Positions 1-64,000 of a stretch of 64,000 nucleotides of DNA are shown piece by piece (positions within the stretch are counted from its first letter, which is position 1; the number at the start of each line of letters is the position of its first letter). Source of the stretch: a virus; IMG/VR virus record IMGVR_UViG_3300035698_014029, positions 9,517 through 73,516 of that record; one strand, written 5' to 3'. The notes beneath the pieces were generated by a model. It worked only from the letters and a program-made list of their open reading frames with translations. It searched no databases and was not told the origin of the DNA. The translations under genes were made by a program, and so were the position numbers.

Positions 1-1
1 A

Positions 2-169
2 GATGAAGATAAAGTAAAGATTACTAATATGGTTAAATATAATCAAATAGTAAATGATTATATTAGAATAAGTATAGAGGTAATAAAATTAAATACTGTT
101 ATAAATAATCTTCAAGATAATAAAAGTTATAAATTAAGTTTGGAGTTAGCGAGTAAATTAGGATTTTAA
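2..169 (+). CDS. 3' end of a hypothetical protein (runs off window start)
   Basis: Open frame from base 2 to TAA 167-169 (...YKLSLELASKLGF*). Confidence 0.6.
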   Translation, partial: DEDKVKITNMVKYNQIVNDYIRISIEVIKLNTVINNLQDNKSYKLSLELASKLGF

Positions 170-202
170 TAAATGTTATAATTGATCATTAATATTATAA
201 AT

Positions 203-1441
203 ATGGTAACGAAAGCATTAAAAAGATTTTTCAGGTTAGATTCTATTGAAGAAAAAATAGATCATTATATAGAACTTGAAAAGCAAGAAAGTATTCAAAA
301 ATCAGTAAGAGATGAACTTGCTATAGCTTATACTAATCAAAAAAATATTTTTGATAATAGTGTAATTTCAACTGATGAATTTGTAAAGGTAAAAGTTAAA
401 GAAAAATATGATCTATTTATTGATAGTTATATGTCTGAACTTAAAAAAGCCAAAGGAGAATATGATCAATTAAAATCTAAAAGAGTAAAATTACTTCAAA
501 ATGAAGAATTTGCCAAAGCTGTAAAATTATATAAAGCTCGACAGTTATTTGATAATAATGAATTTTCTTTAATTGTATATGATAATATTATTAAAGCGGT
601 AACTAAAAAAGAAGTAAAATATGCAGATAGTATTGTATTTAATTCTAATCGTGAATTATTATTATTAAAAAGAGCTAAAGGTGATGAAAATGCAGGTAAA
701 TGGGTTATTCCTGGAGGGCATGTTGATCCTGGAGAAATTTGGGAAGATGCTGCGAAAAGAGAATTAAAAGAAGAAGCCGGAATTGATTTAGATAAAATAG
801 AAACATGTTCTGATTCAAATGTTTTATCGGGAGAATATAAAAAAAATGGAGTTCATATTAAATATTATATGTCTTATTTAAAAGAAAAGAATCCTACTAT
901 TCTTTTAGATGATAAAGAAACTCATGATTATGAATGGGTAAAGGTTGAAGATTTAAAAGATTATGAAATGGTTTTTGATATGAAAGAAAATATTGATAAG
1001 ATTATTCATCCTTGGAAACAAAAAGTTATTCAATTAAAAAAATCATTAGATGATGAAATAATAACTCCTCAGATATTTAATTTAGCACTTAAAAATATAA
1101 TAGAAAAAAGTAAAAAAGAGATTAAGGAAATAAATAATATAGAAAAAGCTGATAAATATTCAAAAGATCAGTTAAAAGATATGATATCTGAACATGAGCG
1201 TTTAATTAAGATATTAAACCCTTACGCTAAAATGGATAAGAAAGTATCTACTGAGTTAGATATTCAAAATAAAGAGCTAGAAGGATACAAAAAACAATTA
1301 TCTACATTAACTAAAGGAAATGAAGTTGATGATAAATATACTTTATCGTTAAATGATTTTGAAAAATTAAACAATACTATAAAAAAAGCTGAAGAATTGG
1401 TACAAGAAGTAAATGAAAAAATTGAAGGATATGGAAAATAA
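203..1441 (+). CDS. Nudix hydrolase with coiled-coil flanks, possibly head-packaged
   Basis: Nudix box GGHVDPGEIWEDAAKRELKEEAG; ATG 203 preferred over TTG 182. Confidence 0.85.
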   Translation: MVTKALKRFFRLDSIEEKIDHYIELEKQESIQKSVRDELAIAYTNQKNIFDNSVISTDEFVKVKVKEKYDLFIDSYMSELKKAKGEYDQLKSKRVKLLQNEEFAKAVKLYKARQLFDNNEFSLIVYDNIIKAVTKKEVKYADSIVFNSNRELLLLKRAKGDENAGKWVIPGGHVDPGEIWEDAAKRELKEEAGIDLDKIETCSDSNVLSGEYKKNGVHIKYYMSYLKEKNPTILLDDKETHDYEWVKVEDLKDYEMVFDMKENIDKIIHPWKQKVIQLKKSLDDEIITPQIFNLALKNIIEKSKKEIKEINNIEKADKYSKDQLKDMISEHERLIKILNPYAKMDKKVSTELDIQNKELEGYKKQLSTLTKGNEVDDKYTLSLNDFEKLNNTIKKAEELVQEVNEKIEGYGK

Positions 1442-2399
1442 TTTTCAAAATACTGAAATAAATTATTTTGAAAATTTATCAGGTAAGATGATTGTTCATC
1501 CGTTATTTGATCAAATTATGAATTTTACTAAAGCAGATGATGATAAATATAAACTTATCTATCAAACAGTAAATTTAATAAATGATAAAAATTATGTAGG
1601 TCAACATACTACAGATAATTTAGATGATGGTTATTTAGGATCTGGGTATAATTTAAAATTAGCTATTAAAAAATATGGGAAAAATAGTTTTAAAATTAGA
1701 TTTTGTTGTTTTTGCAATGATCAAGAAAATTTAGATAAAGCGGAAATTACTTATATTAAGTATTTTCAATCTTTAGATAAAGAAGGAGGTTATAATATAT
1801 TACCTGGAGGTAAGTTTTTTTTAAATGAAAAAATAAGAAAAAAATCAGAAAAAATACGTAAAAAAAGATTTGAAAGTGGAGAAATAGCTCCTTGGAATAA
1901 AGGTAAAATTGGAGTTTATTCTAAAGAAACTTTAAAAAAGATGTCTGAATCAAAAAAGGGAAATATTCAAACATCAGAGTCTAATTTAAAAAGAAGTTTA
2001 GCTTTAAAGGGAAGAATTGTGTTAAAAGAATCAATTGAAAAAGCAAAAGAAACAAGAATAAAAAATGGGACATATAAACAGTCTCCATCGGAAGAAACAA
2101 AAGAAAAACTTCGTCAAGCTAATTTGGGTAAAAAACAATCTCAACAAACTATTAATAAAAGAGTTGAAAAAAACAAAGGGAAAAAGCGAAATTCTAAACA
2201 ATTAGGTAATTTATCTAAAGGACAAAGAAAAAATCTAAAAAAAATAATTCAGAAAGATTTTGATGAAGATATAGTAAAAATTTGGAGTAATAGTTTTGAA
2301 GTTTGTGAATTTTATGTAAATTTTAATAAAACTGTATTATTAAGACAAACAAAATTAGGTAAAAAATATAAAGGATATATCTGGACATATGGAAAATAA
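1431..2399 (+). CDS. GIY-YIG homing endonuclease with NUMOD3-type repeats
   Basis: LIYQTVNLINDKNYVGQH...YLGSG...GYN; repeats SKETLKKMSESKKG, SEETKEKLRQANLGKK; likely start ATG 1431 (MENNF). Confidence 0.9.
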   Translation: MENNFQNTEINYFENLSGKMIVHPLFDQIMNFTKADDDKYKLIYQTVNLINDKNYVGQHTTDNLDDGYLGSGYNLKLAIKKYGKNSFKIRFCCFCNDQENLDKAEITYIKYFQSLDKEGGYNILPGGKFFLNEKIRKKSEKIRKKRFESGEIAPWNKGKIGVYSKETLKKMSESKKGNIQTSESNLKRSLALKGRIVLKESIEKAKETRIKNGTYKQSPSEETKEKLRQANLGKKQSQQTINKRVEKNKGKKRNSKQLGNLSKGQRKNLKKIIQKDFDEDIVKIWSNSFEVCEFYVNFNKTVLLRQTKLGKKYKGYIWTYGK

Positions 2400-3207
2400 T
2401 AAATTTAACTTTTGTATTCCTATAAATGATGAATGGATACAAAAAGCATCTAAAGAAAAAGGTGATAAAAAATATGATAATATGTTTGTGTCAGGAATTG
2501 GAAGTGACAATTCTGAAGATACTGATGAAGAAATTTTAGAACCAAATGGGTTTATTTTAGATAAATTTTTAAAATCTGGAATTGTTAATTGGGAACATAT
2601 GTCTAAACAAAATCCTGAAGCTATAATAGGAGAACCAGTAGAAGCTAAAGTAGAAAATAATAAATTTTATTTAAAGGCAAAATTATATAAAGAAGTTCCT
2701 TTAGCGAGAAAAGTATGGGATGCTATGATTAATATGAAAAAATCTGGCTCTACAAGACAGATGGGATGGAGTATTGAGGGGAAAAAATTAAAAAAAGATA
2801 TTATAAATCCTAAAAAAATTACAAAAGCATTAATTACTGGGATATGTTTAACAATGATGCCAAAAAATTCTAATACGTGGGCAGATATAGTTAAAGGAGA
2901 ACAAAAAAAAGATTATATAGAATTTGATGATGATGCAAATGGTGGTAAAATTTATTTATTAGATATTACAACTCCAAAAGGAGTAAGATTAACAATAGAT
3001 AAAGATTTTAATATAAAGATAGATAAAGCGATGACTACTGACTCTGCAAGAGCGTTAATTCCTGAGAGTTTAGATAATAAACTTGTTAATTTAAAAGGGA
3101 AAACGTTTACAAAAAATATAAAAGAGTTGAGTAATTATCATAAATCTACAGGGTTTAATAAAGACACTTTAAAAAAAATTAAGAAAAAAATTAAGAATTA
3201 TTTTTAA
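2389..3207 (+). CDS. Prohead protease
   Basis: SGIGSDNSEDTDEEIL, VNWEH, IIGEP, MGWSIEG, GICLT..P motifs of phage prohead proteases; upstream of scaffold and capsid. Confidence 0.85.
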   Translation: MENNKFNFCIPINDEWIQKASKEKGDKKYDNMFVSGIGSDNSEDTDEEILEPNGFILDKFLKSGIVNWEHMSKQNPEAIIGEPVEAKVENNKFYLKAKLYKEVPLARKVWDAMINMKKSGSTRQMGWSIEGKKLKKDIINPKKITKALITGICLTMMPKNSNTWADIVKGEQKKDYIEFDDDANGGKIYLLDITTPKGVRLTIDKDFNIKIDKAMTTDSARALIPESLDNKLVNLKGKTFTKNIKELSNYHKSTGFNKDTLKKIKKKIKNYF

Positions 3208-3248
3208 TTGGTCTAAATAAGCATTATATTTATAGCGATTATAAATAA
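3198..3248. promoter_or_regulatory. Two tandem 10-3-10 palindromes (Fur-box-like)
   Basis: ttatttttaa-ttg-gtctaaataa (3198-3220) and atatttatag-cga-ttataaataa (3226-3248). Confidence 0.45.
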
Positions 3249-3284
3249 GATATTTGGTATAGATTATGGAAGATAAAAACATAA

Positions 3285-4097
3285 ATGGAAGATAATACTA
3301 AGAAGCCAGAAGCAAATCAAGATGAAATAAGAAAAAACTTGGCTGCTCTTGATTTCTCAAAAGAAGAAATTGATGATCTTTTAGTAAAAGCTGAAGCATC
3401 AAAATCTGAAGAAGAAATCGAAAAGGGTTCTAAAAAAGATCTTGAAGATTTAGAAAAAGCTTACAAAGAAATAGAAACCAAAGAGGGAGAAGTTGAAAAA
3501 GCTTATAAAACAGATAAAGAAGGTATTTCTGGAGAAAAAGAAGCCATGATGGCTAAAATGAAGGAAAAAGGATATAAACCTGCTGTTGAAAAAGCTGAAA
3601 TTGATGAGCTGAATAAAACTAAGATTGAAAAGAAAGAAGAAATCGTTAAAAGTGAAGATCAGGAAAAGAAAGATGAATTAATAAAAGGTCTTTCTGAAAA
3701 AGTTGAAGAATTAGAAACTAAAGCTAATAATACTGAAGAAGTAGATGAACTTAAAAAGTCTATAGGAAGTGTTACAGAGTCTATTTCTGAAATTAAAAAA
3801 ATAGTAACTAGTATTGCTAATACTCCTAATGGGATGAAATCTCATCAATATAGTCAGTTTTTAGAAAAAGCTGAAGATAATGAACTTAATAACGATAATA
3901 AAAAAGTTATTTCTTTAAGAGATAAAGAAACACTTACTAAATCTTTAGAAAATTTAGCTGATGCTACTGATGATGTAGATAAAAAAGCTTTTTTAGAAAA
4001 AGCTATAATGGATTATAATTCTAATCCAGAATCTCAATTATCAGGTCAACTAGTTTCTGAAATCCAAAAGGCTGAGAATTGTACGTTTACAGCTTAA
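3285..4097 (+). CDS. Capsid scaffolding protein
   Basis: E/K-rich coiled coil between protease and capsid, with many [ILV]xK[ASG] motifs. Confidence 0.75.
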   Translation: MEDNTKKPEANQDEIRKNLAALDFSKEEIDDLLVKAEASKSEEEIEKGSKKDLEDLEKAYKEIETKEGEVEKAYKTDKEGISGEKEAMMAKMKEKGYKPAVEKAEIDELNKTKIEKKEEIVKSEDQEKKDELIKGLSEKVEELETKANNTEEVDELKKSIGSVTESISEIKKIVTSIANTPNGMKSHQYSQFLEKAEDNELNNDNKKVISLRDKETLTKSLENLADATDDVDKKAFLEKAIMDYNSNPESQLSGQLVSEIQKAENCTFTA

Positions 4098-4144
4098 AAA
4101 ATCATATAAGATATTTGGTATAATAAAAAGAATAATAAACATAA

Positions 4145-5638
4145 ATGGACGATTTATATAATGCTGTTAATCAGCTTGATTCAGGCTCAGATGTTTTTGG
4201 GAATCCTCAAATAGTTGATGCTCTTATTAAAGCAACTACAGCAGGAAGTACAACAGGTAGAACTTTAGATAGCACAATAACATCAGGTGCTTCTTTAAAG
4301 GTTGAGTCTTTAGAACCAACTTTAAAAATTCTAACCAATAGAGACAAACATATTAAATTCTATAAAATGTTACCTAAGCAAAAAGCTTATAACACAGTAG
4401 AAGAATACAATCAATTAGTAGATTACGGTGGAACTTCAGGGATTTTCAATAGTGAAGGTGAACTTCCACAATTTACAGATTCTCAATACAGACGTAAATC
4501 TGTATTAATTAAGTACACAGGAATAGCTGGTGAAGTAACTCATCCTGCTATGCTTGTAAAAACTGGAAGTGGTGTTAGTGATTTATTTGCTCAAGAAGTA
4601 CAAAATAAAACAATGTATTTAATGAGAGCTTTAAATACTCAACTTTCTACTGCTAATAGTGATAATGTAGCAAATGAATTTGATGGCTATTTTAAGCAAC
4701 ATTTTGATGGTATTGTTGGTGCAGGTGGAACATTAGCTAATTATAAAAACAGTTCAGCTGTAATTGATGCTAGAGGTGCTTCTTTAACTGATGCTAATAT
4801 AGAAGATGCTGCTCATGCAATTGTAAACGATGGTTTTGGTACTGCAACAGGTATTATATCTGCTCCTGTAGTATTTAATGACTATGTTAAACAATTCCAT
4901 GAAAGTAAACGAGTAAATGTAGGACTTCCAGGAGATGCAACAACAGGTGCAACAATGGGTCAAAAAGTTAATCAAACTGCAACTCAGTTTGGAATGATTG
5001 ATTTAGTAGATGATATCTTCTTTGACAGAAGATTACCAAAAGCTTATAACGCTGCTGCTGAAAATGCACAATCTCCTGCTGTAATTATAGTTGATGGAGG
5101 AGCTCCTTTAGCTGTAGAAACAGATACAAGTAATGAATTTGCAACTGCTGGTGCTGGAGATTATTTCTATGCTGTAGCTTCTAAAAACAGATATGGTGAA
5201 AGTGCTATGACTATTATGAGCACAACTACATTATCAGTTAGTGCATCTCAATCTGTAGATATTAAATTTACAATTACAGATAATGCTTATGCAGCAGAAT
5301 CATTTGTAATTTACAGAACAGAAAAAGATACTCTTAATTATTTAACTGCTGATTTTTATCCAATTTTTACAGTTAATTTAGCTGAAAGAACTGCTGGATA
5401 TGATGGTGGAATAGCTGGATTAGTAAGAGATCGTAACCGAGAGTTACCAAACACAAAAAGAGCTTTTGTATTTGATAATTCAACTGAAATGTGGGGATTA
5501 AAACAATTAGCTCCTATCATGAGAATGGATTTAGCTGTTACTTCTCCAAGTAGAAGATTTATGATTTTAAGTTATCTAACTCCGGTGCTTTACGCCCCCA
5601 AAAAGCTTGCAATCGTGAAAAACATAGGTCGAGCTTAG
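4145..5638 (+). CDS. Major capsid protein (SPO1/Twort-like)
   Basis: GASLKVESLEPTLKILT..FYKMLPKQKAYNTVEEYNQ..., C-terminal PVLYAPKKLAIVKNIG; strong codon bias; position. Confidence 0.9.
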   Translation: MDDLYNAVNQLDSGSDVFGNPQIVDALIKATTAGSTTGRTLDSTITSGASLKVESLEPTLKILTNRDKHIKFYKMLPKQKAYNTVEEYNQLVDYGGTSGIFNSEGELPQFTDSQYRRKSVLIKYTGIAGEVTHPAMLVKTGSGVSDLFAQEVQNKTMYLMRALNTQLSTANSDNVANEFDGYFKQHFDGIVGAGGTLANYKNSSAVIDARGASLTDANIEDAAHAIVNDGFGTATGIISAPVVFNDYVKQFHESKRVNVGLPGDATTGATMGQKVNQTATQFGMIDLVDDIFFDRRLPKAYNAAAENAQSPAVIIVDGGAPLAVETDTSNEFATAGAGDYFYAVASKNRYGESAMTIMSTTTLSVSASQSVDIKFTITDNAYAAESFVIYRTEKDTLNYLTADFYPIFTVNLAERTAGYDGGIAGLVRDRNRELPNTKRAFVFDNSTEMWGLKQLAPIMRMDLAVTSPSRRFMILSYLTPVLYAPKKLAIVKNIGRA

Positions 5639-5688
5639 TTGATAATCAAGTAGTTACAATAAAATAAGGATAGGGTATATCCCAAAAA

Positions 5689-5723
5689 AAAGAGTGGGTT
5701 ATCATACTCACTCTTTCCTTTTT
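5689..5723 (+). terminator. Intrinsic terminator after capsid gene
   Basis: aaagagtgggt-tatcat-actcactcttt then T-rich tail. Confidence 0.7.
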
Positions 5724-5757
5724 AAATTTAAAATATTAATAATTAAAAATTGTTATA

Positions 5758-6423
5758 ATGACTGTAAAAATACAAACAAGTAAAAAGAATAATTTTAATC
5801 AATCTGTACAATTTATAGATGGTATTAAAATTAAATTTGATGAAAAAGGAATAGCAATAGTAAAAGACAAAGAAACTGCTGAAAGATTAGTTGAAAATTC
5901 TGATTTCCTTTTTTATGAAGGACAAGTTCCAGAAGGAAAAAATATCATACATATTCCTATTGTTGATACAAAGAAAGATGATTTAATTATAGAACTTCAA
6001 AATAAATTACGTGTTTTAAATCAAAGACTAGATTCTTTAAAAGCTGATAATGGTTTATTAGAAGCTAATTTACAAGATTGGAAAAAAGAAGTTAATAAAT
6101 TAATTAATGAAAATAAATCATTGAAAGAAATGGTTGGACCAATTTCAAATAAAGAAAAAGAAAAAAAGAAAAGTGAAAAAGTTATTGTTGATCCTAAAAT
6201 AGATCAACAAGAGAATAACGATGATAAAGGTAAAGATAAGAAAGAGAAAAGTGGAGAAGATAAAGAATTGTCTCTAGAAGAAAGAAAAGAAATTTTAGAA
6301 AAAGTTACCGTTCCAGATTTAAAAAATATGTGCAAGGATGCTAACTTAGATAGAGGTGAATGGGAAACACTTAAAAAACCTGCTTTAGTAAAATATTTGC
6401 TTGAGAAATCAGAAAAAAAATAA
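5758..6423 (+). CDS. Hypothetical protein, coiled coil plus C-terminal Rho-N/HeH-like motif
   Basis: C-terminal TVPDLKNMCK...LKKPALVKYL pattern; follows capsid. Confidence 0.6.
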   Translation: MTVKIQTSKKNNFNQSVQFIDGIKIKFDEKGIAIVKDKETAERLVENSDFLFYEGQVPEGKNIIHIPIVDTKKDDLIIELQNKLRVLNQRLDSLKADNGLLEANLQDWKKEVNKLINENKSLKEMVGPISNKEKEKKKSEKVIVDPKIDQQENNDDKGKDKKEKSGEDKELSLEERKEILEKVTVPDLKNMCKDANLDRGEWETLKKPALVKYLLEKSEKK

Positions 6424-6426
6424 ACT

Positions 6427-7227
6427 ATGCCTAGCATAAGGTATAAAACTTTATATAAAAAAAATACAGGGCTTTTATTTTCTCCAGAAGAATTAATTGC
6501 TTTGTATTTTTATGGTATCGATGTAAAAAGTAAAGATGGAACAGATTTAGATAAATCTACTCTTGAATTTAATATCCGACAAGCTCAAGAAAGAGTTGAA
6601 AAATTCTTAGGTATTAAATTAAATAAAATGCTTAAGAATGAAAAAGTAGATTATTTTAGAGGAGAGTATTTAGATAAATTCCCTGTATTTTTTGTAACTT
6701 ACCCAGTAACCGAAGCATTAACTTGTATAGGGTTAATGGGTCAAGTAGAACAGGTTGTATATCCCGAAGATTGGTTATTTAATAGTGGTAATAACAGAGG
6801 AGTTCCACATAGAAAAATAAGTATAGTTCCAGTAAGTTCAGCTACAAGAGGAGTTCAAGCAGGTGGAGATTTAATATATACAGGAGTTATGACTGAAATA
6901 GGGTTAAGAAGTTATTCACATGTTCCCTTTTATTGGTCATTACAATATTCTACAGGTTTTACAGAGATTCCATATGATTTAATGAACATTATAGGGAAAT
7001 ATGCAGCTATTGGTATTTTAGCTATTTTAGGAGATATAATCTACGGGACACCAGGATTAGCATCGCAATCGCTTAGTATTGACGGCCTTAGCCAGACAAT
7101 TAATACGACGAATTCTGCAATGTATTCTGGCTTTTCTGCGAGAATTGGTCAATATTCTAAAGAAGTAGAAAAGTATTTAAAAGAAATGAAAAATTATTAT
7201 AAAGGTTTTAATTTTGCAAGTTGTTAA
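6427..7227 (+). CDS. Head-tail adaptor / neck protein
   Basis: VEKFLGI, YSTGF..IP.DL, GLASQSLSIDGLSQ motifs; position. Confidence 0.7.
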   Translation: MPSIRYKTLYKKNTGLLFSPEELIALYFYGIDVKSKDGTDLDKSTLEFNIRQAQERVEKFLGIKLNKMLKNEKVDYFRGEYLDKFPVFFVTYPVTEALTCIGLMGQVEQVVYPEDWLFNSGNNRGVPHRKISIVPVSSATRGVQAGGDLIYTGVMTEIGLRSYSHVPFYWSLQYSTGFTEIPYDLMNIIGKYAAIGILAILGDIIYGTPGLASQSLSIDGLSQTINTTNSAMYSGFSARIGQYSKEVEKYLKEMKNYYKGFNFASC

Positions 7228-7247
7228 AAATATAAAAATAATCAATA

Positions 7248-8042
7248 ATGGCAAAAAGCATTAGACAAGATACACCTCAAAACGTCATAGGACAACCTAC
7301 TCCATTTTTTGATGAAAGTGCTTTTGATGCTGCAATTTGGAATAAAGGTTACGATATAGTAATTGAAAAAGCGATACGTTGTCCATGTAAAGATAAACAA
7401 ACTACTAAAAATTTATCTACGTGTCAAAATTGTAGAGGGTTAGGGTGGTTTTTTATAAATCCAATTGAAACAAAAGGAATTATAACCGGAATAAATAAAG
7501 ATTTAAAATATAAATCTTTCTCTCCTGAGTTTATAGGGGATATATCATTAACAATAAGAGATAATATTCGTCTAGCATATATGGATAGAATATTATTTAA
7601 AAATGATTATTCTATTCTCAGTGAAGATAAAATTGTAAGAGAATTTGAAGAAAGTGGTTCTATAAAATATTTTGTATTTTTAAGTTATGAAGCTGAAACA
7701 ATAGAAAGTGTATGGGTATTTAATGGAAGCGCAAATCCATTAATAAAACTAACTTCAAGTCAATATTCTATAAATAGTACTAATGGGTTTGCATTAGATT
7801 TAGATTATGATTTTACTTCTATAACAGATTTTAGTGGGAATATAGGTGTAAGATATAAACATGAAGTTCAACATCATGTAGTAGAATTACCGCATGATTT
7901 AAGACGTTCATTTAAGATAGATAATAACGGAAAAGAAGAAAAATTACAATTACCAGTTAATGCTATATGTAGAGTAGCTCATCAAGTGTTAGATTTAGCA
8001 AATTATGATGGAGATGGTATAATTGACAATAGTTATTTATAA
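7248..8042 (+). CDS. Neck / head-closure protein
   Basis: EKAIRCPC...CQNCRGLGW motif typical of SPO1/Twort-like neck proteins. Confidence 0.7.
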   Translation: MAKSIRQDTPQNVIGQPTPFFDESAFDAAIWNKGYDIVIEKAIRCPCKDKQTTKNLSTCQNCRGLGWFFINPIETKGIITGINKDLKYKSFSPEFIGDISLTIRDNIRLAYMDRILFKNDYSILSEDKIVREFEESGSIKYFVFLSYEAETIESVWVFNGSANPLIKLTSSQYSINSTNGFALDLDYDFTSITDFSGNIGVRYKHEVQHHVVELPHDLRRSFKIDNNGKEEKLQLPVNAICRVAHQVLDLANYDGDGIIDNSYL

Positions 8043-8057
8043 AGTAAATTTTTAAAA

Positions 8058-8390
8058 ATGGATCAATGGGAAAAAGATTTAAGATCTCATAATATTTTAA
8101 AAGGAATTAATGTTATGGTTAATTCTGGTGATTTATTAGAGAAAGCTCAAGTAGGTGGTTTTTATGCCGATACTCCTCAAAACAGAGAAGGTGGTATAGT
8201 TGGTATGCCTTATGCTAAAAAAAGCAGTGGAAGTGCTGCTAAACAAAATTCTGCGGTAGGTAGCGGAGGTGTTAAAAAAGAAATAAGCCTATTAAGAAAT
8301 AAAATAGTTGAATTAAGAAAAGAAGGCAAAACAGTAGAAGCTAATAAATTATCAGCAGCATTAAAAGAAAAAATAAAAAAATTATCATAA
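8058..8390 (+). CDS. Small basic virion-associated protein
   Basis: ILKG and LEKA motifs, YADTPQNR; lies in neck module. Confidence 0.55.
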   Translation: MDQWEKDLRSHNILKGINVMVNSGDLLEKAQVGGFYADTPQNREGGIVGMPYAKKSSGSAAKQNSAVGSGGVKKEISLLRNKIVELRKEGKTVEANKLSAALKEKIKKLS

Positions 8391-8398
8391 AATAATAT

Positions 8399-9169
8399 AT
8401 GATTCCTATTACTATAAATATTGGGAATTTAGCAAATGAAATATCCTTAACTCCTACAGAAGTTAAGTCTTTTGCTAAAATGACTTTAGATAGAGTTGTT
8501 ACAAGATATGAAACTTTATTAAACGAACAAATTAATAAAAAACTTCATAAAACTAAACAAGCTTATCGACAAAGTTTAAGTTTCGAATATTTAAATGATT
8601 ATAAAGCTGTTTTTATTTTATCAGGAAAAGGAATAGGGAAATTAGCTTTAATGATGGAAAGAGGAGCTTCTCCTTGGGATATGAAAGGATCATTCTTAAA
8701 ATCATCTAAAGCTAAAACAGGTAAAGACGGTAAAAGATATTTTACAGTTCCATTTAAACATGCAACAAGTGAAGCTATAGCTGAATCATCTACTTTTTCA
8801 AATAAATTAGTACAGGAAGCTCAATTAATAGCTAAAAATCAACCCGGAGTTCCTTTAGGTTTTAATCAATTACCAGCAGGATTACAACAAAAAGGAATAA
8901 GGCAACCTGTAACAAGAAATGGAATAACATCTCCATCTTATGAGCATAAAACTCCTATATTTCAAGGGTTAGTTAAATCAGTTAATCCTAAACATTCTGG
9001 ATATTTTACATTTAGAAGAGTAAGTGAAAAAAATGCTGATAGTTGGTTTCATCCTGGATTTGAAGAATATGATTTAATGGGAAAAGCATTAAATGGATTA
9101 GAAAAAGAAATAAAAAGAATAACTTTTTCTTGTAAAGAAGAATTTTTAGATTTAAAATTTGGAAAGTAA
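8399..9169 (+). CDS. Neck / tail completion protein
   Basis: MERGASPWDMK, YFTVPFKH, YFTFRRVS...WFHPG motifs. Confidence 0.65.
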   Translation: MIPITINIGNLANEISLTPTEVKSFAKMTLDRVVTRYETLLNEQINKKLHKTKQAYRQSLSFEYLNDYKAVFILSGKGIGKLALMMERGASPWDMKGSFLKSSKAKTGKDGKRYFTVPFKHATSEAIAESSTFSNKLVQEAQLIAKNQPGVPLGFNQLPAGLQQKGIRQPVTRNGITSPSYEHKTPIFQGLVKSVNPKHSGYFTFRRVSEKNADSWFHPGFEEYDLMGKALNGLEKEIKRITFSCKEEFLDLKFGK

Positions 9170-9879
9170 TGGCTAACATACCTTTATTAACATTAAAAAA
9201 AGTATTAGATGGTTTGATTCAGTGGGTATCTGATAATCAAAATGATACTAATATACCAGAAGATGAGAAATGGCTATATAGAAATTTTAATGATGTTGAA
9301 TTAGGAACATATAAGTTTTTAGACCAATTACAAAATATGGTGTTAAGAACATCTAAAAATGCGAGGAAATTAGAGACAAGATTAATGTTCGATATGGATA
9401 GAGCTAATTTTCCTACAATTCATATACATTTACCACAAGAAAATGCTGGTGCTCAAAATGCTATAGGTACTAATATTTCAAGTGAAATGTATTTAAATAC
9501 AGATAATACTGCAAATTATATACATGGTAGATCTTTTGATTCTTCATATGATTTAATTATTACAAGTGATAATGATATGGAAGTGATAATGATTTATGAA
9601 TTTTTAAAATGTTTATTTGTAGCAGCAGCAGAAACATTGGCTGAAAATTTCACTGTTTTTGATTTCTCAGGAAAAGAATTGATACCAAATTTTGAAGTTG
9701 TTCCTAATGGTGTATATTTTAGAGCATTAACAGTTAAATTAGATCAATTAGTAGAAACACCTAGTATAGTTAAAATAAACACAATAACTAATTTTGACAG
9801 TATTGTAGGAACACCTGTTGAAGAACTTAATGTCGGTATTGGAGCAATGATAATTGAAAATACATTTATAATATCTTAA
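9169..9879 (+). CDS. Putative tail terminator / completion protein
   Basis: Position before sheath; FPTIHIHLP..E motif. Confidence 0.55.
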   Translation: MANIPLLTLKKVLDGLIQWVSDNQNDTNIPEDEKWLYRNFNDVELGTYKFLDQLQNMVLRTSKNARKLETRLMFDMDRANFPTIHIHLPQENAGAQNAIGTNISSEMYLNTDNTANYIHGRSFDSSYDLIITSDNDMEVIMIYEFLKCLFVAAAETLAENFTVFDFSGKELIPNFEVVPNGVYFRALTVKLDQLVETPSIVKINTITNFDSIVGTPVEELNVGIGAMIIENTFIIS

Positions 9880-9889
9880 ATTTAAAAAT

Positions 9890-10339
9890 ATGAGTCAAGT
9901 TAGCAGAACAGTTTTAAAAACTTATTTCAATACTGGAGATACTCCAAATGAAGCACAATTTGAAAATTTTATTGAAAGTGTACCTAATATAACAGATGAT
10001 GAGGCCATAATGCATGTAGCAAAAGCAGAGGTATTATTTTCAAATGTTGCACAAACAACTATTGTAACATTGCCTGCGGATGCGGTTGTTTGGGCTATAT
10101 CGTATGAAGTTATAACTGGGTTTAATGATAGTGGAACTAATGTTATTGATTTTGGAGTAACAGGGGATTCAACAAAAATATTCACTATGGATGATGGGGA
10201 TATCGATTCGCCTACTTTTTCAATTGTAAGTACACCTTATAAAACAACTGGTGAAACAATCACATTTCAATATGTAGGACAAAATTCAGATGCAACAACA
10301 GGAGCAGCATACGTTTATATACATTATACAGAACATTAA
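9890..10339 (+). CDS. Virion structural / decoration protein
   Basis: SRTVLKTYFNTGDTP.EAQF N-terminus, beta-rich body. Confidence 0.55.
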   Translation: MSQVSRTVLKTYFNTGDTPNEAQFENFIESVPNITDDEAIMHVAKAEVLFSNVAQTTIVTLPADAVVWAISYEVITGFNDSGTNVIDFGVTGDSTKIFTMDDGDIDSPTFSIVSTPYKTTGETITFQYVGQNSDATTGAAYVYIHYTEH

Positions 10340-10350
10340 AATATAAAAAA

Positions 10351-10524
10351 ATGAAACAGACTAAAGAAATAACTAAGTCACTAAAATATGATTGTTTACA
10401 AATAGCAATAATATTACAATTAGGTAAATTAGATAGAGAAGTTGTAAGGGTTAAATATCCAAAAGAAGTTTTGACAGAAAAACAATGGAAAGACCTATTA
10501 AAAAAAATTGGTTATAATTTTTAA
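10351..10524 (+). CDS. Small hypothetical protein (57 aa, not in ORF track)
   Basis: ATG 10351 to TAA 10524, A-rich leader, precedes sheath gene. Confidence 0.6.
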   Translation: MKQTKEITKSLKYDCLQIAIILQLGKLDREVVRVKYPKEVLTEKQWKDLLKKIGYNF

Positions 10525-10598
10525 TTGATATAAATAAATTGTACATTTAACCAATTAAAAAACACATTTGGTACAAAGCGTTATGATATTTAAAATAA

Positions 10599-12272
10599 AT
10601 GCCAACAAAATTTCGATTTGGAAACAGAACAATAGTTCTTCCAGGATCATATTCAAGAATACTTTCAGGAAGAAATAATCCTCCACAAGACTTAGATTAT
10701 GGAAGAATTTTAATAATAGATAGTCCTAATTTAAATTCTAGTTTAACAACTAAAAATGGAATAATGGGAGGATCAGGAGTAAATGGAGCTCTTAAAACAG
10801 GTAAAGATTCAATCTATTCATTTAATAGAATTCAAGATTTTCAAGAATTTGTAGGACATGGATGGTGGTATAAAGCTGTTGAATTTCTATTTAAACCAGA
10901 TGGCACTAATTTAGGGGTAAGTAATATAGATGTTATTAAACCTGCAACAACAGTTAATTCATTGTTAACTTTTACTGCTGCTGGTGCTGCTACTGGAGGT
11001 GGGTCTTTTAAAACTAAAACTAGAGATGAAGGAGTGCAAGCTAATGGAGTTATTGATGGAGTAGGAGCAGCTAGTTTATTAACTACTGGATATGCATATA
11101 CTGTTGATTCTGGTGTTATAGATACAGCTAAATGGATATATAAAATTTGGAGAGGAACTTATAGAGGGGCTTATTCAGATACTCAACCATATAATGAAAT
11201 TTCAGAAACAGTAGCTCAAAATAGTCCTCAATTAATGGCACAATCTCCTGAATTTGATAATATTCAAGATTTAATAGATTGGGCTGATACAGATGAAATA
11301 TATAATTTATATTTTGTAAAAGATACCACAAGTGCTGGAGTAGGAGCAGGAGATGTAATTGCATCTGATGTAACTGCTGTAGTAGGATATAATGTTTCTG
11401 CTGGAGGTACTGAAGTTTATGGAACTACAGATTTAGACGATGCTTTAGAAGCTGTAGCTGATTTAGATTATAATGTTGTAATTACAACTTATGCTGATTC
11501 TACTTCACCACAAACAGATGCTAATGTTATAAAAATTAAAGCTCATCTTACAGATAGTGATACTTCTTTTACTAAATATTTAATGCTTTATGGAGATGAC
11601 AGTGTATTAGCTACTAATATAACTGCTGCTGCTGCTTTAGATACTGAAAGAGATATATTAACTCATGGAGGTATTCTTAAATTAGCATCAAAAACTGTTG
11701 CACCTACAGGATTAAGAACATGGAGTTCATTTTTCCATATGTGTTATCAATTAGGAAGAATGTTAGGATTAGAACCACAAGTTCCATTAACATTTAAAAC
11801 TCTTGATGTTCAAGGATTACAAGATAATTTAACTATTCAAGAGCAAATACGAGCTTTAGATGCTGGTTTGTTATGTACAGTCTTTGATACATTGGTTAAT
11901 GATTTCGTTGTTCTTCAAGATGTAAATACATTACAAGCAAATACTGTTACGTTGAATCCTGATGGAACAAGTCATGTAATTCAATTTAATAGAATTAAAG
12001 CTCAATTAAATAAAGAGCTTAAAATTAATGCACGTAGAGATTTATTAGGAGACCCATTAGGAGTAAATAGAAACACTCTTAGCGAACAAGCTGTTATTAG
12101 TTATGTTAAATCTTATTTAATGCGTAAGATAGCAACTACTAATGATGATAATTTAATTTTAAGTTTCCAAAATGTAAGTGTAACTAGAGATCAAGATGCT
12201 TATAGCGTAACTTATGAATTTGTTCCTAATGATGAAATTAGAATCTTATTATTTACAGGGTTCGCATTATAA
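10599..12272 (+). CDS. Tail sheath protein
   Basis: N-terminal IVLPGSYSRI; C-terminal VPLTFK, VLQDVNTL, YEFVP; followed by tube gene. Confidence 0.88.
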   Translation: MPTKFRFGNRTIVLPGSYSRILSGRNNPPQDLDYGRILIIDSPNLNSSLTTKNGIMGGSGVNGALKTGKDSIYSFNRIQDFQEFVGHGWWYKAVEFLFKPDGTNLGVSNIDVIKPATTVNSLLTFTAAGAATGGGSFKTKTRDEGVQANGVIDGVGAASLLTTGYAYTVDSGVIDTAKWIYKIWRGTYRGAYSDTQPYNEISETVAQNSPQLMAQSPEFDNIQDLIDWADTDEIYNLYFVKDTTSAGVGAGDVIASDVTAVVGYNVSAGGTEVYGTTDLDDALEAVADLDYNVVITTYADSTSPQTDANVIKIKAHLTDSDTSFTKYLMLYGDDSVLATNITAAAALDTERDILTHGGILKLASKTVAPTGLRTWSSFFHMCYQLGRMLGLEPQVPLTFKTLDVQGLQDNLTIQEQIRALDAGLLCTVFDTLVNDFVVLQDVNTLQANTVTLNPDGTSHVIQFNRIKAQLNKELKINARRDLLGDPLGVNRNTLSEQAVISYVKSYLMRKIATTNDDNLILSFQNVSVTRDQDAYSVTYEFVPNDEIRILLFTGFAL

Positions 12273-12305
12273 TATTTGATAGAAATTTTTTATAATATAA
12301 AATAA

Positions 12306-12388
12306 ATGCCAGCAAAACAAGTAACAATGACAGCTCCAAGAGCAGTTATAAGTGTAAATGGAAACCCAATTGGATTAATAAGAAATTT
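12306..12388 (+). other. N-terminal tail-tube motif region
   Basis: MTAPRAVISVNGNPIG motif of SPO1-like tube proteins. Confidence 0.4.
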
Positions 12389-12788
12389 GAGAGCAACTGA
12401 AACTATTCAGCGTGGTTCTGTTATGGGATGTGGTAGACTTACTAAAAAAGAAATGCCAGCTTTATCAATTACCTGTACATGGTCATGTGATCAATATTTG
12501 ATTGATTTAAGTAAAACAGGTATTCCGGGGTTAAATCCTAGAAATGTTAATTCTCGTGAAATATATAAAGATACATTAATATTAGCTGAAATTTCTGTAG
12601 ATATTTTAGTTTCTAAAAAAGAAGCAGTTACAACTGAAGATGGTATTGTTACAGAATCAAAAGAAGGTGATTTCTGTACTCTTACAGATGTATATTTAAA
12701 TAGTTCAAGTTGGGATGTTACTGAGAATCAAATCTCAGCACATAATCAATCAGGAGAATATTTAGAGCCAGTTATATTAGCAAAATAA
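12306..12788 (+). CDS. Tail tube protein
   Basis: 160 aa directly after sheath; V.GCGRL..KE motif. Confidence 0.8.
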   Translation: MPAKQVTMTAPRAVISVNGNPIGLIRNLRATETIQRGSVMGCGRLTKKEMPALSITCTWSCDQYLIDLSKTGIPGLNPRNVNSREIYKDTLILAEISVDILVSKKEAVTTEDGIVTESKEGDFCTLTDVYLNSSSWDVTENQISAHNQSGEYLEPVILAK

Positions 12789-12807
12789 ATTAAATAAAAA
12801 TTAGAAA

Positions 12808-13164
12808 ATGACAGATTCGATTAAATTTGAGATTAAAAGTGTACAATACACTTCTGAAAAAATTAACGTTGGAAGAGTGATGGATTTCATGAGAATGAAA
12901 ACAGCTATTTCTGGTGGAACATATGGTTTGATGTATAGAGAAGCTTTAAAAGCGCATGATGCAGCTTTAATAATGATAGATTGTGAAGCTTTCTTTACTT
13001 CTTTTTGTCCTAAATTTGTAGAAAATTTAAAACCTTCCTCATTCCGAGATTTAGGTCTTAATGATTTTAAGGAAATAAAGGATGTTTATATAAAAACAAT
13101 CAAACCTTGGATAGATGATTTGGAAAAAACTTTGGGAGACACTAACGAGGAAGAAAGTAAGTAA
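12808..13164 (+). CDS. Putative tail assembly chaperone
   Basis: Between tube and tape measure genes. Confidence 0.55.
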   Translation: MTDSIKFEIKSVQYTSEKINVGRVMDFMRMKTAISGGTYGLMYREALKAHDAALIMIDCEAFFTSFCPKFVENLKPSSFRDLGLNDFKEIKDVYIKTIKPWIDDLEKTLGDTNEEESK

Positions 13165-13492
13165 CTATAATCCTATTATCCTAAATGAAATAGACAAGAA
13201 TTATCCAAAAGACTTTATTTACGAATGGAATCATAAATTCCCTATTGATAGATGGTGGAGGCAAAAACATAAAGTTGCGTTTAATTCTTCTATTCATAGG
13301 GAAATTTCTTTTATAGATATGCGTATGGAATGGGAAGAAGATATTTTATTTAATAAGATATCTAAAGATTTTGAATACATTCCTAATATAGGTGATTTTA
13401 TGAAAGAGAATACTGATATTAGAACTGAAGAAGAAAGAGATATTGATTTCCAAAATGAATTCAATAATACATTTAAAAAAAATTCGGATTAA
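13115..13492 (+). CDS. Putative second tail assembly chaperone
   Basis: Overlaps previous gene in +1 frame; WNHKFPIDRWWR motif. Confidence 0.5.
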   Translation: MIWKKLWETLTRKKVSNYNPIILNEIDKNYPKDFIYEWNHKFPIDRWWRQKHKVAFNSSIHREISFIDMRMEWEEDILFNKISKDFEYIPNIGDFMKENTDIRTEEERDIDFQNEFNNTFKKNSD

Positions 13493-13512
13493 CTTAATAA
13501 CGATGAATAATT

Positions 13513-15408
13513 GTGGCTGATGAAAAAAGGATAGGGGTAAGTATTGACACTTCCGGTTACGATGAAGGATTTAATAGAATTCAACGTAGAGCTGATGAGT
13601 TAGCTACGGATATGATTCGTAATTCTCGTGAAATGGGTCAATCTTCTAAAGACATAATTAAAGATTTAGAAGAACAAATTCGAATTATAGAAAGAAGAAA
13701 TAAATTAGCTTCTCAGTATAAACAAGAACAATTAGAAGTAGGTAGATTACGTGGAGATGTATCTCAAGAAAAATTTCAAACAGGTCAAAGACAAATAAAA
13801 ATTGAGACTTCAGAAGAGAAAATGCATACTTCTCTTTTGAAAGAAATAGCTGATAATATAAAATCAGGAGATAAAGACAGATTAAGAGAATCTAGAAGTA
13901 GTTCTGAGAGACTTTATGAAGGTATAAAATCTGATGAATTAAAAGAAGCTGGGCTAGAAGAGGGAGATGCAGGAGAACCGGGAGTTAATAGACCTACTAA
14001 AGGTAAAAGAGCAGGTGGAGGAGTATATGGTGTTGGTTATACTAATAAAATAGTAGGAGCTGGTAACATTTATGAAACAGGAGCAGGAGTATTGGCAGAG
14101 GGTACTCGTAGAGGGATGGGTTTAGCTGGAATGGGTTTAGTTGGAACATTAAGTGCTTTAGGTGTTGGAAAAGCTATTCAAGCTGCTTTTCCTTATGAAA
14201 AAGCTTTAGGAGAAAGTGCAGCTATATCAGGAGGAAGTTATTCTAATTATCAAGGATTTTTAAGAGATCAAGGTGAGCGAATGGGTTTTGGAATGGAAGA
14301 AACTCTAGGAAGAAGAGGTGATATAGCTAGAGCAAGAATGTCTAGTAAAGAAGTAGCAAGTAAAACATTAGAATCTTTACAATTAGAAAGATTAAATTTT
14401 GATCCATCTTTATTAATAGGAATGGAAACACTTACTCGAAGTGGTGGACAAGGAGCAATGGAAAGTACTCAACAAATGTATGCTGCTTTAAAATCTACAG
14501 GAGTAATAAAAGGAGAAGGTATAGAAGCTATGCCTGAATATTTACAAACATTAGTTTCAATAAGTCAAGATCAACTTAAAACTTTAGGACATGTAAGTGA
14601 TGGTAATATTCAAATGATTGCTGGGATTTCTAATTTAGATGAATCTTTTAAAAATCCAGTTGTTTTACAACAAGTAATGGGTCAAATTTATCAAGGACTA
14701 ACTACTGCACAAACACCTCAACAAGAGGCATTACAAATGAACGTATTAAGTAAAATACGTCCGGGACAATCATTATTTGATTATCAAGTAATGAGAGAAA
14801 ATCCTTTTGCAAAAGAAAATCGTCAATATCTTCCTATGATAATGCAAACATTGGAAGATATGAGTATGGGAAATGAATCTCTTTTTGGAAGTCAAATAAG
14901 GGGATATTTTGGAGGATCAGCGACAATAGCAAAAAAGATGAGAGGTGGTTGGGAAAAAGGAACTTTAGTATCAGATATAGAGGCAGAATATGGAGAAGGA
15001 AAAGATTCTTTAGGTATAAAAGAACGAGTTGAAGGTGCAACTCCTAAATTATTAAAATCTATGAAAGAATTTAATAATTTCTTTGCAGTAGGAGGAGAAA
15101 AATTAATATCTGAAATGACAGATATTACAACTGGTTTTATAGATACAGTTGTAGCTATAAAGAGCTATATAGAAACAATGAAAGAGTTAAATGAATTAGA
15201 AAAAACAAATTATAAATTAGCTAAAGAAAAACAAGAAATACTTATTGCGGAAATTGATGCAAATGTAAGTCCTTATGATGCAGCTATGGCTAGAGCATAT
15301 TTAAATTTTGGAGATACTACACCAGAACAAAAACTTGTTAGAGAACTTGCTAAAGATGCAGCTAAACAATTTGTAGAAGAATTAAAGAAAATGTTACCGT
15401 TTAATTAA
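13513..15408 (+). CDS. Tape measure protein
   Basis: Helical, G/A/M-rich with hydrophobic stretch; canonical position; GTG start. Confidence 0.7.
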   Translation: MADEKRIGVSIDTSGYDEGFNRIQRRADELATDMIRNSREMGQSSKDIIKDLEEQIRIIERRNKLASQYKQEQLEVGRLRGDVSQEKFQTGQRQIKIETSEEKMHTSLLKEIADNIKSGDKDRLRESRSSSERLYEGIKSDELKEAGLEEGDAGEPGVNRPTKGKRAGGGVYGVGYTNKIVGAGNIYETGAGVLAEGTRRGMGLAGMGLVGTLSALGVGKAIQAAFPYEKALGESAAISGGSYSNYQGFLRDQGERMGFGMEETLGRRGDIARARMSSKEVASKTLESLQLERLNFDPSLLIGMETLTRSGGQGAMESTQQMYAALKSTGVIKGEGIEAMPEYLQTLVSISQDQLKTLGHVSDGNIQMIAGISNLDESFKNPVVLQQVMGQIYQGLTTAQTPQQEALQMNVLSKIRPGQSLFDYQVMRENPFAKENRQYLPMIMQTLEDMSMGNESLFGSQIRGYFGGSATIAKKMRGGWEKGTLVSDIEAEYGEGKDSLGIKERVEGATPKLLKSMKEFNNFFAVGGEKLISEMTDITTGFIDTVVAIKSYIETMKELNELEKTNYKLAKEKQEILIAEIDANVSPYDAAMARAYLNFGDTTPEQKLVRELAKDAAKQFVEELKKMLPFN

Positions 15409-15417
15409 AATTAGAAA

Positions 15418-17565
15418 ATGGCATTAGATTATAAAATATATCCCTTCTGTGATAGTTCAATTACAACTGTTGATGAGTTTTTAAATGCTTCTAATTCTAT
15501 AATGAGGTTTTTTATAGGAAAGGAAAGAGATTTTTTAGATTTTCAAGATGAGAATGGTGTATTTAATTCTGAACAAATATGGGGAGCTTATGATGATGAT
15601 CAACGAGAAGAATATCCTGATTTTACAACTATAGATAAAGATTCTCCATTAAATGTAGGAACTGTTTTATATCTTCCTAAAGATTATATGAATAACGAAT
15701 TAACAGAGTTAATAGGGGCTGGTCACTTCTATAAAAAACAGAATTATAATGCGTTTTTAGGCGATAAATTACAAAAGCTACTTACTGATCCAGATTATGT
15801 AAAATCTTCAAGGATTGAGTCTATTTCGGGTAAATCTGATGTAAATTATGTACAGTTGTTTTCTCAAGTATGGATTTATATAAGAGCTTTAAATAGAATT
15901 ATAGATATAACTCCTTTTATAAATGATTTAAATACTACCGTATCTAAAGGAGGAGGAGGTTTTTCTTTTTCTTTATCTCCAATAAATGATTTAACTACTT
16001 TATTATATACCAGTACAACAGTAATAAATTATTTACAAATAGAAAAAGATAATTTTGTTCAACCATTTTTTCATAAATATATTCAACAAAATGATATTGT
16101 TTTTATAAGTTTTGAAGAATTAGAATTTGAAAAAGAAGGAAGAATTTTAAAAGATATAGAAAATTTAGATATAAGTGAAACAAAACTTCCTAGTCAAAAT
16201 TTTGATATGATAGGGTTAGTAGATGAAAATGGATTATCATATAGTTCAATTTCAAATGAACCTGAAATAAATATATCAGGTAGAGATTTTACTAAATTAT
16301 TAACTGAAGATGGAAGTTATTTTTATCCATATGCTTTAGTAAAAGGGAGTGCAGATTTTTTTGTAAATAGCAAACAAGACAGTAGATTTGAAAATAGAAT
16401 TTTTGTAAATGGTGAACTTGCAATATTATTTGCTTATTCATTAAGGTCTATTAGAGATACATTAGGTTTTATATTTAATCAATTAACCAATGTAGGAGTA
16501 TTACCAGATAATGTTGATTTATTTAGTAATTATGGAAAAGAAAAAACTAAAAAGAAAAAAATAAATGGAGGAAATAAAAACTATTTAAAATCAGTAGAAG
16601 TAAAAGGTGTATGGGAAATAGTTGATTTTGTCGTAGATGAAGCTGTAGATGATAGAACAGTAGCTAATTCGGGAATAACTAAACCAGATGGAACATTACT
16701 TGAACAAGTAAATAAAATATGTCAAGATCCATTTGTAGAATTTTTTGGAGATACATATGGAAATAAATATACTTTTATAGCAAGACAACCTATTTTTACT
16801 AGAAGTCAAATAACTGATTTTATAAAAAATACTAATTTAATAAGAATTACAGCTCAAGATGTAGGACAAATTAATTTGAATTGGGAAACAGAATATTATT
16901 CTATGTATCAAATTCAACCACAAAATTCGTTTTTAGGTAAGAGTGATTTTATAGCTTTGGCGCATATTCCTGTTGTATATTTTCCAGAATATGTAAATTC
17001 TTTTGGAAATCATAGAAAAATAGTTCCATGTAATTATATATCGTATCAAGCATTAAATGGAGAAAAAGGGAGAACTAATACAGATTTATTTAGATCTGCT
17101 ATTGTAAATGATTTTGCTTATATAATAGAAACTAATATGTATTTACCATTTACAAGAAGAGGTTCTATAACAATTGAGGGAGGAGATAGAAGAATAAAAA
17201 GAGGAACATGGGTATTATTTGAACCTACAGATGAATTATTTTACGTTGACAGTGTTAATAATACCATGAATACATCTATGACTGATTTACAAAGACAAAC
17301 AAGGTTAAATGTAAGTAGAGGAATGAAAATGGATTATATTAACCCTAAACCAAAAGAGACAGATAATCCAGAGAATAGGTGGCTTAAAGCAGGAGAAAAA
17401 GAAATTGCTACTAAACCTAGTTATTTTGATATTATAAATACAGATATAATTTCTAAAACTTTAAAAAATGCATTTTCTGGAAAACAAATTAATAAAGATC
17501 AAACAGAATTAATATTAGATGAAGATATTTTTAATTTCTTTTTACAAAGAAAACAAATGGGATAA
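15418..17565 (+). CDS. Baseplate hub protein
   Basis: ISGRDFTKLL, PFVEFFGD, RGSITIEG.DRRIKRG, FYVDSV motifs; follows tape measure. Confidence 0.7.
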   Translation: MALDYKIYPFCDSSITTVDEFLNASNSIMRFFIGKERDFLDFQDENGVFNSEQIWGAYDDDQREEYPDFTTIDKDSPLNVGTVLYLPKDYMNNELTELIGAGHFYKKQNYNAFLGDKLQKLLTDPDYVKSSRIESISGKSDVNYVQLFSQVWIYIRALNRIIDITPFINDLNTTVSKGGGGFSFSLSPINDLTTLLYTSTTVINYLQIEKDNFVQPFFHKYIQQNDIVFISFEELEFEKEGRILKDIENLDISETKLPSQNFDMIGLVDENGLSYSSISNEPEINISGRDFTKLLTEDGSYFYPYALVKGSADFFVNSKQDSRFENRIFVNGELAILFAYSLRSIRDTLGFIFNQLTNVGVLPDNVDLFSNYGKEKTKKKKINGGNKNYLKSVEVKGVWEIVDFVVDEAVDDRTVANSGITKPDGTLLEQVNKICQDPFVEFFGDTYGNKYTFIARQPIFTRSQITDFIKNTNLIRITAQDVGQINLNWETEYYSMYQIQPQNSFLGKSDFIALAHIPVVYFPEYVNSFGNHRKIVPCNYISYQALNGEKGRTNTDLFRSAIVNDFAYIIETNMYLPFTRRGSITIEGGDRRIKRGTWVLFEPTDELFYVDSVNNTMNTSMTDLQRQTRLNVSRGMKMDYINPKPKETDNPENRWLKAGEKEIATKPSYFDIINTDIISKTLKNAFSGKQINKDQTELILDEDIFNFFLQRKQMG

Positions 17566-17569
17566 AATT

Positions 17570-17601
17570 TTTGGAGATAAGATATAATTTATATACTTTT
17601 G
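17570..17601 (+). promoter_or_regulatory. Bacteroidota-type sigma70 promoter
   Basis: TTTG-N20-TACTTTTG. Confidence 0.7.
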
Positions 17602-17639
17602 AATAATAAATAAAATTAATAATTATAAAAAGAAATATA

Positions 17640-17978
17640 ATGAAATATACAGTAGACTATAAACAAAGTAATAAAGTTGAAAATTATTCTTTATGTGATG
17701 GCATTATATATGATTGTTTATTAGATCAAACTCCATTCGGTGAAATGGTTTATATTATTCCATTTTTAATTGATGAAAATAAAAATTTTATAAATACTGA
17801 TATTATAAAATTTAATACTGCTATTATTTGTTTTAATATAAAAAAGGGGTTTATTATTGAAACGATAGATGATATATATAATATTTATGATAATAATAAC
17901 AATATCATAGCGAAAAATCTTATTTATAAAAGAACATTTCCACTTATAGATATTAATGGTAAAATATTAGAAAAGTAA
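17640..17978 (+). CDS. Hypothetical protein (accessory island)
   Basis: ORF directly after promoter. Confidence 0.6.
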   Translation: MKYTVDYKQSNKVENYSLCDGIIYDCLLDQTPFGEMVYIIPFLIDENKNFINTDIIKFNTAIICFNIKKGFIIETIDDIYNIYDNNNNIIAKNLIYKRTFPLIDINGKILEK

Positions 17979-17986
17979 TAAATAAA

Positions 17987-18370
17987 ATGGATATTTCAAA
18001 AGATTATATAGAAATGTGCTCAAAAGCACAAGAAATACAGGGGTTAAAAAATAAATACATAAATAAAGACAATAAAGACTTTTTTTATGTTATAGATAAA
18101 GATGGAATATATACTCCATGTATTAAAAGTAAGTTTATATATGTTTCATATGGTAAAATAGTTTGGCTTCCAAGACAGGATCAATTACAAGAGATAACAG
18201 AACTTACTCCTTTAGGGTGTGTAAGATTATTGCGCCATACAGTAGAAGAAGTAAGAGAAGGAGAATATGATAAATTCATATCTATGGAGCGAATATGGTT
18301 AGCGATAGTTATGGATTGTATATATGATAAAAAATGGAATCCAGAAATTAAAGAGTGGGAGAAAGAGTAA
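17987..18370 (+). CDS. Paralog family A (MDISKDYIEMC...WLPRQDQL), copy 1
   Basis: Shares three conserved blocks with 19166, 43870 and 44298. Confidence 0.8.
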   Translation: MDISKDYIEMCSKAQEIQGLKNKYINKDNKDFFYVIDKDGIYTPCIKSKFIYVSYGKIVWLPRQDQLQEITELTPLGCVRLLRHTVEEVREGEYDKFISMERIWLAIVMDCIYDKKWNPEIKEWEKE

Positions 18371-18819
18371 TGAAAATAACAAATGTAACAATAGTAGGTG
18401 ATTTATTACCTGAAGGAATGGAACTTAGTTCTTCTAAAGATATTCAAAATAACGAAGAGATTATAGGATATATAAAAATACCTTATCAAAAGAAAATTAA
18501 AAAAGATTTTAAGTGGAACGTAAAGGGATATTTTAATAAAAATACTGATATATTTAAAACTGATTATAAAGAATTAATTATAGATAATATAATGAGTGAA
18601 ACAAATTTTCTTTATCAAAAATGGGAGATTATTCCTTTTGGAATTAGAGTGGGTATTTTGAAATTTATTTGTGATGATATTAAATATAGTTGGATAGATT
18701 CTTTATATCATATAAGACAAGATGATTTGTTAACACATATAAGTATTGAGTTATTAATATCAGGACTTTGTCCTAAATCATTTATAAAATCATTTAATAA
18801 TGACTTTAAATATCATTAA
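18370..18819 (+). CDS. Paralog family B (MKIT...GDL.PE...LKFICD), copy 1
   Basis: Homologous to 46899-47327; TAATG coupling at 18370. Confidence 0.7.
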   Translation: MKITNVTIVGDLLPEGMELSSSKDIQNNEEIIGYIKIPYQKKIKKDFKWNVKGYFNKNTDIFKTDYKELIIDNIMSETNFLYQKWEIIPFGIRVGILKFICDDIKYSWIDSLYHIRQDDLLTHISIELLISGLCPKSFIKSFNNDFKYH

Positions 18820-18920
18820 ATAAACTTTGGGATTTTAAAAATAAAGAATATTGGATATGTAAGGACTGTAATGAAAAATTTAATTTTAAACCAATTTAAA
18901 AATAAGACATATTATTAATA

Positions 18921-19148
18921 ATGGACAATATGAAAAAAAATAAATTTGATAAAATTTTAAAATTAGTACCAAAAGAATATAAATATTGGATAAATTTAGA
19001 AGATCAAGAAAAATATATAAAAGCAATAAAAAAGATATTTAAAAATAAAAATGATAGAATGATTTTGGATAAATATAAGTATATAGGATTTCCACCTATT
19101 TGTCCAAATTACAAAGAAATAGCGAAAGATTATGAATTAAATATATAA
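18921..19148 (+). CDS. Hypothetical protein, possibly truncated HTH (YKEIAKDYEL)
   Basis: ORF only. Confidence 0.45.
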   Translation: MDNMKKNKFDKILKLVPKEYKYWINLEDQEKYIKAIKKIFKNKNDRMILDKYKYIGFPPICPNYKEIAKDYELNI

Positions 19149-19165
19149 AAAATTGGATAAATAAA

Positions 19166-19615
19166 ATGGACGTTTCGAAAGAATACATAGAAATGTGCTC
19201 AAAAGCACAAGAAGTACAAGAATATAAAAAAGGTTTATTTTGTGAATTATGTTTAGATATTAAACTTTGTGGAAATTTTTTTTGGGATAGGTATTGGGAA
19301 GAAATAATGATGTCAAATTGTGGTTTTTGTAAAAATAATTTAACCTTTACAAGATTTGATAACTTTCATAAAGATATTAAAATTACCAATCCTATAGATG
19401 TTTTAATTTGGCTTCCAAGAATAGATCAATTAAAAGAAATTTATGGAGAAAATTTTGGAGGAATTCTTAGTAAATTATTATCTCCTATTCAAGATGACTA
19501 TGCTTCTTATTATTCAAAATTTGGGTGGAATAATTTTGAACAAATGTTATTAGCTTTTATTATGAAGGAAAAGCATAATAAACAATGGAATAGGGAAACA
19601 AGAGAATGGGAATAG
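19166..19615 (+). CDS. Paralog family A, copy 2
   Basis: MDVSKEYIEMCSKAQE, WLPRIDQL, LAFIMKEKHNKQWN. Confidence 0.8.
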   Translation: MDVSKEYIEMCSKAQEVQEYKKGLFCELCLDIKLCGNFFWDRYWEEIMMSNCGFCKNNLTFTRFDNFHKDIKITNPIDVLIWLPRIDQLKEIYGENFGGILSKLLSPIQDDYASYYSKFGWNNFEQMLLAFIMKEKHNKQWNRETREWE

Positions 19616-19643
19616 TTTAATAAAGGAGATATAAAAATTAATT

Positions 19644-20621
19644 ATGTCAAAAGGAAGAGGAATAGCAAAAGATCCCCCTTATAATAGCAGGATTGCTATG
19701 AATACAGGATATATAATCATACCATCTAATGTGGACAGAGATGATTATGTTGAAAATTGTTTTCGAAGAGAGAAAGTAAGTATTCTTGTTGAAGATGGAG
19801 GAGGAGTTGTAAATGATTGTTATATAACAAGACAAGTATTAAATGATATTGAATTCCCATCTAAGTCTGTTGCAGATAAACTTAATGAAACAGCAACAGA
19901 AACAGATTCATTTTTAGGGAGTGCGGTATGTTTTATAAGTGAACCATATCATGATCAACCTATTATATTTGGAACGGTATCTAAAATAGATGAAAGTGGA
20001 TTATTAACAGAAGGACGATTTAAATTATTTAAGTTTAAAGATGGTAAATTTGTAAGTGTACAAGGAGATGCTAAATCAGGAACGATAAGTATAGATGTTT
20101 CGGGTGGAGATGATGATGGTAGTTTAAACATTAATGTTCGAAACAATAATGAAACTGCTAAATTAAATGTTAATGTTAGAGGAGATTTTAATACATTTGT
20201 AAAAGGAAATGAAGTTAAAAAGGTTCAAGGAAATGTTACTAATACTATAATTAAAAATAAAACTCAAACTATTAATGGTAATGAAATCCAAAATATAGAA
20301 GGTAATAAAGATATAAATGTAAAAGGAGATATTAATCAAAAGCCAGAAGGTGTATTTAATATTGGAGAAGGAAAAGAACCGATATTATTAGGAGATTCTA
20401 CAGAAGAAGTTTTAACAGATGTACAAAGTGTTTTAAATAGTATAAATACTGATTTAATTACTTTTACAGCAACTCAAGTAATTGCATCTGTAGGAGTATT
20501 AGCTCCGTTGGCAGCTGGATTTACCACTTTAGGTGTAAATTTAGGAACATTAACAACAACTATAGCAGGATTAATAACTAAAATTGGTCAGATTAAATCA
20601 ACAAAATCGTTCACAGATTAA
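19644..20621 (+). CDS. Baseplate central spike (gp5/gpV-like)
   Basis: OB-like N-terminus and beta-helix repeats VKGNE, VQGNV, INGNE, IEGNK, VKGDI. Confidence 0.75.
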   Translation: MSKGRGIAKDPPYNSRIAMNTGYIIIPSNVDRDDYVENCFRREKVSILVEDGGGVVNDCYITRQVLNDIEFPSKSVADKLNETATETDSFLGSAVCFISEPYHDQPIIFGTVSKIDESGLLTEGRFKLFKFKDGKFVSVQGDAKSGTISIDVSGGDDDGSLNINVRNNNETAKLNVNVRGDFNTFVKGNEVKKVQGNVTNTIIKNKTQTINGNEIQNIEGNKDINVKGDINQKPEGVFNIGEGKEPILLGDSTEEVLTDVQSVLNSINTDLITFTATQVIASVGVLAPLAAGFTTLGVNLGTLTTTIAGLITKIGQIKSTKSFTD

Positions 20622-20654
20622 AATAAAATCGTTATATTTATAAAAAAATAGGAA

Positions 20655-21422
20655 ATGGCAGATTTTAAAGACCTTCAAAAACAAATTCATGGACAGCTAG
20701 TAAGTTTTGGCAAAGAAGGATTAAATGCTCTTTTCCCAAGAGATTTTGAACTTTATTTGATATCTTTAGAATTAGTTGATTCTGCCGGAGATACTATTGA
20801 TTTTTTTACATTTCCAATAACTCCTAAGTCTTTTAATAAATCTGAAATCGAAAGAACAACAATAAGAAAAACATTAAGAGCTACAACTGTTATCCAATCA
20901 GATAGCTTTGTCCCACAAGATTTATCTATATCAGGTAATTTTGGAAGAAATATGAAATTTTTATTACCAAATATATTTGGGATTCCTTCTAGCAAAGCAT
21001 TGAATTTTTCTATTAAATCTGGAGTATATGGGTCTGAAGATGTAAATTCATTGATACCTACAAAAGTTCCAACATTTAATCCTTTAGCAAAAACAGGGTA
21101 TGGATGTATTAAAATATTGCAATCTATAATAAGCAAAGCTAAATCTCATGATAATGGGAAACCATTTAAATTATATTTTTATAATCCAGCATTAGGTGAA
21201 AGTTATTTAGTAGTACCAACTAAAAACCCATTAACTATAAATCAAACAGAACAAGAAAATATGATTTGGAGTTATAATTTAAATCTTAAAATAATTGCTG
21301 ATTTATCTAAAATAAGAATAGATAAAAATTCTGTAAAGAATAATCTTAGAATAATAGGTTCTGGAGTTATTCAACAAGACGTAAGTACGTTAGCTAATAA
21401 AGTAAGTAAATTTATACAATAA
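20655..21422 (+). CDS. Baseplate / tube initiator protein
   Basis: FTFPITP, ISGNFG, LYFYN, WSYNLNL motifs; position. Confidence 0.6.
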   Translation: MADFKDLQKQIHGQLVSFGKEGLNALFPRDFELYLISLELVDSAGDTIDFFTFPITPKSFNKSEIERTTIRKTLRATTVIQSDSFVPQDLSISGNFGRNMKFLLPNIFGIPSSKALNFSIKSGVYGSEDVNSLIPTKVPTFNPLAKTGYGCIKILQSIISKAKSHDNGKPFKLYFYNPALGESYLVVPTKNPLTINQTEQENMIWSYNLNLKIIADLSKIRIDKNSVKNNLRIIGSGVIQQDVSTLANKVSKFIQ

Positions 21423-22336
21423 TGAATTCAGTTGAAGAATTTTTTAACATAACAGGGTATAGTATATCTAATTATTTTAGTGAATTTAAGAATTTTGTAA
21501 ACACTTATTATGATAATATAATAGATTATTATAATGGCAATGCAGATATAAATAAAGATGCCTTTAAAATATTAAATGATTTAATAGATAAATCGTCAAT
21601 TGTTTCTGATTTATTTTCTATAAATAAAGATAATTTATCAATAGATACAGGTTTTTGGGATTTATTAGAAACATTCGAAGATACTTTTATAAAATTACAA
21701 ACAATACAAAATACTCCTGCTTGGAATAGAAGTAGTTTTAGTAATGATTATAGTAATAAATTAGATATTGATTATTCTTTAGGACAGCATGAGACTTTAG
21801 AAAAGGCAGCTAGAGAGCTTGGATATAGAGATTCAGATAATGATTATATTGAACTTGCATTAAGAAACAAATTAACTGAAGAAGATTATGATGAAGAAGG
21901 AGGGGTTGTATTAAGAGTTTCTTTTGAAAATACTACAAATGTAAATATATTAACAACTATAGATATATTTACAGGTATAAATGCAATGGGTAAAGATTAT
22001 CCTGTAAAATTTGAAATAAATGAAACTGACGAAGATTTTACAATATTAGAACCATTACCAACATCAGAACAAACAAGTGAAGTTTTATTAGGATTAACAA
22101 AAGGATCAATACCAGAAAGACCTACAGATGGAATAAGTAATTTTATAGGTCAAAATAAAAACTTTACAAAATTCCCTATACTGTTTAGACAGTTATCGGA
22201 AGTTTTTAAAGATGATGATACTTATAAAGGAATTGAATTGATAAATATAGAATATGAACAAGATGCAATTAGAGTAGATGTTCGAATTCTAACAAAAATA
22301 AACGATATTAATTATGAAAAAACATTAGTAATGTAA
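21422..22336 (+). CDS. Baseplate wedge protein (LysM-like plus gp25-like)
   Basis: ETLEKAA...IELALRN and KGSIPE.P..G motifs; precedes baseplate J. Confidence 0.6.
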   Translation: MNSVEEFFNITGYSISNYFSEFKNFVNTYYDNIIDYYNGNADINKDAFKILNDLIDKSSIVSDLFSINKDNLSIDTGFWDLLETFEDTFIKLQTIQNTPAWNRSSFSNDYSNKLDIDYSLGQHETLEKAARELGYRDSDNDYIELALRNKLTEEDYDEEGGVVLRVSFENTTNVNILTTIDIFTGINAMGKDYPVKFEINETDEDFTILEPLPTSEQTSEVLLGLTKGSIPERPTDGISNFIGQNKNFTKFPILFRQLSEVFKDDDTYKGIELINIEYEQDAIRVDVRILTKINDINYEKTLVM

Positions 22337-23523
22337 TGGCTATCAAAGATAAATTAACAACAAGACTTCTTACTACTCAACAAATAAAGCAAATTTATTT
22401 TGAAATATTAAGAAACAATACTGATAAAATAACAAAGTTTACTAATAAATCGGTAAACAATGCTCATGGTTATGGAGTATCTAAGTTATTTCAAAGAGGT
22501 ATGAAGGACGTAGCTGTACAAGAATCAATTATATTTCCAGATACAGCAACAGGAAGTGATTTAGATGCAGCAGCAGATTTATTTGGTGTTTCAGATAGAT
22601 TGGCCACTATAGGAAGCTCAACCTTTGTACAAATAAAAGCAACAGTAGCTACTCAATATATACAAGGTGTTAATATATTTAAATCAACAAATGGTATTGA
22701 ATTTGACATTGTAGGAATTCATACTGCAGATGCTAATGGATTTGCATATATACCTGTAAGATCAATTGGAACAGGTGAAAATACAAATGTAGAAGCTGGA
22801 ACAATTACAACAATCACTCCTAAACCTACTGGACATTCTGCTTGTACAAATGAATATATGGCTGTTGGAGGAAGAGATGCAGAAGATGGTGAAACATTTA
22901 GATTAAGAATTAAAAATCATCCTAATTTAATAGCTAAAGAAACCTTACAATATATTTTAGAAGTAATTAAAGAATTTAATACTGATGTTTTAAGAATATT
23001 TAATTTAGGTTTAGATGATGATTCAAAATTAAATATAGGGTTAGCTACTGTAAATGGTGCAGAATTAACAGATTCAGAATTATCTGAATTAGAAGAAAAT
23101 ATTAAAGATTTTTTAGCTTTGTGTGATGTAAGCTCTTTTGGTAATATATTAAGTTTTAAACTTATTAATATTACATTTCATGAAGTTGGGAGTACAGCTG
23201 GAGTTGATTTTAGAGTTGATATTATTAGTAGTTATGATGTAGAAGATGTTCGAAAGAACATTCAAATAGCTATGACTAAATATCTTGATTTTAGATTTTG
23301 GGATGTAAATGATAAAGTAGAATGGGATAATTTATTAAGCATAGTAAAAAGAACACAAGGAGTTAGATATGTTCCTGATGAATATTTTTTACCTGCTGTT
23401 GATGAAAGTATAACAAGAGGCCAATTACCAAGAATTGTAAGTTTTAAAATGAGAGATTTAGATGGTACTCTTTTATTTGATAATTCAAGTACTACGCTTT
23501 CGGTATATTATACAAATGATTAA
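22336..23523 (+). CDS. Baseplate J-like protein
   Basis: TATGSDLD, G..TNV.AGTI, GGRDAEDGE.FR.R motifs. Confidence 0.88.
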   Translation: MAIKDKLTTRLLTTQQIKQIYFEILRNNTDKITKFTNKSVNNAHGYGVSKLFQRGMKDVAVQESIIFPDTATGSDLDAAADLFGVSDRLATIGSSTFVQIKATVATQYIQGVNIFKSTNGIEFDIVGIHTADANGFAYIPVRSIGTGENTNVEAGTITTITPKPTGHSACTNEYMAVGGRDAEDGETFRLRIKNHPNLIAKETLQYILEVIKEFNTDVLRIFNLGLDDDSKLNIGLATVNGAELTDSELSELEENIKDFLALCDVSSFGNILSFKLINITFHEVGSTAGVDFRVDIISSYDVEDVRKNIQIAMTKYLDFRFWDVNDKVEWDNLLSIVKRTQGVRYVPDEYFLPAVDESITRGQLPRIVSFKMRDLDGTLLFDNSSTTLSVYYTND

Positions 23524-23528
23524 ATAAT

Positions 23529-24182
23529 ATGGGAATAGATAGATTTAATAATGAATTTTTTAAAGATTTTTTTGAATATAATGATTCAGGATTAGCTAAA
23601 ATTGCTAATAATTTATATGAAAAAATAAAAGGAAATGGAATACTCCCTAGATATGTTGAAAGAGAACAAGAAATTAGTAGAATTAATGTAAATGCTATTT
23701 TAACTGTTTTTGATGATTGGTTTTTACCTTCTTTAGATGAATTACAAGCAATGTATAATAACTTAAAGGTGTCTGGAGTAGGTGATTTTAATCAAGCAGC
23801 ATATTGGTCAAGTTCTGAAGAAAATAGTGCTAGTACGAAAAACACATCTTTTACGACAGGAGCTTCGTCAAACACTCCAAAATCTGCATCGTTAGGAGTT
23901 CGTGCTTGTCGATCATTTACAGCAACAGCAGGAGCTTATTCTTTACGAGATGTTGGACAAGCAGGAGGATTAATATTTTATATCGATGGTACAACATTTT
24001 ATGAAGCAGCACCAACAGATCAGTCATCAAGTGTAGCATGGAGTGATATAATAGATGCTGCAATAGGTACAACAGGAACAGTTATTGGAACTGGACAAGC
24101 AAATACAACAGCTATATTGGCTCAGTCAGCAACAGCACCAGCAGCTAAATTATGTAATGATTTAAGTATTACAATTGAATAA
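23529..24182 (+). CDS. Baseplate-associated protein with circularly permuted DUF1566 (CLec-like) domain
   Basis: DDWFLPSLDEL...YWSSSE...VRACRSF followed by GQAGGLIFY...GTGQANT...AAKLC. Confidence 0.7.
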   Translation: MGIDRFNNEFFKDFFEYNDSGLAKIANNLYEKIKGNGILPRYVEREQEISRINVNAILTVFDDWFLPSLDELQAMYNNLKVSGVGDFNQAAYWSSSEENSASTKNTSFTTGASSNTPKSASLGVRACRSFTATAGAYSLRDVGQAGGLIFYIDGTTFYEAAPTDQSSSVAWSDIIDAAIGTTGTVIGTGQANTTAILAQSATAPAAKLCNDLSITIE

Positions 24183-24199
24183 TATAAAAAATAAATATT

Positions 24200-27139
24200 G
24201 TGACAGTAATTAGTTTAACAGATGATTTAAAATTTACTTTTGGTAAATGTATAGATAATGTAGGATTGTTATCTTTATTAGAATTAGCGAATATAGGGAA
24301 GGTTCATGATATTACTATAGAGTTTGTACATCATACTTTAGCAAATGATTTAAACGCTACTATATTAACAAATATCGGCATAATAACTACTACTACTGGA
24401 ACTGTTTCGTCTTTAAGTTATACAGATGGAACTTCAACTGTAACTTGGGGAACAAATCCATTACCAGTAGATACAGATTTACATACTATAAAATTTATAA
24501 GAAATCATATTAATGTTTCATTATATATCGACACAGTATTAATTTCAACACTTGTATTAACAACTAATGAAGATTTTATAATTACAACACTTGTAAGTAG
24601 TGGGCAATATGGCAGAGCAGGGAATATTAAAATTACTAATACTCAGGATGTTATTTTACATTGGTGGAAATGTAATACAATTATAGATAATGAGTTATAT
24701 GATGAAGGGTTAAATGATGAAGATTTTTATACATATTGGTATTCAGTAGCTTATTTATTTGCTATTTTAATAAAATATGATCAAGAGTTATTAAATATTA
24801 CAGATAACGTAGAACAGTTAAGAAAATTTATTGAAACAAAAGGAATATATATTAGTTCAGATATTTCTACTGCTGATTTAACATATATATATGAAAATTG
24901 GATAACTGAATTTGAGAAAAGAGGAACAGCTCAAATGTATTTACCTAAACAAGAAACAGTTCTAGGGAGATGTATCCAAACATATTATGACACAGGAAAT
25001 CAATTCCAAGATATATCTTTTTATGACGGAACTACAGCTTATAATTTAGGTAAAAGTTTAGAATTTGAATTTAAATGGAAACCTGATGATCATTTTTCAG
25101 GAACAGTTATTTTATTAGGGAAATTTCAAATAACTAATACTTCGGGGAGTCTTTATGAATTTACATATTTTAGTGATGTTACTGCTAGATGGTCTGATAT
25201 AACTATATCTCAATATGATGTTACTTTTATTAAATTTATTCGTATTGGAGCTCAAATATGGTTACTTGTAGATAATGTAAATCAAGGAGAAAAGAGTTAT
25301 GCTGCTAATGCAGATCATGGAATAGGATTTGGATCAGTTCCTATTGAAATTTTAACAGGTAGAATAGGGAGAATGTCTAATTTAAAGGTAAAATATGGAA
25401 CAGATTCTTTAAACTGGACAATGACAGAAGTAGATGGAGTTAATTGTTTAGAAATAACCAAAGACCCTGTTAATGATTTAAAAATAAATTCAACAATTGA
25501 TTCAGATGTTGCTTCAAATATATTAGAAAATATAAGAATTACAGATGATGATTTTGACAATATAGTAACTACACCGATAGATGGCGAAATACTTAGATTA
25601 TTAGGTTATAGTTCTAGTGATGAATTTATAATAGGTCAAATAAGAAATCCAGAATTAGGATGGTATTTAGGAGTATCTTCTCCAGATTCTCATCAAACAT
25701 TCCCTATTATAAATTTAAATAAATCTTATGATAGACAACCGAATATAGAAAATGTATTTAGATATCCAGAGATTCCAGACTCTTTAGAAAGAGTAGTGTT
25801 TGATAGTAAGACTTGTTTTAAAGTAGATGTAACAGGAAGTATAACTACAAATGTTTATAATGTAGATATGGATACTCTTTCTTTACAGGCTGATGTTAAT
25901 TTTACTTATCTTTCTGCTATTGAGGATGATGCTGCTTATGATTTTTTTAGACAATTAGATTTAGGGGTAAGTTATGAAATAGTGTTTGAAATTCTTATAC
26001 CAAATACTTCTACAAGTTCTATATTTTTAGCAGATAGTGGTTATGCAGTTAATGGAATAAGAATTGAAACAAGAGCAAATGCTGTAAGTAATCTTTTATA
26101 TGATGTAGAATATATGGGAGCTGTTTTTACATCAGTTGGGAATACAGCTACAGTTGAAACATTAAAACTTGTTAGAGCTGCAGGATTTGTTGAATTATTT
26201 ATCAATAATATTTCTCAAGGGTCTGTAGCTGTTTCAAGTAGTGTTTTAGCTCATACAATTGATATTTTTGCTCAAAATGATGGAGATGGTACTAGATATA
26301 GTAATGTTAAAATTATTCAAAGTACTGTATTAACTCATTGGTGGAAATGTAATGAAGTAGTCTCAACTATAACAAGTGCAGTACCTACATTTTCAAATGT
26401 GTTATTAGATTTAGGTTATCATGGAACAAATGTTTCTGGACAAAATGGAATACATTCAGATTATATAGCATTATATGATTATACTAATCCTGATATTTAT
26501 ATTCCAGTTGATGTAGATCTTAGTTATGAGATATCGTTTATGTTATATTTTGCAAATGAAGCAAATGTTGAACCTTATTTTATAGATTTTGGAATAACTG
26601 GGTTTGATGCAAGTTTTAACAAAATACCAGATGCTTTTATAGGAGTAGAATCAGGGATAAGCTCTAATAATTCATTTATGAAATATATTCCTGAGTATGG
26701 ATTTTTAGATGATGGATTAAATGCAGTTACAAGTAAATTTCATGATATACGTCCAGAATTTCAAGCTGGAGTAAAAGGAAAATGGTTATTTATTAGAGGA
26801 ATTATTTATGGATCAGATGTTACAGCAATAAATAGAGAAGAAAGATTAAATTTAGGATTTGGAGAAAATTTAGAATTTGATGTGGCATCAACTTATATAG
26901 TCCCTAATATTAATATATTATCAACTAGTGAAGTAGTTTCAGGTAGTAACTTGTTTTATATACATAATATCAATGTTAGACCATTAAAATTACCTATAGG
27001 AAAAGGGTATATAGATACAAGAAATGTATTTATAAATTATTTAAAAAACAATGATCGTTTCTCAGAAACAGAAATAAATAGTATATTTGGGGATGATTTA
27101 TTCCCATACAATTCGTTTATAAAAAATAAATATATATAA
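24200..27139 (+). CDS. Large baseplate / tail protein with three LamG/ConA-like domains
   Basis: FEKRGT and DGEILRLL scaffold motifs; three repeated beta-sandwich units; GTG start. Confidence 0.65.
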   Translation: MTVISLTDDLKFTFGKCIDNVGLLSLLELANIGKVHDITIEFVHHTLANDLNATILTNIGIITTTTGTVSSLSYTDGTSTVTWGTNPLPVDTDLHTIKFIRNHINVSLYIDTVLISTLVLTTNEDFIITTLVSSGQYGRAGNIKITNTQDVILHWWKCNTIIDNELYDEGLNDEDFYTYWYSVAYLFAILIKYDQELLNITDNVEQLRKFIETKGIYISSDISTADLTYIYENWITEFEKRGTAQMYLPKQETVLGRCIQTYYDTGNQFQDISFYDGTTAYNLGKSLEFEFKWKPDDHFSGTVILLGKFQITNTSGSLYEFTYFSDVTARWSDITISQYDVTFIKFIRIGAQIWLLVDNVNQGEKSYAANADHGIGFGSVPIEILTGRIGRMSNLKVKYGTDSLNWTMTEVDGVNCLEITKDPVNDLKINSTIDSDVASNILENIRITDDDFDNIVTTPIDGEILRLLGYSSSDEFIIGQIRNPELGWYLGVSSPDSHQTFPIINLNKSYDRQPNIENVFRYPEIPDSLERVVFDSKTCFKVDVTGSITTNVYNVDMDTLSLQADVNFTYLSAIEDDAAYDFFRQLDLGVSYEIVFEILIPNTSTSSIFLADSGYAVNGIRIETRANAVSNLLYDVEYMGAVFTSVGNTATVETLKLVRAAGFVELFINNISQGSVAVSSSVLAHTIDIFAQNDGDGTRYSNVKIIQSTVLTHWWKCNEVVSTITSAVPTFSNVLLDLGYHGTNVSGQNGIHSDYIALYDYTNPDIYIPVDVDLSYEISFMLYFANEANVEPYFIDFGITGFDASFNKIPDAFIGVESGISSNNSFMKYIPEYGFLDDGLNAVTSKFHDIRPEFQAGVKGKWLFIRGIIYGSDVTAINREERLNLGFGENLEFDVASTYIVPNINILSTSEVVSGSNLFYIHNINVRPLKLPIGKGYIDTRNVFINYLKNNDRFSETEINSIFGDDLFPYNSFIKNKYI

Positions 27140-27151
27140 AAATATAAAATT

Positions 27152-28444
27152 ATGTCAGGTTCATTAAATTTTTACAATTATGCAGGATTAGAATCAGCTG
27201 AATTAAAACAACTTGATTTTGATTTAAGACAAGAATTTTCTTTATTGTTAGAATATTTAGGAGGAAACAGTAGCAGTGATTCTTCTATAGGATGTTTAAT
27301 AAAAAAAACATCTCCTACATTAGCAGCTAATTTATTAGTAGAAAAAGATACTATAGTTACTACTTATTTTACTTTAAAAATCACTTTACCGGGTTATGGA
27401 GTATTTGATATGCAATATGGATATGTTGATGCTTTAGATGCTGTAGTATTAGATGATGAAAATAAGTTATTAGATTTAGGAAGAATGATTTTAGATAGAC
27501 CTAGTATTTCTAATTGGGAAGTTCCTGGGATTTCAGGGTTAGGAGCAGGAGTAGTTAGATATGTAGGATTAAAACCTTCATATGATCCAAAAGAAGGAGG
27601 ATTATTAGCTATAAGTGGAACAACTAATCAAGTAACGAAAGCAGGAGGAGATGACTTTACTGCTAAATTAAGAGAACAATCATCTGGGTCTCCAGTAAAG
27701 ATTAGATTTTTTGACGAAGATGGAGTTGTTGCTACTAATAATGGGATTTATGAAGTTATAGATATTGTAGATGCAAATACTATAACTATATCTGGAGATT
27801 TAGTTAATGAAGCAGATGTAAAATATGTTATAGTGGGAACATTTGATTTATTAAATCAATTAGCATCTAATTTAACTGATAAATCTATTTATCTTAATAT
27901 GTCAACTGAATTTTCACTTCAAACCAATATATCTGATTTTACAGGAGCAGGAGGATTTCCATTAGCTAAATTAACTTTTGATGCTGCTCATGATTTTACT
28001 GTTGAAGATTTAAGAGAAGATTATTTATTTAATGTGTCAAATGTAGATCAAGCTTGGATTGATTTATCTGCATCTTTAACTTTTAATGCTACATATGTTA
28101 CTTCTGGGACATTTGAATATAGAGTAATGTTAGATGGAACTATTGAATTTAGAGGAATTTTAGTTTTCCCAGGAGGAGCAGCAACAAATTCTTTTAATTT
28201 ATTTACTTCTTTTCTTTCAGCTGATTTATTTGGAGGAGGAAGAAAAATAGATAGAAGATATGGTGGATTTTTTTTAACAAGTAATGTCAATACTACTACA
28301 TTACAAGACGAACAAGCTTTAGGGAGAATAGATTTTGATTCTGCAACAGCTAATACTTTAATTGTAAACGTTGATTTTACAGATGTAGCAGCGTTAACTG
28401 ATCCTGGATATGGATTTTATGCTAGAATACCAGCAACTTATTAA
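27152..28444 (+). CDS. Baseplate / tail fibre protein
   Basis: LESAEL N-terminus, LA...VEDLR, then YRVMLDGTIEFRG fibre-tip-like domain. Confidence 0.6.
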   Translation: MSGSLNFYNYAGLESAELKQLDFDLRQEFSLLLEYLGGNSSSDSSIGCLIKKTSPTLAANLLVEKDTIVTTYFTLKITLPGYGVFDMQYGYVDALDAVVLDDENKLLDLGRMILDRPSISNWEVPGISGLGAGVVRYVGLKPSYDPKEGGLLAISGTTNQVTKAGGDDFTAKLREQSSGSPVKIRFFDEDGVVATNNGIYEVIDIVDANTITISGDLVNEADVKYVIVGTFDLLNQLASNLTDKSIYLNMSTEFSLQTNISDFTGAGGFPLAKLTFDAAHDFTVEDLREDYLFNVSNVDQAWIDLSASLTFNATYVTSGTFEYRVMLDGTIEFRGILVFPGGAATNSFNLFTSFLSADLFGGGRKIDRRYGGFFLTSNVNTTTLQDEQALGRIDFDSATANTLIVNVDFTDVAALTDPGYGFYARIPATY

Positions 28445-28456
28445 TAAACAAATACC

Positions 28457-29023
28457 ATGAAATTATATTATACAACAAGTGCAGGACAAGACCAAGTACA
28501 AACTGACCCAGCTAAATCTTTAGGTGGGTATAGATCTGCTACATTATTACCAAATGGAAAATTACATAGTATATTTGGAGAAATAAGTAGATATACTATT
28601 TCGAAAGACTTAGAAGAATATATAGGTGTTATATTAAAAAACGATAACGGAGCAGATGTAACAGATATAATGATTTGGTTTGATGTTCCAGATGATAGTT
28701 ATTCTAGTTATGAATTAGCTGCAGTAAGTTTAGCTGCCGATACAGATGGAGTATTAGCTATGGAAAGAGTAGGAGATAGAAATTCTCAACCATTAGTAGG
28801 TGTTTTTGTAGATGCAACCGCAGAAGCAAATAAACAGAATGTAGGAGATATTGCTGATACTGGAATGATAGGTCTTTGGTTTAAACGTACATTAGAAACA
28901 ACTCAAATACAAACCGATCAAGATGATTTAATCTATAAAGAAACTACAGCTGATAAAGTATATATTCAAAGAGAACTAAATACCAGTGATGAAATAGGAA
29001 TAAATATAGAATGGACACAATAA
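28457..29023 (+). CDS. Virion structural protein
   Basis: KLYYT...KSLGG...GLWFKR; last gene of structural operon. Confidence 0.6.
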   Translation: MKLYYTTSAGQDQVQTDPAKSLGGYRSATLLPNGKLHSIFGEISRYTISKDLEEYIGVILKNDNGADVTDIMIWFDVPDDSYSSYELAAVSLAADTDGVLAMERVGDRNSQPLVGVFVDATAEANKQNVGDIADTGMIGLWFKRTLETTQIQTDQDDLIYKETTADKVYIQRELNTSDEIGINIEWTQ

Positions 29024-29038
29024 TTGTCCATTTTTTTT
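29011..29038 (+). terminator. Intrinsic terminator ending structural module
   Basis: atggaca-caataat-tgtccat plus T-run. Confidence 0.65.
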
Positions 29039-29068
29039 GTGATAAAAGATATAAAAACTATATCTTTG
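29036..29068 (+). promoter_or_regulatory. Bacteroidota-type sigma70 promoter
   Basis: TTTG-N21-TATCTTTG. Confidence 0.7.
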
Positions 29069-29072
29069 TTAA

Positions 29073-29588
29073 ATGGTAAAAAAGGTTATTGGAATATATC
29101 AATTAGTATATGGAAAATATATCAATAATCTTCGATATAAATTCAATAACTCTAAAAGAAATCAAAAATACATAGAAAATTTCATTAAGTTAGTTAATGA
29201 AAAAGTAGGTTCAGAGTCTATTGATGAAACTTTTTTTTGGAACTTTACTTTATTCCAATTTGAGTTTTTTAACGGCTCTAATGGAAAATCTGATGTAGAT
29301 ATACAAGTTAATTGGATATATGGCAAGAAAGCCTTTGAAAGGTGGCTAAAAAGGGATATGATTCATTGGGAATACTTCGTAGATAACTTTAAAAAAGAAT
29401 TTAATATTAAAACTCCTATTAAACTTACTATAAATATAGAAGAAGGTGCTGAATATCGAAGAAATATAGAACGTAAAAGATTTTATAATACAGAAGAAGG
29501 GTTTTATTACTGTCAAATGATGATTCTATTTGATGAAGACAATGATATATGTAAGGAGTGTAAATTTTTAAAAGATTGCAGATTATGA
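29073..29588 (+). CDS. Hypothetical protein with C-terminal Cys cluster
   Basis: C...CKEC....C motif. Confidence 0.65.
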   Translation: MVKKVIGIYQLVYGKYINNLRYKFNNSKRNQKYIENFIKLVNEKVGSESIDETFFWNFTLFQFEFFNGSNGKSDVDIQVNWIYGKKAFERWLKRDMIHWEYFVDNFKKEFNIKTPIKLTINIEEGAEYRRNIERKRFYNTEEGFYYCQMMILFDEDNDICKECKFLKDCRL

Positions 29589-30394
29589 TTAAAAATTTAG
29601 AAGAAAAAGCTATACAGTTTATTAAAACAGTTGCAAACAATACAACCCAGATATTATATGCAGGAAATTCGGGTGGTAAGGATAGTGCAGTAGTAGATAA
29701 ATTACTAAAATTAAGTGGTATCACATATTATAGTTTTTACACAAACACAACTATTGATCCACCTAAAACAATTTCACACATACGTAAATATTATCCACAT
29801 ACTGCTATACTACAACCAAAAGAAACATTCTATCAATTAGTAGAGCGAAAAGGATTACCAACAAGATTAAATAGATATTGTTGTGAATATTTAAAAGAGT
29901 ATGGTTCTGTTGGTAAAATGGTATTTGAAGGTGTAAGAAGCGTAGAAAGTAGAAATAGACAAAATAGAGATTATATTCAATGCGATACAAGAAAGTGGCA
30001 AAAAGGAGCGCAACATATTTATCCTATTTATGATTGGACTGATAAAGATGTATATGCATTTATTGATAAATATAATATTGAACTTGCACCACATTATAAA
30101 ACTGGAGCCTGTCGTTTGGGTTGTGTTGGTTGTCCTCTTGTTAGTAGAAAAGGAGCAAGGCAATCAGAATTTGACTTATATCCTAAATATTATGAATTAA
30201 TCAAAAAAGCAATAGGTAAGGGGATGAATAAAAATTCACAATGGAAATTAACTTGTGCTACTGGTGGTGATGCAGAATTAGCTATGCAATGGTGGTTAAG
30301 TGGTAAAACAATGAATGAATATTTTAATGATTATGTATTTGAAGAACCGATAAGACGACAAGGATGGATTAAAAATAAAAAAAATGCAGTCTAA
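29585..30394 (+). CDS. PAPS-reductase family (PP-loop, Fe-S) protein
   Basis: SGGKDS, RYCCEYLKE, GVRSVES..R, PIYDW, RLGCVGCP; ATGA coupling at 29585. Confidence 0.88.
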   Translation: MIKNLEEKAIQFIKTVANNTTQILYAGNSGGKDSAVVDKLLKLSGITYYSFYTNTTIDPPKTISHIRKYYPHTAILQPKETFYQLVERKGLPTRLNRYCCEYLKEYGSVGKMVFEGVRSVESRNRQNRDYIQCDTRKWQKGAQHIYPIYDWTDKDVYAFIDKYNIELAPHYKTGACRLGCVGCPLVSRKGARQSEFDLYPKYYELIKKAIGKGMNKNSQWKLTCATGGDAELAMQWWLSGKTMNEYFNDYVFEEPIRRQGWIKNKKNAV

Positions 30395-30821
30395 ATACGA
30401 AGAAATACCTTGTAGAGAATGTTATAACAATCATTTTATAACCAATAGAAAGTATTGGTTATGTGATAATTGTAATTTTAAACGATTACATGAGGGAAAA
30501 TCTAAACAAGAAGTATATAAAGAACGACAAAAAGGAAAACAGAAAAAAAGAAAAGTTACCGGAGAAAGAGTTTTAAATTTAGAAATATGGTGTGAACGAG
30601 AAAGAATATGTAAACAATGTGGAGGAAAATTAGGAAATATCCCAAAAGTGCATATGTTTGCACATTTAAAATCAAAAGGTTCAAGAGGAGATTTAAGACT
30701 TTGTAAAGACAATATTATATTGTTATGTCTTAAATGTCATTATGCTCTAGATTTTAGAGGTTTAGATGCATATAATGCTCGAAAAGATATTAATATAGGA
30801 GAATATGTTGGAGATAATTAA
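30384..30821 (+). CDS. HNH / zinc-finger endonuclease
   Basis: CKQC...FAHLKSKG...DNIILLCLKCH. Confidence 0.75.
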   Translation: MQSKYEEIPCRECYNNHFITNRKYWLCDNCNFKRLHEGKSKQEVYKERQKGKQKKRKVTGERVLNLEIWCERERICKQCGGKLGNIPKVHMFAHLKSKGSRGDLRLCKDNIILLCLKCHYALDFRGLDAYNARKDINIGEYVGDN

Positions 30822-30837
30822 AATATAACAGTTAAAC

Positions 30838-30869
30838 TTTGGAAGAAACATATAAATAGTATATTTTTG
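30838..30869 (+). promoter_or_regulatory. Bacteroidota-type sigma70 promoter
   Basis: TTTG-N20-TATTTTTG. Confidence 0.7.
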
Positions 30870-30889
30870 TAAATGTAAAGAAAAATAAT

Positions 30890-31420
30890 ATGAATAAATA
30901 TTTTAATTCAGCTGTAAGTAGATTTAAAAAGAAATTTGAAGAAGAATTTAAAATTTCTCCTATTTCTGAAAAAGATGCAGAAGTTATTGTTGAAATAAAA
31001 GAAATCTTAAGAAAGAATGGTTTAAATGATATAAAAGAATTCTTAGAAGACTATAAGTTTTTAGCAGATCAAGAAATCTTGGATAAATTAATGCAATACA
31101 ACATCGATAATCCAGAAATAATCGATAAAGATAAGCAAGAAAAACTACCAAGAAAATTTATAATAGCTAAAGGTCAAAGAATAGAAGCGATATATCTATA
31201 TGGATACCAAAAGAAAATCAAAAAAGATTTTGAAACTTACGACAATAAATACTACATTTTATTAAATCCTACTCCTCCAGAAGTAAAAAAAGTACCATTA
31301 TACGGGAATCATTTAATACAATTAGATTCTCAACAAGAAATGGAAAAGTATGTATTGATATTAGATTCATTAATGGAAGGAAATAATTGTGAATTTTTAG
31401 ATATTGATGAAGAATTTTAA
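30890..31420 (+). CDS. Hypothetical protein
   Basis: ORF after promoter. Confidence 0.65.
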   Translation: MNKYFNSAVSRFKKKFEEEFKISPISEKDAEVIVEIKEILRKNGLNDIKEFLEDYKFLADQEILDKLMQYNIDNPEIIDKDKQEKLPRKFIIAKGQRIEAIYLYGYQKKIKKDFETYDNKYYILLNPTPPEVKKVPLYGNHLIQLDSQQEMEKYVLILDSLMEGNNCEFLDIDEEF

Positions 31421-31434
31421 ATAATAATAAAAAA

Positions 31435-31647
31435 ATGGATGATAGATATTTAGTAATTAATTTAACATTAACTAAACTTACTATTTTTATTAATGAAAAT
31501 TTTGTTAAAAAAAGTGGAAATAAGTTTAGAATAGCAGATACACAAGGTTATATAAAAAGAGGATATTTACCTACTTATTTAGGAGGTAATTCTATTCAGA
31601 AAAATGATGATATTCCAGGTGTAAGTTTATATAATATTGAAAAATAA
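31435..31647 (+). CDS. Hypothetical protein
   Basis: YIKRGYLP.YLGG motif. Confidence 0.6.
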   Translation: MDDRYLVINLTLTKLTIFINENFVKKSGNKFRIADTQGYIKRGYLPTYLGGNSIQKNDDIPGVSLYNIEK

Positions 31648-31652
31648 AAATT

Positions 31653-32309
31653 ATGGCGAAATTGCAGGCTCCGTACATTATTGTAGCAGATACAGAATCA
31701 GGAGGTTTACCGAGTAAGACCAAATTAGCTTTTCATAATATAGCTTTAGTAGAAATAGCTGCTGTAGTTATTGATGTAGCAAAATTAGAAATAGTTGAAA
31801 AAGCTAGTTGGTTAATAAAACCTTATCAAGATGATTTGATATATTCAGAAGGTGCTTTTAATGTACATGGTATATCTAAAGAAATGTTAGAAGAAAAAGG
31901 TGAAGATTTAAAAGATGTTTATAAATATTTTAAAGACATTCTTAAAAAATATAAATCTGGTAGATGGTTGCCTGTATTAGCTGGACATAATTTTGAAAAA
32001 TTTGATATTCCTTTTATACAAGGGATGTTTGGAACATTTAAAGACGATGTGTATGAATATATACAAGGAATAGAAGAAACATTAAGATGGTCTTCTTATA
32101 AATGGAAAGAATCTACTAATTATAAATTAGGAACAGTTTGTGCTAATATGGGTGTTGAATTAACAGAAGCTCACAGAGCTTTAAGAGATACAGAAGCAAA
32201 TGCTGAACTTATGATTAAGTTTATACAATTATTAAGAAACGAAACTATTCAAAAAGAAGATAGGTTTCGAGATAAATTTAAAATGGATGCTAAATTTGAT
32301 AAATTTTAA
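31653..32309 (+). CDS. DEDDh 3'-5' exonuclease (DnaQ/epsilon-like)
   Basis: ADTESGGL, AGHN..FD, AHRALRD. Confidence 0.9.
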   Translation: MAKLQAPYIIVADTESGGLPSKTKLAFHNIALVEIAAVVIDVAKLEIVEKASWLIKPYQDDLIYSEGAFNVHGISKEMLEEKGEDLKDVYKYFKDILKKYKSGRWLPVLAGHNFEKFDIPFIQGMFGTFKDDVYEYIQGIEETLRWSSYKWKESTNYKLGTVCANMGVELTEAHRALRDTEANAELMIKFIQLLRNETIQKEDRFRDKFKMDAKFDKF

Positions 32310-33973
32310 TGAGTAGAGCTAGTTTAAATTATAAACAGCTAACCCAAGTTCATGAAGTAACAAATAGAATCATAAATTCCTTACCGGATAAAACCTTAAA
32401 TCAAGTATTAGATTCATATGATAGAGATTTAAAGGAATTTGTAGATGATTTATATAAAACAGTTTATAAAGTATTACGATTAAATCATTATTCTCCTAAG
32501 ACTAATTATTCTTATTTAGATGGTTTAGAAGAAACAATAGATGAAGTTTTAAAGAAAACTAATTATAATTATTTTAAAACTGTTTGCTTACCTGAATTTG
32601 AACAAAGCTGGCGAAATATAGAATGGGGAAATCTTGTAATGCTTTATGATTATTTAGTCATAATTGCTTCAAGATCAAGTGGTAAATCATATGAATTTGG
32701 TAAAAAAGCATATCCTTTATGGAGAATGTATCGATATGATAATCCTTCTACATTAGCTCCAGGTGTTACTAAAAGAGAAAATCAATTAAATAAATGGGGT
32801 GTATTAATGTCAAATACTATGACATTAACTAAAAAACTTCTAGAAGAGCTTGTAGAAGAGATTAGAATGAATGATTTAGTTGGTTATAAACTTAGACCAG
32901 ATCATCTTTCTGATTTAGGTAAAGAAAGTATGAGGTCTAAAAATGGTTGTATAATTGATTTAAGAACTAAAGATGCAGGACCAAGGGGATTACACCCTGG
33001 ATGGATAGCAATGGATGATATTTTAGATAAATCAGTTATATATTCTAAAGAACAAAGAGAAAAGTTACGAACAGAGCTGTTTTATGCTGAAACTTTACCT
33101 GCGTTAGAGCCTGGAGGTCAGATGATTGTCTCGGGGACCCCATTTTCCTCTGACGATTTATATTATTATTTAAAACAAGATAAAAGATTTAGAGTATTCG
33201 AATACCCAGCTATATATCCAGATGGTAAATTATTAGCACCGGAAAGACTTTCTTATAAAAGACTGATGGAAGAAAAAGAATCTTTAGGATCTCTTATTTT
33301 TTCTAGAGAGTATTTAGTAAAGCCAATATCAGATGCAGCATCTATTTTCCCTTGGGAATTTTTAAGAAAATGTTACAATTCAGATTTAGGATTAGTAGAG
33401 AATATAGAATCATTTCCTATTAAATTAAAAAGAGTAGTAGTTGGTTGTGACTTTGCTATATCAGCAAATATTGGAGCAGATTACAGTGTGTTTACAGTTT
33501 GGGGTTTAAGTGAAGATAATAAATTTTATCTTTTACATATGTTTAGGGATAAAGGGTTAAGTGCAGAAAGACAAGTAGCTCAAATTATTAATATTAATAG
33601 TAGATTTAAACCTAATATTATTGTAGCTGAGGATAATGGTTTCCAAAGAACAATTATTGAAATGGTAAGGTCTCGTGGAGTTAAAAACATACAAGGATTT
33701 ACTACTGTATCTAATATTAAGAAAGATTTATATTCTGGATTACCTAGTTTAGCAGCTCTATTTGAAAGAAGAGATATAGTACTTCCAACAGGAGATGAAA
33801 AGAGTAAAAGAGCTATAGAAACTATGTGTGGAGAATTTAATTCAATTACTTTTATTGAAGAAACTTCGAAACTTGAGTCGGTATCAGGTAAGGATGATTG
33901 TGCTATGTCTTCATTTTTTGCCTTATATAATCTAAGAGAAAAATCTAATTCATTAAAAATTCATTATATATAA
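32309..33973 (+). CDS. Terminase large subunit
   Basis: ASRSSGKS Walker A, MDD Walker B, GTP motif III, nuclease GCDFA...DYS...DDCAMS. Confidence 0.9.
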   Translation: MSRASLNYKQLTQVHEVTNRIINSLPDKTLNQVLDSYDRDLKEFVDDLYKTVYKVLRLNHYSPKTNYSYLDGLEETIDEVLKKTNYNYFKTVCLPEFEQSWRNIEWGNLVMLYDYLVIIASRSSGKSYEFGKKAYPLWRMYRYDNPSTLAPGVTKRENQLNKWGVLMSNTMTLTKKLLEELVEEIRMNDLVGYKLRPDHLSDLGKESMRSKNGCIIDLRTKDAGPRGLHPGWIAMDDILDKSVIYSKEQREKLRTELFYAETLPALEPGGQMIVSGTPFSSDDLYYYLKQDKRFRVFEYPAIYPDGKLLAPERLSYKRLMEEKESLGSLIFSREYLVKPISDAASIFPWEFLRKCYNSDLGLVENIESFPIKLKRVVVGCDFAISANIGADYSVFTVWGLSEDNKFYLLHMFRDKGLSAERQVAQIININSRFKPNIIVAEDNGFQRTIIEMVRSRGVKNIQGFTTVSNIKKDLYSGLPSLAALFERRDIVLPTGDEKSKRAIETMCGEFNSITFIEETSKLESVSGKDDCAMSSFFALYNLREKSNSLKIHYI

Positions 33974-33986
33974 ATAAAAATTTGGT

Positions 33987-35735
33987 ATGATAAAATTTAA
34001 AAATGTAGTAAGTTTATTTGATGGACATAGTGGAGGAAGGATTGCATTAGATATTCAAGGTATAAAATATGAGAATTATTATTCTAGTGAAATAGATAAA
34101 TATGCAATACAGGCTTCTGATGCTGTTTTCCCAGATAATATAAAACTTGGGAATGTTATTAAATTACGAAGATATTTAGAAAAGCCATATTTATTTGAAA
34201 GAATGTATAATTGTTCTTTTGTAAAAAAAGAGAATAAACAATTAATATTACATTGTACTGATTTATTATTAGACGGAGTAGATTTATTAATGGGAGGTTC
34301 TCCTTGTACTGGATTTTCATTTGCAGGTAAACAATTAAATTTTAATGATTCGCAAAGTAAATTGTTTTTTGAATTTATTAAAATAAAAAATATTTTAAAC
34401 CCTAGGCTTTTTCTTCTTGAAAATGTAAGGATGAAAAAGGAATATTATGAAGCTATTTCTAAATACGTAGGAGTTGAAGCAATAAAAGATGAAAAAGGTA
34501 AACCTTATATTAATTCTGCTTTAGTAAGTGCTCAAAACAGGATGAGATCGTATTGGACTAATATTGAGGGAGTTAAACAGCCAGAAGATAGAGGTATTTT
34601 ATTAAAAGATATTTTAGAAGATGAAAATTCTATAGATGAAAAATATTACATAAAAGGAGTTAAGTTTGATAAATTCTTAAGTGAATTAAAAGGGAGATAT
34701 CTTAAGTTAAATAAAAAAGGTAATTTAAAGCAGAATCAAGATAAGGCTTCTACTTTAACTGGGGGAGGTCATTCAGGGGGCAATCATTCAGATATGGATA
34801 TTCTTCTTGTTGATTACTCACATCAAAATGAAGGGTTGCGTTTTTATGAAGGGAAAGCCCCTACTTTAAATGCTAGAGACTATAAAGAGCCTAGATGTAT
34901 TTGTGTAGCACAAAGAGGTCGAAATATAGTTGATGGGAAAAGAAAGGATTATAATGGAGCCCCAACTGAACAACGATTAGAGCCAAATCTTGACGGCAAA
35001 ACAAACTGCTTAACTACCGTAGGTAAAGATAATTTAGTATTAATATCTAATTCTAAAAAAAATACAATTACAGATAAATCTATATATTATGAAAAGGATA
35101 CAAGAACCCTTACGATATTGCAAGAATTGCAAGAAATTATTAGAGAGGAAAAGAATGGGGAATGGGCGGTGGCAATCTATGCACGATTTTTTAAGGATGA
35201 CCTACTGTTCAAAAGAATGTATGAAAGTTTCATTTTCAAAGAACAAAAAGGATGTAGTTACAGAGAGGACGAGCAGAGAGAGGGCACAAAAAATGATAAA
35301 GCCGTCTCTATGTGTGAAATGCAAAGTGAAGAATGGACTGGACGTCCATCATATAGATATGAATCCTCTAAACAATTCATTAAACAACTTGCAGAGGTTA
35401 TGTCGGAGCTGTCACTTGAAGATTCACAGACCGAAAAAAATATGTACCGTTTGTGGAAAACCACAAAAAGGGTTAGGTTATTGCGAAAAGCATTATCAAC
35501 GATTCAAGAAATATGGAGACCCATTAAAATTGAAACAGAAGAAATCAACATAGATAAAAATAGTTATAAACTAAGAAGGTTAACAGTAAGAGAATGTGGT
35601 CGTTTACAGACCATTCCTGAACCTATTTTAGATAAAATTTTAGCAAGTGGAGTATCAAATAGTCAACTTTACAAAATATTTGGAAATGGTTGGAATGTAG
35701 AAACAATAGCTCATATATTTAGTTTTATAAAATAA
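33987..35735 (+). CDS. C5-cytosine DNA methyltransferase with long variable region
   Basis: SLFDG (I), GGSPC (IV), ENV (VI), QNR.R (VIII), RRLT..EC.RLQ (IX), GNGW (X). Confidence 0.9.
   Translation: MIKFKNVVSLFDGHSGGRIALDIQGIKYENYYSSEIDKYAIQASDAVFPDNIKLGNVIKLRRYLEKPYLFERMYNCSFVKKENKQLILHCTDLLLDGVDLLMGGSPCTGFSFAGKQLNFNDSQSKLFFEFIKIKNILNPRLFLLENVRMKKEYYEAISKYVGVEAIKDEKGKPYINSALVSAQNRMRSYWTNIEGVKQPEDRGILLKDILEDENSIDEKYYIKGVKFDKFLSELKGRYLKLNKKGNLKQNQDKASTLTGGGHSGGNHSDMDILLVDYSHQNEGLRFYEGKAPTLNARDYKEPRCICVAQRGRNIVDGKRKDYNGAPTEQRLEPNLDGKTNCLTTVGKDNLVLISNSKKNTITDKSIYYEKDTRTLTILQELQEIIREEKNGEWAVAIYARFFKDDLLFKRMYESFIFKEQKGCSYREDEQREGTKNDKAVSMCEMQSEEWTGRPSYRYESSKQFIKQLAEVMSELSLEDSQTEKNMYRLWKTTKRVRLLRKALSTIQEIWRPIKIETEEINIDKNSYKLRRLTVRECGRLQTIPEPILDKILASGVSNSQLYKIFGNGWNVETIAHIFSFIK
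35089..35553 (+). CDS. HNH endonuclease overprinted in the +1 frame inside the methyltransferase gene
   Basis: HHIDMNPLNNSLNNLQRLCRSCHLKIH plus CxxC fingers and C-terminal C..C...YC.KHY.R...YGDP. Confidence 0.8.
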   Translation: MKRIQEPLRYCKNCKKLLERKRMGNGRWQSMHDFLRMTYCSKECMKVSFSKNKKDVVTERTSRERAQKMIKPSLCVKCKVKNGLDVHHIDMNPLNNSLNNLQRLCRSCHLKIHRPKKICTVCGKPQKGLGYCEKHYQRFKKYGDPLKLKQKKST

Positions 35736-35744
35736 AAATTTGGT

Positions 35745-37106
35745 ATGGATCAATATTTAACTGATAAATTTTTACAAGAATTATTTAAACTTTGTTTTGT
35801 AAAAAAAAGTATTTTAGATATAGTTAGTGTTAATTTAAAATACGAATATATTCCTAATGAACTAATGAGTTATAAAAAAATACTCAAATCATTAGTTAAT
35901 CATTATAAAAAATTAGGAACATCTCCATCTATAGGTTATGTAAGTAATGAAATAAGAGGAGATGATAATGTTCAAAGAATTTTAAGTGAAATACAAGAAT
36001 GTGAACTTGTAAATTCAGATGAAACGTTAAGTGCTTTAGAAACCTTTATAAGGCACGTTAAGTTTGAAATACTTCATACAAGGGTAGCAGAAACCTTTAA
36101 CAATGGGAATCAAAATGATGCTATTAAAACATTAGCAGAAGAAAGCCAAGAAATTAATGATTTCTCTATATTAAAAAATACAAATGCTTTTACAAATGTA
36201 ATGGAAGGGTTCTGGGATGACTTAGAACAAATAAATAATGACGAAAATACAGTATTCCATGAAAAAGTTCCATTCGGCATAGACCCATTAGATGATATTA
36301 CTTATGGAGGATTAGATAAAGGAGACACTGCTTTATGGATTATGCCATCAGGAGTAGGTAAATCTACAGCTTTAAGATATACTGGTATGTGGGCTGCTAA
36401 GTTAGGATATGGAGTTTTACATGTTCAACTGGAAGGAAGTAAAAGAGAAGCTAAGAAAAAATATAATCAAATTTGGACAGGATTAAAATACAATGAAATA
36501 AGTACTGGTAAAATAAGTGAAGAAAAACTTGAAAAGATAAAAAAATCTTATAATAAATTTAAAATTAGAAATAGAGATGTTCAATTATATTCTTTTGAAC
36601 AATTTGAAGAAGCCTCTATGAAAGATATTAGAGATTTAATTTTAAAATATTTTAAGCAATTTGGTAAAATACCTGATTTATTAATAATTGATTATTTAGA
36701 ACTTGTAAATCCTGGAGATGGTTTTAGATATAATCCTACTGATCCTGCAGCTATAAAAGCTAAATTAACAGGGAATGCTCGAAGAATGAAGAATTTATGT
36801 TTAGAGTTTCCAGAATTAAGAGTTTTAACTGCTACTCAAACAAGTAGTGCTCCTTGGACTAAATCTGATGAAACAAAAGTTATTACTAGACATGATACTA
36901 AAGGAGATAAGAATTTAGTTGATGCATTTTCCTATGTATTTACTGGAAATCAAACTGATACAGAGTATAAGAATAGAATAATGCGTATTTATATAGATAA
37001 ACTTAGAAATTATAAAGCTAAACAGATTGTAAAAATAGCTACAGAATACGATACAGGAATGCTTTATGATCGAAGAAGAAGTATAGCTATTAATAAAGCA
37101 GCATAA
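35745..37106 (+). CDS. Replicative helicase (DnaB family)
   Basis: MPSGVGKS, QLEG, IIDYLE, TATQ, KLRN. Confidence 0.9.
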   Translation: MDQYLTDKFLQELFKLCFVKKSILDIVSVNLKYEYIPNELMSYKKILKSLVNHYKKLGTSPSIGYVSNEIRGDDNVQRILSEIQECELVNSDETLSALETFIRHVKFEILHTRVAETFNNGNQNDAIKTLAEESQEINDFSILKNTNAFTNVMEGFWDDLEQINNDENTVFHEKVPFGIDPLDDITYGGLDKGDTALWIMPSGVGKSTALRYTGMWAAKLGYGVLHVQLEGSKREAKKKYNQIWTGLKYNEISTGKISEEKLEKIKKSYNKFKIRNRDVQLYSFEQFEEASMKDIRDLILKYFKQFGKIPDLLIIDYLELVNPGDGFRYNPTDPAAIKAKLTGNARRMKNLCLEFPELRVLTATQTSSAPWTKSDETKVITRHDTKGDKNLVDAFSYVFTGNQTDTEYKNRIMRIYIDKLRNYKAKQIVKIATEYDTGMLYDRRRSIAINKAA

Positions 37107-37107
37107 T

Positions 37108-38100
37108 ATGGATAAGAACAAAATCATAAAAGAATTAGGTTTAAGAATGATTGGTTCTAAGGGATGGTACAATAATAAAAACTTATTATGTCCTAAGTGT
37201 GGTAAAAATGGTGGGAAATTTAATATATTATTTACAGGAACAGGAGGAGCAATTGTTAATTGTTTTAAATGTAAATACAAATCTTCTATATATGAATTAT
37301 TACAATCAATAGATAGATTAGATTTATATTCTAAAGAGAGTACTGTTGAAATTAAAAATAGATTAGATACTCCGTTCATTAAAATCAAAGATAAAGACGA
37401 AATTAAGACTATTCCTTCAATAAAAAAGCCTTTAGGGTATATTCCTATAAAAACAAAGGATGTTTACTTAAATGGTCGTAAATTCATGAAAGAACACTAT
37501 GATTTATTTAAACCCGGTTATAGTGGAATAGCTCCTAAAATTACAAAAGATCATATTATATTTCTAATATATCAAAATCATGAGTTAGTAAGTTGGTTAG
37601 CAAGAAGTAAAAGAAGTAAAGAATGGCATAAAAATAATCTTGAAAAATATAAAGAAGATAAAGAAAGTTTAGTATTAAGATATTATAATTATACAGGAAC
37701 TTCTCTTTCTCATATGTTAGGTGGTTATGACGAAATAACTCCATTAACAGATACATTAATATTAGTAGAAGGTTTATTTGATAAAACATCTGTAGATTAT
37801 GAATGGCAGTTATATAAACAGGATAAAGTAAAATGTTGTTTTACATTTGGAGATAGTTTAAGTATAGAACAAGTAGATTTAATAAAACAAACAAATATTA
37901 AGAATGTAATACTGTTCTATGACTACAATACGATTAAAGAAAGTAAATCTGCAAGTATGAAACTTTTAGATAATGGTTTGATGGTTAAAGTGGCAGAAAT
38001 TAAAAATGATACAGATCCCGGAGAAATGATTTTAGAAGAAATGTCTGAAATATTTTCTGATTTGAAAGATTCTTTGTATTTTTATGCAAATAAAGTTTGA
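37108..38100 (+). CDS. DNA primase
   Basis: CPKC...CFKC zinc finger; TOPRIM LVEGLFD, FYD, DPG. Confidence 0.85.
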   Translation: MDKNKIIKELGLRMIGSKGWYNNKNLLCPKCGKNGGKFNILFTGTGGAIVNCFKCKYKSSIYELLQSIDRLDLYSKESTVEIKNRLDTPFIKIKDKDEIKTIPSIKKPLGYIPIKTKDVYLNGRKFMKEHYDLFKPGYSGIAPKITKDHIIFLIYQNHELVSWLARSKRSKEWHKNNLEKYKEDKESLVLRYYNYTGTSLSHMLGGYDEITPLTDTLILVEGLFDKTSVDYEWQLYKQDKVKCCFTFGDSLSIEQVDLIKQTNIKNVILFYDYNTIKESKSASMKLLDNGLMVKVAEIKNDTDPGEMILEEMSEIFSDLKDSLYFYANKV

Positions 38101-38134
38101 TATTTGGTATTTTAAAGTTTGTAATTAGTTTAAA

Positions 38135-38641
38135 ATGATTGATAGAACAAATCCGAATGGGAAGATAAAAACAAGAGAAATTTCTTTCCCAGACTACTTC
38201 ACTAGAAAACAAATTGAATGGATAAGTTATAAGTTTCGAGAAAAAATTTATGATCGTGAATATGAAAAAGTAAAATTTAACGATATTTGCAATAAGATTA
38301 AGAAAACTATTGATGATATGTGTTTTAAAAACCAAAAGGCATCAATATTTACTTCAGAAACCGTAAAAGAAAAATATTTAAATATGTTTTTCAATGATTT
38401 TGGGATTCCGAACCAACAATATCGCGATGAATATCAACGTAAAGTAAAAGGAATGTGGGATAGGATATATTTCTTTAAAGTAGGATTTCCAGTTAAAATA
38501 AAAGATTCAGATAGAATTGGTAATATTTCAAATTATAATGTTAAGACTGGAGAAGTTATTATAGATCATAATGATGGAAATATTACAAGTATTCATGAAT
38601 CACAAGTAAAAGTAGATAAGGTATTTGATTTATTTGAATAA
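38135..38641 (+). CDS. Hypothetical protein
   Basis: ORF with SH3-like C-terminus. Confidence 0.65.
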   Translation: MIDRTNPNGKIKTREISFPDYFTRKQIEWISYKFREKIYDREYEKVKFNDICNKIKKTIDDMCFKNQKASIFTSETVKEKYLNMFFNDFGIPNQQYRDEYQRKVKGMWDRIYFFKVGFPVKIKDSDRIGNISNYNVKTGEVIIDHNDGNITSIHESQVKVDKVFDLFE

Positions 38642-38726
38642 TAATTTAGAATAAGTATAAATAACGAAATAGGAAGCATAAACTTCCTATTTTTTTGCAA
38701 TATAAGATATAATATTTATATGTTTG
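38642..38726 (+). promoter_or_regulatory. Fur-box-like palindrome, terminator hairpin and Bacteroidota promoter
   Basis: taatttagaa-taa-gtataaataa (38642-64); aaataggaag...cttcctattt with T-run; TTTG(38694)-N21-TATGTTTG. Confidence 0.65.
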
Positions 38727-38734
38727 TAAATAAT

Positions 38735-38992
38735 ATGAAAGAAGTAAAAGCAATAATGAAAGTAGATGCTACTTTCCAAAAACATATATTACATGATGAT
38801 GATATTGAATGGATAAAGAAACACGGATGTACTGTTGAAACTGTTTATAGAACAGTAAAAAAGGGAGAAGAAGTAATATGTGAAGTTTATTCTACACAAA
38901 ATTTTTTCTTAGCTGCTCCTTATTATTCGACAATAACTTCAGATGGATATAATTGTTGTTTAATTACTAATTGTGTTGATTTAAAAAAATAA
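38735..38992 (+). CDS. Hypothetical protein
   Basis: ATG 38735 downstream of the -7 element. Confidence 0.6.
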   Translation: MKEVKAIMKVDATFQKHILHDDDIEWIKKHGCTVETVYRTVKKGEEVICEVYSTQNFFLAAPYYSTITSDGYNCCLITNCVDLKK

Positions 38993-39004
38993 AAAAGAAA
39001 TAAT

Positions 39005-39223
39005 ATGGTACCAATTTTATTTGAATTAGGAATGTTACTTGTTGTTTGTAGTTTAACTCTTAGTGGAGTTAATAGAATATTAAAGAAAGATAAATTAATT
39101 TCTGATTTAATGGATCATATTGAAAGATCAGAAGATTTCTATATAGAAGATGGTGAAGTTGCAAATAAATTTTATAATGCAGCTTTAAATGATATAAAAT
39201 ATTGGATAAATAAAAAAAAATAA
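39005..39223 (+). CDS. Small membrane-anchored protein
   Basis: Hydrophobic N-terminus. Confidence 0.55.
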   Translation: MVPILFELGMLLVVCSLTLSGVNRILKKDKLISDLMDHIERSEDFYIEDGEVANKFYNAALNDIKYWINKKK

Positions 39224-39229
39224 AAAATT

Positions 39230-39361
39230 ATGACATTATTTATAGCTTTTATATTGTTATTTAATATAGATGCTCCTTGGTATATGTATGTAGTTGCAAT
39301 TTTCATATGGGTGTTAAGAACATGGTATTACAATCGACAATTTAATGGTATTAAATATTAG
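39230..39361 (+). CDS. Small membrane protein (43 aa, not in ORF track)
   Basis: MTLFIAFILLFNIDAPWYMYVVAIFIWVLR... Confidence 0.45.
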   Translation: MTLFIAFILLFNIDAPWYMYVVAIFIWVLRTWYYNRQFNGIKY

Positions 39362-39376
39362 AATAATGTTAAAGAA

Positions 39377-39634
39377 ATGATAAAATACACAATTAAATTA
39401 ACTAAAAAACAAGAACAAGTTTTAAATAAAAAATTTATTGCTTGGAATAATCCTTATGGAGTTGAAATATGTCATATAGATTTTAAAAATTATGTGATTA
39501 ATGATGAATTAATAGAAACAAGAAAAGAATTATGTAAACTTGGGATTTTAGAATATTATAAGGTTGATGATACTTTACATTATTATAGATTAACTGGGAT
39601 TGGTAATAAACTTTATTATTTAATAAATAAATAA
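39377..39634 (+). CDS. Hypothetical protein, possible winged helix
   Basis: LCKLGILE...YRLT..G. Confidence 0.55.
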   Translation: MIKYTIKLTKKQEQVLNKKFIAWNNPYGVEICHIDFKNYVINDELIETRKELCKLGILEYYKVDDTLHYYRLTGIGNKLYYLINK

Positions 39635-39638
39635 ATAA

Positions 39639-42600
39639 ATGGATAAATTCAAAGAATACCTATTAGATAATAAAATACAATTCAAAGAAGCAGGGTTTAA
39701 TAAAGTAAATATAAGTGAAAATATATATCACTTAGTAAGTTCTAATGAAGAGGGTAAGATATTTACAGAAGATTTAATCCTTATTACAGAGTATGAAGAA
39801 TGTGATTTTTATGCTTTTGAATTTGGTGGAAGATATTTCTATACTCCTGTTGGAACTGAAGAAGATATACAATTTAATGAATTAAAATATATAGGTAAAG
39901 CTGAGAATTATACAGAGATATACGCTCCTTTTCTTGGAATACATGGTTCATACGAAATATTAAATGGAAGCCGAGAATATAAAGATTGGATTAAAAAAGC
40001 AAAATTCCTTGGATGTGATACATTAGGAATATGTGAAAAAAATACTTTGGCAGGAGCAATGAAGTTTCAAATGGAGTGTGGTTATAATGGTATTACTTCT
40101 ATTCTTGGTGCTACATATAGTATATATAATGCTAAGAAAGACTTTAAGTATGATATTAAATGTTACGTAAAGGACGGAGAAGGTTGGAACAACATTCTAA
40201 AAATTAATAAAGAAGTAAATGCTGGGAATGGATATATTTTAGAAGCAGACTTTTTAAAATTAATGAGCGGACTTATTACAATATTTAATCCATCTACTTT
40301 AAAGTTCGAAGATAATTTTATATTAGATTTAAATGGAGTAGAATATTTCCAATTAGACCCAATAGAATATACTAATAATAAAAGGGATAAAGATTATCTT
40401 TTAAATTTACAAAAATATTATAATTCAATTCCGAAACTTAAACCAATATTTATAACTGATGCTTATTATTTAGATAAAGAAGATAGTATTGCTAAATTAT
40501 TATTAAATGAAATAAGTGGAGTTCGAGAACCAGAAGCAAAAAACCAATATTTTAAATCTGTAGATGATTATTTTAATGAATTATCTCCATTATTTTCAAA
40601 AGACAATAATTTCCTATTAATGTTTATTGAAGCTATTGAAAATATAAAAGAAATAGTAAAAGAATGTGATTTTAAGATAGATATTATGCACAAACACCTT
40701 CCTAAATATATTATGACAAAGGAAGAAGAAAAAGTATATAAAACCAATGAAGATTTATTCTGGGGAGCTATTGAAGATGGATTGGCTACAAGAAAATTAA
40801 AAGAGAGTCAAGATGTATGTATCGATAGAATTGGAAAAGAATATAGTGTCATTTCAGCAGGTAAACTACAAGATTATTTTTTGATAAATAAAGATCAGAT
40901 GAGATTTTGTGATGAAAATGAAATATTAACAGGTCCAGGAAGAGGATCAGCTTCAGGATCACTTATCAGTTATTGCATGGGAATTACAAAAGTAGATCCA
41001 TTTGAATATAACTTAATTTTCGAGAGATTTTTGACTGAAGAACGTGCTAAGAATAAAATTGCTGATATTGATATAGATCATTCACAGGAACGTAGAAATG
41101 AAGTTAAGGTTTATTTAAAAGGAAAATATGGTGAAAATCAATGTTGTTCGGTAGGAACATATACATCTTTAGGTCTTAAAGGTTGTATAAAAGATATTGC
41201 TAAAATATTAGGAGGTTCTAATTATGATTATGCTACTGTAAATTTTGTAACAACTGTTATAGATAATAAAGATGAAACATTAAAAGATTTATTTAAATTA
41301 GCTTCGAAAAAAGAAATTGTAAAGAACTATATTATAAAAAATCCTAATGTATTTTATAATTTACCATTAATACTTAATTCATTAAGAACAAAATCAACTC
41401 ATGCTTCTGCATTTATAATTACTCCTACAAATAAAACCTTATTTGAATGGATGCCTGTTAGAGTAGAAAATAAAGATGGTATAAAGGTTTTAGTTAGTGA
41501 ATGGGAAGGTACTGAATTAGAAGATGCTGGATTTTTAAAACAAGATATATTAGGACTTTTACAGCTTGATAAATTTAAAGATCAAATAGATTCTATTAAA
41601 GAAATTGAAGGAATTGATATAGATATTGAAAATATACCTTTAAATGATGGAAAAGTTTATGAATATTTTTCTAAAGGGTGGTCAAAAGACACATTCCAAT
41701 TTGGAACACATGGATTAACTCAATATACTAAAAAATTAAAACCTGAAAATATTGAAGAATTAATTGCTGCAGTTTCTTTATATAGACCTGGAGCAATGGA
41801 ATCTGGATTTCATGAAGATTATATTAAAATTAAACATGGTGAAGAGAAACCTGAATATATGTGGGGATGTAAAGAAATTACTCTAAATACCTATGGATTA
41901 GTGATTTATCAAGAACAAATTATGTTTATATGTCAAAAAGTAGGAGGTTTTAATTTAACAGAAACCGATGAGATTAGAAGAGCAATGGGTAAGAAAAAAA
42001 TGAAACTTATCTTAGAATATAAAGATAGATTTGTTGATGGAGCTTTAAAAAATGGATGTCCTAAAGAAGAGGCTGAAGATATTTGGAGTAAATTAGAAAG
42101 ATTTGCTGAATATGGATTTAACCTTTCACACGCTACTACATATGCAATTATAGGATATAGAAGTATGTGGTTTAAAGTTAATTATCCAGTTCATTTTTGG
42201 TCTACATCTATTAATAAAATAATTGGAAAGAGTGATTTTGATGAGAAGATTTCAGAATATCTTTCAGAAATTTATCAAATTGGAAATATTCAAATTAAGT
42301 CTCCAGATATAAATCAATCAGAAACAGCAGTTAAGACAGATTATAAGAATAATATCATATATTGGGCATTAACAGCAACTAAACAAGTTGGAGATGTAGC
42401 AACAGCTCAAATTATAAAAGATAGAGAAGATGGTTCTTATTTTTCATTCTCAGAGTTTTATTCAAGACATAAATATAAAGGGACTAAAGTAAATAAATCT
42501 GTATTTGAAAATTTAATATTAGCAGGAGCTTTTGATGAAATAGAAGAAGTGAGGCATCCTAGTGATAGATTGATGTTAATCCAAGATTATAGAAAAATGG

Positions 42601-43058
42601 ATAGTGTAAAACCAAATAAAGAAAAAGATTTATTTGAATTAAATAAAGATAAATTAGCTTTAGATTGGTGGTGGACTCTTCAACAAAAGAATGTTTCCGG
42701 TATAGCTTTTTGTGATTATCAAGGATTAGTTGAAAAGGATGATTATTTTAAAGATGCATATATTAGTGCTGATGAATTTGTATTACCTGAAAATAAAGAA
42801 GAAAATTGTACAATAGGTGGATATGTTTCTAATTTTATTGAAAGAGAAACAAAAAAAGGGAAATATTGTGTAATAACATTAGAAATAAATTATCAATTTA
42901 TTGATGTTATTATATGGCCAGATCAATATAAGTATTTAGATGTTATAATAGAACCTAAAACTATATTGTTAATATCTGGAACAATTAAAGAAGATACATA
43001 TAGAAATAAAAATACTTTATTCTCTAATACAGATACAAGTGTTAAAATTTTGAAGTAA
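39639..43058 (+). CDS. dnaE: DNA polymerase III alpha subunit (family C)
   Basis: PHP domain, GPGRGSASGS, FERFL, DIDID, K.DILGL, YQEQIM, YGFN.SHA, C-terminal OB fold. Confidence 0.95.
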   Translation: MDKFKEYLLDNKIQFKEAGFNKVNISENIYHLVSSNEEGKIFTEDLILITEYEECDFYAFEFGGRYFYTPVGTEEDIQFNELKYIGKAENYTEIYAPFLGIHGSYEILNGSREYKDWIKKAKFLGCDTLGICEKNTLAGAMKFQMECGYNGITSILGATYSIYNAKKDFKYDIKCYVKDGEGWNNILKINKEVNAGNGYILEADFLKLMSGLITIFNPSTLKFEDNFILDLNGVEYFQLDPIEYTNNKRDKDYLLNLQKYYNSIPKLKPIFITDAYYLDKEDSIAKLLLNEISGVREPEAKNQYFKSVDDYFNELSPLFSKDNNFLLMFIEAIENIKEIVKECDFKIDIMHKHLPKYIMTKEEEKVYKTNEDLFWGAIEDGLATRKLKESQDVCIDRIGKEYSVISAGKLQDYFLINKDQMRFCDENEILTGPGRGSASGSLISYCMGITKVDPFEYNLIFERFLTEERAKNKIADIDIDHSQERRNEVKVYLKGKYGENQCCSVGTYTSLGLKGCIKDIAKILGGSNYDYATVNFVTTVIDNKDETLKDLFKLASKKEIVKNYIIKNPNVFYNLPLILNSLRTKSTHASAFIITPTNKTLFEWMPVRVENKDGIKVLVSEWEGTELEDAGFLKQDILGLLQLDKFKDQIDSIKEIEGIDIDIENIPLNDGKVYEYFSKGWSKDTFQFGTHGLTQYTKKLKPENIEELIAAVSLYRPGAMESGFHEDYIKIKHGEEKPEYMWGCKEITLNTYGLVIYQEQIMFICQKVGGFNLTETDEIRRAMGKKKMKLILEYKDRFVDGALKNGCPKEEAEDIWSKLERFAEYGFNLSHATTYAIIGYRSMWFKVNYPVHFWSTSINKIIGKSDFDEKISEYLSEIYQIGNIQIKSPDINQSETAVKTDYKNNIIYWALTATKQVGDVATAQIIKDREDGSYFSFSEFYSRHKYKGTKVNKSVFENLILAGAFDEIEEVRHPSDRLMLIQDYRKMDSVKPNKEKDLFELNKDKLALDWWWTLQQKNVSGIAFCDYQGLVEKDDYFKDAYISADEFVLPENKEENCTIGGYVSNFIERETKKGKYCVITLEINYQFIDVIIWPDQYKYLDVIIEPKTILLISGTIKEDTYRNKNTLFSNTDTSVKILK

Positions 43059-43079
43059 GATATAATAGTTATATTTTTG
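43049..43079 (+). promoter_or_regulatory. Bacteroidota-type sigma70 promoter
   Basis: TTTG-N19-TATTTTTG. Confidence 0.7.
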
Positions 43080-43107
43080 TAAATAACATTAATTAAAAAT
43101 TAGAAAA

Positions 43108-43302
43108 ATGGCAAATTCAAGTAGTAGTTCAAGTGGAATAGGAGTTTTTGGGGTATTAGGAATAGTATTCGTAGTATTAAAACTTATTGGAACAATAACA
43201 TGGAGTTGGTGGTGGGTAACATTACCATTTTGGGGTGGATTAGGTCTTGTGCTATTAATATTATTAATAATAGCATTAATAGCAATTATATTTAATAAGT
43301 AA
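43108..43302 (+). CDS. Small phage membrane protein
   Basis: VLKLIG.I.WSWWWV..P.W motif, two TM segments. Confidence 0.8.
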   Translation: MANSSSSSSGIGVFGVLGIVFVVLKLIGTITWSWWWVTLPFWGGLGLVLLILLIIALIAIIFNK

Positions 43303-43303
43303 T

Positions 43304-43870
43304 ATGGCAAAAGAACAAGTATTTGTATATATAGGTAAAAAAGTTATTACATTAACTTTTGAAGATTTTGATGATAATATTGATGTTGATGACTTAACCC
43401 GTATTCATTATGAGAATTTATATGGGGAATCGGTTACAATTTCTGCACTTTTAAATCGTATAGGACTTTTAAAGGCAGATGTAGAAGAAGCTTTAGAATT
43501 AGGTAAAATTGCTTTATCTGTATATGAAGCTACTTGTCGTAAAAATTTTAGAAGAGAAGCAGCTGAAAATGCTGGTAAATGTAAAATAAAAGACAATATA
43601 ACTGAAAAAGTAGATTGGATTAAATTAACAGAAAAATCCATTGAAGATTTCGTCCTATTAGATAAAGGATGGCAAACGAAAAAGAAAAATGTTGCAAAAC
43701 GTAAAAAAGACTTAGAATATGTAGATTCTCTTTATTGGGCTATCCAAAGTAAAGATAAAAAGCTTAATAATTTACTTCCTAAATCAGTTCCAGAAGATTT
43801 TGCTGATGAAATAATTGCAGGAAGTATAAATTGTATTATGTTAAAGATAACAAATAAAAAATATAGCTAA
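43304..43870 (+). CDS. Putative recombination mediator (UvsY-like) coiled-coil protein
   Basis: Helical, near SSB; weak similarity pattern only. Confidence 0.45.
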   Translation: MAKEQVFVYIGKKVITLTFEDFDDNIDVDDLTRIHYENLYGESVTISALLNRIGLLKADVEEALELGKIALSVYEATCRKNFRREAAENAGKCKIKDNITEKVDWIKLTEKSIEDFVLLDKGWQTKKKNVAKRKKDLEYVDSLYWAIQSKDKKLNNLLPKSVPEDFADEIIAGSINCIMLKITNKKYS

Positions 43871-44298
43871 TGGATATTTCAAAAGATTATATAGAAATGT
43901 GCTCAAAAGCACAAGAGATTCAATTCCCAAGTGAATTAATGTTTAGTAATGGAAGTTTTATTTTTAATAAATCAGCAAATGATGGGAATGGTTATTTATT
44001 TGTAAATCATCTTATTCAACCTAATGAAGATAGTAATTTATGGGAACTTGAATATAGAGAAGATCAATATGCACATCATAATATATTTCTTCCTCGACAA
44101 GATCAATTACAAAAGATAATGTTTAAACATTATGGAGATGGTTGTGATGTTGGAAGATTACAAGAATATTTAGATGTGTATTGGGATGTTTATGTGTTTG
44201 ATGTTAAGTCATTTGAACAACTCTGGTTAGCTTTCGTAATGAAAGAAAAATATAATAAACAATGGAATTCAGAAATTAAAAATTGGGAGAAAATATAA
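43870..44298 (+). CDS. Paralog family A, copy 3
   Basis: First 47 nt identical to copy 1. Confidence 0.8.
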   Translation: MDISKDYIEMCSKAQEIQFPSELMFSNGSFIFNKSANDGNGYLFVNHLIQPNEDSNLWELEYREDQYAHHNIFLPRQDQLQKIMFKHYGDGCDVGRLQEYLDVYWDVYVFDVKSFEQLWLAFVMKEKYNKQWNSEIKNWEKI

Positions 44299-44849
44299 TG
44301 GATATTTCGAAAGATTACATTTTAATGTGTAAGAAAACTAAAGAGATACAGAAATTAAGGAAAAAAATTGACCTTAGTAATTGGAAATTGGATGATGTTT
44401 TCCATGAAGAACATCCAGAAATAAATAGTAAAGATAAAAGTGGTTTAGATTGGACATATATATATTGTCAAATTATGGGAACTGAGAGTTTTAATAGGTA
44501 TCCTTATATTTGGCTTCCAAGAATAGACCAATTAATAGAATTACTTAAGGGTAGCTTAATTGATAAAATAAAATTATTTAACCTTATATTTATTCAACCT
44601 ATTTTAAAAATAAATGAAATGGGAGAAATGAGTCAAGAAGACATTGCTAATTTAAAATTAGAATGGGAAAAAGTATGTAAACAAACTAATCCTATAATTA
44701 TTAGTTCTGATTTAGATGTTGAAGTAGTTTGGATGGGAGTTAATCCATTAAAATCTATGGAACAATGTTGGTTAATGTTAGTAATGAAAGAAAAGTATAA
44801 TAAATTTTGGAATTTAAAGAATAAAAATTGGGAAATAATTAAGAATTAA
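44298..44849 (+). CDS. Paralog family A, copy 4
   Basis: MDISKDYILMC, WLPRIDQL, SMEQCWLMLVMKEKYNKFWN; TAATG coupling. Confidence 0.8.
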   Translation: MDISKDYILMCKKTKEIQKLRKKIDLSNWKLDDVFHEEHPEINSKDKSGLDWTYIYCQIMGTESFNRYPYIWLPRIDQLIELLKGSLIDKIKLFNLIFIQPILKINEMGEMSQEDIANLKLEWEKVCKQTNPIIISSDLDVEVVWMGVNPLKSMEQCWLMLVMKEKYNKFWNLKNKNWEIIKN

Positions 44850-44908
44850 CAACTCTATCTATAAGGATAGAATAATATAAATTAAATGTTTAATTAATAA
44901 GAAAAACA

Positions 44909-46282
44909 ATGAGTGTAGATTTTAGAAAAAGGTTAAAAGGCTCAAAATTATCCACAATACAAGAAGGAAAGAAAGAAGCCGAGAGTAGAACCAAAAGTTA
45001 TTCAAAAAAAGGGTATGTAGGTAATCATGACGTTGAAGATGGAGAAAATTATTTTCGATTGATGCCAGCTCATAATGCTCAAGTTGATCCTCCATTTCAA
45101 GCAAACAAGACAACTTTTTTACAAATAGAGTCTCCTGTTTATGAAGATGGAGAAAAAACAGATAAAACTTCGATAAGACCTAAACCAATATTTATTGCAA
45201 CAACACATGGTTTAGATAAAGAAGGAAATTTGATGACTAAATGCCCTATTGAACTTTATATAAATAAAGTTTATACAAAAGTTTTTGATGAAACTCAAGA
45301 TGAAAAGGAACAAACGAAAAAATTAGCTCCTTTAAAATCATTTCCAGGTGGGATTATGCCAAAAACTGTGTACACCTATTATGCATGGAAAGATGGTAAA
45401 TTAGCTCGATTAGACCTTAAACCTTCTGTTGTTAATCAAATGGAAGAAATAAGCTTAAAAAGCTCTAAATCTGGGTCAGATATTGATGTTTTCACAGATA
45501 TAGATGATGGTATTAGATTAGTTGTTACTAAAAGAGGTAAAAAACTTGAAACTAAATATGTTGCATCTAAGGATGAGATTGATAATATCATGGAACTTGA
45601 TGGTGATGATTTATTAAAAGCTAAAGCTGAATTCAAGAAAAGACAACAATTAAGTGATCCTCAAATAGAAGAATTTTTTAAAGTTAAACCTTTGAAAGAA
45701 CTTTTAGGTCCGGGAGTTTATAAAATGACAGATTTTGATTTTGCTGTAGAAGGATTAATGAGATTTGATGAAAAAAATGGTTTTGGTATTTTCGAAGATG
45801 AGGATTATATAAATCAATTAGAAGAAATCAAATCTATGATTCCTGAGAAATCTGACGATAGCGAAGAAGAAAATAATCCACTTATTGAAGCTGGTAAAAA
45901 TGATAAAGCTTCGAAAGTTCATCCTAAAACAACTGAAGATAAAAAAGCAGAAGTTACAGATGATATTTCTACTTGGAATAAAATCAAATGTAAGAAATTA
46001 TTAAATCCTTATATTGAAGAGAACTATGGTTCAGATCATAAACTTCCAGATTTAGAATTAGATAAAATGAGAGAATGGGCTAAATTAGCTAAAGACGGAG
46101 ATGAATTACCTTTTGATAATGTCACTCTTCCAGAAACTAATGAAAATTTAGAAGCTAGTGAAGATTTAAGTGCAACAACTAATACAGATGTTCCTGATGA
46201 TACTATTATTAATTCGGAAGCAGAAACAACTAGAGATGTTATTCAAGAGAGATTAAATAAACTCAAAAATAAGAATAAATAG
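44909..46282 (+). CDS. Single-stranded DNA-binding protein (gp32-like)
   Basis: GENYFRLMP, KCPI, FTD.DDG....TKRGK..ETKY; acidic C-terminal region. Confidence 0.7.
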   Translation: MSVDFRKRLKGSKLSTIQEGKKEAESRTKSYSKKGYVGNHDVEDGENYFRLMPAHNAQVDPPFQANKTTFLQIESPVYEDGEKTDKTSIRPKPIFIATTHGLDKEGNLMTKCPIELYINKVYTKVFDETQDEKEQTKKLAPLKSFPGGIMPKTVYTYYAWKDGKLARLDLKPSVVNQMEEISLKSSKSGSDIDVFTDIDDGIRLVVTKRGKKLETKYVASKDEIDNIMELDGDDLLKAKAEFKKRQQLSDPQIEEFFKVKPLKELLGPGVYKMTDFDFAVEGLMRFDEKNGFGIFEDEDYINQLEEIKSMIPEKSDDSEEENNPLIEAGKNDKASKVHPKTTEDKKAEVTDDISTWNKIKCKKLLNPYIEENYGSDHKLPDLELDKMREWAKLAKDGDELPFDNVTLPETNENLEASEDLSATTNTDVPDDTIINSEAETTRDVIQERLNKLKNKNK

Positions 46283-46290
46283 TTTAATAT

Positions 46291-46315
46291 GGGGGGAGAA
46301 ATCTCCCCTAATTTT
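46291..46315 (+). terminator. Intrinsic terminator
   Basis: ggggag-aaat-ctcccc then taatttt. Confidence 0.65.
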
Positions 46316-46470
46316 AAAAAATATAAATTGATAACATTTAAAGAGTTTAAAAAAAAATATCCATATTTAAAGGTATATACAGAAGAAATTCAAGAATTAG
46401 CTTACGAATGGTTTATTAAAATACCAAAATTTAATGTGCAAAAATTTTTAACATTTTATAATTAAAAAGA

Positions 46471-46656
46471 ATGTCAATATTAACAGATGAAAGTCTTATG
46501 CCTTGGGGTAAATATGAAGGTGAAAGTATGTGTAACGTACCTGCTAATTATTTCATGTTTTTATATAATAATAACAAATATGATCATGATGTAGGGGTAT
46601 ATATTAGGAATAATTTAGAAGTATTTAAAGCAGAATTAAAACAACAAGGTAAATGA
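46471..46656 (+). CDS. DUF3820-like small protein
   Basis: MPWGKYEG..M..VP..Y motif. Confidence 0.7.
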   Translation: MSILTDESLMPWGKYEGESMCNVPANYFMFLYNNNKYDHDVGVYIRNNLEVFKAELKQQGK

Positions 46657-47327
46657 AACAATATCCTCAATTAATAGATAAAAAAGTAAAATTCCCAAAA
46701 GGGAATGAAATTGATTTTTTTCAAGATTTTAATTTTTTAAGTGGTATTCCATTTAATATAGAATTTACCATAGAAAGTAAAACAAGTAGTAAAAATAAAT
46801 ATTGGTTAATTGGGAAAGGATACGGACAAAAAGGTTTTTATGGAAATGGTAGAATATGTGTTGATTATAAAGATATAATTACAATTATAAGCAAAGAAAT
46901 GAAAATAACAAAAGACACAAAGATAGGTGATTTAATACCTGAAGACCATGAATTTGATTATTGTAATGGAGAACCTAATGGGAGTGATGATAAATCGCAA
47001 ATTCATATTCATATTAAAAAGAAAGAAATTAAAAATTTTGATTGGTATGTAGATAAGTATATTGAATTAAAAAAAGGATTATATAGTGAATACGTACCTT
47101 TAGTTTTAAGAGAAAATATAAAAACACAAAGATGGGATTTAATATCATTCGAAATAAAAATAGGATTATTGAAATTAATATGTGATGGTTTAAAATATTC
47201 TTTATGGTTTCATGATTTAATTGAAATAAGTAAAAGATTAGATGGACAAAAACCAGAAGATTTACCTATTATTAATGAAATATTTAATATTTGTCCGAAA
47301 GAATTCTTAATTTCAATATTTAAATAA
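46653..47327 (+). CDS. Hypothetical protein; C-terminal part is paralog family B copy 2
   Basis: Internal ATG 46899 begins MKITKDTKIGDLIPE. Confidence 0.65.
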   Translation: MKQYPQLIDKKVKFPKGNEIDFFQDFNFLSGIPFNIEFTIESKTSSKNKYWLIGKGYGQKGFYGNGRICVDYKDIITIISKEMKITKDTKIGDLIPEDHEFDYCNGEPNGSDDKSQIHIHIKKKEIKNFDWYVDKYIELKKGLYSEYVPLVLRENIKTQRWDLISFEIKIGLLKLICDGLKYSLWFHDLIEISKRLDGQKPEDLPIINEIFNICPKEFLISIFK

Positions 47328-48368
47328 ATGAAAAAACCAATATTAATAATAAGTAGTGATTGGCATATTAAGCCATCTAATATAGACTCTATTATAGAAC
47401 TTATTAAGCAAAAAATAAAATTAGCTAAAAAATTAAATTGTACTAATTTAGCTTGTCTTGGGGATATATTTCAAAGTAGACAATCACAGCCGTTATCAGT
47501 TCTAAAATGTTTTGAAATTATATTGGATTTAATTAAAGAAGCAGAAATGGAATTAGTATGTATAAGTGGGAATCATGATAAAACTGATTATCAATCAACT
47601 AATTCATTTTTAGATCAATTTCAATGGCATCCTGCTTTAAAATTAATAAGAATATACGAAGGACTTCTAATAAAAGACGATATTAAATTATGGTTTTTAC
47701 CTTTTTTCGAAGAAAAATTATGGTTAGATGACTTTGATGAAAATATTATTAATAAGGTAAAAGAACAAGATAAATATAAACATATCTTAATGTCTCATCA
47801 ATCCTTTAATGGTTCAGTTAATAATGATGGAAGTAAACAAGAAAATTCATTAAAGGTAGGATTATTTAAAGATTTTTTTAAAGTATTTTTAGGACATTTC
47901 CATAATATGCATCAAATAGGGAAAAATATTTATCACCTTCCTTCTATTCAGGCTAATAACTTTGGAGAAAACAATGAGAAAGGATTTACAGTATTATATG
48001 ATGATGGAAGTCATGAATTAATACAAAGTACATTCTCTAAATATGAAACTATTAAAATTGATTTAGATAAAACTTCTAAAAAAGATTTAAACAAATTAAT
48101 CACAAGTCACGGTGGAAGTGATGATCATATAAGATTTAAATTAATTGGAGCTGAAGAAAAAATAAAAGCAATTAAGAAAGAAGAATTTTCAGTTGCAGGA
48201 ATAGAAGTAACATGTGATATTACAGATGCAGAATATGAAGCTTTAGAAATAGAACAAGTAGAACTTACTAAAGATACCATTAAAGATGAATTTAAAGTAT
48301 GGTGTGATAAAAATGAAAAAGATTATAATACTGGAATTGAATATATAAATAAAAAATTTGGAAAATAA
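47328..48368 (+). CDS. Mre11/SbcD-like nuclease
   Basis: SDWH, LGDIF, GNHD, SH, GHFH metallophosphoesterase motifs. Confidence 0.9.
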
Positions 48369-50389
48369 TGGCAAAAGGTAAATTAGACGATTTAATAGAA
48401 GATATAGAAAAGACTTTTGGTAAAGGAGCTGTTTCTGATATGGAACATAAAGTTGAAGGTATTGAATGGATTCCTTCCGGTTCATTAGGAGTAGATATTG
48501 CTACTGGAGGTGGATATCCAAAAGGTAGAATAATTGATATAACAGGATTAGAGAGTTCCGGGAAAACAACATTAGCTATTCATGCTATGGTAGAAGCTCA
48601 AAAGCAAGGTGGAATAGTTGGTTTTGTAGATGCTGAACATGCATTTGATGTTTATTATGCAAGAAATTTAGGATTAGATACAAATAAAGATAAATGGTTA
48701 ATTTCACAACCCTCGTCTGGAGAAGAAGGATTAGAAATAGTTGAAAAGTTTGTTAGGTCTGGATTATTTTCAGTTGTAGTAATAGATTCTGTTGCTGCAT
48801 TAACTCCTAAAGCTGAAATAGATGGGGCGTTTGGTGATGCGAAAATGGGACTTCAAGCAAGATTAATGTCTCAAGCAATGAGAAAATTAGTAGGAATAGT
48901 TCATAAAAGTAATACAGTTGTTATTTTTATTAATCAAATAAGAATGAAAATTGGAGTTATGTTTGGATGTTTTTCTTATAATTCTAGAATTATTTTAGAA
49001 GATGGATCTACTGAAAAAATAGGTAAAATAGTGAATCAAAAATTACCTATAAAAGTAATGTCATTTAACCAAAAAACAGGAAGATGTGAATCTAAAAAGA
49101 TATTAAATTATTATAAAAATGGTAAAGCTGATAAATTTTATAAATTTATCATAGAAAAACCTTATGGAAATGGCAGAAGTCAATTTAAATGTACTCCTAA
49201 TCATTTAATATTTACCCCATTTGGAGAAAGAATGGCTGAAGAGTTAGAGATAAATGATTTAATTTTAGCTAAAGATATTTATTTATTAAGTAAAATTCAA
49301 AAGGAAATTATTTATGGATCTTTACTTGGAGATGGTTCAATAAAAAAGAATGGTGTATTTAGAATAGGTCATGGTGGAAAACAAATAATATATTGTAAAT
49401 GGAAACAGTCTTTTTTTAGAAATATAGTAACAAGTAGTTATGAAAATTCTAAAAAAGGATGGAATTTTGAAATAAAAAGATGTGCTGAGAATAGTAAACT
49501 TAGAAGAGAATTATATTTAAAACAAGGAAGATTTTTATCATCTAATTTTTTAGATAAATTAACTCCATTAAGTATATCTATTTGGTATATGGATGACGCA
49601 TGTTTAAGTGGAAGTCATAAAAAATGGGGATATGGTAAAATTGAAATATCTGTAAAAAAATATGATACAGATCTTATTGAGTTATTAGCTTATCAATTAA
49701 ATAAAGAATTTTTAATATTTCCAACTATAACAAGTAGAAAAATTTTATTATTTTCAGGGGAAGAATCAAAAAAGATACAGGAATTAGTATGTAAATATAT
49801 TCATCCATCAATGCAATATAAATTGTCTCATCATTTTCAAAATAAATTTGAGACAATTTGGACAACATTTAAAAAACCTACATGGGAAATGACTAAAATG
49901 AGAATTTTAAGTAAAAAAGAAATAGTTATGCATTCTAAATATATGACTAAATTTGATTTAGAAATTGAAGATAATCATAATTATTTAGTAGATGGAGTTG
50001 GAGTTCATAATTCACCCGAAACTTCTCCTGGAGGATTTGCTCTTAAGTTTTATTCTTCTATTCGAATTGATATACGAAGAATTGGTCAAAATAAAGATGG
50101 TGAAGAAGTAGTATCTAATAGAACAAGAGTTAAGGTTATTAAAAATAAAGTAGCCCCACCTTATAAAAAAGCTGAGTTTGATATTGAATTTGGTACAGGA
50201 ATTTCAAAAATTGGAGAAATAATTGATTTTGGAGTTGCTGGAGAAATTATTAAAAAAAGCGGTTCTTGGTTTAGTTATGGCGAAACAAAACTAGGACAGG
50301 GAAGAGAAGCTGTTAAACAACTTTTAAAAGATAATCCTGAATTAACAGAAGAACTTGAAATAAAAATTAGAAAAAAATTAAAAATATAA
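48368..50389 (+). CDS. recA: RecA recombinase containing an intein
   Basis: [52 protein letters not shown]. Confidence 0.95.
48968..50011 (+). mobile_element. Intein (348 aa) with LAGLIDADG homing endonuclease
   Basis: GVMFG|CFSY...TPNH...GSLLGDG...WYMDD...GVHN|SPET. Confidence 0.95.
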
Positions 50390-50393
50390 TAAT

Positions 50394-52271
50394 ATGTGGC
50401 AACCAATTAAAATTCATATTAAAGATTTTATGTCTTTTCCCGAAGAAGAAATGTCTTTTTTGTTAAGTATTCCTGCTATTATTCAAGGAGAAAATAAAAG
50501 TGATGATGGTCAAGAATCAAATGGTTCTGGTAAATCTGCTCTTCAAGAAGCTTTTTATAGAAATCTTACTGGTTCATCTATTCGAAAAGGAATTAGAGAT
50601 AAAGATTTGATTAAAAACTTTTGCAATGAAGCAATTATTGAATCTTGGCTAAAAAACACTATTACTAAAGAAGAACTTTATATAAAAAGAACTATTCATC
50701 AGAAAAAATCTGAAATTCTTTATATAGAAATTAATGGCGAAGATCAAAAAGATAAATTTGCTACTATTAAGGACGGAAATAGAGTTTTATTAGAAGATAT
50801 TTTATGTATTACTAAAGAAGATATTGATAATTGTTATATTCTTAATCGAGAGAAATATGTTTCTTTCTTCTTTACATCTGATACTAAAAAGAAAGAACTT
50901 ATTGGAAGATTTTCAAATGCTAATTTAGTTCAAGGAGTAGATAAATATGTTGAAGCAGATGTAGATGTTATCCAAAAACAATATGACAAGCTAAATAATG
51001 ATATAACATCTATAAATGGTAAAATAGAGTACCTTAATGAAGAGTTAACTGAGTTTGACATAGAAACACTTAAAGAAGAGAGAAAAGAAGAAATTGAGGC
51101 TTTAAATGAGAAAATTAAAGTATTAAGTAAATCATCTAAAGAAGATATAGAATATTTAGCAGTTCTTGTAAAAGAAGTTAATAAATTAGATGAATCTAAA
51201 CATGGGATAGAATTAAAGAAAATACAAGAATATTTAAATGAAGCTTCTAATATTAAGATTGACTTAAATAAAGAAATCGAAAATTCAGAAGAATTAATTG
51301 ATGAATATCAAGATTTAATTGCTGAATTGAAAAATAAAATTAGAGGTCAGGTAACTTGTCCTAAATGTGCTAATATATTTGTAGCAGGAGACCCATCTAT
51401 AATTATAGAAAAAGTACAAAAATCTATTTCTGATAAAGAAGCAGATGTGGATGAAGTACAAAAAACCATAGATAAAAAACAAGGGAATGTAACTGAAGCA
51501 AAAGAGATTTTTAGTGATCTCACTACAAAAGAAGATGTTATTCGTAAAAAAATAACAAAGATTTCTGATGAGAAAACCACTATTCAAAAAGAAGTTCAGA
51601 GGTTAGAAGTTTCTACTGTTGGAGATAAAGAGAAATTAAAAAAATACAATGAAGATATTAAAGATTTGGGAGAAGAAATAGAAGATAAAACATCCAATAT
51701 AAAAAAGAAAATATCAGAATTTGAAAAAGATATCTTAAAAGTTGAGAAACAGAAAAAGATAAAAGAAGATGATATGTTTGAAATAAAGCAATGGATATTT
51801 AATTTCAAAAGTTTCTTCTCTCATTTAACTAATAAATCACTTAAACTAATTGAATTCAAAACTAATGAACAATTAGAAGCAATGAGAAGTGATTTACGTA
51901 TTCGAATTGAAGGAATTAAAGTATTAGCTACTGGAGAACTTCGTGAGAATATTACTCCTGAGATATTAAGGGATGGTTTTGTAACCGGAGTATTTGGTAA
52001 ACTATCTGGCGGTGAACGTGTTAGAGTTGAAGCTGGGAATATATTAGCTCGACAATCAATTATTAATAACACTTCTAAAAAAGGTGGATTAGACTTTATT
52101 TGGATAGATGAAATTTTTGATCAGTCAGATAAACTAGGGATTGATTTATTAATGAAAGCCTTAGAACCATTAAAGAAAACTATACTTATAACAACTCAAA
52201 TACAGTCTGATTTTAATCATACAACTATTAAAGTAGTTAAAGAAAATGATGAATCTAAAATTGAAATATAA
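50394..52271 (+). CDS. Rad50/SbcC-like ATPase
   Basis: NGSGKS Walker A, coiled coil with CPKC hook, LSGGE signature, IDE Walker B. Confidence 0.92.
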   Translation: MWQPIKIHIKDFMSFPEEEMSFLLSIPAIIQGENKSDDGQESNGSGKSALQEAFYRNLTGSSIRKGIRDKDLIKNFCNEAIIESWLKNTITKEELYIKRTIHQKKSEILYIEINGEDQKDKFATIKDGNRVLLEDILCITKEDIDNCYILNREKYVSFFFTSDTKKKELIGRFSNANLVQGVDKYVEADVDVIQKQYDKLNNDITSINGKIEYLNEELTEFDIETLKEERKEEIEALNEKIKVLSKSSKEDIEYLAVLVKEVNKLDESKHGIELKKIQEYLNEASNIKIDLNKEIENSEELIDEYQDLIAELKNKIRGQVTCPKCANIFVAGDPSIIIEKVQKSISDKEADVDEVQKTIDKKQGNVTEAKEIFSDLTTKEDVIRKKITKISDEKTTIQKEVQRLEVSTVGDKEKLKKYNEDIKDLGEEIEDKTSNIKKKISEFEKDILKVEKQKKIKEDDMFEIKQWIFNFKSFFSHLTNKSLKLIEFKTNEQLEAMRSDLRIRIEGIKVLATGELRENITPEILRDGFVTGVFGKLSGGERVRVEAGNILARQSIINNTSKKGGLDFIWIDEIFDQSDKLGIDLLMKALEPLKKTILITTQIQSDFNHTTIKVVKENDESKIEI

Positions 52272-52708
52272 TGGATGAAATATTTGAAATAAAAACAGAT
52301 AATTTAGGATTTATGACTAATATGCCAGATTTTAAATCTATAGGAGATGCAATGAGACATGGTATTAATGTCGCAGAATATTACAAATCAAAAGGAGTTT
52401 TAATGTATGCTTTTTCAGGAGGACCAATGCATCCTTTATCTGGCAATGCATCAAGATTAGAAAAGTATGACATTAAAGCATTTGCAACTAATGGTTGTGA
52501 AGTTACTTCAACCTCAGAATCATGGCAGAAATGTTTTAATATTGTTATGAATTATTCAAAAATTCCTAAATTAGATACTATACTTGAAATTCTTATTGGA
52601 GATATAATTTATAAAGATAAAGAATTTTCTAAAGAATATGATGATCTTTACTATACTCAATTTAAGAAAGGGGTAAGTCCATCATCTATTAATTTTATTT
52701 ATATTTAA
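52271..52708 (+). CDS. Hypothetical protein
   Basis: Coupled ORF. Confidence 0.6.
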   Translation: MDEIFEIKTDNLGFMTNMPDFKSIGDAMRHGINVAEYYKSKGVLMYAFSGGPMHPLSGNASRLEKYDIKAFATNGCEVTSTSESWQKCFNIVMNYSKIPKLDTILEILIGDIIYKDKEFSKEYDDLYYTQFKKGVSPSSINFIYI

Positions 52709-52725
52709 TTTAAAAACTAAATAAT

Positions 52726-52953
52726 ATGTGTAAAGATTGTGAATGTGGGGAACACAATAATATCCAATCAGTAACAGAGCAAGACCTAGCTCAACAATTT
52801 CAATCAGATACAGGTTCTATGCCTAATCTAAAGCCAGATGAATATCGTAAATGGTTAGAAAGAAGAGTAATTAATCAACAAAATCATCGGAAAGTAATTA
52901 AATCTTGTAACGATGAAATTAATAAAGTAATGGATGACGATCTAAATGAGTAA
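52726..52953 (+). CDS. Hypothetical protein
   Basis: ORF. Confidence 0.55.
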   Translation: MCKDCECGEHNNIQSVTEQDLAQQFQSDTGSMPNLKPDEYRKWLERRVINQQNHRKVIKSCNDEINKVMDDDLNE

Positions 52954-53497
52954 AGATATCTATATGGGTATAGACCCAGGAAAGCAAGGATTTTTTACCT
53001 TTAATATAGGTGAAGAATTGTTTTTTAAACATATGGAAAATTTTGTCATAGGTAAAGAATACTCTTCTTTATTAATTGGAGAATTCTTTAAACAATTTGA
53101 AGGAATTTCTATGCATGTAGTGTTAGAAGATGTTCATTGTGATCCTCAGTGGACCGCCTTAACTAACTGGTCTTTAAGTAGAAATAAAGCTTTAATAGAA
53201 CAAGCTCTTGCTGATTATAAGATACCTAATACTCTTGTTAATCCTCAAACATGGCAAAAAGAAATGTTTCAAGGAATACCTGAAATGAGAAAACCTTCTG
53301 TAACAGTTAAAAGAAAAGATGGGACTACTTATTTAAAGAAGGGTAGAAGAGAAACTAAGCCAATGTCAATATTGGCAGCTCAAAGACTTTTCCCTAATGT
53401 TAATTTAGCTCATGGTAAAACAGCAAGAGCTACTAAACCTCATGATGGTAAAAGTGATTCGTTATTAATATATGAATATTGTAGAAGAAAATTCTAA
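52946..53497 (+). CDS. RuvC-like Holliday junction resolvase
   Basis: MGIDPG, VLE, V.P..W.K, HDG..DSLLI. Confidence 0.85.
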   Translation: MSKDIYMGIDPGKQGFFTFNIGEELFFKHMENFVIGKEYSSLLIGEFFKQFEGISMHVVLEDVHCDPQWTALTNWSLSRNKALIEQALADYKIPNTLVNPQTWQKEMFQGIPEMRKPSVTVKRKDGTTYLKKGRRETKPMSILAAQRLFPNVNLAHGKTARATKPHDGKSDSLLIYEYCRRKF

Positions 53498-53501
53498 AAA
53501 A

Positions 53502-53612
53502 ATGAATAAACAAGAAGAATATACTAAGAAAAAATATCAAAAACGTGACAGAATAATAGCTATTATTGTATTAATAGTTGTCACTATATTTGTAATAATT
53601 AATTTATTTTAA
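53502..53612 (+). CDS. Small single-TM protein (36 aa, not in ORF track)
   Basis: Basic N-terminus then IIAIIVLIVVTIFVIINLF. Confidence 0.4.
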   Translation: MNKQEEYTKKKYQKRDRIIAIIVLIVVTIFVIINLF

Positions 53613-53615
53613 ATA

Positions 53616-53933
53616 ATGAAAGTAGAATTAAATACAGTCGAAAAAACTATAAAAATACAAGAGTCTGTAGAGATAGGAGAATTTATAGATATGTGTAAAA
53701 ACCTTTTCCCTAATAATATATGGAGAGGATTTACATTAGAAACCAATACTATTATAGAATGGATTAATCCTATACCTTGGACATATCCTATTTATTATGA
53801 AGGAACAACAGCTCCTATATGGCCACCAGATAGAACTTGGATAACTTGCTCTGGAAATTCATCTCCTGATGAATATACTACTAATATTCAATTAACTCCT
53901 GGAACATTTTGTATAGATTACATAAGACAATAA
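53616..53933 (+). CDS. Hypothetical protein
   Basis: Pro/Trp-rich C-terminus. Confidence 0.6.
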   Translation: MKVELNTVEKTIKIQESVEIGEFIDMCKNLFPNNIWRGFTLETNTIIEWINPIPWTYPIYYEGTTAPIWPPDRTWITCSGNSSPDEYTTNIQLTPGTFCIDYIRQ

Positions 53934-53937
53934 AGAT

Positions 53938-54513
53938 ATGGGAAAATTAAATAAATTAATGGTACATTGTACTGACAGCCCAGCAGGAAGAGCAGTATCA
54001 TCTGGAGAAATTCATCAATGGCATAGAAGCCCATTAGAATTAGAAAATGGAGAAATAAAATATATGCGTAAAGTATATTCATCCAGAAAAGATCTTCCTA
54101 ATGAGAAAATAAACGGAATAGATATTAAATTACTTTCTGGTCGAGGATGGTCTAAAGTAGGATACACAGCTATGATTCATTTAGACGGAACATTAGAAGT
54201 CTTAGTAGATCATAATGAAGATAATTGGGTAGACTCTAGTGAGATAACTAATGGAGCTGCAGGGTTTAATGGAAATACTCGACATATCGTTATAGTTGGA
54301 GGAACAGGCTTTAATATGGCAGATTTTGATGAAGTATTAACTTCTCAACAATTTGTTACTTTACAAATTTATATTAAAGAATTCCTTGGAAAACATCCAG
54401 AATGTCAAGTGTTAGGTCATTATCAAGTAAACCCTAATAAAGGTTGTCCTGGATTTAATATGCCAAAGTTTTTAAAGTTTATCAGCATTCCTAAAAAATA
54501 CATATATGCCTAA
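53938..54513 (+). CDS. N-acetylmuramoyl-L-alanine amidase (T7 lysozyme-like), probable endolysin
   Basis: VHCT, RGWS.VGY, GA.GFN, GH...K.CP. Confidence 0.88.
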   Translation: MGKLNKLMVHCTDSPAGRAVSSGEIHQWHRSPLELENGEIKYMRKVYSSRKDLPNEKINGIDIKLLSGRGWSKVGYTAMIHLDGTLEVLVDHNEDNWVDSSEITNGAAGFNGNTRHIVIVGGTGFNMADFDEVLTSQQFVTLQIYIKEFLGKHPECQVLGHYQVNPNKGCPGFNMPKFLKFISIPKKYIYA

Positions 54514-54844
54514 AAAAGTTAATTTTCATTGTAATAAATGTAAAAAAGATTTCTTAGTTTCTACTTTTATTACATCTTATCCTGAAGGTAAAACTGTTTA
54601 TAAAAAAGAAAACAGAAAAGATTTAATATCTTGTGAACATTGTGGATCAACAGATATTAAATTTGTAAATAAAGAAGGAGTTTGTATTAATTATGGGAAA
54701 TTCTCTAGTTCTTCTTTACAAGGGAAACAAGAAATATTATTAAAAAGAGCTAAAGCTCATGATAAAACCCCTTCTTTTATAGAAGAAAGTAGACATAGAG
54801 ATAGAGTTCAAACTATTAAAACTTTAAAAAATATAGGGAAATAA
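54506..54844 (+). CDS. Zinc-ribbon protein
   Basis: CNKC...CEHCGS. Confidence 0.65.
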   Translation: MPKKVNFHCNKCKKDFLVSTFITSYPEGKTVYKKENRKDLISCEHCGSTDIKFVNKEGVCINYGKFSSSSLQGKQEILLKRAKAHDKTPSFIEESRHRDRVQTIKTLKNIGK

Positions 54845-55164
54845 TGGAAAAAGGTAAGAAATTAACAATAACAGAAATTCTAGGATACTTTGAGAAACTT
54901 ATATTAGGTGATCGAAAAACCTTACATATTGTGGAATCATCTGACTCTAATTTTCAAGAGATATGGATTACAGAAGCTTATAAAGCATATAGTCCAAGTA
55001 ATCATATAGACAGTTATGAAATTAAAGGGAAAAACATTAATAAAGTTATTGAAGATCAACTTTTCTTTAAAGATGTTGATACGATATTAACTAAACTTGG
55101 TACACTTCCTACTCAAACAATTAACTATTCTTATAATTATTATATCAGGAAAATAACAGTATAA
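54844..55164 (+). CDS. Hypothetical protein
   Basis: Coupled ORF. Confidence 0.6.
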   Translation: MEKGKKLTITEILGYFEKLILGDRKTLHIVESSDSNFQEIWITEAYKAYSPSNHIDSYEIKGKNINKVIEDQLFFKDVDTILTKLGTLPTQTINYSYNYYIRKITV

Positions 55165-55249
55165 TTATTTAGAACGATTATAAATAAAGGAGAAAATCAA
55201 AAGTTTTCTCTTTTTTATTTGTTTAAGAAGTATAACTTTTATACTTTTG
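55165..55249 (+). promoter_or_regulatory. Fur-box-like palindrome, terminator hairpin and Bacteroidota promoter
   Basis: ttatttagaa-cga-ttataaataa; ggagaaaa...ttttctc with T-run; TTTG(55218)-N20-TACTTTTG. Confidence 0.7.
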
Positions 55250-55292
55250 AATTGTAAAACGTAAACAATAAATTAAATAAACAGTAATTATC

Positions 55293-55598
55293 ATGAAAGA
55301 TTTAAAACACACACAAGGAGAATGGATTGCAAAGCAAATCAATCTATATACTTCAATTAAACCATTCAGAGTGTATAAAGGAACTAAGATTATTTGTAAT
55401 TTAGTATCTTATGACAGATTTAATAAAGAAGCAAATGCAAAATTAATAGCTGCTGCTCCTGATTTATTAGAAATCTTAAAGGATTTAATTAAACAAATCG
55501 AATATCCTTTAAGATCATTATTTGATAACAATGGTCAAATGATTGCAAAACCTAATATCAGTAAAGCAATTGAATTAATTAAAAAAGCAACTGAATAA
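55293..55598 (+). CDS. Conserved phage protein (HT.G.W...ANAKLIAAAPDLL)
   Basis: Widespread phage motif. Confidence 0.75.
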   Translation: MKDLKHTQGEWIAKQINLYTSIKPFRVYKGTKIICNLVSYDRFNKEANAKLIAAAPDLLEILKDLIKQIEYPLRSLFDNNGQMIAKPNISKAIELIKKATE

Positions 55599-55600
55599 TT

Positions 55601-55804
55601 ATGAAAAATGTAATTGAAATTAGTAAAAAAATATATCTTGATGATGATGATTTAATTAAAACTAATCAAGGTTGGGTAAAAGCAAAAAACTTAAAAGTTA
55701 ATAATAAGATATTTAACTTTGAAGGAGAAATTACCAAGATTACGAAAATAAAAAATTGTGGGAAAAGACCAGATGCCCCAATAATCAGAACAACAACTGA
55801 ATAA
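55601..55804 (+). CDS. Orphan N-terminal Hint/intein-like fragment
   Basis: LIKTNQGWVKAKNLKVNNKIFNFEG..TKI resembles intein N-terminal strands; no Cys1. Confidence 0.55.
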   Translation: MKNVIEISKKIYLDDDDLIKTNQGWVKAKNLKVNNKIFNFEGEITKITKIKNCGKRPDAPIIRTTTE

Positions 55805-55806
55805 TC

Positions 55807-56829
55807 ATGAAAACCCTAAAATTACAATCATTAACAGCAAGCTTCTTTAGTATAGTATTTTCACTAAGTATTGCAAAACAATTAGTTGGAATAATATCAG
55901 GATGGATATTAATATTATTATTTGTATTTACTATACTATTTCTACTTTATAATGAAGATAGAAAAATTAAAGAATTACGGAGACAGGCACGAGGAAGAAA
56001 CTTTAACTGGACTGTTATCGTTTTAACCCTATTTATTTCAATCGGAATGTCTTCGATAGGTATTTACCTTTGGACTAACCAAACGTTCCAAAAAACTATC
56101 TTAAATGATGGGAAACAACAAGCTGAGATATCTCTTATTGAAAGTGATTATAACGATAGAATAAATAAGATTCGTTCATCTTCTATTAATACTGAAGAAT
56201 ATCTTCAGATCAAAGAAGATATAAACTGGTGGAAAAGAAGAAGTCCTGCTAATTTAGAAGAACGTGCTGATAGAAATAATCAAATAGTTATTCTCCAAGA
56301 AAGACTAAGTGATATTCTTCAGAAATATTCAGAACAGAAAGAGAATCAATTAAACCTATTAGATGATGAGAAAAATCAGAAATTATCTGAAGTTAAAATC
56401 ACACACAGTGGAGTTTCTAAAAGACTTTCTTTTGATAATTATATTAGTTTTATTTTTATATTTCTCGTTTTTATTACTGAATTTGTTATTATTAATCTTC
56501 AACGAGAAATTGGGAGATATTATAATGAAACTGATTCTACAGAGCTTAAAGTTATCAGGGATCTCTTAAATCAAGGAATGACTGAAATCACTATTGATGA
56601 TATTTCTTATAGTAAATTTGCAGATTTCGAAGGAGATAGTAATACTAAATACAAGCAGTCTAAGAAGCTTTTTAACCTATTATTAACTCTTGGAATATTA
56701 GTAGATAAAACATTTAAAGAAATAGGTGTTAATAAAGTAAATACCCTTTATGGTACTTTTATAAATCAAAATAAAGCCATTAAGGAATTACGAGATTATT
56801 ATTTTAAATTAAATAACTTAAATAAGTAA
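55807..56829 (+). CDS. Membrane protein with coiled-coil ectodomain
   Basis: Three N-terminal TM helices, coiled coil, fourth TM. Confidence 0.7.
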   Translation: MKTLKLQSLTASFFSIVFSLSIAKQLVGIISGWILILLFVFTILFLLYNEDRKIKELRRQARGRNFNWTVIVLTLFISIGMSSIGIYLWTNQTFQKTILNDGKQQAEISLIESDYNDRINKIRSSSINTEEYLQIKEDINWWKRRSPANLEERADRNNQIVILQERLSDILQKYSEQKENQLNLLDDEKNQKLSEVKITHSGVSKRLSFDNYISFIFIFLVFITEFVIINLQREIGRYYNETDSTELKVIRDLLNQGMTEITIDDISYSKFADFEGDSNTKYKQSKKLFNLLLTLGILVDKTFKEIGVNKVNTLYGTFINQNKAIKELRDYYFKLNNLNK

Positions 56830-56832
56830 ATT

Positions 56833-56906
56833 TTATTTAGAACCATTTTAAATAACGACTAAAATGGTTTTTTATTTGGATAAGAAGTATAACTTTTATA
56901 TTTTTA
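56833..56906 (+). promoter_or_regulatory. Fur-box-like palindrome and variant promoter
   Basis: ttatttagaa-cca-ttttaaataa; TTTG-N20-TATTTTTA; shares taagaagtataacttttata with the 55218 promoter. Confidence 0.6.
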
Positions 56907-56925
56907 CATAAACAAATAATATAAA

Positions 56926-57255
56926 ATGATTAAAGAATTAAAAGATATTAGAGAAGAACTTTTATTAGGAATTGAAAATAAAGATTTGCTTTATATTAAA
57001 ATGCAGATTAATAGAATTGATACTTTAATATATGAAAATAGTCAAGAAAAAAAACGTGGGATTATAATAGTTGGAACTGGTACTGGATTAACTGATAGAC
57101 AAAAATCTTTAGAATGGTGGAGAAAAATGAATTTAGAAGATCAATTTTATAAAACTATTGAATGTAATTATTTAATAGTTGGAGATCATACACGACATCC
57201 TGATTCATTAACAGGAAGTGAAATAGAAAAAATCTGGAAACATTATGTTATCTAA
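56926..57255 (+). CDS. Hypothetical protein
   Basis: WW...LTGSEIEKIW motif. Confidence 0.6.
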   Translation: MIKELKDIREELLLGIENKDLLYIKMQINRIDTLIYENSQEKKRGIIIVGTGTGLTDRQKSLEWWRKMNLEDQFYKTIECNYLIVGDHTRHPDSLTGSEIEKIWKHYVI

Positions 57256-57559
57256 AATCAAAATTAAGGGACAAAATAAGCTGTTTGAGAACACTTCTAT
57301 ACAATTTACCCCTATTGGTATGTATATAAGGGTAAGTGTTAATATATCGTCTAATTTGATACCCTTTATAGCTTCTAATAATGTTGAGAAAGGAGAAACT
57401 CATTGGGTATATGGATTAAAAATACATATTGAAAGCAAACATATTAATGATATTAACTTTCAAAATGTTCAAAAAGAATTGTTAAGACGTTGTATGATAA
57501 GAGTTAGAGAAGCAAAACAAAGACAATTAGAAAATCAAATATTAATATTAAAAAACTAA
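57245..57559 (+). CDS. Hypothetical protein
   Basis: ORF. Confidence 0.55.
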   Translation: MLSKIKIKGQNKLFENTSIQFTPIGMYIRVSVNISSNLIPFIASNNVEKGETHWVYGLKIHIESKHINDINFQNVQKELLRRCMIRVREAKQRQLENQILILKN

Positions 57560-57564
57560 ATAAG

Positions 57565-57789
57565 ATGATAAACACACCGAATGAAAATATAATAATTAAT
57601 TCTATTCAACAAGAAGAAGAAAAGAAAACTCGTAAAGAAATTTATGGAAAGAAAAACACTCGATATAAAAGAACCGGATATGATGTATTTATAAATGATA
57701 TGGTAAATCTAAAAAACACTCCATATGGATATAATTATGTATTAGGATATTGTCAAGATACAGTTTTCCAGGATACCGGTGTTATTTAG
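57565..57789 (+). CDS. Hypothetical protein
   Basis: ORF. Confidence 0.5.
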   Translation: MINTPNENIIINSIQQEEEKKTRKEIYGKKNTRYKRTGYDVFINDMVNLKNTPYGYNYVLGYCQDTVFQDTGVI

Positions 57790-57804
57790 AATGGTTTTAA
57801 ATTA
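57782..57804. promoter_or_regulatory. Fur-box-like palindrome
   Basis: ttatttagaa-tgg-ttttaaatta, followed by TAnnTTTG elements at 57838 and 57856. Confidence 0.5.
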
Positions 57805-57885
57805 AAAATTAAGTATATTTATTTGATTTAAAATCTTTACCTTTGTTTGATAATTTATATTTGGAGAAAATAAAAAGTAAAGAAA

Positions 57886-58353
57886 ATGAATAATAAACTT
57901 TTAAAAATAAATGAACTTTTAAAATTAGAAGAACCTGTTTTATTAAATATAGATTCTGGTATTTATTTTTTATTTAATTCGAATGAATTGATTTATGTTG
58001 GAATAAGTACTAATATACAAAAAAGAATAATGACTCATAGATCAGATAAAGATTTTAATAAAGCTACATTTATAAGTGGAGATATTAAATCTTTTACTAA
58101 AAATGAATCTGATTATATTTATCATTTTTTACCAAAATATAATAAAATTATAAGTGATACTAGTGAATATATTAATATTAAACTTATAAAAAATTTAAAG
58201 ATATTAGGTAATGTTGAATTTAAATGTAAATTAATCAATGGGACTATGTATCTTGATAAATTTACAATATTAAAAGATTTCAATATAATATATGATGAGA
58301 AAAATAAAATTATTTTAAAAACAATAACAAATGGAAGAGAAAAAAATAAATAG
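57886..58353 (+). CDS. GIY-YIG nuclease domain protein
   Basis: GIYFL.....IYVGIS.N...R...H...E...I....PKYN. Confidence 0.8.
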   Translation: MNNKLLKINELLKLEEPVLLNIDSGIYFLFNSNELIYVGISTNIQKRIMTHRSDKDFNKATFISGDIKSFTKNESDYIYHFLPKYNKIISDTSEYINIKLIKNLKILGNVEFKCKLINGTMYLDKFTILKDFNIIYDEKNKIILKTITNGREKNK

Positions 58354-58651
58354 AGAATTTAAAGGGATTTGGATTTGTAAAGAAATATGGTTATCAAAAG
58401 ACTTAAATTCTGAAGAAAAAATATTTTTAGCTGAGATAGATTCACTTGAAAAGTTAAAAGGATGTTTTGCAAGTAATAGATATTTTGCTGATTTTTTTAA
58501 TAAATCAAGTAGAACAATTAGCTCTATAATTTCTAAATTAGAAATAAAAGGATATATTTCGACATCTTATATTTTTATTAATGAAACTAAAGGTATAAAA
58601 AATAGAGTAATTAAGATAAATTGGAAGAAAATACATGCTAAACAGGTATAG
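58331..58651 (+). CDS. HTH replication-initiator-like protein, N-terminal domain only
   Basis: FKGIWI...GCFASN.YFA.....S.RTIS.IISKL...GYI; ends at TAG before an iteron-like region. Confidence 0.7.
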   Translation: MEEKKINREFKGIWICKEIWLSKDLNSEEKIFLAEIDSLEKLKGCFASNRYFADFFNKSSRTISSIISKLEIKGYISTSYIFINETKGIKNRVIKINWKKIHAKQV

Positions 58652-58663
58652 AAGGTTTATGTT

Positions 58664-58817
58664 ATACCCCCTGAACTTGATAACAGGGGGTATAGACGAC
58701 TTCAACAGGGGGTATGGAAGAGTTACGTAACAACCAAAACTCTGGAACTCTTACTACTATTGAAATAGAGATACATTTTTTTAGCCTATAACATAATATA
58801 TAAACTAATATATAAAC
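58664..58817. repeat. Iteron-like repeats
   Basis: CAGGGGGTAT twice direct (within 58682-93 and 58704-15) and once inverted (58664-73); taatatataaac x2 (58794-58817). Confidence 0.6.
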
Positions 58818-59041
58818 TAAAAAATAAAGAGGACAAAATCAAAAGATTTTGCTTCCTATTTTAAAATAAATAATTATGAAAAGAATATTTATTATACTAA
58901 CATTAATATTGTTTCTAATAAGTTGTGAAGAAGATGAATTTACAATGAAATACTAACTTTAAATTATTAAACTTTATATTATGGAAAAGATACAAATACT
59001 TAAATGGTTAAATAAACAGAATTATCAAAAAGTACAAAGGG

Positions 59042-59161
59042 AACGGTTTGTATAAGGCAAGTTTGCCATAATTTAAAAACACAAAAGATGAAATACAAGA
59101 CAAGTTTTTATATAAAGTACTATGCTACAAGATTGAGAGCAAATTTGCTTTATACTTTGTT
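59042..59161. repeat. attC-like hairpin A
   Basis: AAC ggttt gtataaggcaagtttgc / gcaaatttgctttatac ttt GTT (15/17 Watson-Crick). Confidence 0.75.
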
Positions 59162-59303
59162 AGGGTTAGTTTACCCTGCAAAAATACAAAAAGGGGATAA
59201 AATTAGATGTTACGGCATAGGCTACCCCCATTGGAAAGGTAGTGAATTTGAATGCACCTTAGATTTTAAAGATGGCACAATCAAGAGATTGCAGTTGTGT
59301 TAA
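59088..59303 (+). CDS. Cassette ORF starting inside hairpin A
   Basis: ATG in loop, reads LLYTLL through the right arm. Confidence 0.5.
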   Translation: MKYKTSFYIKYYATRLRANLLYTLLGLVYPAKIQKGDKIRCYGIGYPHWKGSEFECTLDFKDGTIKRLQLC

Positions 59304-59505
59304 GGGTAGAGATAGAGATAATAACTATGCTGAATGTATTGATAATGTATTTGACTGGCACAAAAGAGTAGTTAAAAAATTGGATATACAAAATGTTAGG
59401 CTTTCGTTAATTGCCTTTGAGGAAAGTAAGCATAAGTTTTTAAGTAAAAAATACAGACACGAATACGCTGTAAAAGTTGTAGATGAATATTTAGGCAATT
59501 TATGA
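59272..59505 (+). CDS. Cassette ORF crossing a remnant site (LDIQNV|RLS)
   Basis: GTT at 59395 with IR 59395-59415 / 59494-59513. Confidence 0.5.
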   Translation: MAQSRDCSCVKGRDRDNNYAECIDNVFDWHKRVVKKLDIQNVRLSLIAFEESKHKFLSKKYRHEYAVKVVDEYLGNL

Positions 59506-59510
59506 AGCCT

Positions 59511-59595
59511 AACGGATGGGTATATATGAAGTACCCTAACCACGAACTTAAAAATTAGTACAAACCTTAATAGGGTATTTCATATATACCTTGTT
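59511..59595. repeat. attC-like hairpin B
   Basis: ggtatatatgaagtacccta / tagggtatttcatatatacc (19/20) between AAC and GTT. Confidence 0.8.
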
Positions 59596-59609
59596 ATAAA
59601 ACGTTAATT

Positions 59610-59786
59610 ATGAAAAAAATAAATAAGGTATTTCCTATCAATCATAAAGATGTATTATTAAGTGGAATTAACACACTTACAAATGAAAATGTTAAAGTAA
59701 TTGGTTATAGAATAAAACGTGAAGATAGATTTATTACACCACCTAAAGGATGGTATGTTAATTTCACACATTACGAAGAATATTAA
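59610..59786 (+). CDS. Cassette ORF (58 aa, not in ORF track)
   Basis: Flanked by gttataaaacgtt / aatgttttataac. Confidence 0.6.
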   Translation: MKKINKVFPINHKDVLLSGINTLTNENVKVIGYRIKREDRFITPPKGWYVNFTHYEEY

Positions 59787-59794
59787 TGTTTTAT

Positions 59795-59892
59795 AACGTT
59801 TGAGATAAACGACGTTGAACAAAATAGAAAGAACAAAAGTAATTATTAACCAACAATGTAATTAAGTAGCCAATGGCGTTTGATGCATTGTT
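59795..59892. repeat. attC-like hairpin C
   Basis: AAC gtttg agataaacgacgttg / caatggcgtttgatgc att GTT. Confidence 0.6.
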
Positions 59893-59910
59893 ATAAAACG
59901 TTTTTGAGCG

Positions 59911-60243
59911 ATGGGAATGCCAACATGTAATTTTAGTAGCAGTAGTTTTGCACAGCCTATAATTGAACAGGTAAATTTACCAAACCCTAAACCAGATAAT
60001 TATAACATTGTGCGTAGTTTGGTTGTAAACGAACGCTTAATTATAGAAATAAAGTACCATGATTGCACTAACTATGAAGGGTGTAAAATAATGGTTTATG
60101 AATGCACTTTAGACGATTTAAAAAAACAAAAGCTTATAGACCCACACTTTTGCAATAACAGAAATTATTTTTCACCCATTGCAAGATTTGAGCCAACCAA
60201 ACAGGGGTGGATTAATGCGTGTGCGTTGGCAAATGTTTTATAA
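59911..60243 (+). CDS. Cassette ORF, conserved hypothetical
   Basis: PNP.P...Y.DCTNYEG.KI...DPHF...SPIARFEPT..GW; flanked by gttataaaacgttt / aaatgttttataat. Confidence 0.7.
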   Translation: MGMPTCNFSSSSFAQPIIEQVNLPNPKPDNYNIVRSLVVNERLIIEIKYHDCTNYEGCKIMVYECTLDDLKKQKLIDPHFCNNRNYFSPIARFEPTKQGWINACALANVL

Positions 60244-60319
60244 TATCTCAAGAATAATAGAAGGTTTTAAGATACCTTCTGGAAATGAACTTAATTATTA
60301 ACTTAAAATAAATATTATT

Positions 60320-60577
60320 ATGGCAGAAACAAAAGAGATTACACGTTTATATGTTGTTACAGATAGCGAAACATCTTATGATAACATTGGAGATATTGAT
60401 GGTGGTATGTTTGATGAGAACTGGTTAAAACAACATATAATTTCTCACGGTACAGAGGGATTACTTGAACGATTAGGTAGTATGATTAGACAAGTGCTTA
60501 ACATAAAATACGATTATAATCGTGAGAAAAGTGAGCAAGATAATATTGCAATGTCTAAAAGTTGTGATGATAAATAA
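60320..60577 (+). CDS. Hypothetical protein in nested IR module
   Basis: Inside IRs 60262-76 / 60595-609 and 60239-56 / 60689-706. Confidence 0.6.
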   Translation: MAETKEITRLYVVTDSETSYDNIGDIDGGMFDENWLKQHIISHGTEGLLERLGSMIRQVLNIKYDYNREKSEQDNIAMSKSCDDK

Positions 60578-60943
60578 TATTTATCCTAACTATTGGTATC
60601 TTAAAACTTGCCTTTCATTCGTAGTTATAATTTGTCATATAGGAAGAAAAAGCTAACAGGTACGACAAGTTTTAAGGCGTGGAAGGACTATTCTTGAGAT
60701 ATTATAATTAATAATATTAGGTTTTGTGCGGTGGATGAGGAAGGGGGCGTAGCCCATATAGGGAGGTGGGTATTATTTAGTCTAATGTACATGAATAAGC
60801 GCCGTGCAGACTGAATTAAATTAAAGTGATGAACAATAGTTATTTTTTTAGGGTTTGGAAAGTTTTTTTAAAATAAATAGTAAAACGCTTGCATTTGTAA
60901 TACAAATGATATACATTTACAGAGAACTTAAAAATGTAAAACT

Positions 60944-61342
60944 ATGAGTAATATTAGATTTAAAGGCAAGAGCAAAAAGAGAATGGGTTTATACGCTCAG
61001 TATAGTAAAATTGATGGAGAACTTGTACAAACAAAAGAGATGAGTAATCATCAAGCCTATAATAGTAATAAAGATTGTCTGGATAAGTTTTGGGATTTAA
61101 TAACTGAAAAAGATAATTATCAAGATTATGATGTATCTTTAATTAGGTTAAAATCTACTAATTGGAGCAATGATGATATTATAGAATTTGCTAAGAAGTA
61201 CTATCCTGAAATGTATGAATGTGAAATTTGTGATGAGTATTTTAGTCGCGATGAAATGTATCAAATAGAAGATGAAGATGAAGGTGTTTTTATGTCTGTT
61301 TGTAAGAAATGTAATTCATGTAATGATTTTAATAAAGAATAG
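60944..61342 (+). CDS. Zinc-finger hypothetical protein in nested cassette
   Basis: CEIC...CKKC..C. Confidence 0.65.
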   Translation: MSNIRFKGKSKKRMGLYAQYSKIDGELVQTKEMSNHQAYNSNKDCLDKFWDLITEKDNYQDYDVSLIRLKSTNWSNDDIIEFAKKYYPEMYECEICDEYFSRDEMYQIEDEDEGVFMSVCKKCNSCNDFNKE

Positions 61343-61504
61343 ATGAGTAAAACAGCAATCTTAACCTTAAGGGTTAATCCAAAATTAAAAAAACAATTAG
61401 CAAATTTAGCGAGCGATGATAAACGTTCGCTAAATTCTTATGTAGAAATTGTTCTCGAAATCCATATTGCTTTGGAAAAGCAAAAGAGCGGTGGCAAAAA
61501 ATAA
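61343..61504 (+). CDS. Ribbon-helix-helix (Arc/HicB-like) DNA-binding protein (53 aa, not in ORF track)
   Basis: LTLRVNPKLKKQLANLASDDKRSLNSYVEIVL. Confidence 0.75.
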   Translation: MSKTAILTLRVNPKLKKQLANLASDDKRSLNSYVEIVLEIHIALEKQKSGGKK

Positions 61505-61682
61505 CTATTTAACTAACGTACAAATGCCTAATAAAAGTGATGAGGCATGGCGTTTATTTGTAGTTACTAACCGTTTTAGGAAAGGGCGGTATGGTATAAG
61601 AAACTTGTTTTTGTACCGTTGTAACCGCCCTTGTGTGATGAGGCGATTCTTTCTTGTGTGCAAAAATGGTTTGTAATGGCAA

Positions 61683-61985
61683 ATGAAATATGAGACGGAA
61701 AAATTAAAATATATTATTATGGAAAGAGATTATGATTTAACAGAAAAACAAATTATTGCTATTAAAAATGTAGAAAAAGCAATGAAAAAAGCTTTTAAGT
61801 GTGGTGTTGGATTTTGGGATAATTATTGTACTATGTCAGCTTACAATACAACCAAAATTTGTCAGCCTACCCCTGATAGTAGTTTTGAAGAAAAATTAGA
61901 CACATCAGCTATTTACAACCTTAAAGTTCCTAATTTTGGTGGAGGTAACGCAGATGATACACTCTATATTAATAGGTGCGAATAA
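61683..61985 (+). CDS. Hypothetical protein (array)
   Basis: ORF. Confidence 0.55.
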   Translation: MKYETEKLKYIIMERDYDLTEKQIIAIKNVEKAMKKAFKCGVGFWDNYCTMSAYNTTKICQPTPDSSFEEKLDTSAIYNLKVPNFGGGNADDTLYINRCE

Positions 61986-62172
61986 TATATCTTGATTTTT
62001 ATGGCTTATGATAACTAGTTAATGGTAGTTGTTAGTGGTTTGAAAAGAACTTTTCAGATACAGTCATAAGCCATGTGCGGAGGGCATATAACCTGCGATG
62101 TTAAAGGTAATTGTTGTTTTGCCTTTTCGTGGGTAGGCAAAAAGGAAGGTTTAAATTTTTAACTTAAATAAC

Positions 62173-62334
62173 ATGAGAAAATATTTAGAAAGTAAAATAG
62201 ATAATTTACAGATTAAACTAAGGCGAATAAATTCTGCAATAAAGTTTGATATAAGAACAGAATATAACAAAGGCAGAAAACATGAAATAGAGACTTATAT
62301 AAGCCTGTTACAAATAGAATTAAAAAATTTATAG
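62173..62334 (+). CDS. Cassette ORF (53 aa, not in ORF track)
   Basis: Inside perfect 16-bp IR 62100-62115 / 62355-62370. Confidence 0.55.
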   Translation: MRKYLESKIDNLQIKLRRINSAIKFDIRTEYNKGRKHEIETYISLLQIELKNL

Positions 62335-62459
62335 TGTTGAGGGTCTTTGCGTGAAACAATTACCTTTAACCCTTTTTGGCATATGGTAAGGATTTTTAAG
62401 GGATAGCAGCTGTAATTCGCTGTAACCGATCATAAATAATTTAGTTTAATATTCTTATA

Positions 62460-62687
62460 ATGAGCGACAAAAGAAAAGCAGATATGTCTATCTTGCTAAA
62501 GAAACAAGGCAAAACACAAAAAATAGAACTATTTTCGTGGCACAAATTTGGCGAATACGAATATAGACATACTGCGCCTAGGTACAGAATAAGAGTAAAT
62601 GGCAAATGGTTTCACGATGGAAAAATAAAATATTATACTAAATGGCAAGTAAGAGATTTAATATGGAGAAGCTACGAATTCCCTTAA
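62460..62687 (+). CDS. Hypothetical protein in nested IR module
   Basis: Inside IRs 62385-403 / 62680-97 and 62370-83 / 62767-80. Confidence 0.6.
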   Translation: MSDKRKADMSILLKKQGKTQKIELFSWHKFGEYEYRHTAPRYRIRVNGKWFHDGKIKYYTKWQVRDLIWRSYEFP

Positions 62688-62987
62688 AAATATTACCTAT
62701 GATGCATAGATATGATTAGCTATTTCTGGTAGTGATAACGCTAATTAGGATTACCGTGGAGGGTCTTATGCCAAAAAGGGATATGTTCAACGATTATAGC
62801 CTTTTTGCGGGTGGAAAGGAGGGGAGCGTAGCTCAATATAGGACGGTGTGCGAAATCGTTGAACATATTATTTGGGGAATATGGGACGGAATGAGAGGGT
62901 GTAAAATCATTCTGTACTATGAAATGAGTACTAATAATTTAATATTTTTTAGGGTTGGATTTTTTTTATTAATTTAAATTATATATT

Positions 62988-63377
62988 ATGAAACAAGAAT
63001 TTGAAATGTTACAAGAAGAAATGGACGAAATAATCCGTATTAATAAATCAACGTCTAATACTGTAATGATGGTTGGGGGTGTTGATTTTAGTAATAACTT
63101 AACGGAAGCGATTAATGCTTATTGGAAAATATTAGGAGATAAGTATGGATTTGAATGGAATACAGTTGAAGGTAGTAGTAAAGGAAAATTATTTTTCTTA
63201 GCAACGCAAAAACCTATTGTAATACCAAAAACCAAAGAAGAAATTGAAATTGGGAAATATGACACATTGCACAAAATAATTGTGCAATTAGAGTCATGCA
63301 ATTACGAATGTGAAGGAGGTTGTCTTAAAAATAATATTGCTTTTTTAGCATTAAAAGAAATGGATACATCTTTATAA
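62988..63377 (+). CDS. Hypothetical protein in nested IR module
   Basis: Inside IRs 62934-49 / 63405-20 and 62889-902 / 63450-63. Confidence 0.65.
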   Translation: MKQEFEMLQEEMDEIIRINKSTSNTVMMVGGVDFSNNLTEAINAYWKILGDKYGFEWNTVEGSSKGKLFFLATQKPIVIPKTKEEIEIGKYDTLHKIIVQLESCNYECEGGCLKNNIAFLALKEMDTSL

Positions 63378-63503
63378 TTTTGTAAAAATTAAGAAAGCGT
63401 AGGCAAAAATATTTAATTATACAAACTGATAAACAAATACTATGAAAAAACACCCTCGCATTCTTAGCGCTAGGATGGTTTTTAGCGTGAAACAATTACC
63501 TTT

Positions 63504-63626
63504 AACGTTGAGTATATGCGTTCGGGTGCGATTAGAAGCACGGACGATTGATTAACCAATAAAGATAAATAGAATGACAAAAGATAAAATTACCACCGAA
63601 ACCGCAACTGACGTATATACATTGTT
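63504..63626. repeat. attC-like hairpin G
   Basis: AAC gttga gtatatgcgttcgggtgcg / cgcaactgacgtatatac att GTT. Confidence 0.7.
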
Positions 63627-64000
63627 AGGTGCTGGGCGACCTAAACTACTGGATTTGTTTTGCTGTGCTGGCGGTGCAAGTATGGGTTTTAGTCTTGCTG
63701 GGTTTGATGTAGTTGGCGTGGACATAGAGCCACAACCAGAATACCCTTTTGAATTTGTACAGGCTGATGCTATACAATACTGTAAGGAGCACGGACACAA
63801 ATTTGATGTAATAGCTGCAAGCCCTCCTTGCCAACACTTTACAAAGTACAATAATTGCCGAAAGGACTTAAAGGAACGCTACGAAGATTTAATAGAACCA
63901 ACGAGGGCGGTGTTAATTGCAAGTGGAAAGCCTTATGTAATGGAGAATGTTGTTGGAGCTCCGCTTTTGAAACCGATAACTTTATGTGGCTCTATGTTTG
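63574..64000 (+). CDS. C5-cytosine DNA methyltransferase (runs off window end, not in ORF track)
   Basis: LLDLFCCAGGASMG, GVDI, ASPPCQ, MENVVGAP, LCGSMF; ATG inside hairpin G loop. Confidence 0.85.
   Translation, partial: MTKDKITTETATDVYTLLGAGRPKLLDLFCCAGGASMGFSLAGFDVVGVDIEPQPEYPFEFVQADAIQYCKEHGHKFDVIAASPPCQHFTKYNNCRKDLKERYEDLIEPTRAVLIASGKPYVMENVVGAPLLKPITLCGSMF

What the first reader, a model, noticed from the sequence alone, without database searches (positions are those of the whole stretch)
35089..35553. Intact HNH endonuclease overprinted inside an uninterrupted methyltransferase reading frame
Seen: a 154-aa ORF with a canonical HNH motif and several zinc fingers lies wholly in the +1 frame of the C5 methyltransferase, between the variable region and motif IX. 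The methyltransferase frame has no stop across these 155 codons despite the AT-rich genome, and reads as non-domain filler there. No intein termini or obvious intron core are present. Inference: this is a homing endonuclease that avoids disrupting its host gene by dual coding in a tolerant loop instead of by splicing. Alternatively it is a compact nested restriction-modification pair.
Basis: partly seen in the sequence, partly recalled or inferred. Interest (0 to 1): 0.78.

Follow-up and report, generated by a model that had tools for sequence, protein, structure and literature searches.

The report
Hidden HNH gene inside methylase gene
A phage cytosine-methylase gene carries a 516-base mobile insertion that its own reading frame reads straight through without a stop, while a second frame of the same DNA encodes an intact HNH nuclease; this arrangement was first described in 2025, and here it turns up as a separate, widespread family.

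Summary
The C5 methyltransferase ORF (33987-35735, 582 aa) contains a 154-aa HNH ORF (35089-35553) in its +1 frame. Synonymous shuffling of the HNH codons predicts 9.35 stops in the methylase frame. None is observed, and 0 of 1000 shuffles reach zero.

The segment is an insertion. Close methylase homologues lack residues 353-524 (nt 35043-35558). The same HNH family sits in the same phase inside stop-free C5 methylase frames in 20 of 21 related loci, at GC 0.27-0.66 and in many bacterial phyla. A free-standing relative, L007, has 25 stops in that frame.

Selection acts on the HNH protein. The methylase-frame peptide evolves almost freely apart from stop avoidance. It folds with low confidence (pLDDT 32-55), against 88 for the HNH. 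No intron or intein signature was found.

Best reading: an unspliced, read-through homing-endonuclease cassette. This is a sequence-unrelated member in a different phase. Translation, cleavage and methylase activity remain untested.

The parts
33987..35735 (+). C5 cytosine DNA methyltransferase ORF, 582 aa, read without a stop through the insertion
   Evidence: ORF. PF00145 E 3.2e-29. Motifs I, IV, VI, VIII, IX and X located. AlphaFold2 core pLDDT above 90 for residues 1-220, about 80-86 for 300-350 and above 94 for 530-582.
33987..35042 (+). Methyltransferase part before the insertion: motifs I-VIII and the target-recognition region, ending in TTVGKDNLVL
   Evidence: Alignment with insert-free homologues P0274, P0284 and others. 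Coordinates.
35043..35558 (+). The inserted cassette: 516 nt, 172 codons of the methylase frame (residues 353-524), with no stop in that frame. The edges are good to about +/-3 codons. GC is 0.341 against 0.287 for the rest of the gene.
   Evidence: Absent from P0274, P0284, P0278, P0281 and other close homologues; present in P0122-P0124. Coordinates and GC. pLDDT 32-55. No PHROG family for this frame.
35041..35043 (+). TAA stop in the HNH frame at the left edge of the cassette. The HNH frame is open only from 35044.
   Evidence: frame +0 open 35044..35550.
35089..35553 (+). HNH endonuclease ORF, 154 aa, ATG to TAG, in the +1 frame of the methyltransferase. It starts 46 nt after the left edge of the cassette and ends 5 nt before the right edge.
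   Evidence: AlphaFold2 mean pLDDT 88.4. Residues 55-117 align to HNH nucleases: 4h9d Z 5.9, 6ghc Z 5.6, I-HmuI 1u3e Z 4.7.
35559..35735 (+). Methyltransferase part after the insertion: motif IX (RRLTVRECGRLQ) and motif X (GNGWNV), then the stop
   Evidence: pLDDT 94-98.

Best explanation
A 516-bp selfish cassette sits between two codons of a phage C5 methyltransferase gene, in the loop between the end of the target-recognition region and motif IX. The cassette is essentially one gene, a 154-aa HNH endonuclease with three zinc-binding modules, read in the +1 phase of the host gene.

The cassette has no stop in the host phase. Ribosomes translating the methylase therefore read straight through it, add about 172 poorly structured residues to a surface loop, and go on to motifs IX and X. 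The methylase stays whole without RNA or protein splicing.

The HNH protein is made separately from its own internal start codon. Where the host organism uses Shine-Dalgarno sites, one is present in front of that start.

By analogy with other homing endonucleases, the HNH cuts or nicks insert-free methylase alleles, and repair copies the cassette in.

Shown here:
- the two ORFs and the insertion edges;
- stop avoidance specific to the host phase;
- purifying selection on the HNH protein, with almost none on the host-frame residues;
- patchy presence among close methylase relatives.

Inferred:
- translation of both frames;
- retention of methylase activity;
- the cleavage target and the homing itself.
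For: 1. Stop avoidance. The window has 0 host-frame stops against 9.35 expected, and 0 of 1000 synonymous shuffles reach zero. The same holds in 19 further loci: expected means are 2.4-12.9, and the fraction of shuffles with zero stops is 0.000 in 16 of the 20 embedded rows and 0.001-0.044 in the other 4. The third frame carries the expected number of stops. The free-standing relative L007 has 25 host-frame stops against 27.4 expected.

2. Same phase everywhere. The host frame is open across the whole HNH match in the window and in 20 of 21 related loci, at GC 0.27-0.66. The hosts are C5 methyltransferases. One is the annotated 'DNA-cytosine methyltransferase' gp45 of Staphylococcus phage CUB-EPI_14, whose record has no nested CDS.

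3. Which frame is selected. Mean pairwise amino-acid identity is 0.495 in the HNH frame, 0.273 in the host frame and 0.268 in the untranslated third frame. Nucleotide identity by HNH codon position is 0.59, 0.62 and 0.41. In the closest pair (L006/L083, 82% nt identity), three classes of change were counted per possible change:
- synonymous in HNH but altering the host-frame residue: 0.192;
- altering HNH but synonymous in the host frame: 0.040;
- altering both: 0.037.
Five further pairs show the same pattern.

4. It is an insertion. Homologues at 54-60% identity (P0274, P0284, P0278 and others) join KDNL.. directly to ..Y.LRRLT. On a tree built without the insert columns, the window's methylase sits in a supported clade of 23 rows, 22 of them insert-free. 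At least 3 changes of state are forced (the rows were chosen non-randomly).

5. Folding. HNH mean pLDDT is 88.4, with 109 of 154 residues at 90 or above. The host-frame insert scores 32-55 while the methylase core exceeds 90.

6. Independent initiation. A stop in the HNH frame lies 0-48 nt upstream of the start in most loci. Ten of 20 loci have an anti-SD duplex of -6 kcal/mol or better at -18..-4, and 9 of 20 are in the best 5% of windows of their own host ORF. The window's phage uses no Shine-Dalgarno site at any gene: 44 ORFs have a mean of -0.47, no better than background.

7. No splicing signature. Rfam finds no intron family in 33800-35900 at E <= 1. Pfam finds no HINT or intein domain in the 582-aa protein, nor in 9 other methylase host ORFs.

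8. Precedent. PMC11855218 describes the same architecture.
Against: Nothing here shows expression. No RNA run holds the sequence, so splicing, internal initiation and read-through translation are all untested.

The window's HNH start has no recognisable ribosome-binding signal. That is uninformative for this phage, but it is also not positive evidence.

No insert-free allele of this same phage was seen in the four metagenome runs laid. They are contigs only and cannot show absence.

The host frame is not wholly free. A Trp column (TGG) is kept in 17 of 20 sequences, which requires T at an HNH wobble position even in GC-rich genomes. Host-frame identity also exceeds the synonymous-shuffle expectation (0.273 against 0.231, sd 0.003). 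So a function of the read-through peptide is not excluded.

The tree uses rows picked by similarity, so its gain/loss counts are illustrative.

The HNH structural matches are modest (best Z 5.9). Foldseek gave no hit at E <= 0.001, and the family profile finds no PDB sequence at E <= 0.01.
Confidence: 0.75

Rival explanations
1. The segment is removed after all, either as an unrecognised self-splicing intron or by protein splicing. The HNH would then be an ordinary intron- or intein-associated homing endonuclease.
For: Distant relatives of this HNH do sit in the +1 frame inside a genuine intein. In the terminase large subunit of Brucella phage Pr, Intein_splicing covers residues 218-506 and the nested HNH ORF is annotated in the record. 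Locus L078 shows the same. An intein also needs a stop-free host frame, so stop avoidance alone does not exclude protein splicing.
Against: No Rfam intron hit at E <= 1. An intron would not need a stop-free host frame, yet all 20 embedded copies tested have one. No HINT or intein Pfam domain is found in the window's protein or in 9 other methylase hosts. The residues at the insert edges are not conserved nucleophiles or His-Asn across loci. The model of the insert is low-confidence helices, not a beta-rich HINT fold.
Confidence: 0.07
2. The HNH is not selfish but serves the phage or the methylase. It could be a nested restriction-modification or addiction pair, or a packaging-associated HNH, since the gene lies directly after the terminase large subunit.
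For: The HNH is under clear purifying selection across very distant hosts. It is always associated with C5 methyltransferases. In the window it lies 1.1 kb downstream of the terminase large subunit ORF at 32309-33973. One host-frame Trp is conserved beyond what the HNH needs.
Against: The same HNH family sits in methylases of different subfamilies at three different positions: before motif IX, between motifs IX and X, and before motif X in a subfamily without a canonical motif IX. One cognate specificity is therefore unlikely. The closest methylase relatives lack it. In L012 and L093 the HNH frame carries a stop while the host frame stays open, as expected for a decaying selfish gene. The terminase neighbourhood is not shared by the other loci, for example CUB-EPI_14.
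Confidence: 0.1
3. The HNH is made only as a fusion: a programmed +1 ribosomal frameshift from the methylase frame gives a methylase(N-terminal part)-HNH protein.
For: The two frames are co-directional and overlap for the whole HNH. No Shine-Dalgarno site precedes the window's ATG.
Against: A stop in the HNH frame lies just upstream of the start: TAA at 35041-35043 in the window and 0-48 nt upstream in most other loci. That leaves only a few codons for a shift. Ten of 20 loci have a strong Shine-Dalgarno site in front of an ATG or GTG. Free-standing family members exist (L007).
Confidence: 0.03
4. Chance or artefact: the methylase is a disrupted pseudogene and its frame is open across the HNH gene by accident or through an assembly error.
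For: None found.
Against: 0 of 1000 shuffles give an open frame in the window, and the result repeats in 19 independent loci. Motifs IX and X are intact downstream. Identical contig pieces from four runs of four studies cover both junctions: X1 34811-35136 and 35171-35585, X2 34880-35198, X4 35447-35664.
Confidence: 0.01

Closest known systems
ShiLan domain / hidden out-of-frame HNH in mycobacteriophage DNA methylases (Arsenault, Gosselin & Gogarten, Genes 2025, PMC11855218). I read the abstract, introduction, results, discussion, figure legends and tables, not the repository files. For the earlier paper PMC9957025 I saw the search listing and found passages only.
   Same: - An insertion in a phage DNA methylase that is absent from close relatives.
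- No stop in the methylase frame.
- An HNH ORF with flanking zinc modules in another frame, nearly co-extensive with the insertion. It starts 18 bp in and ends within the last 4 bases there; here it starts 46 nt in and ends 5 nt before the edge.
- No intron or intein signature.
- The host-frame peptide is predicted with poor confidence.
- A disjunct distribution taken as homing.
   Different: - No detectable sequence relationship. tblastn of two family HNH proteins against 50,697 phage records gave no Mycobacterium phage at E <= 1e-3 or E <= 0.1. The host-frame peptide hit only Staphylococcus phage CUB-EPI_14.
- The phase differs. [quoted passage not shown]
- The start is ATG, often with a Shine-Dalgarno site, not a GTG with proposed leaderless initiation.
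- HNH length is 154-164 aa against 195 aa.
- The paper's original-frame BLASTP found 9 hits, all in phages. This family's host-frame segment is found in 160 protein clusters at 50% identity and in genomes of many bacterial phyla.
Inteins with a non-canonical, out-of-frame homing endonuclease (bioRxiv 10.1101/2025.01.02.630785, passages found by term search only), and the annotated intein plus nested HNH in Brucella phage terminase large subunits (GenBank NC_019447.1)
   Same: A homing endonuclease ORF is overprinted on a host-frame segment that must stay free of stops. Distant relatives of this very HNH family (about 29% identity) sit in the +1 phase there too.
   Different: In those cases the read-through peptide is flanked by a HINT splicing domain and is presumably removed by protein splicing. 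The window's insert has no such domain.
Free-standing homing endonuclease genes that split a host gene into pieces. The phage Aeh1 mobE/nrdA case is recalled from memory and was not looked up here.
   Same: An HNH-type selfish gene invades a conserved gene without an intron or intein.
   Different: There the host gene ends up as two ORFs. Here the host frame is continuous. Loci L086, L088 and L090 show both styles side by side: methylase pieces, extra free-standing HNH ORFs, and this embedded element.
Rickettsia palindromic elements inserted in frame in protein-coding genes (recalled from memory, not looked up here)
   Same: Selfish DNA is tolerated inside ORFs because it adds a stop-free, surface-exposed peptide.
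   Different: Those elements are short, non-coding in their own right and carry no endonuclease gene.

Membership tests
HNH endonuclease (PF01844 / PF13392, beta-beta-alpha-metal fold) | Catalytic His...Asn...His/Asn motif with Cys4 zinc ligands | tested here: met
   H87, H88, N96, N100, C75, C78, C105, C108, H109 and H113 are invariant in 28 aligned family members including the window.
HNH endonuclease (PF01844 / PF13392, beta-beta-alpha-metal fold) | Profile match at the family's curated threshold | tested here: inconclusive
   The window protein scores below the cut-offs (HNH_3 20.8 against 24.8; HNH 18.3 against 21.4). All 28 relatives match PF01844 at E <= 0.01, and PHROG 1271 'HNH endonuclease' matches at E 3.6e-14. 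The family profile finds no PDB sequence at E <= 0.01.
HNH endonuclease (PF01844 / PF13392, beta-beta-alpha-metal fold) | Beta-beta-alpha-metal fold | tested here: met
   In the model (pLDDT 88.4), residues 55-117 align to HNH nucleases. Thirteen of the top 14 rows are HNH/His-Me nucleases: 4h9d Z 5.9 (rmsd 3.4, 63 aligned), 6ghc Z 5.6, 1u3e I-HmuI Z 4.7. The Z values are modest. Foldseek found nothing at E <= 0.001.
C5 cytosine DNA methyltransferase (PF00145) | Conserved motifs I, IV (Pro-Cys), VI (ENV), VIII (QxRxR), IX and X in order, plus a profile match | tested here: met
   PF00145 scores 102.8 bits against a cut-off of 22. All six motifs were located. Motif IV reads PCT where 90% or more of homologues have PCQ.
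ShiLan-type read-through insertion with a hidden HNH (kind) | Insertion absent from close homologues of the host methylase | tested here: met
ShiLan-type read-through insertion with a hidden HNH (kind) | No stop in the host frame, beyond chance | tested here: met
   0 observed against 9.35 expected; 0 of 1000 shuffles.
ShiLan-type read-through insertion with a hidden HNH (kind) | HNH ORF in another frame, nearly co-extensive with the insertion | tested here: met
   The ORF at 35089-35553 lies inside the insert at 35043-35558.
ShiLan-type read-through insertion with a hidden HNH (kind) | Not spliced at the RNA or protein level | not testable with these tools
   Indirect evidence only: no Rfam intron, no HINT domain, and stop avoidance implies read-through. 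No RNA run is available.
ShiLan domain (sequence family of PMC11855218) | Sequence homology to the ShiLan or Pacc40 insertions | tested here: not met
   No Mycobacterium phage record was hit by the HNH frame at E <= 1e-3 or by a GC-rich family member at E <= 0.1, nor by the host frame at E <= 1. The phase also differs: +1 here, 'third frame' in the paper. The ShiLan sequence itself was not fetched, so a very distant relationship is not excluded.
Intein | HINT splicing domain, N-terminal Cys/Ser, C-terminal His-Asn followed by Cys/Ser/Thr | tested here: not met
   No Intein_splicing or HINT hit in the window protein. The same search finds these domains in L078 and in the Brucella phage terminase. 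The edge residues are not conserved across loci.
Group I / group II intron | Ribozyme core recognisable by a covariance model; the host frame is normally interrupted | tested here: not met
   No intron family at E <= 1 in 33800-35900. The host frame is uninterrupted in all 20 embedded copies tested. An unknown ribozyme type cannot be excluded by Rfam.
Type II restriction-modification pair | The nuclease cleaves the unmethylated form of the site that the methylase modifies | not testable with these tools
   Only indirect evidence against: different methylase subfamilies and insertion positions, absence from close relatives, and decaying HNH copies.

The most novel reading that the evidence does not exclude
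This is not a curiosity of two mycobacteriophage genes. It is a large, old lineage of HNH genes whose -1 frame has been kept free of stops, so that the cassette can live in phase inside any tolerant loop of a protein. That would make it a third lifestyle for homing endonuclease genes, beside introns and inteins. The lineage is phase-locked: +1 in all 20 embedded close relatives, in 7 more distant methylase copies, and in the intein-borne relatives in terminase genes. It occupies at least three sites in C5 methyltransferases and spans phages and many bacterial phyla. The one conserved host-frame tryptophan, and the small excess of host-frame conservation, may mean that the read-through peptide has been shaped to fold back on itself so that the methylase still works.
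Probability: 0.5. Interest if true: 0.65.

Novelty: new member of a known kind. Interest (0 to 1): 0.5.

Why it matters
Homing endonuclease genes are thought to survive inside essential or useful genes only by riding on a splicing element, or else by sitting between genes. A cassette that simply avoids stops in the host phase needs no ribozyme and no protein-splicing domain. The cost is passed to the host protein as a floppy loop.

The data here do three things:
- They show the solution is common. Gene callers and annotators miss it: the one isolate phage that carries it has no nested CDS in its record.
- They show that selection acts on openness of the host frame, not on its residues.
- They give clean natural controls: a free-standing copy full of stops, and decaying HNH copies whose host frame is still open.

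Practically, methylase annotations of 550-650 aa with an unexplained 170-aa segment before motif IX can be re-read. The cassette also marks a permissive insertion site in C5 methyltransferases. No experiment exists yet for any member of the kind.

Tried and rejected
- **RNA evidence.** The look-up of sequencing runs listed no RNA holder: 9 DNA runs, all labelled salt lake metagenome. Expression and splicing could not be examined.
- **Population polymorphism.** Contigs of 4 runs were laid on 33900-35900. No listed joint skips 35043-35558. The listed joints lie within 34024-34961, apart from one that skips 34245-35788, and have short sides of 21-40 letters, so they probably come from other organisms' methylase motifs. 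Contigs cannot show absence, so this says nothing about insert-free alleles.
- **Sequence search of solved structures** with the HNH family profile gave 0 hits at E <= 0.01. Foldseek on the whole HNH model gave nothing at E <= 0.001. Only the all-against-representatives structural alignment gave consistent, modest HNH matches.
- **Terminal repeats or target-site duplication.** Only a 9-nt tandem (35117-35134), a 10-nt pair and AT-rich palindromes at 35031-35052 were found. Nothing marks both edges.
- **Link to the ShiLan family.** No hits. I could not fetch the ShiLan genome because the paper's text gives no accession. Its repository and supplements were not seen and may hold a survey that already includes C5 methylases.
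- **Host-frame conservation as a sign of a second functional protein.** Mostly rejected. Host-frame identity equals that of the untranslated third frame (0.273 against 0.268). The conserved Leu, Gln and Gly columns follow from conserved HNH Cys, Asn and Lys codons plus stop avoidance.
Full report
**What is there**

The window is part of a 73.5-kb IMG/VR virus record of about 27% GC. ORF 33987-35735 (+, 582 aa) lies between a terminase large subunit ORF (32309-33973) and a DnaB-like helicase ORF (35745-37106). It matches PF00145, the C5 cytosine methylase family (E 3.2e-29). It has motifs I, IV, VI, VIII, IX and X in order.

ORF 35089-35553 (+, 154 aa) lies wholly inside it in the +1 frame, since the offset is 1102 = 3x367+1. 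It keeps every invariant residue of its family: the His-His...Asn...Asn...His set and three Cys-rich metal sites.

Its own Pfam scores are below the curated cut-offs. All 28 aligned relatives match PF01844 at E <= 0.01. PHROG 1271 'HNH endonuclease' matches at 3.6e-14. A confident model (mean pLDDT 88.4) aligns over residues 55-117 to HNH nucleases, with modest scores: 4h9d Z 5.9, EcoKMcrA Z 5.6, I-HmuI Z 4.7. Foldseek gave nothing at E <= 0.001, and a sequence-profile search of the PDB gave nothing.

**More than chance**

I shuffled synonymous codons within the HNH ORF, which keeps its protein and codon usage.
- The methylase frame then carries a mean of 9.35 stops, and none of 1000 shuffles is stop-free. 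The real sequence has 0.
- The third frame has 18 stops against 16.6 expected.

So the open methylase frame is a selected property and not a by-product of the HNH sequence.

**It is an insertion**

The N-terminal 364 residues find thousands of C5 methylases: 7992 of the 8000 scored candidates reach E <= 0.001, and the best 120 are listed, most of them 320-480 aa.

In an alignment of 15 sequences, insert-free homologues at 54-60% identity (P0274, P0284, P0278 and others) join ...KDNL(3-4 residues)Y.LRRLT... directly. The window, P0122, P0123 and P0124 instead carry about 165-175 extra residues there.

In window coordinates the insert is residues 353-524, nt 35043-35558 (516 nt), good to about +/-3 codons. 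The HNH ORF starts 46 nt inside the left edge and ends 5 nt before the right edge. A TAA in the HNH frame sits exactly at the left edge, at 35041-35043. The insert's GC is 0.341 against 0.287 for the rest of the gene.

**The same thing elsewhere**

The HNH protein finds 130 proteins at E <= 0.001 among 139 candidates, most of about 163 aa and 45-55% identical. Scans of viral contigs and species-representative genomes returned loci with near-full-length matches. The annotated phage collection gave one more, Staphylococcus phage CUB-EPI_14.

*Host frame open.* In the window and in 20 of 21 such loci, the frame in which the HNH is +1 is open across the whole HNH and belongs to a long ORF of 271-890 codons. 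Locus GC ranges from 0.27 to 0.66. By their record titles, the genome loci come from Pseudomonadota, Verrucomicrobiota, Bacillota, Spirochaetota, Acidobacteriota, Actinomycetes, Planctomycetota and others.

*The hosts are C5 methylases*.

*Three insertion positions* (read by eye; the regular expression missed some motif IX variants):
- just before motif IX in the window and 15 loci;
- between motifs IX and X in L009 and L010, whose inserts are identical;
- before motif X in L008, L091 and L092, which belong to a subfamily without a canonical motif IX.

*Shuffle test.* I repeated it on the window plus 20 loci, leaving out L010 as a duplicate of L009. There are 0 host-frame stops in 20 rows, against expected means of 2.4-12.9. 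The fraction of stop-free shuffles is 0.000 in 16 rows and 0.001, 0.004, 0.010 and 0.044 in the four GC-rich ones.

*Natural control.* The exception, L007, is a free-standing copy between small ORFs in a phage replication module. It has 25 stops in that frame, with 27.4 expected.

*More distant HNH matches.* Sixteen were examined:
- 8 are again embedded in the same phase with no host-frame stop. Seven are in PF00145 ORFs (L093 by its open frame only; it was not scanned). One, L078, is in an intein-bearing terminase gene.
- 8 are free-standing or fused in frame, with 11-20 stops in that frame.
- In L012 and L093 the HNH frame itself has a stop while the host frame stays open.

The host-frame peptide of the window finds 160 protein clusters at E <= 0.001 in a 1.84-billion-protein library.

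**Which frame is under selection**

Over 144 aligned codon columns of 20 embedded copies:

| Measure | Value |
|---|---|
| Mean pairwise amino-acid identity, HNH frame | 0.495 |
| Mean pairwise amino-acid identity, host frame | 0.273 |
| Mean pairwise amino-acid identity, untranslated third frame | 0.268 |
| Nucleotide identity at HNH codon positions 1 / 2 / 3 | 0.59 / 0.62 / 0.41 |

- Synonymous shuffling of HNH codons lowers host-frame identity only to 0.231 (sd 0.003).
- Synonymous shuffling of host-frame codons collapses HNH identity to 0.212.

In the closest pair (L006/L083, 82% nt identity), I counted changes per possible change:
- synonymous for the HNH but altering the host-frame residue: 0.192;
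- altering the HNH but synonymous in the host frame: 0.040;
- altering both: 0.037.

Five further pairs give the same order. Altering the HNH protein is therefore about five times disfavoured. Sparing the host-frame residue brings no measurable benefit.

Most 'conserved' host-frame residues follow from other constraints:
- Leu from Cys TG- codons of the HNH.
- Gln from a forced AAC-AAY pair, because AAT-AAY would create TAA in the host frame.

One column does not follow in this way. A host-frame Trp (TGG) is kept in 17 of 20 sequences, which requires T at an HNH wobble position even in GC-rich genomes.

The model agrees with this picture. The methylase core has pLDDT above 90, while the insert scores 32-55 and appears as low-confidence helices. 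The host frame matches no PHROG.

**Splicing**

- Rfam finds no intron family at E <= 1 in 33800-35900. The one hit is a eukaryotic lncRNA model at 23.6 bits against a threshold of 60.
- Pfam finds no HINT or intein domain in the window protein or in the 9 other methylase host ORFs scanned. The same search does find inteins in L078 and in the Brucella phage terminase.
- Residues at the insert edges are not conserved.
- The strongest argument is indirect. Selection against stops in the host phase makes sense only if ribosomes read through the segment and the downstream motifs IX and X are needed.

**How the HNH is probably made**

In the HNH frame a stop lies 0-48 nt upstream of the start in most loci. 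That leaves little room for a frameshift fusion.

Ten of 20 loci have an anti-Shine-Dalgarno duplex of -6 kcal/mol or better at -18..-4, and 9 of 20 are within the best 5% of their own host ORF. The window has none. But its 44 ORFs of at least 150 aa show no Shine-Dalgarno signal either: mean -0.47 against a background of -1.30, with 5% at or below -6 in both. The absence is therefore uninformative. L089 has no canonical start.

**Mobility**

I built a maximum-likelihood tree of 61 methylases with the insert columns removed. There were 31 filled rows, chosen by insert similarity, and 30 empty rows, chosen by N-terminal similarity, so this is not a random sample.
- The window sits in a supported clade of 23 rows, 22 of them empty.
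- P0122 sits in another clade of 7 rows with 6 empty.
- Supported branches force at least 3 changes of state.

This fits repeated gain or loss, as in a homing cycle, but it does not prove homing.

**What is known**

The architecture was published in February 2025 as the 'ShiLan domain' of mycobacteriophage methylases. That paper describes a stop-free insertion, a hidden 195-aa HNH in the 'third frame', no intron or intein signature, a poorly predicted host-frame peptide and a disjunct distribution. It reports a second case in Pacc40 gp60 and no experiments (PMC11855218). A 2025 preprint from the same group reports out-of-frame endonucleases inside inteins (passages only). Searches with other word combinations found nothing further.

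The window's element is of the same kind but is not a detectable sequence relative. It differs in these respects:
- the phase is +1;
- it starts with ATG;
- it belongs to a much larger family tied to PF00145 methylases.

The paper's repository, and any survey tables held only there, were not seen.

**Verdict**

The novelty is that of a new member of a known kind, and a large, phase-locked family. It adds the result that the host frame is selected for openness and not for sequence. All functional steps remain inferred: translation of both frames, an active methylase, the cleavage target and homing.

Noticed in passing
L097 (Brucella phage Pr, NC_019447.1) 1483-4029 and 2306-2992; L078 586-3069 and 1133-2077: Distant relatives of this HNH (about 26-29% identity) lie in the +1 frame inside an intein within a terminase large subunit gene. 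The GenBank record annotates both CDSs ('intein present', 'intron-encoded'). Pfam finds Intein_splicing at residues 218-506 of the terminase and HNH in the nested ORF. The same phase as in the methylases suggests the stop-free -1 frame is an old property of the lineage.
   Followed up: partly
L086 404-3719; L088 1189-3785; L090 923-3689: In three genome loci the methylase that carries the embedded HNH is itself in pieces, with N-terminal motifs in separate or shifted ORFs. Another free-standing HNH_3/AP2-like ORF lies beside or between the pieces. These could be real genes-in-pieces, pseudogenes or MAG assembly errors; this was not resolved.
   Followed up: partly
L012 1935-2258; L093 158-424: The HNH frame has one internal stop while the enclosing methylase frame stays open. 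These look like decaying endonuclease genes in a still-translated host.
   Followed up: no
window 33965-33986 and 35723-35744: The methylase and the next gene (DnaB-like helicase) are both preceded by the same 13-nt leader ending in ...ataaaaatttggt directly before the ATG. The phage's genes have no Shine-Dalgarno signal at all (44 ORFs), as in hosts that do not use one. By their labels, the runs that hold the sequence are salt lake metagenomes.
   Followed up: partly
window 34146-34283 (methylase residues about 54-99): A second, smaller extra segment (about 30 aa...RRYLEKPYLFERMYNCSFVKKENKQLILHCTDLLLDG) lies between the early motifs and motif IV. It is shared with P0273, P0275, P0276 and P0279 but absent from most homologues. 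It contains no ORF in another frame of 40 aa or more on the + strand.
   Followed up: no
window 34302-34310 (methylase residues 106-108): Motif IV reads Pro-Cys-Thr where 90% or more of aligned homologues have Pro-Cys-Gln. The effect on activity is unknown.
   Followed up: no
L001 (Staphylococcus phage CUB-EPI_14, ON325435.2) 1600-3405 and 2759-3241: This is the only isolate phage among 50,697 records that carries this element. gp45 is annotated as a 601-aa DNA-cytosine methyltransferase with no nested CDS, although a 160-aa HNH ORF with a strong GGAGG site lies in its +1 frame. A separate annotated 'putative HNH endonuclease' (gp47) lies two genes downstream.
   Followed up: partly
window 35117-35134: An exact 9-nt tandem duplication (ATTGCAAGA twice) encodes the first CxxC knuckle of the HNH in one frame and LQELQE in the methylase frame.
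   Followed up: no

Follow-up and report, generated by a model that had tools for sequence, protein, structure and literature searches.

Positions 59,042 to 64,000 of the window, as we call the whole 64,000-nucleotide stretch of viral DNA analysed, are occupied by structured modules with a strand-specific consensus, ends whose complementarity is specific to each cassette, and boundaries at GTTA and TAAC; such modules are exchanged between genomes. The explanation that we prefer, and to which we give an even chance, is that what is visible here belongs to an array of exchangeable small-gene modules, in which cassettes and junction hairpins are moved via a folded single strand: an integrase-less, attC-like cassette system with a hypothetical mechanism of recombination. 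The exchange would be site-specific or structure-specific and would act on single-stranded DNA, by an enzyme that is probably not an integron integrase encoded by these phages.

The observation from which the analysis started, made in an earlier note from the sequence alone, is confirmed. The three hairpins described there, with an AAC..GTATA..TATAC..GTT layout, are real: within the 64-kb window TATAC-N3-GTT occurs three times on the + strand, each time at a claimed site and with AAC-N5/6-GTATA upstream, and once on the - strand, and the arms pair over 17 bp, 2 of them G.T (59050-59066 with 59139-59155), 21 bp (59518-59538 with 59571-59591) and 11 bp (63512-63522 with 63610-63620). GTATA/TATAC does not hold as the arm start of the whole family, since other arm types open with GGCTATG, GCAAATATA or GTGTAAG. 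Paired ends exceed chance: perfect inverted repeats of at least 12 bp, spanning at most 1600 nt, number 13 in 58900-64000, against 1.45 on average and 6 at most in 100 dinucleotide shuffles, so that long inverted repeats bracketing small ORFs are about 9 times commoner than in shuffled sequence. The whole 73.5-kb contig holds 51 such repeats, 14 of which, including all those of at least 15 bp, start at or after window position 58899. The self-complementary ends quoted in the note were all located (e.g. 59592-59608 with 59782-59798), the start coordinate of the 59395-59415 pair being off by one; the rule that a cassette start is complementary to its own end was borne out, one partner having been predicted beforehand and then found. 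Further stems are absent from the note, such as the perfect 19-bp one formed by 60238-60256 with 60689-60707.

All the features of the array lie on the + strand. Junction hairpin J1 (59042-59162) opens with AAC at 59042 and ends with TTGTTA at 59162; its loop holds the start codon (59088) of a 71-aa ORF (59088-59303), which continues across the 3' arm and the terminal GTTA. The proposal that this first site is an attI-like entry point is unsupported. Paired ends of the form GTTA-GGCTT.../...AAGCC-TAAC (59395-59513) cover the 3' part of ORF 59272-59505, 59395-59415 and 59494-59514 forming two helix blocks that flank a 5-nt mismatch. Junction hairpin J2 (59510-59596), assigned to type 1, is closed by TAACG/TGTTA, carries a 3-nt 5' bulge below its 21-bp arms, and has six close relatives among IMG/VR contigs. 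It is followed by cassette B (59593-59797), with GTTA-TAAAA-CGT ... ATG-TTTTA-TAAC around ORF 59610-59786 (58 aa); no other cassette on the contig fits the strict consensus. The next junction, J3 (59794-59893), has a decayed 5' arm; the looser site claimed at 59795-59892 is a decayed copy (59796-59892) of a junction that is well paired in locus L063. Cassette C (59890-60244) has the same 5' end as cassette B and a 3' end degenerated to TAAT; its ORF 59911-60243 (110 aa, phrog_13501) has homologues in L002 and L003, and the L002 copy of the cassette resembles it at both ends (the 3' one being TAAT) and lies downstream of another hairpin.

In unit D (60238-60707) three nested perfect or near-perfect stems (60238-56 with 60689-707, 60262-76 with 60595-609, 60308-19 with 60573-84) surround ORF 60320-60577; in L005 another ORF sits within this frame. 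The conserved structured non-coding element E2a (60590-60790), a hairpin followed by a G-rich hairpin, has copies at 62690-62870 and in L005. A perfect 14-bp stem (60835-61509) encloses ORFs 60944-61342 (132 aa) and 61343-61504 (53 aa, ribbon-helix-helix/HicB-like), and what had been taken for a looser local site at 60784-61565 is instead long-range pairing around two ORFs. A junction-like hairpin then runs from TAAC-TAAC-G at 61510-61518 to GTTA at 61563-61566 (61510-61685 including the next module, an ORF-less one of 118 nt, whose ends, 61556-61577 and 61663-61685, pair). The conserved non-coding element E1 (61998-62099) is the first part of a 161-nt stretch (61998-62158) with 95% identity to L004/L005, and its hairpin, 62000-62012 with 62063-62075, shows one compensatory pair. 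The cassette at 62100-62370, GTTA-AAGGT.../...ACCTT-TAAC around ORF 62173-62334 (53 aa), has perfect 16-bp ends (62100-62115 with 62355-62370), which in L005 enclose unrelated short content. Its 3' arm has a second copy at 63491-63506, the two copies bracketing a 1136-nt segment that bears ORF 62988-63377; the ...ACCTT-TAAC end has three different continuations, two in the window and one in L005. Further stems (62368-62869; 62370-83 with 62767-80, 62392-403 with 62680-91) surround ORF 62460-62687 (75 aa), and on their 3' side a hairpin (62780-95 with 62854-69) encloses the G-rich element E2b. The last junction hairpin (63503-63627) extends from TAAC at 63503-63506 to GTTA at 63624-63627, and holds in its loop the ATG (63574) of a C5 DNA methyltransferase ORF (63574-64000), which is cut by the contig end and whose family match starts at residue 21-24, just past the GTTA boundary.

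Among low-GC viral contigs of IMG/VR, modules begin with T-GTTA-N5-[A/C]GT and finish with AT[T/G]-N5-TAAC-G, where N5 varies from module to module and is complementary inside each. N5 is fully complementary in 65 of the 104 nearest motif pairs, with 32 distinct N5, where permuted partners gave 8.3 on average and at most 17; without the commonest N5 the figure is 45 of 79 (permuted mean 2.7, maximum 8). Opposite-strand motif pairs are only 4, versus the 104 on the coding strand. The strict consensus describes a subfamily, retrieved with a single 15-mer, as strict end motif pairs number 1 on this contig and 0 in both Polaribacter phage P12002L and phi18:1. Looser versions of the modules are found in the cultured Cellulophaga phage phi18:1 and in P12002L, the intergenic regions of which contain TAAC..hairpin..TTGTTA junctions, and many stems in the window lie off the GTTA/TAAC anchors (unit D, 60835/61496, 62370/62767). 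Left and right cassette ends differ systematically by G/A.

The hairpins that stand between modules have variable arms, a TAACG/TGTTA closure and, in the 5' arm, a bulge of 3 nt. For most of the 27 unique junction cores Vienna predicts a closing helix of 5 bp, this bulge and then a long stem. The mean z is -3.8 on the coding strand (below -3 for 18/27), and for 23 of the 27 the coding-strand fold is the more stable. The claim that arm sequences differ while pairing is kept is upheld by covariation between and within junction types: arms wholly different between types retain pairing, and in type 1 junctions 179/179 cells pair, with compensatory changes at 2 pairs. Likewise, unit D and its L005 homologue have outer stems that, judged by eye, disagree at about half of the positions, and each of the two is perfectly paired. 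Where non-Watson-Crick pairs are conserved, they are G.T as read on the coding strand and occupy fixed helix positions; anchored helices of at least 14 bp number 45 with G.T permitted, against 4 with A.C permitted.

Modules occur in varied contexts, with boundaries at GTTA and TAAC. Of 15 ORFs downstream of the common 5' end, 13 are closed by the complement of that end, which lies in three different frames with respect to the stop codon, and one junction with a start codon provides the same 22-aa leader in in-frame fusions, exactly at GTTA, to three unrelated proteins (L047, L110, L140). In contigs from four metagenome runs, 60319-60583, 59915-60222 and 61741-61980 are replaced, ORFs being swapped inside conserved frames, while the 30-nt piece 59888-59917 is common to all four with different flanks. 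Several of the population breakpoints correspond to ORF starts or stops rather than to GTTA/TAAC. The same cassette is seen with different junction hairpins on both sides, a poor fit to a unit made of a cassette plus its downstream attC. In at least 8 junctions an ORF starts in the loop and crosses GTTA; since the next gene has its start and first codons in such hairpins, its ORF would be severed by a crossover at G|TT. Whichever of three reading frames the coding 3' arms use, the 5' arms have adapted to them, and in the phi18:1 homologue of ORF 59088-59303 the 3'-arm-like coding sequence is kept and the 5' arm is absent.

In the explanation that we prefer, two kinds of module alternate: cassettes, opening with (T)GTTA-N5 and closing with N5'-TAAC(G), both ends being mutually complementary, and junction hairpins between TAAC and GTTA, each closed by a TAACG/TGTTA helix of 5 bp, bulged by 3 nt in the 5' arm and topped by a long stem whose sequence is free. 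In the mechanism that we propose, when a cassette is excised, or when neighbours have common ends, cassette ends and junction might stack as one long attC-like hairpin; the folded single strand would be cut and rejoined at the helix foot, within TTGTTA and TAACG, and cassettes and junctions could thus pass between co-infecting phages. Some junctions also bring a start codon and a short leader, in frame with any following cassette. The search for a tyrosine recombinase proposed in the note gave a PF00589 match in 0/6 IMG/VR virus records (three at least 90% complete) and 0/2 named phages. PF01797 (Y1_Tnp) was found in 0/6 virus records and PF00239 (resolvase, serine recombinase) in 0/5, and blastp (1e-4) revealed no protein family common to more than 3 of the 6 array-bearing phages.

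The coding-strand G.T pairs count against this explanation, an RNA fold fitting them equally well. It is possible, though on the doubtful side, that a polycistronic early transcript carries these folds as RNA elements, active in processing (e.g. by RNase III), stability or translation control, in hosts without Shine-Dalgarno-led initiation, the helices closing each ORF and the hairpins surrounding start codons; shuffling would then follow incidentally from recombination, general or by microhomology, at regulatory sequences that are short and conserved, in the manner of the PeSL elements of T4-type phages. The confinement of all elements to the coding strand (104 motif pairs against 4), their conserved G.T pairs and the greater coding-strand stability of 23/27 cores are consistent with such a role, as are the hairpins directly before or around start codons, the three-frame match of 5' to coding 3' arms, the innermost stems linking pre-ATG sequence with the stop-codon region (60308-19 with 60573-84) and the ORF exchanges at start and stop codons; moreover, the phage carries its own UvsX-like, SbcCD-like and RuvC-like recombination genes. 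However, sequences with no other relationship repeatedly meet at the same boundary of 4-5 nt (GTTA, TAAC), too short for guiding homologous recombination; cassette-unique yet perfect ends are more simply explained if they descend from a single hairpin; long-range stems are for the most part perfect, whereas RNA selection is expected to tolerate wobbles; and no Rfam family matched. RNase III stems flank genes in T7 early mRNAs and rRNA precursors, and resemble the present elements as bulged helices between cistrons, or long-range stems enclosing a whole gene, on the transcribed strand; they are not known to define DNA-exchange units or to have conserved GTTA/TAAC feet, unlike the modules described here.

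The promoter-stem-loop cassettes (PeSLs) of T4-type phages keep their sequence, and it is homologous recombination from one copy to another through which they act. Like our array, they place conserved motifs, short and either regulatory or structured, among the small non-essential genes of a myovirus's hyperplastic regions, and mediate modular shuffling between related phages; here, in contrast, arms vary freely, module ends pair mutually and boundaries fall on a 4-nt motif. PeSLs are the subject of PMC2839356 and PMC4122927.

The closest likeness is to attC sites. Clusters of such sites without integrase (CALINs) are already published for phages, including P12002L, one site of which, according to the same report, was recombined by IntI1 in E. 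coli (PMC9892861), and attC sites are described with unpaired bases on the R''-L'' arm, a G after AAC and a variable top (PMC2727003). As far as these sources describe them, both systems share AAC...GTT feet, the G after AAC, the extra 5' (R''-L'') arm bases and the variable top (PMC9892861, PMC2727003), and the attC-like geometry is supported. Also alike are the site length of about 60-150 nt, the small co-oriented and mostly promoter-less ORFs with a methyltransferase in the cargo, the cassette start complementary to the end, the stop codon often within ...TAAC, and the presence of this layout in P12002L, a phage with a published CALIN. In contrast, complementary ends are 13-25 bp here and 7 in integrons, the consensus is a separate one, in which the pair at helix position 11 is fixed as G.T on the top strand or A.C on the bottom one, loops carry start codons and leaders reading over the boundary, cassettes reassort from junctions on both sides, and the canonical RRRY/RYYY rule is often unmet.

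That these are ordinary integron cassettes, acquired from or exchanged with bacterial integrons and handled on the bottom strand by a host IntI integrase, is quite unlikely. The attC-like geometry, the core-like ends GTTAGGC (59395) and GCCTAAC (59507-59513) and the activity of IntI1 on the bottom strand of one site of the P12002L CALIN, as reported (PMC9892861), agree with it; but no integrase was found in these phages or in the sampled host order, where integron integrase TIGR02249 exceeded the family cut-off in 0/401 Flavobacteriales genomes, a scan for two common ends, 65-95 nt from each other, across species genomes of bacteria and archaea gave 57 hits and no genuine junction, ORFs run across the supposed crossover point, and the commonest end, GTTATAA, violates GTTRRRY. 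Of the integron-like platform of the earlier note, the geometry, the covarying arms, the paired ends and the occurrence of modules in varied contexts stand, while the recombinase result and the ORF-crossed and ORF-boundary breakpoints tell against it.

IS200/IS605 elements move by 'peel and paste', strand-specifically and from the lagging-strand template, with hairpin recognition and a cut at a fixed tetranucleotide at the hairpin foot; their end hairpins are conserved in sequence, and the two ends do not pair mutually. Strand specificity, hairpins and the short tetranucleotide at the foot are found here too; the Y1 transposase is not (0/6 records). Highly unlikely, finally, are miniature transposons with terminal inverted repeats, likened to mycobacteriophage MPMEs and moved in trans by a double-strand transposase encoded elsewhere, which would suit discrete units of 150-600 nt and the identical 13-nt inverted ends around unrelated ORFs in many contigs, but would require a transposase that ignores most of the repeat (32 different N5 cores) and are at variance with the left/right G/A difference, the strict co-orientation with genes, the lack of any target-site duplication seen and the negative search for two families, Y1_Tnp and resolvase.

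Positions 59126-59281 (156 nt, in ORF 59088-59303) are 85% identical to gp30 of phi18:1, a similarity which makes the suggested origin from a Bacteroidota phage plausible, if indirectly. The host is probably a member of Flavobacteriia, and the array sits in an accessory region of a virulent-type myovirus.

Between 58900 and 64000, 13 perfect inverted repeats of at least 12 bp, spaced by up to 1600 nt, were found; dinucleotide shuffles held 1.45 on average and never more than 6. The earlier note, which read the region as an integron-like cassette array, had set this check on paired ends beforehand. All the inverted repeats of 15 bp or more in the contig fall within the same interval. One to three nested stems bracket nearly every small ORF of the array, most clearly the ORF at 60320-60577, around which three stems (19, 15 and 12 bp) are nested; many stems of the window have no GTTA/TAAC anchoring. 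The AAC..GTATA..TATAC..GTT sites described in the note are present, since TATAC-N3-GTT occurs three times on the + strand, each with an upstream AAC-N5/6-GTATA, and the arms pair. All four of the quoted pairs of self-complementary cassette ends were also recovered, one start being off by one base (GTTA at 59395). Among the looser sites, 59796-59892 is a junction, although a decayed and not a well-formed one, and 60784-61565, taken for a local site, is actually a long-range pairing. The cargo of the array includes a 53-aa ribbon-helix-helix protein, HicB/Arc-like, at 61343-61504 (Pfam HicB, 25.3 bits).

The array proves to belong to a widespread family. IMG/VR was scanned with the 15-nt leader of cassette B (59593-59797), an ORF module which starts with GTTA and five variable bases, N5, and ends with N5'-TAAC; at least 116 stretches were obtained. 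Among the matches listed, 19 passed a context filter, having either ATAC a few bases 5' of the 15-mer or the shared start-codon motif just 3' of it. The set of junctions, hairpins lying between TAAC and GTTA, consists of 30 elements (27 unique), taken from the matches listed and from the earlier loci. Their layout is ...AT[T/G]-N5-TAAC-G, spacer, hairpin, N-TT-GTTA-N5-[A/C]GT, with an ATG usually 4-10 nt further on. The 27 cores were picked as AAC ... TTGTTA elements, and the feet are thus present by selection; in most of them the feet are paired by Vienna. Most of the 27 cores, among the matches listed, fold into a 5-bp TAACG/TGTTA helix, a 3-nt bulge in the 5' arm and a long stem, and the mean fold z is -3.8 on the coding strand versus -2.8 on the other. 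AAC is followed by G in 25 of the 27 cores, again among the matches listed, in a search that permitted only G or A at that position.

The hairpin arms belong to many unrelated sequence types, all of which pair, in agreement with the claim that arm sequences differ while pairing is kept. In the type-1 group, formed by the window junction J2 (59510-59596) and those of six contigs, all 179 cells are paired, compensatory changes are seen at two pairs and the TAACG/TGTTA helix is invariant in all seven junctions; slid controls reach 32-60% pairing. A blastn search of named phages with the type-1 junction gave no match. Junction-like hairpins with stems of at least 10 bp are barely above shuffles genome-wide, and only those of at least 14 bp stand out. 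The first junction (59042) has GAAC in place of TAAC and is preceded by a terminator-like hairpin; no feature marks it as an attI. ORFs begin within at least eight junction loops, reading through GTTA. PeSL-type motifs are sequence-conserved combinations of promoter and terminator stem-loop, repeated between genes; here, conserved leaders and hairpin types recur, no promoter was identified and the arms vary between types.

A cassette start which complements its own end is the classic signature of integron cassettes, and the modules share it. They start with GTTA-N5-[A/C]GT and end with AT[T/G]-N5'-TAAC, N5 being complementary to N5'. At 13 of 15 loci (among the matches listed), the first ORF downstream of the common 5' end is closed on its 3' side by the complement of that end. 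This complement takes three different positions with respect to the stop codon; therefore it is DNA or RNA that is conserved, and not a peptide. For one contig, L074, the matching 5' end was predicted in advance from the 3' end, and then found at the expected place. The N5 were evaluated by defining the motifs without them, and by comparing nearest motif pairs with permuted partners. Among the matches listed, N5 was fully complementary in 65 of 104 nearest pairs, with 32 different N5, versus 8.3 on average and 17 at most for permuted partners, bearing out the proposal that each cassette start complements its own end. By leaving out the commonest N5, 45 of 79 pairs were complementary, versus 2.7 on average and 8 at most after permutation, and only 4 motif pairs were found on the opposite strand, versus the 104 (both among the matches listed).

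Two conserved non-Watson-Crick pairs are seen on the coding strand, an outermost T.G and a G.T at helix position 11. Helices of at least 14 bp anchored at GTTA/TAAC number 45 with G.T allowed versus 4 with A.C allowed; on the bottom strand, the G.T positions would be fixed A.C mismatches. The strict end consensus describes the subfamily collected with one 15-mer, and on this contig it is found in cassette B alone. No strict end-motif pair was found in Polaribacter phage P12002L or Cellulophaga phage phi18:1. Both have looser versions: in P12002L, one methylase gene is enclosed by ends of about 29 nt, and phi18:1 has a predicted ...AACCC-TAAC end and a junction after gp30. A second kind of conserved boundary sequence is seen in phi18:1, where a motif of about 60 nt, covering the final codons of an ORF and the leader of the ORF after it, is repeated at three successive gene boundaries (2880-2960, 3330-3400 and 3545-3580).

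Modules plainly shuffle between genomes. The same architecture is found in IMG/VR contigs sharing short pieces with the array (L002, L004/L005, L006). Unit D (60238-60707), built around the ORF at 60320-60577, has a counterpart in L005 with homologous 5' and 3' frames and a different enclosed ORF; about half of the positions of the outer stem, judged by eye, differ, and the stem is perfect in both genomes. Contigs L047, L110 and L140 share one junction and the same 22-aa N-terminus, encoded by the loop and the 3' arm, followed, exactly from GTTA, by three unrelated proteins. Conversely, homologous ORFs have different junctions upstream, downstream or on both sides (L047/L088/L111, L110/L146): the downstream junctions differ between L110 and L146, and both flanking junctions between L047 and L088. 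The ...ACCTT-TAAC end has three different continuations, one in L005 and two in the window, where its two copies bracket a segment of 1136 nt. The virus records G003 and G004 are identical over 15.4 kb, so that this pair offers no comparison.

In four runs labelled salt lake metagenome, contigs contain 36-88% of the words of the array region. Variants replace 60319-60583 (exactly ORF D), 59915-60222 (ORF C, 59911-60243) and 61741-61980; one carries a regular ATT-N5-TAAC-G end 3' of the ribbon-helix-helix gene. In all four runs, the stretch 59888-59917 is the sole piece that certain contigs have in common with the window. No joint exactly at GTTA/TAAC was found in the metagenome contigs, in which rare circles would be invisible.

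Two conserved non-coding elements also lie in the array. E1 (61998-62158; L005 2639-2800) is 95% identical between otherwise different phages. One pair of its hairpin varies: the window has G-C and L005 has T-A, and the metagenome contigs of all four runs carry a C>A change at 62071 that leaves a G.A mismatch. E2, of about 200 nt, is present in three copies (60590-60790, 62690-62870 and L005 2090-2300), and is built of a hairpin, a conserved GGCGTGGAAGGA-like stretch and a second hairpin with a G-rich loop; the loop contains a small GNGC-(GTA/GAA)-GCNC hairpin, with one compensatory change. The RNA folds of E1 have a z of -3.7 (+ strand) and -2.8 (other strand); those of the E2a copy are near -0.7 on either strand. 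A degenerate E2 pattern retrieved 23 stretches from IMG/VR, of which only the already known L004/L005 were genuine, the rest being chance matches in high-GC contigs. E2 has no Rfam match; over the window, Rfam covariance models gave no hit at gathering score and, at an E-value threshold of 5, chance hairpins only (E at least 0.4).

The record, IMGVR_UViG_3300035698_014029, is linear, 73,516 bp long and estimated to be 70% complete; the window is its final 64 kb. GC is about 27% and the large ORFs are on the + strand. PHROG matches are those of a myovirus (major head protein, tail sheath, large terminase, family-B DNA polymerase, DnaB-like helicase), and include, as recombination-type genes, SbcCD-like nuclease subunits, a UvsX-like recombinase with a LAGLIDADG insert and a RuvC-like resolvase. 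A megablast of 25 kb revealed no relative among named phages. Outside the methyltransferase gene, a single stretch, 59126-59281, matches a named phage at the DNA level (156 nt, 85% identity to gp30 of phi18:1), which points to a Flavobacteriia host. No tRNA or tmRNA was found, and the 340-aa ORF at 55807-56829 has no relative in IMG/VR.

Junctions and flanking cassette ends resemble attC sites in their AAC/GTT feet, the G after AAC and the variable top, and in having extrahelical bases confined to the 5' (R''-L'') arm, as a 3-nt bulge in most minimum-free-energy folds. In PMC2727003, attC sites are described with unpaired bases on the R''-L'' arm only, a G after AAC and a variable terminal structure. 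The RYYYAAC/GTTRRRY consensus fits some ends, such as GTTAGGC (59395) and GCCTAAC (59507), but not the commonest end, GTTATAA. Clusters of attC sites lacking an integrase are already published for phages: PMC9892861 reports 17 of them, one in the virulent phage P12002L, with two methyltransferases. In E. coli, IntI1 recombined one P12002L site into attI1, through the bottom strand only. TAAC..hairpin..TTGTTA junctions lie between the methylase genes of P12002L, and may or may not be the sites tested with IntI1. Full-text searches gave no description of this junction and cassette family, PMC9892861 being the nearest paper.

Unlike in a complete integron, an IntI-type tyrosine recombinase was not found beside the array. 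PF00589 gave no match in six virus records, comprising this whole contig (70% complete, about 30% missing) and five further ones (two of them, G001 and G005, 100% complete, and G003 91%), in accordance with the earlier remark that no recombinase is visible, nor in two named phages. Serine recombinases were absent from five records and, at variance with IS200/IS605, the Y1 HUH transposase (PF01797) from all six. No protein family is common to more than three of six phages (blastp, 1e-4), and one is found in three. A search of bacterial and archaeal species genomes for two common ends at a spacing of 65-95 nt yielded 57 matches, none of them a genuine junction. Group I/II introns, retrons, N4-type hairpin promoters, dif/Xer mimicry and RuvC cleavage preference were considered and set aside, with no supporting test.

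We give about even odds to the modules being moved by a reaction on a folded single strand, specific either to site or to structure. A bolder and less probable reading is that virulent phages of marine and saline Flavobacteriia share an integrase-independent exchange, based on cutting and rejoining of the folded strand between T and GTTA and between TAAC and G, with leaders fused in frame to cassettes. The agent would be a new recombinase or a structure-specific nuclease, and hairpin leader modules, each with a start codon, would be joined in frame to interchangeable ORF cassettes. Such an exchange would be a natural phage-borne analogue of the integron, possibly the birthplace of attC-type cassettes. 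If a new enzyme or host factor moves the modules, the spread of methyltransferases and other small early genes among unrelated phages would be explained, and a structure-reading recombination system of loose specificity would be added.

The alternative of folds acting as RNA signals, with the shuffling left to general recombination, is rather unlikely. The wobble pairs conserved on the coding strand would be compatible with an RNA fold, or with the top strand lying exposed as the template of lagging-strand synthesis; GC skew is positive throughout. The sequencing runs listed for the region include no RNA run. RNA signals would show how early transcripts are punctuated and translated in hosts lacking Shine-Dalgarno-led initiation. 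Ordinary IntI-dependent cassettes, despite the likenesses to attC, are improbable, since none of 401 sampled Flavobacteriales genomes scored above the integron-integrase cut-off, in a search with no positive control genome. Moreover, an integron cassette is an ORF with its own downstream attC, exchanged between G and TT, whereas here cassettes part from the junctions on both sides, and ORFs run across the GTTA boundary. Of the integron-like reading, the cassette and attC appearance and the modular shuffling are retained; the integrase, and the tie of each cassette to its own downstream attC, are not. MITE-like transposition of the modules is very improbable.

The family is a large and sharply defined set of attC-like modules in phages, in a host order with no integron integrase found among the sampled genomes, and bears on how integron cassettes and attC sites arise and on what attC clusters do in virulent phages. 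The question is open to bench work, since similarly laid-out elements are present in Cellulophaga phi18:1 and Polaribacter P12002L, both of which are cultured together with a host.

Minor observations were made elsewhere on the contig. The UvsX/RecA-like gene (48368-50389, 673 aa) has its family match interrupted at residues 307-488 by a LAGLIDADG homing-endonuclease domain, probably an intein. A second DNA methyltransferase (33987-35735, 582 aa) is matched over residues 6-579 but along only about 280 profile positions, which suggests a large insertion. Just upstream of the array, at 58664-58724, a perfect hairpin of about 11 bp directly 3' of the ORF 58331-58651 is followed by two direct 21-nt repeats, 86% identical (58682-58702 and 58704-58724). 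Two near-identical units at 55170-55250 and 56840-56905 combine a terminator hairpin with a promoter-like sequence, which we take to fit the Bacteroidota TTTG / TAnnTTTG pattern, and are unlike the leaders used in the array. The record shows no terminal overlap and terminates within a C5 DNA methyltransferase gene, in which 63722-63734 pairs with 63985-63997 as a perfect 13-bp inverted repeat; the contig ends 3 nt later, and the assembly may have broken at this repeat.
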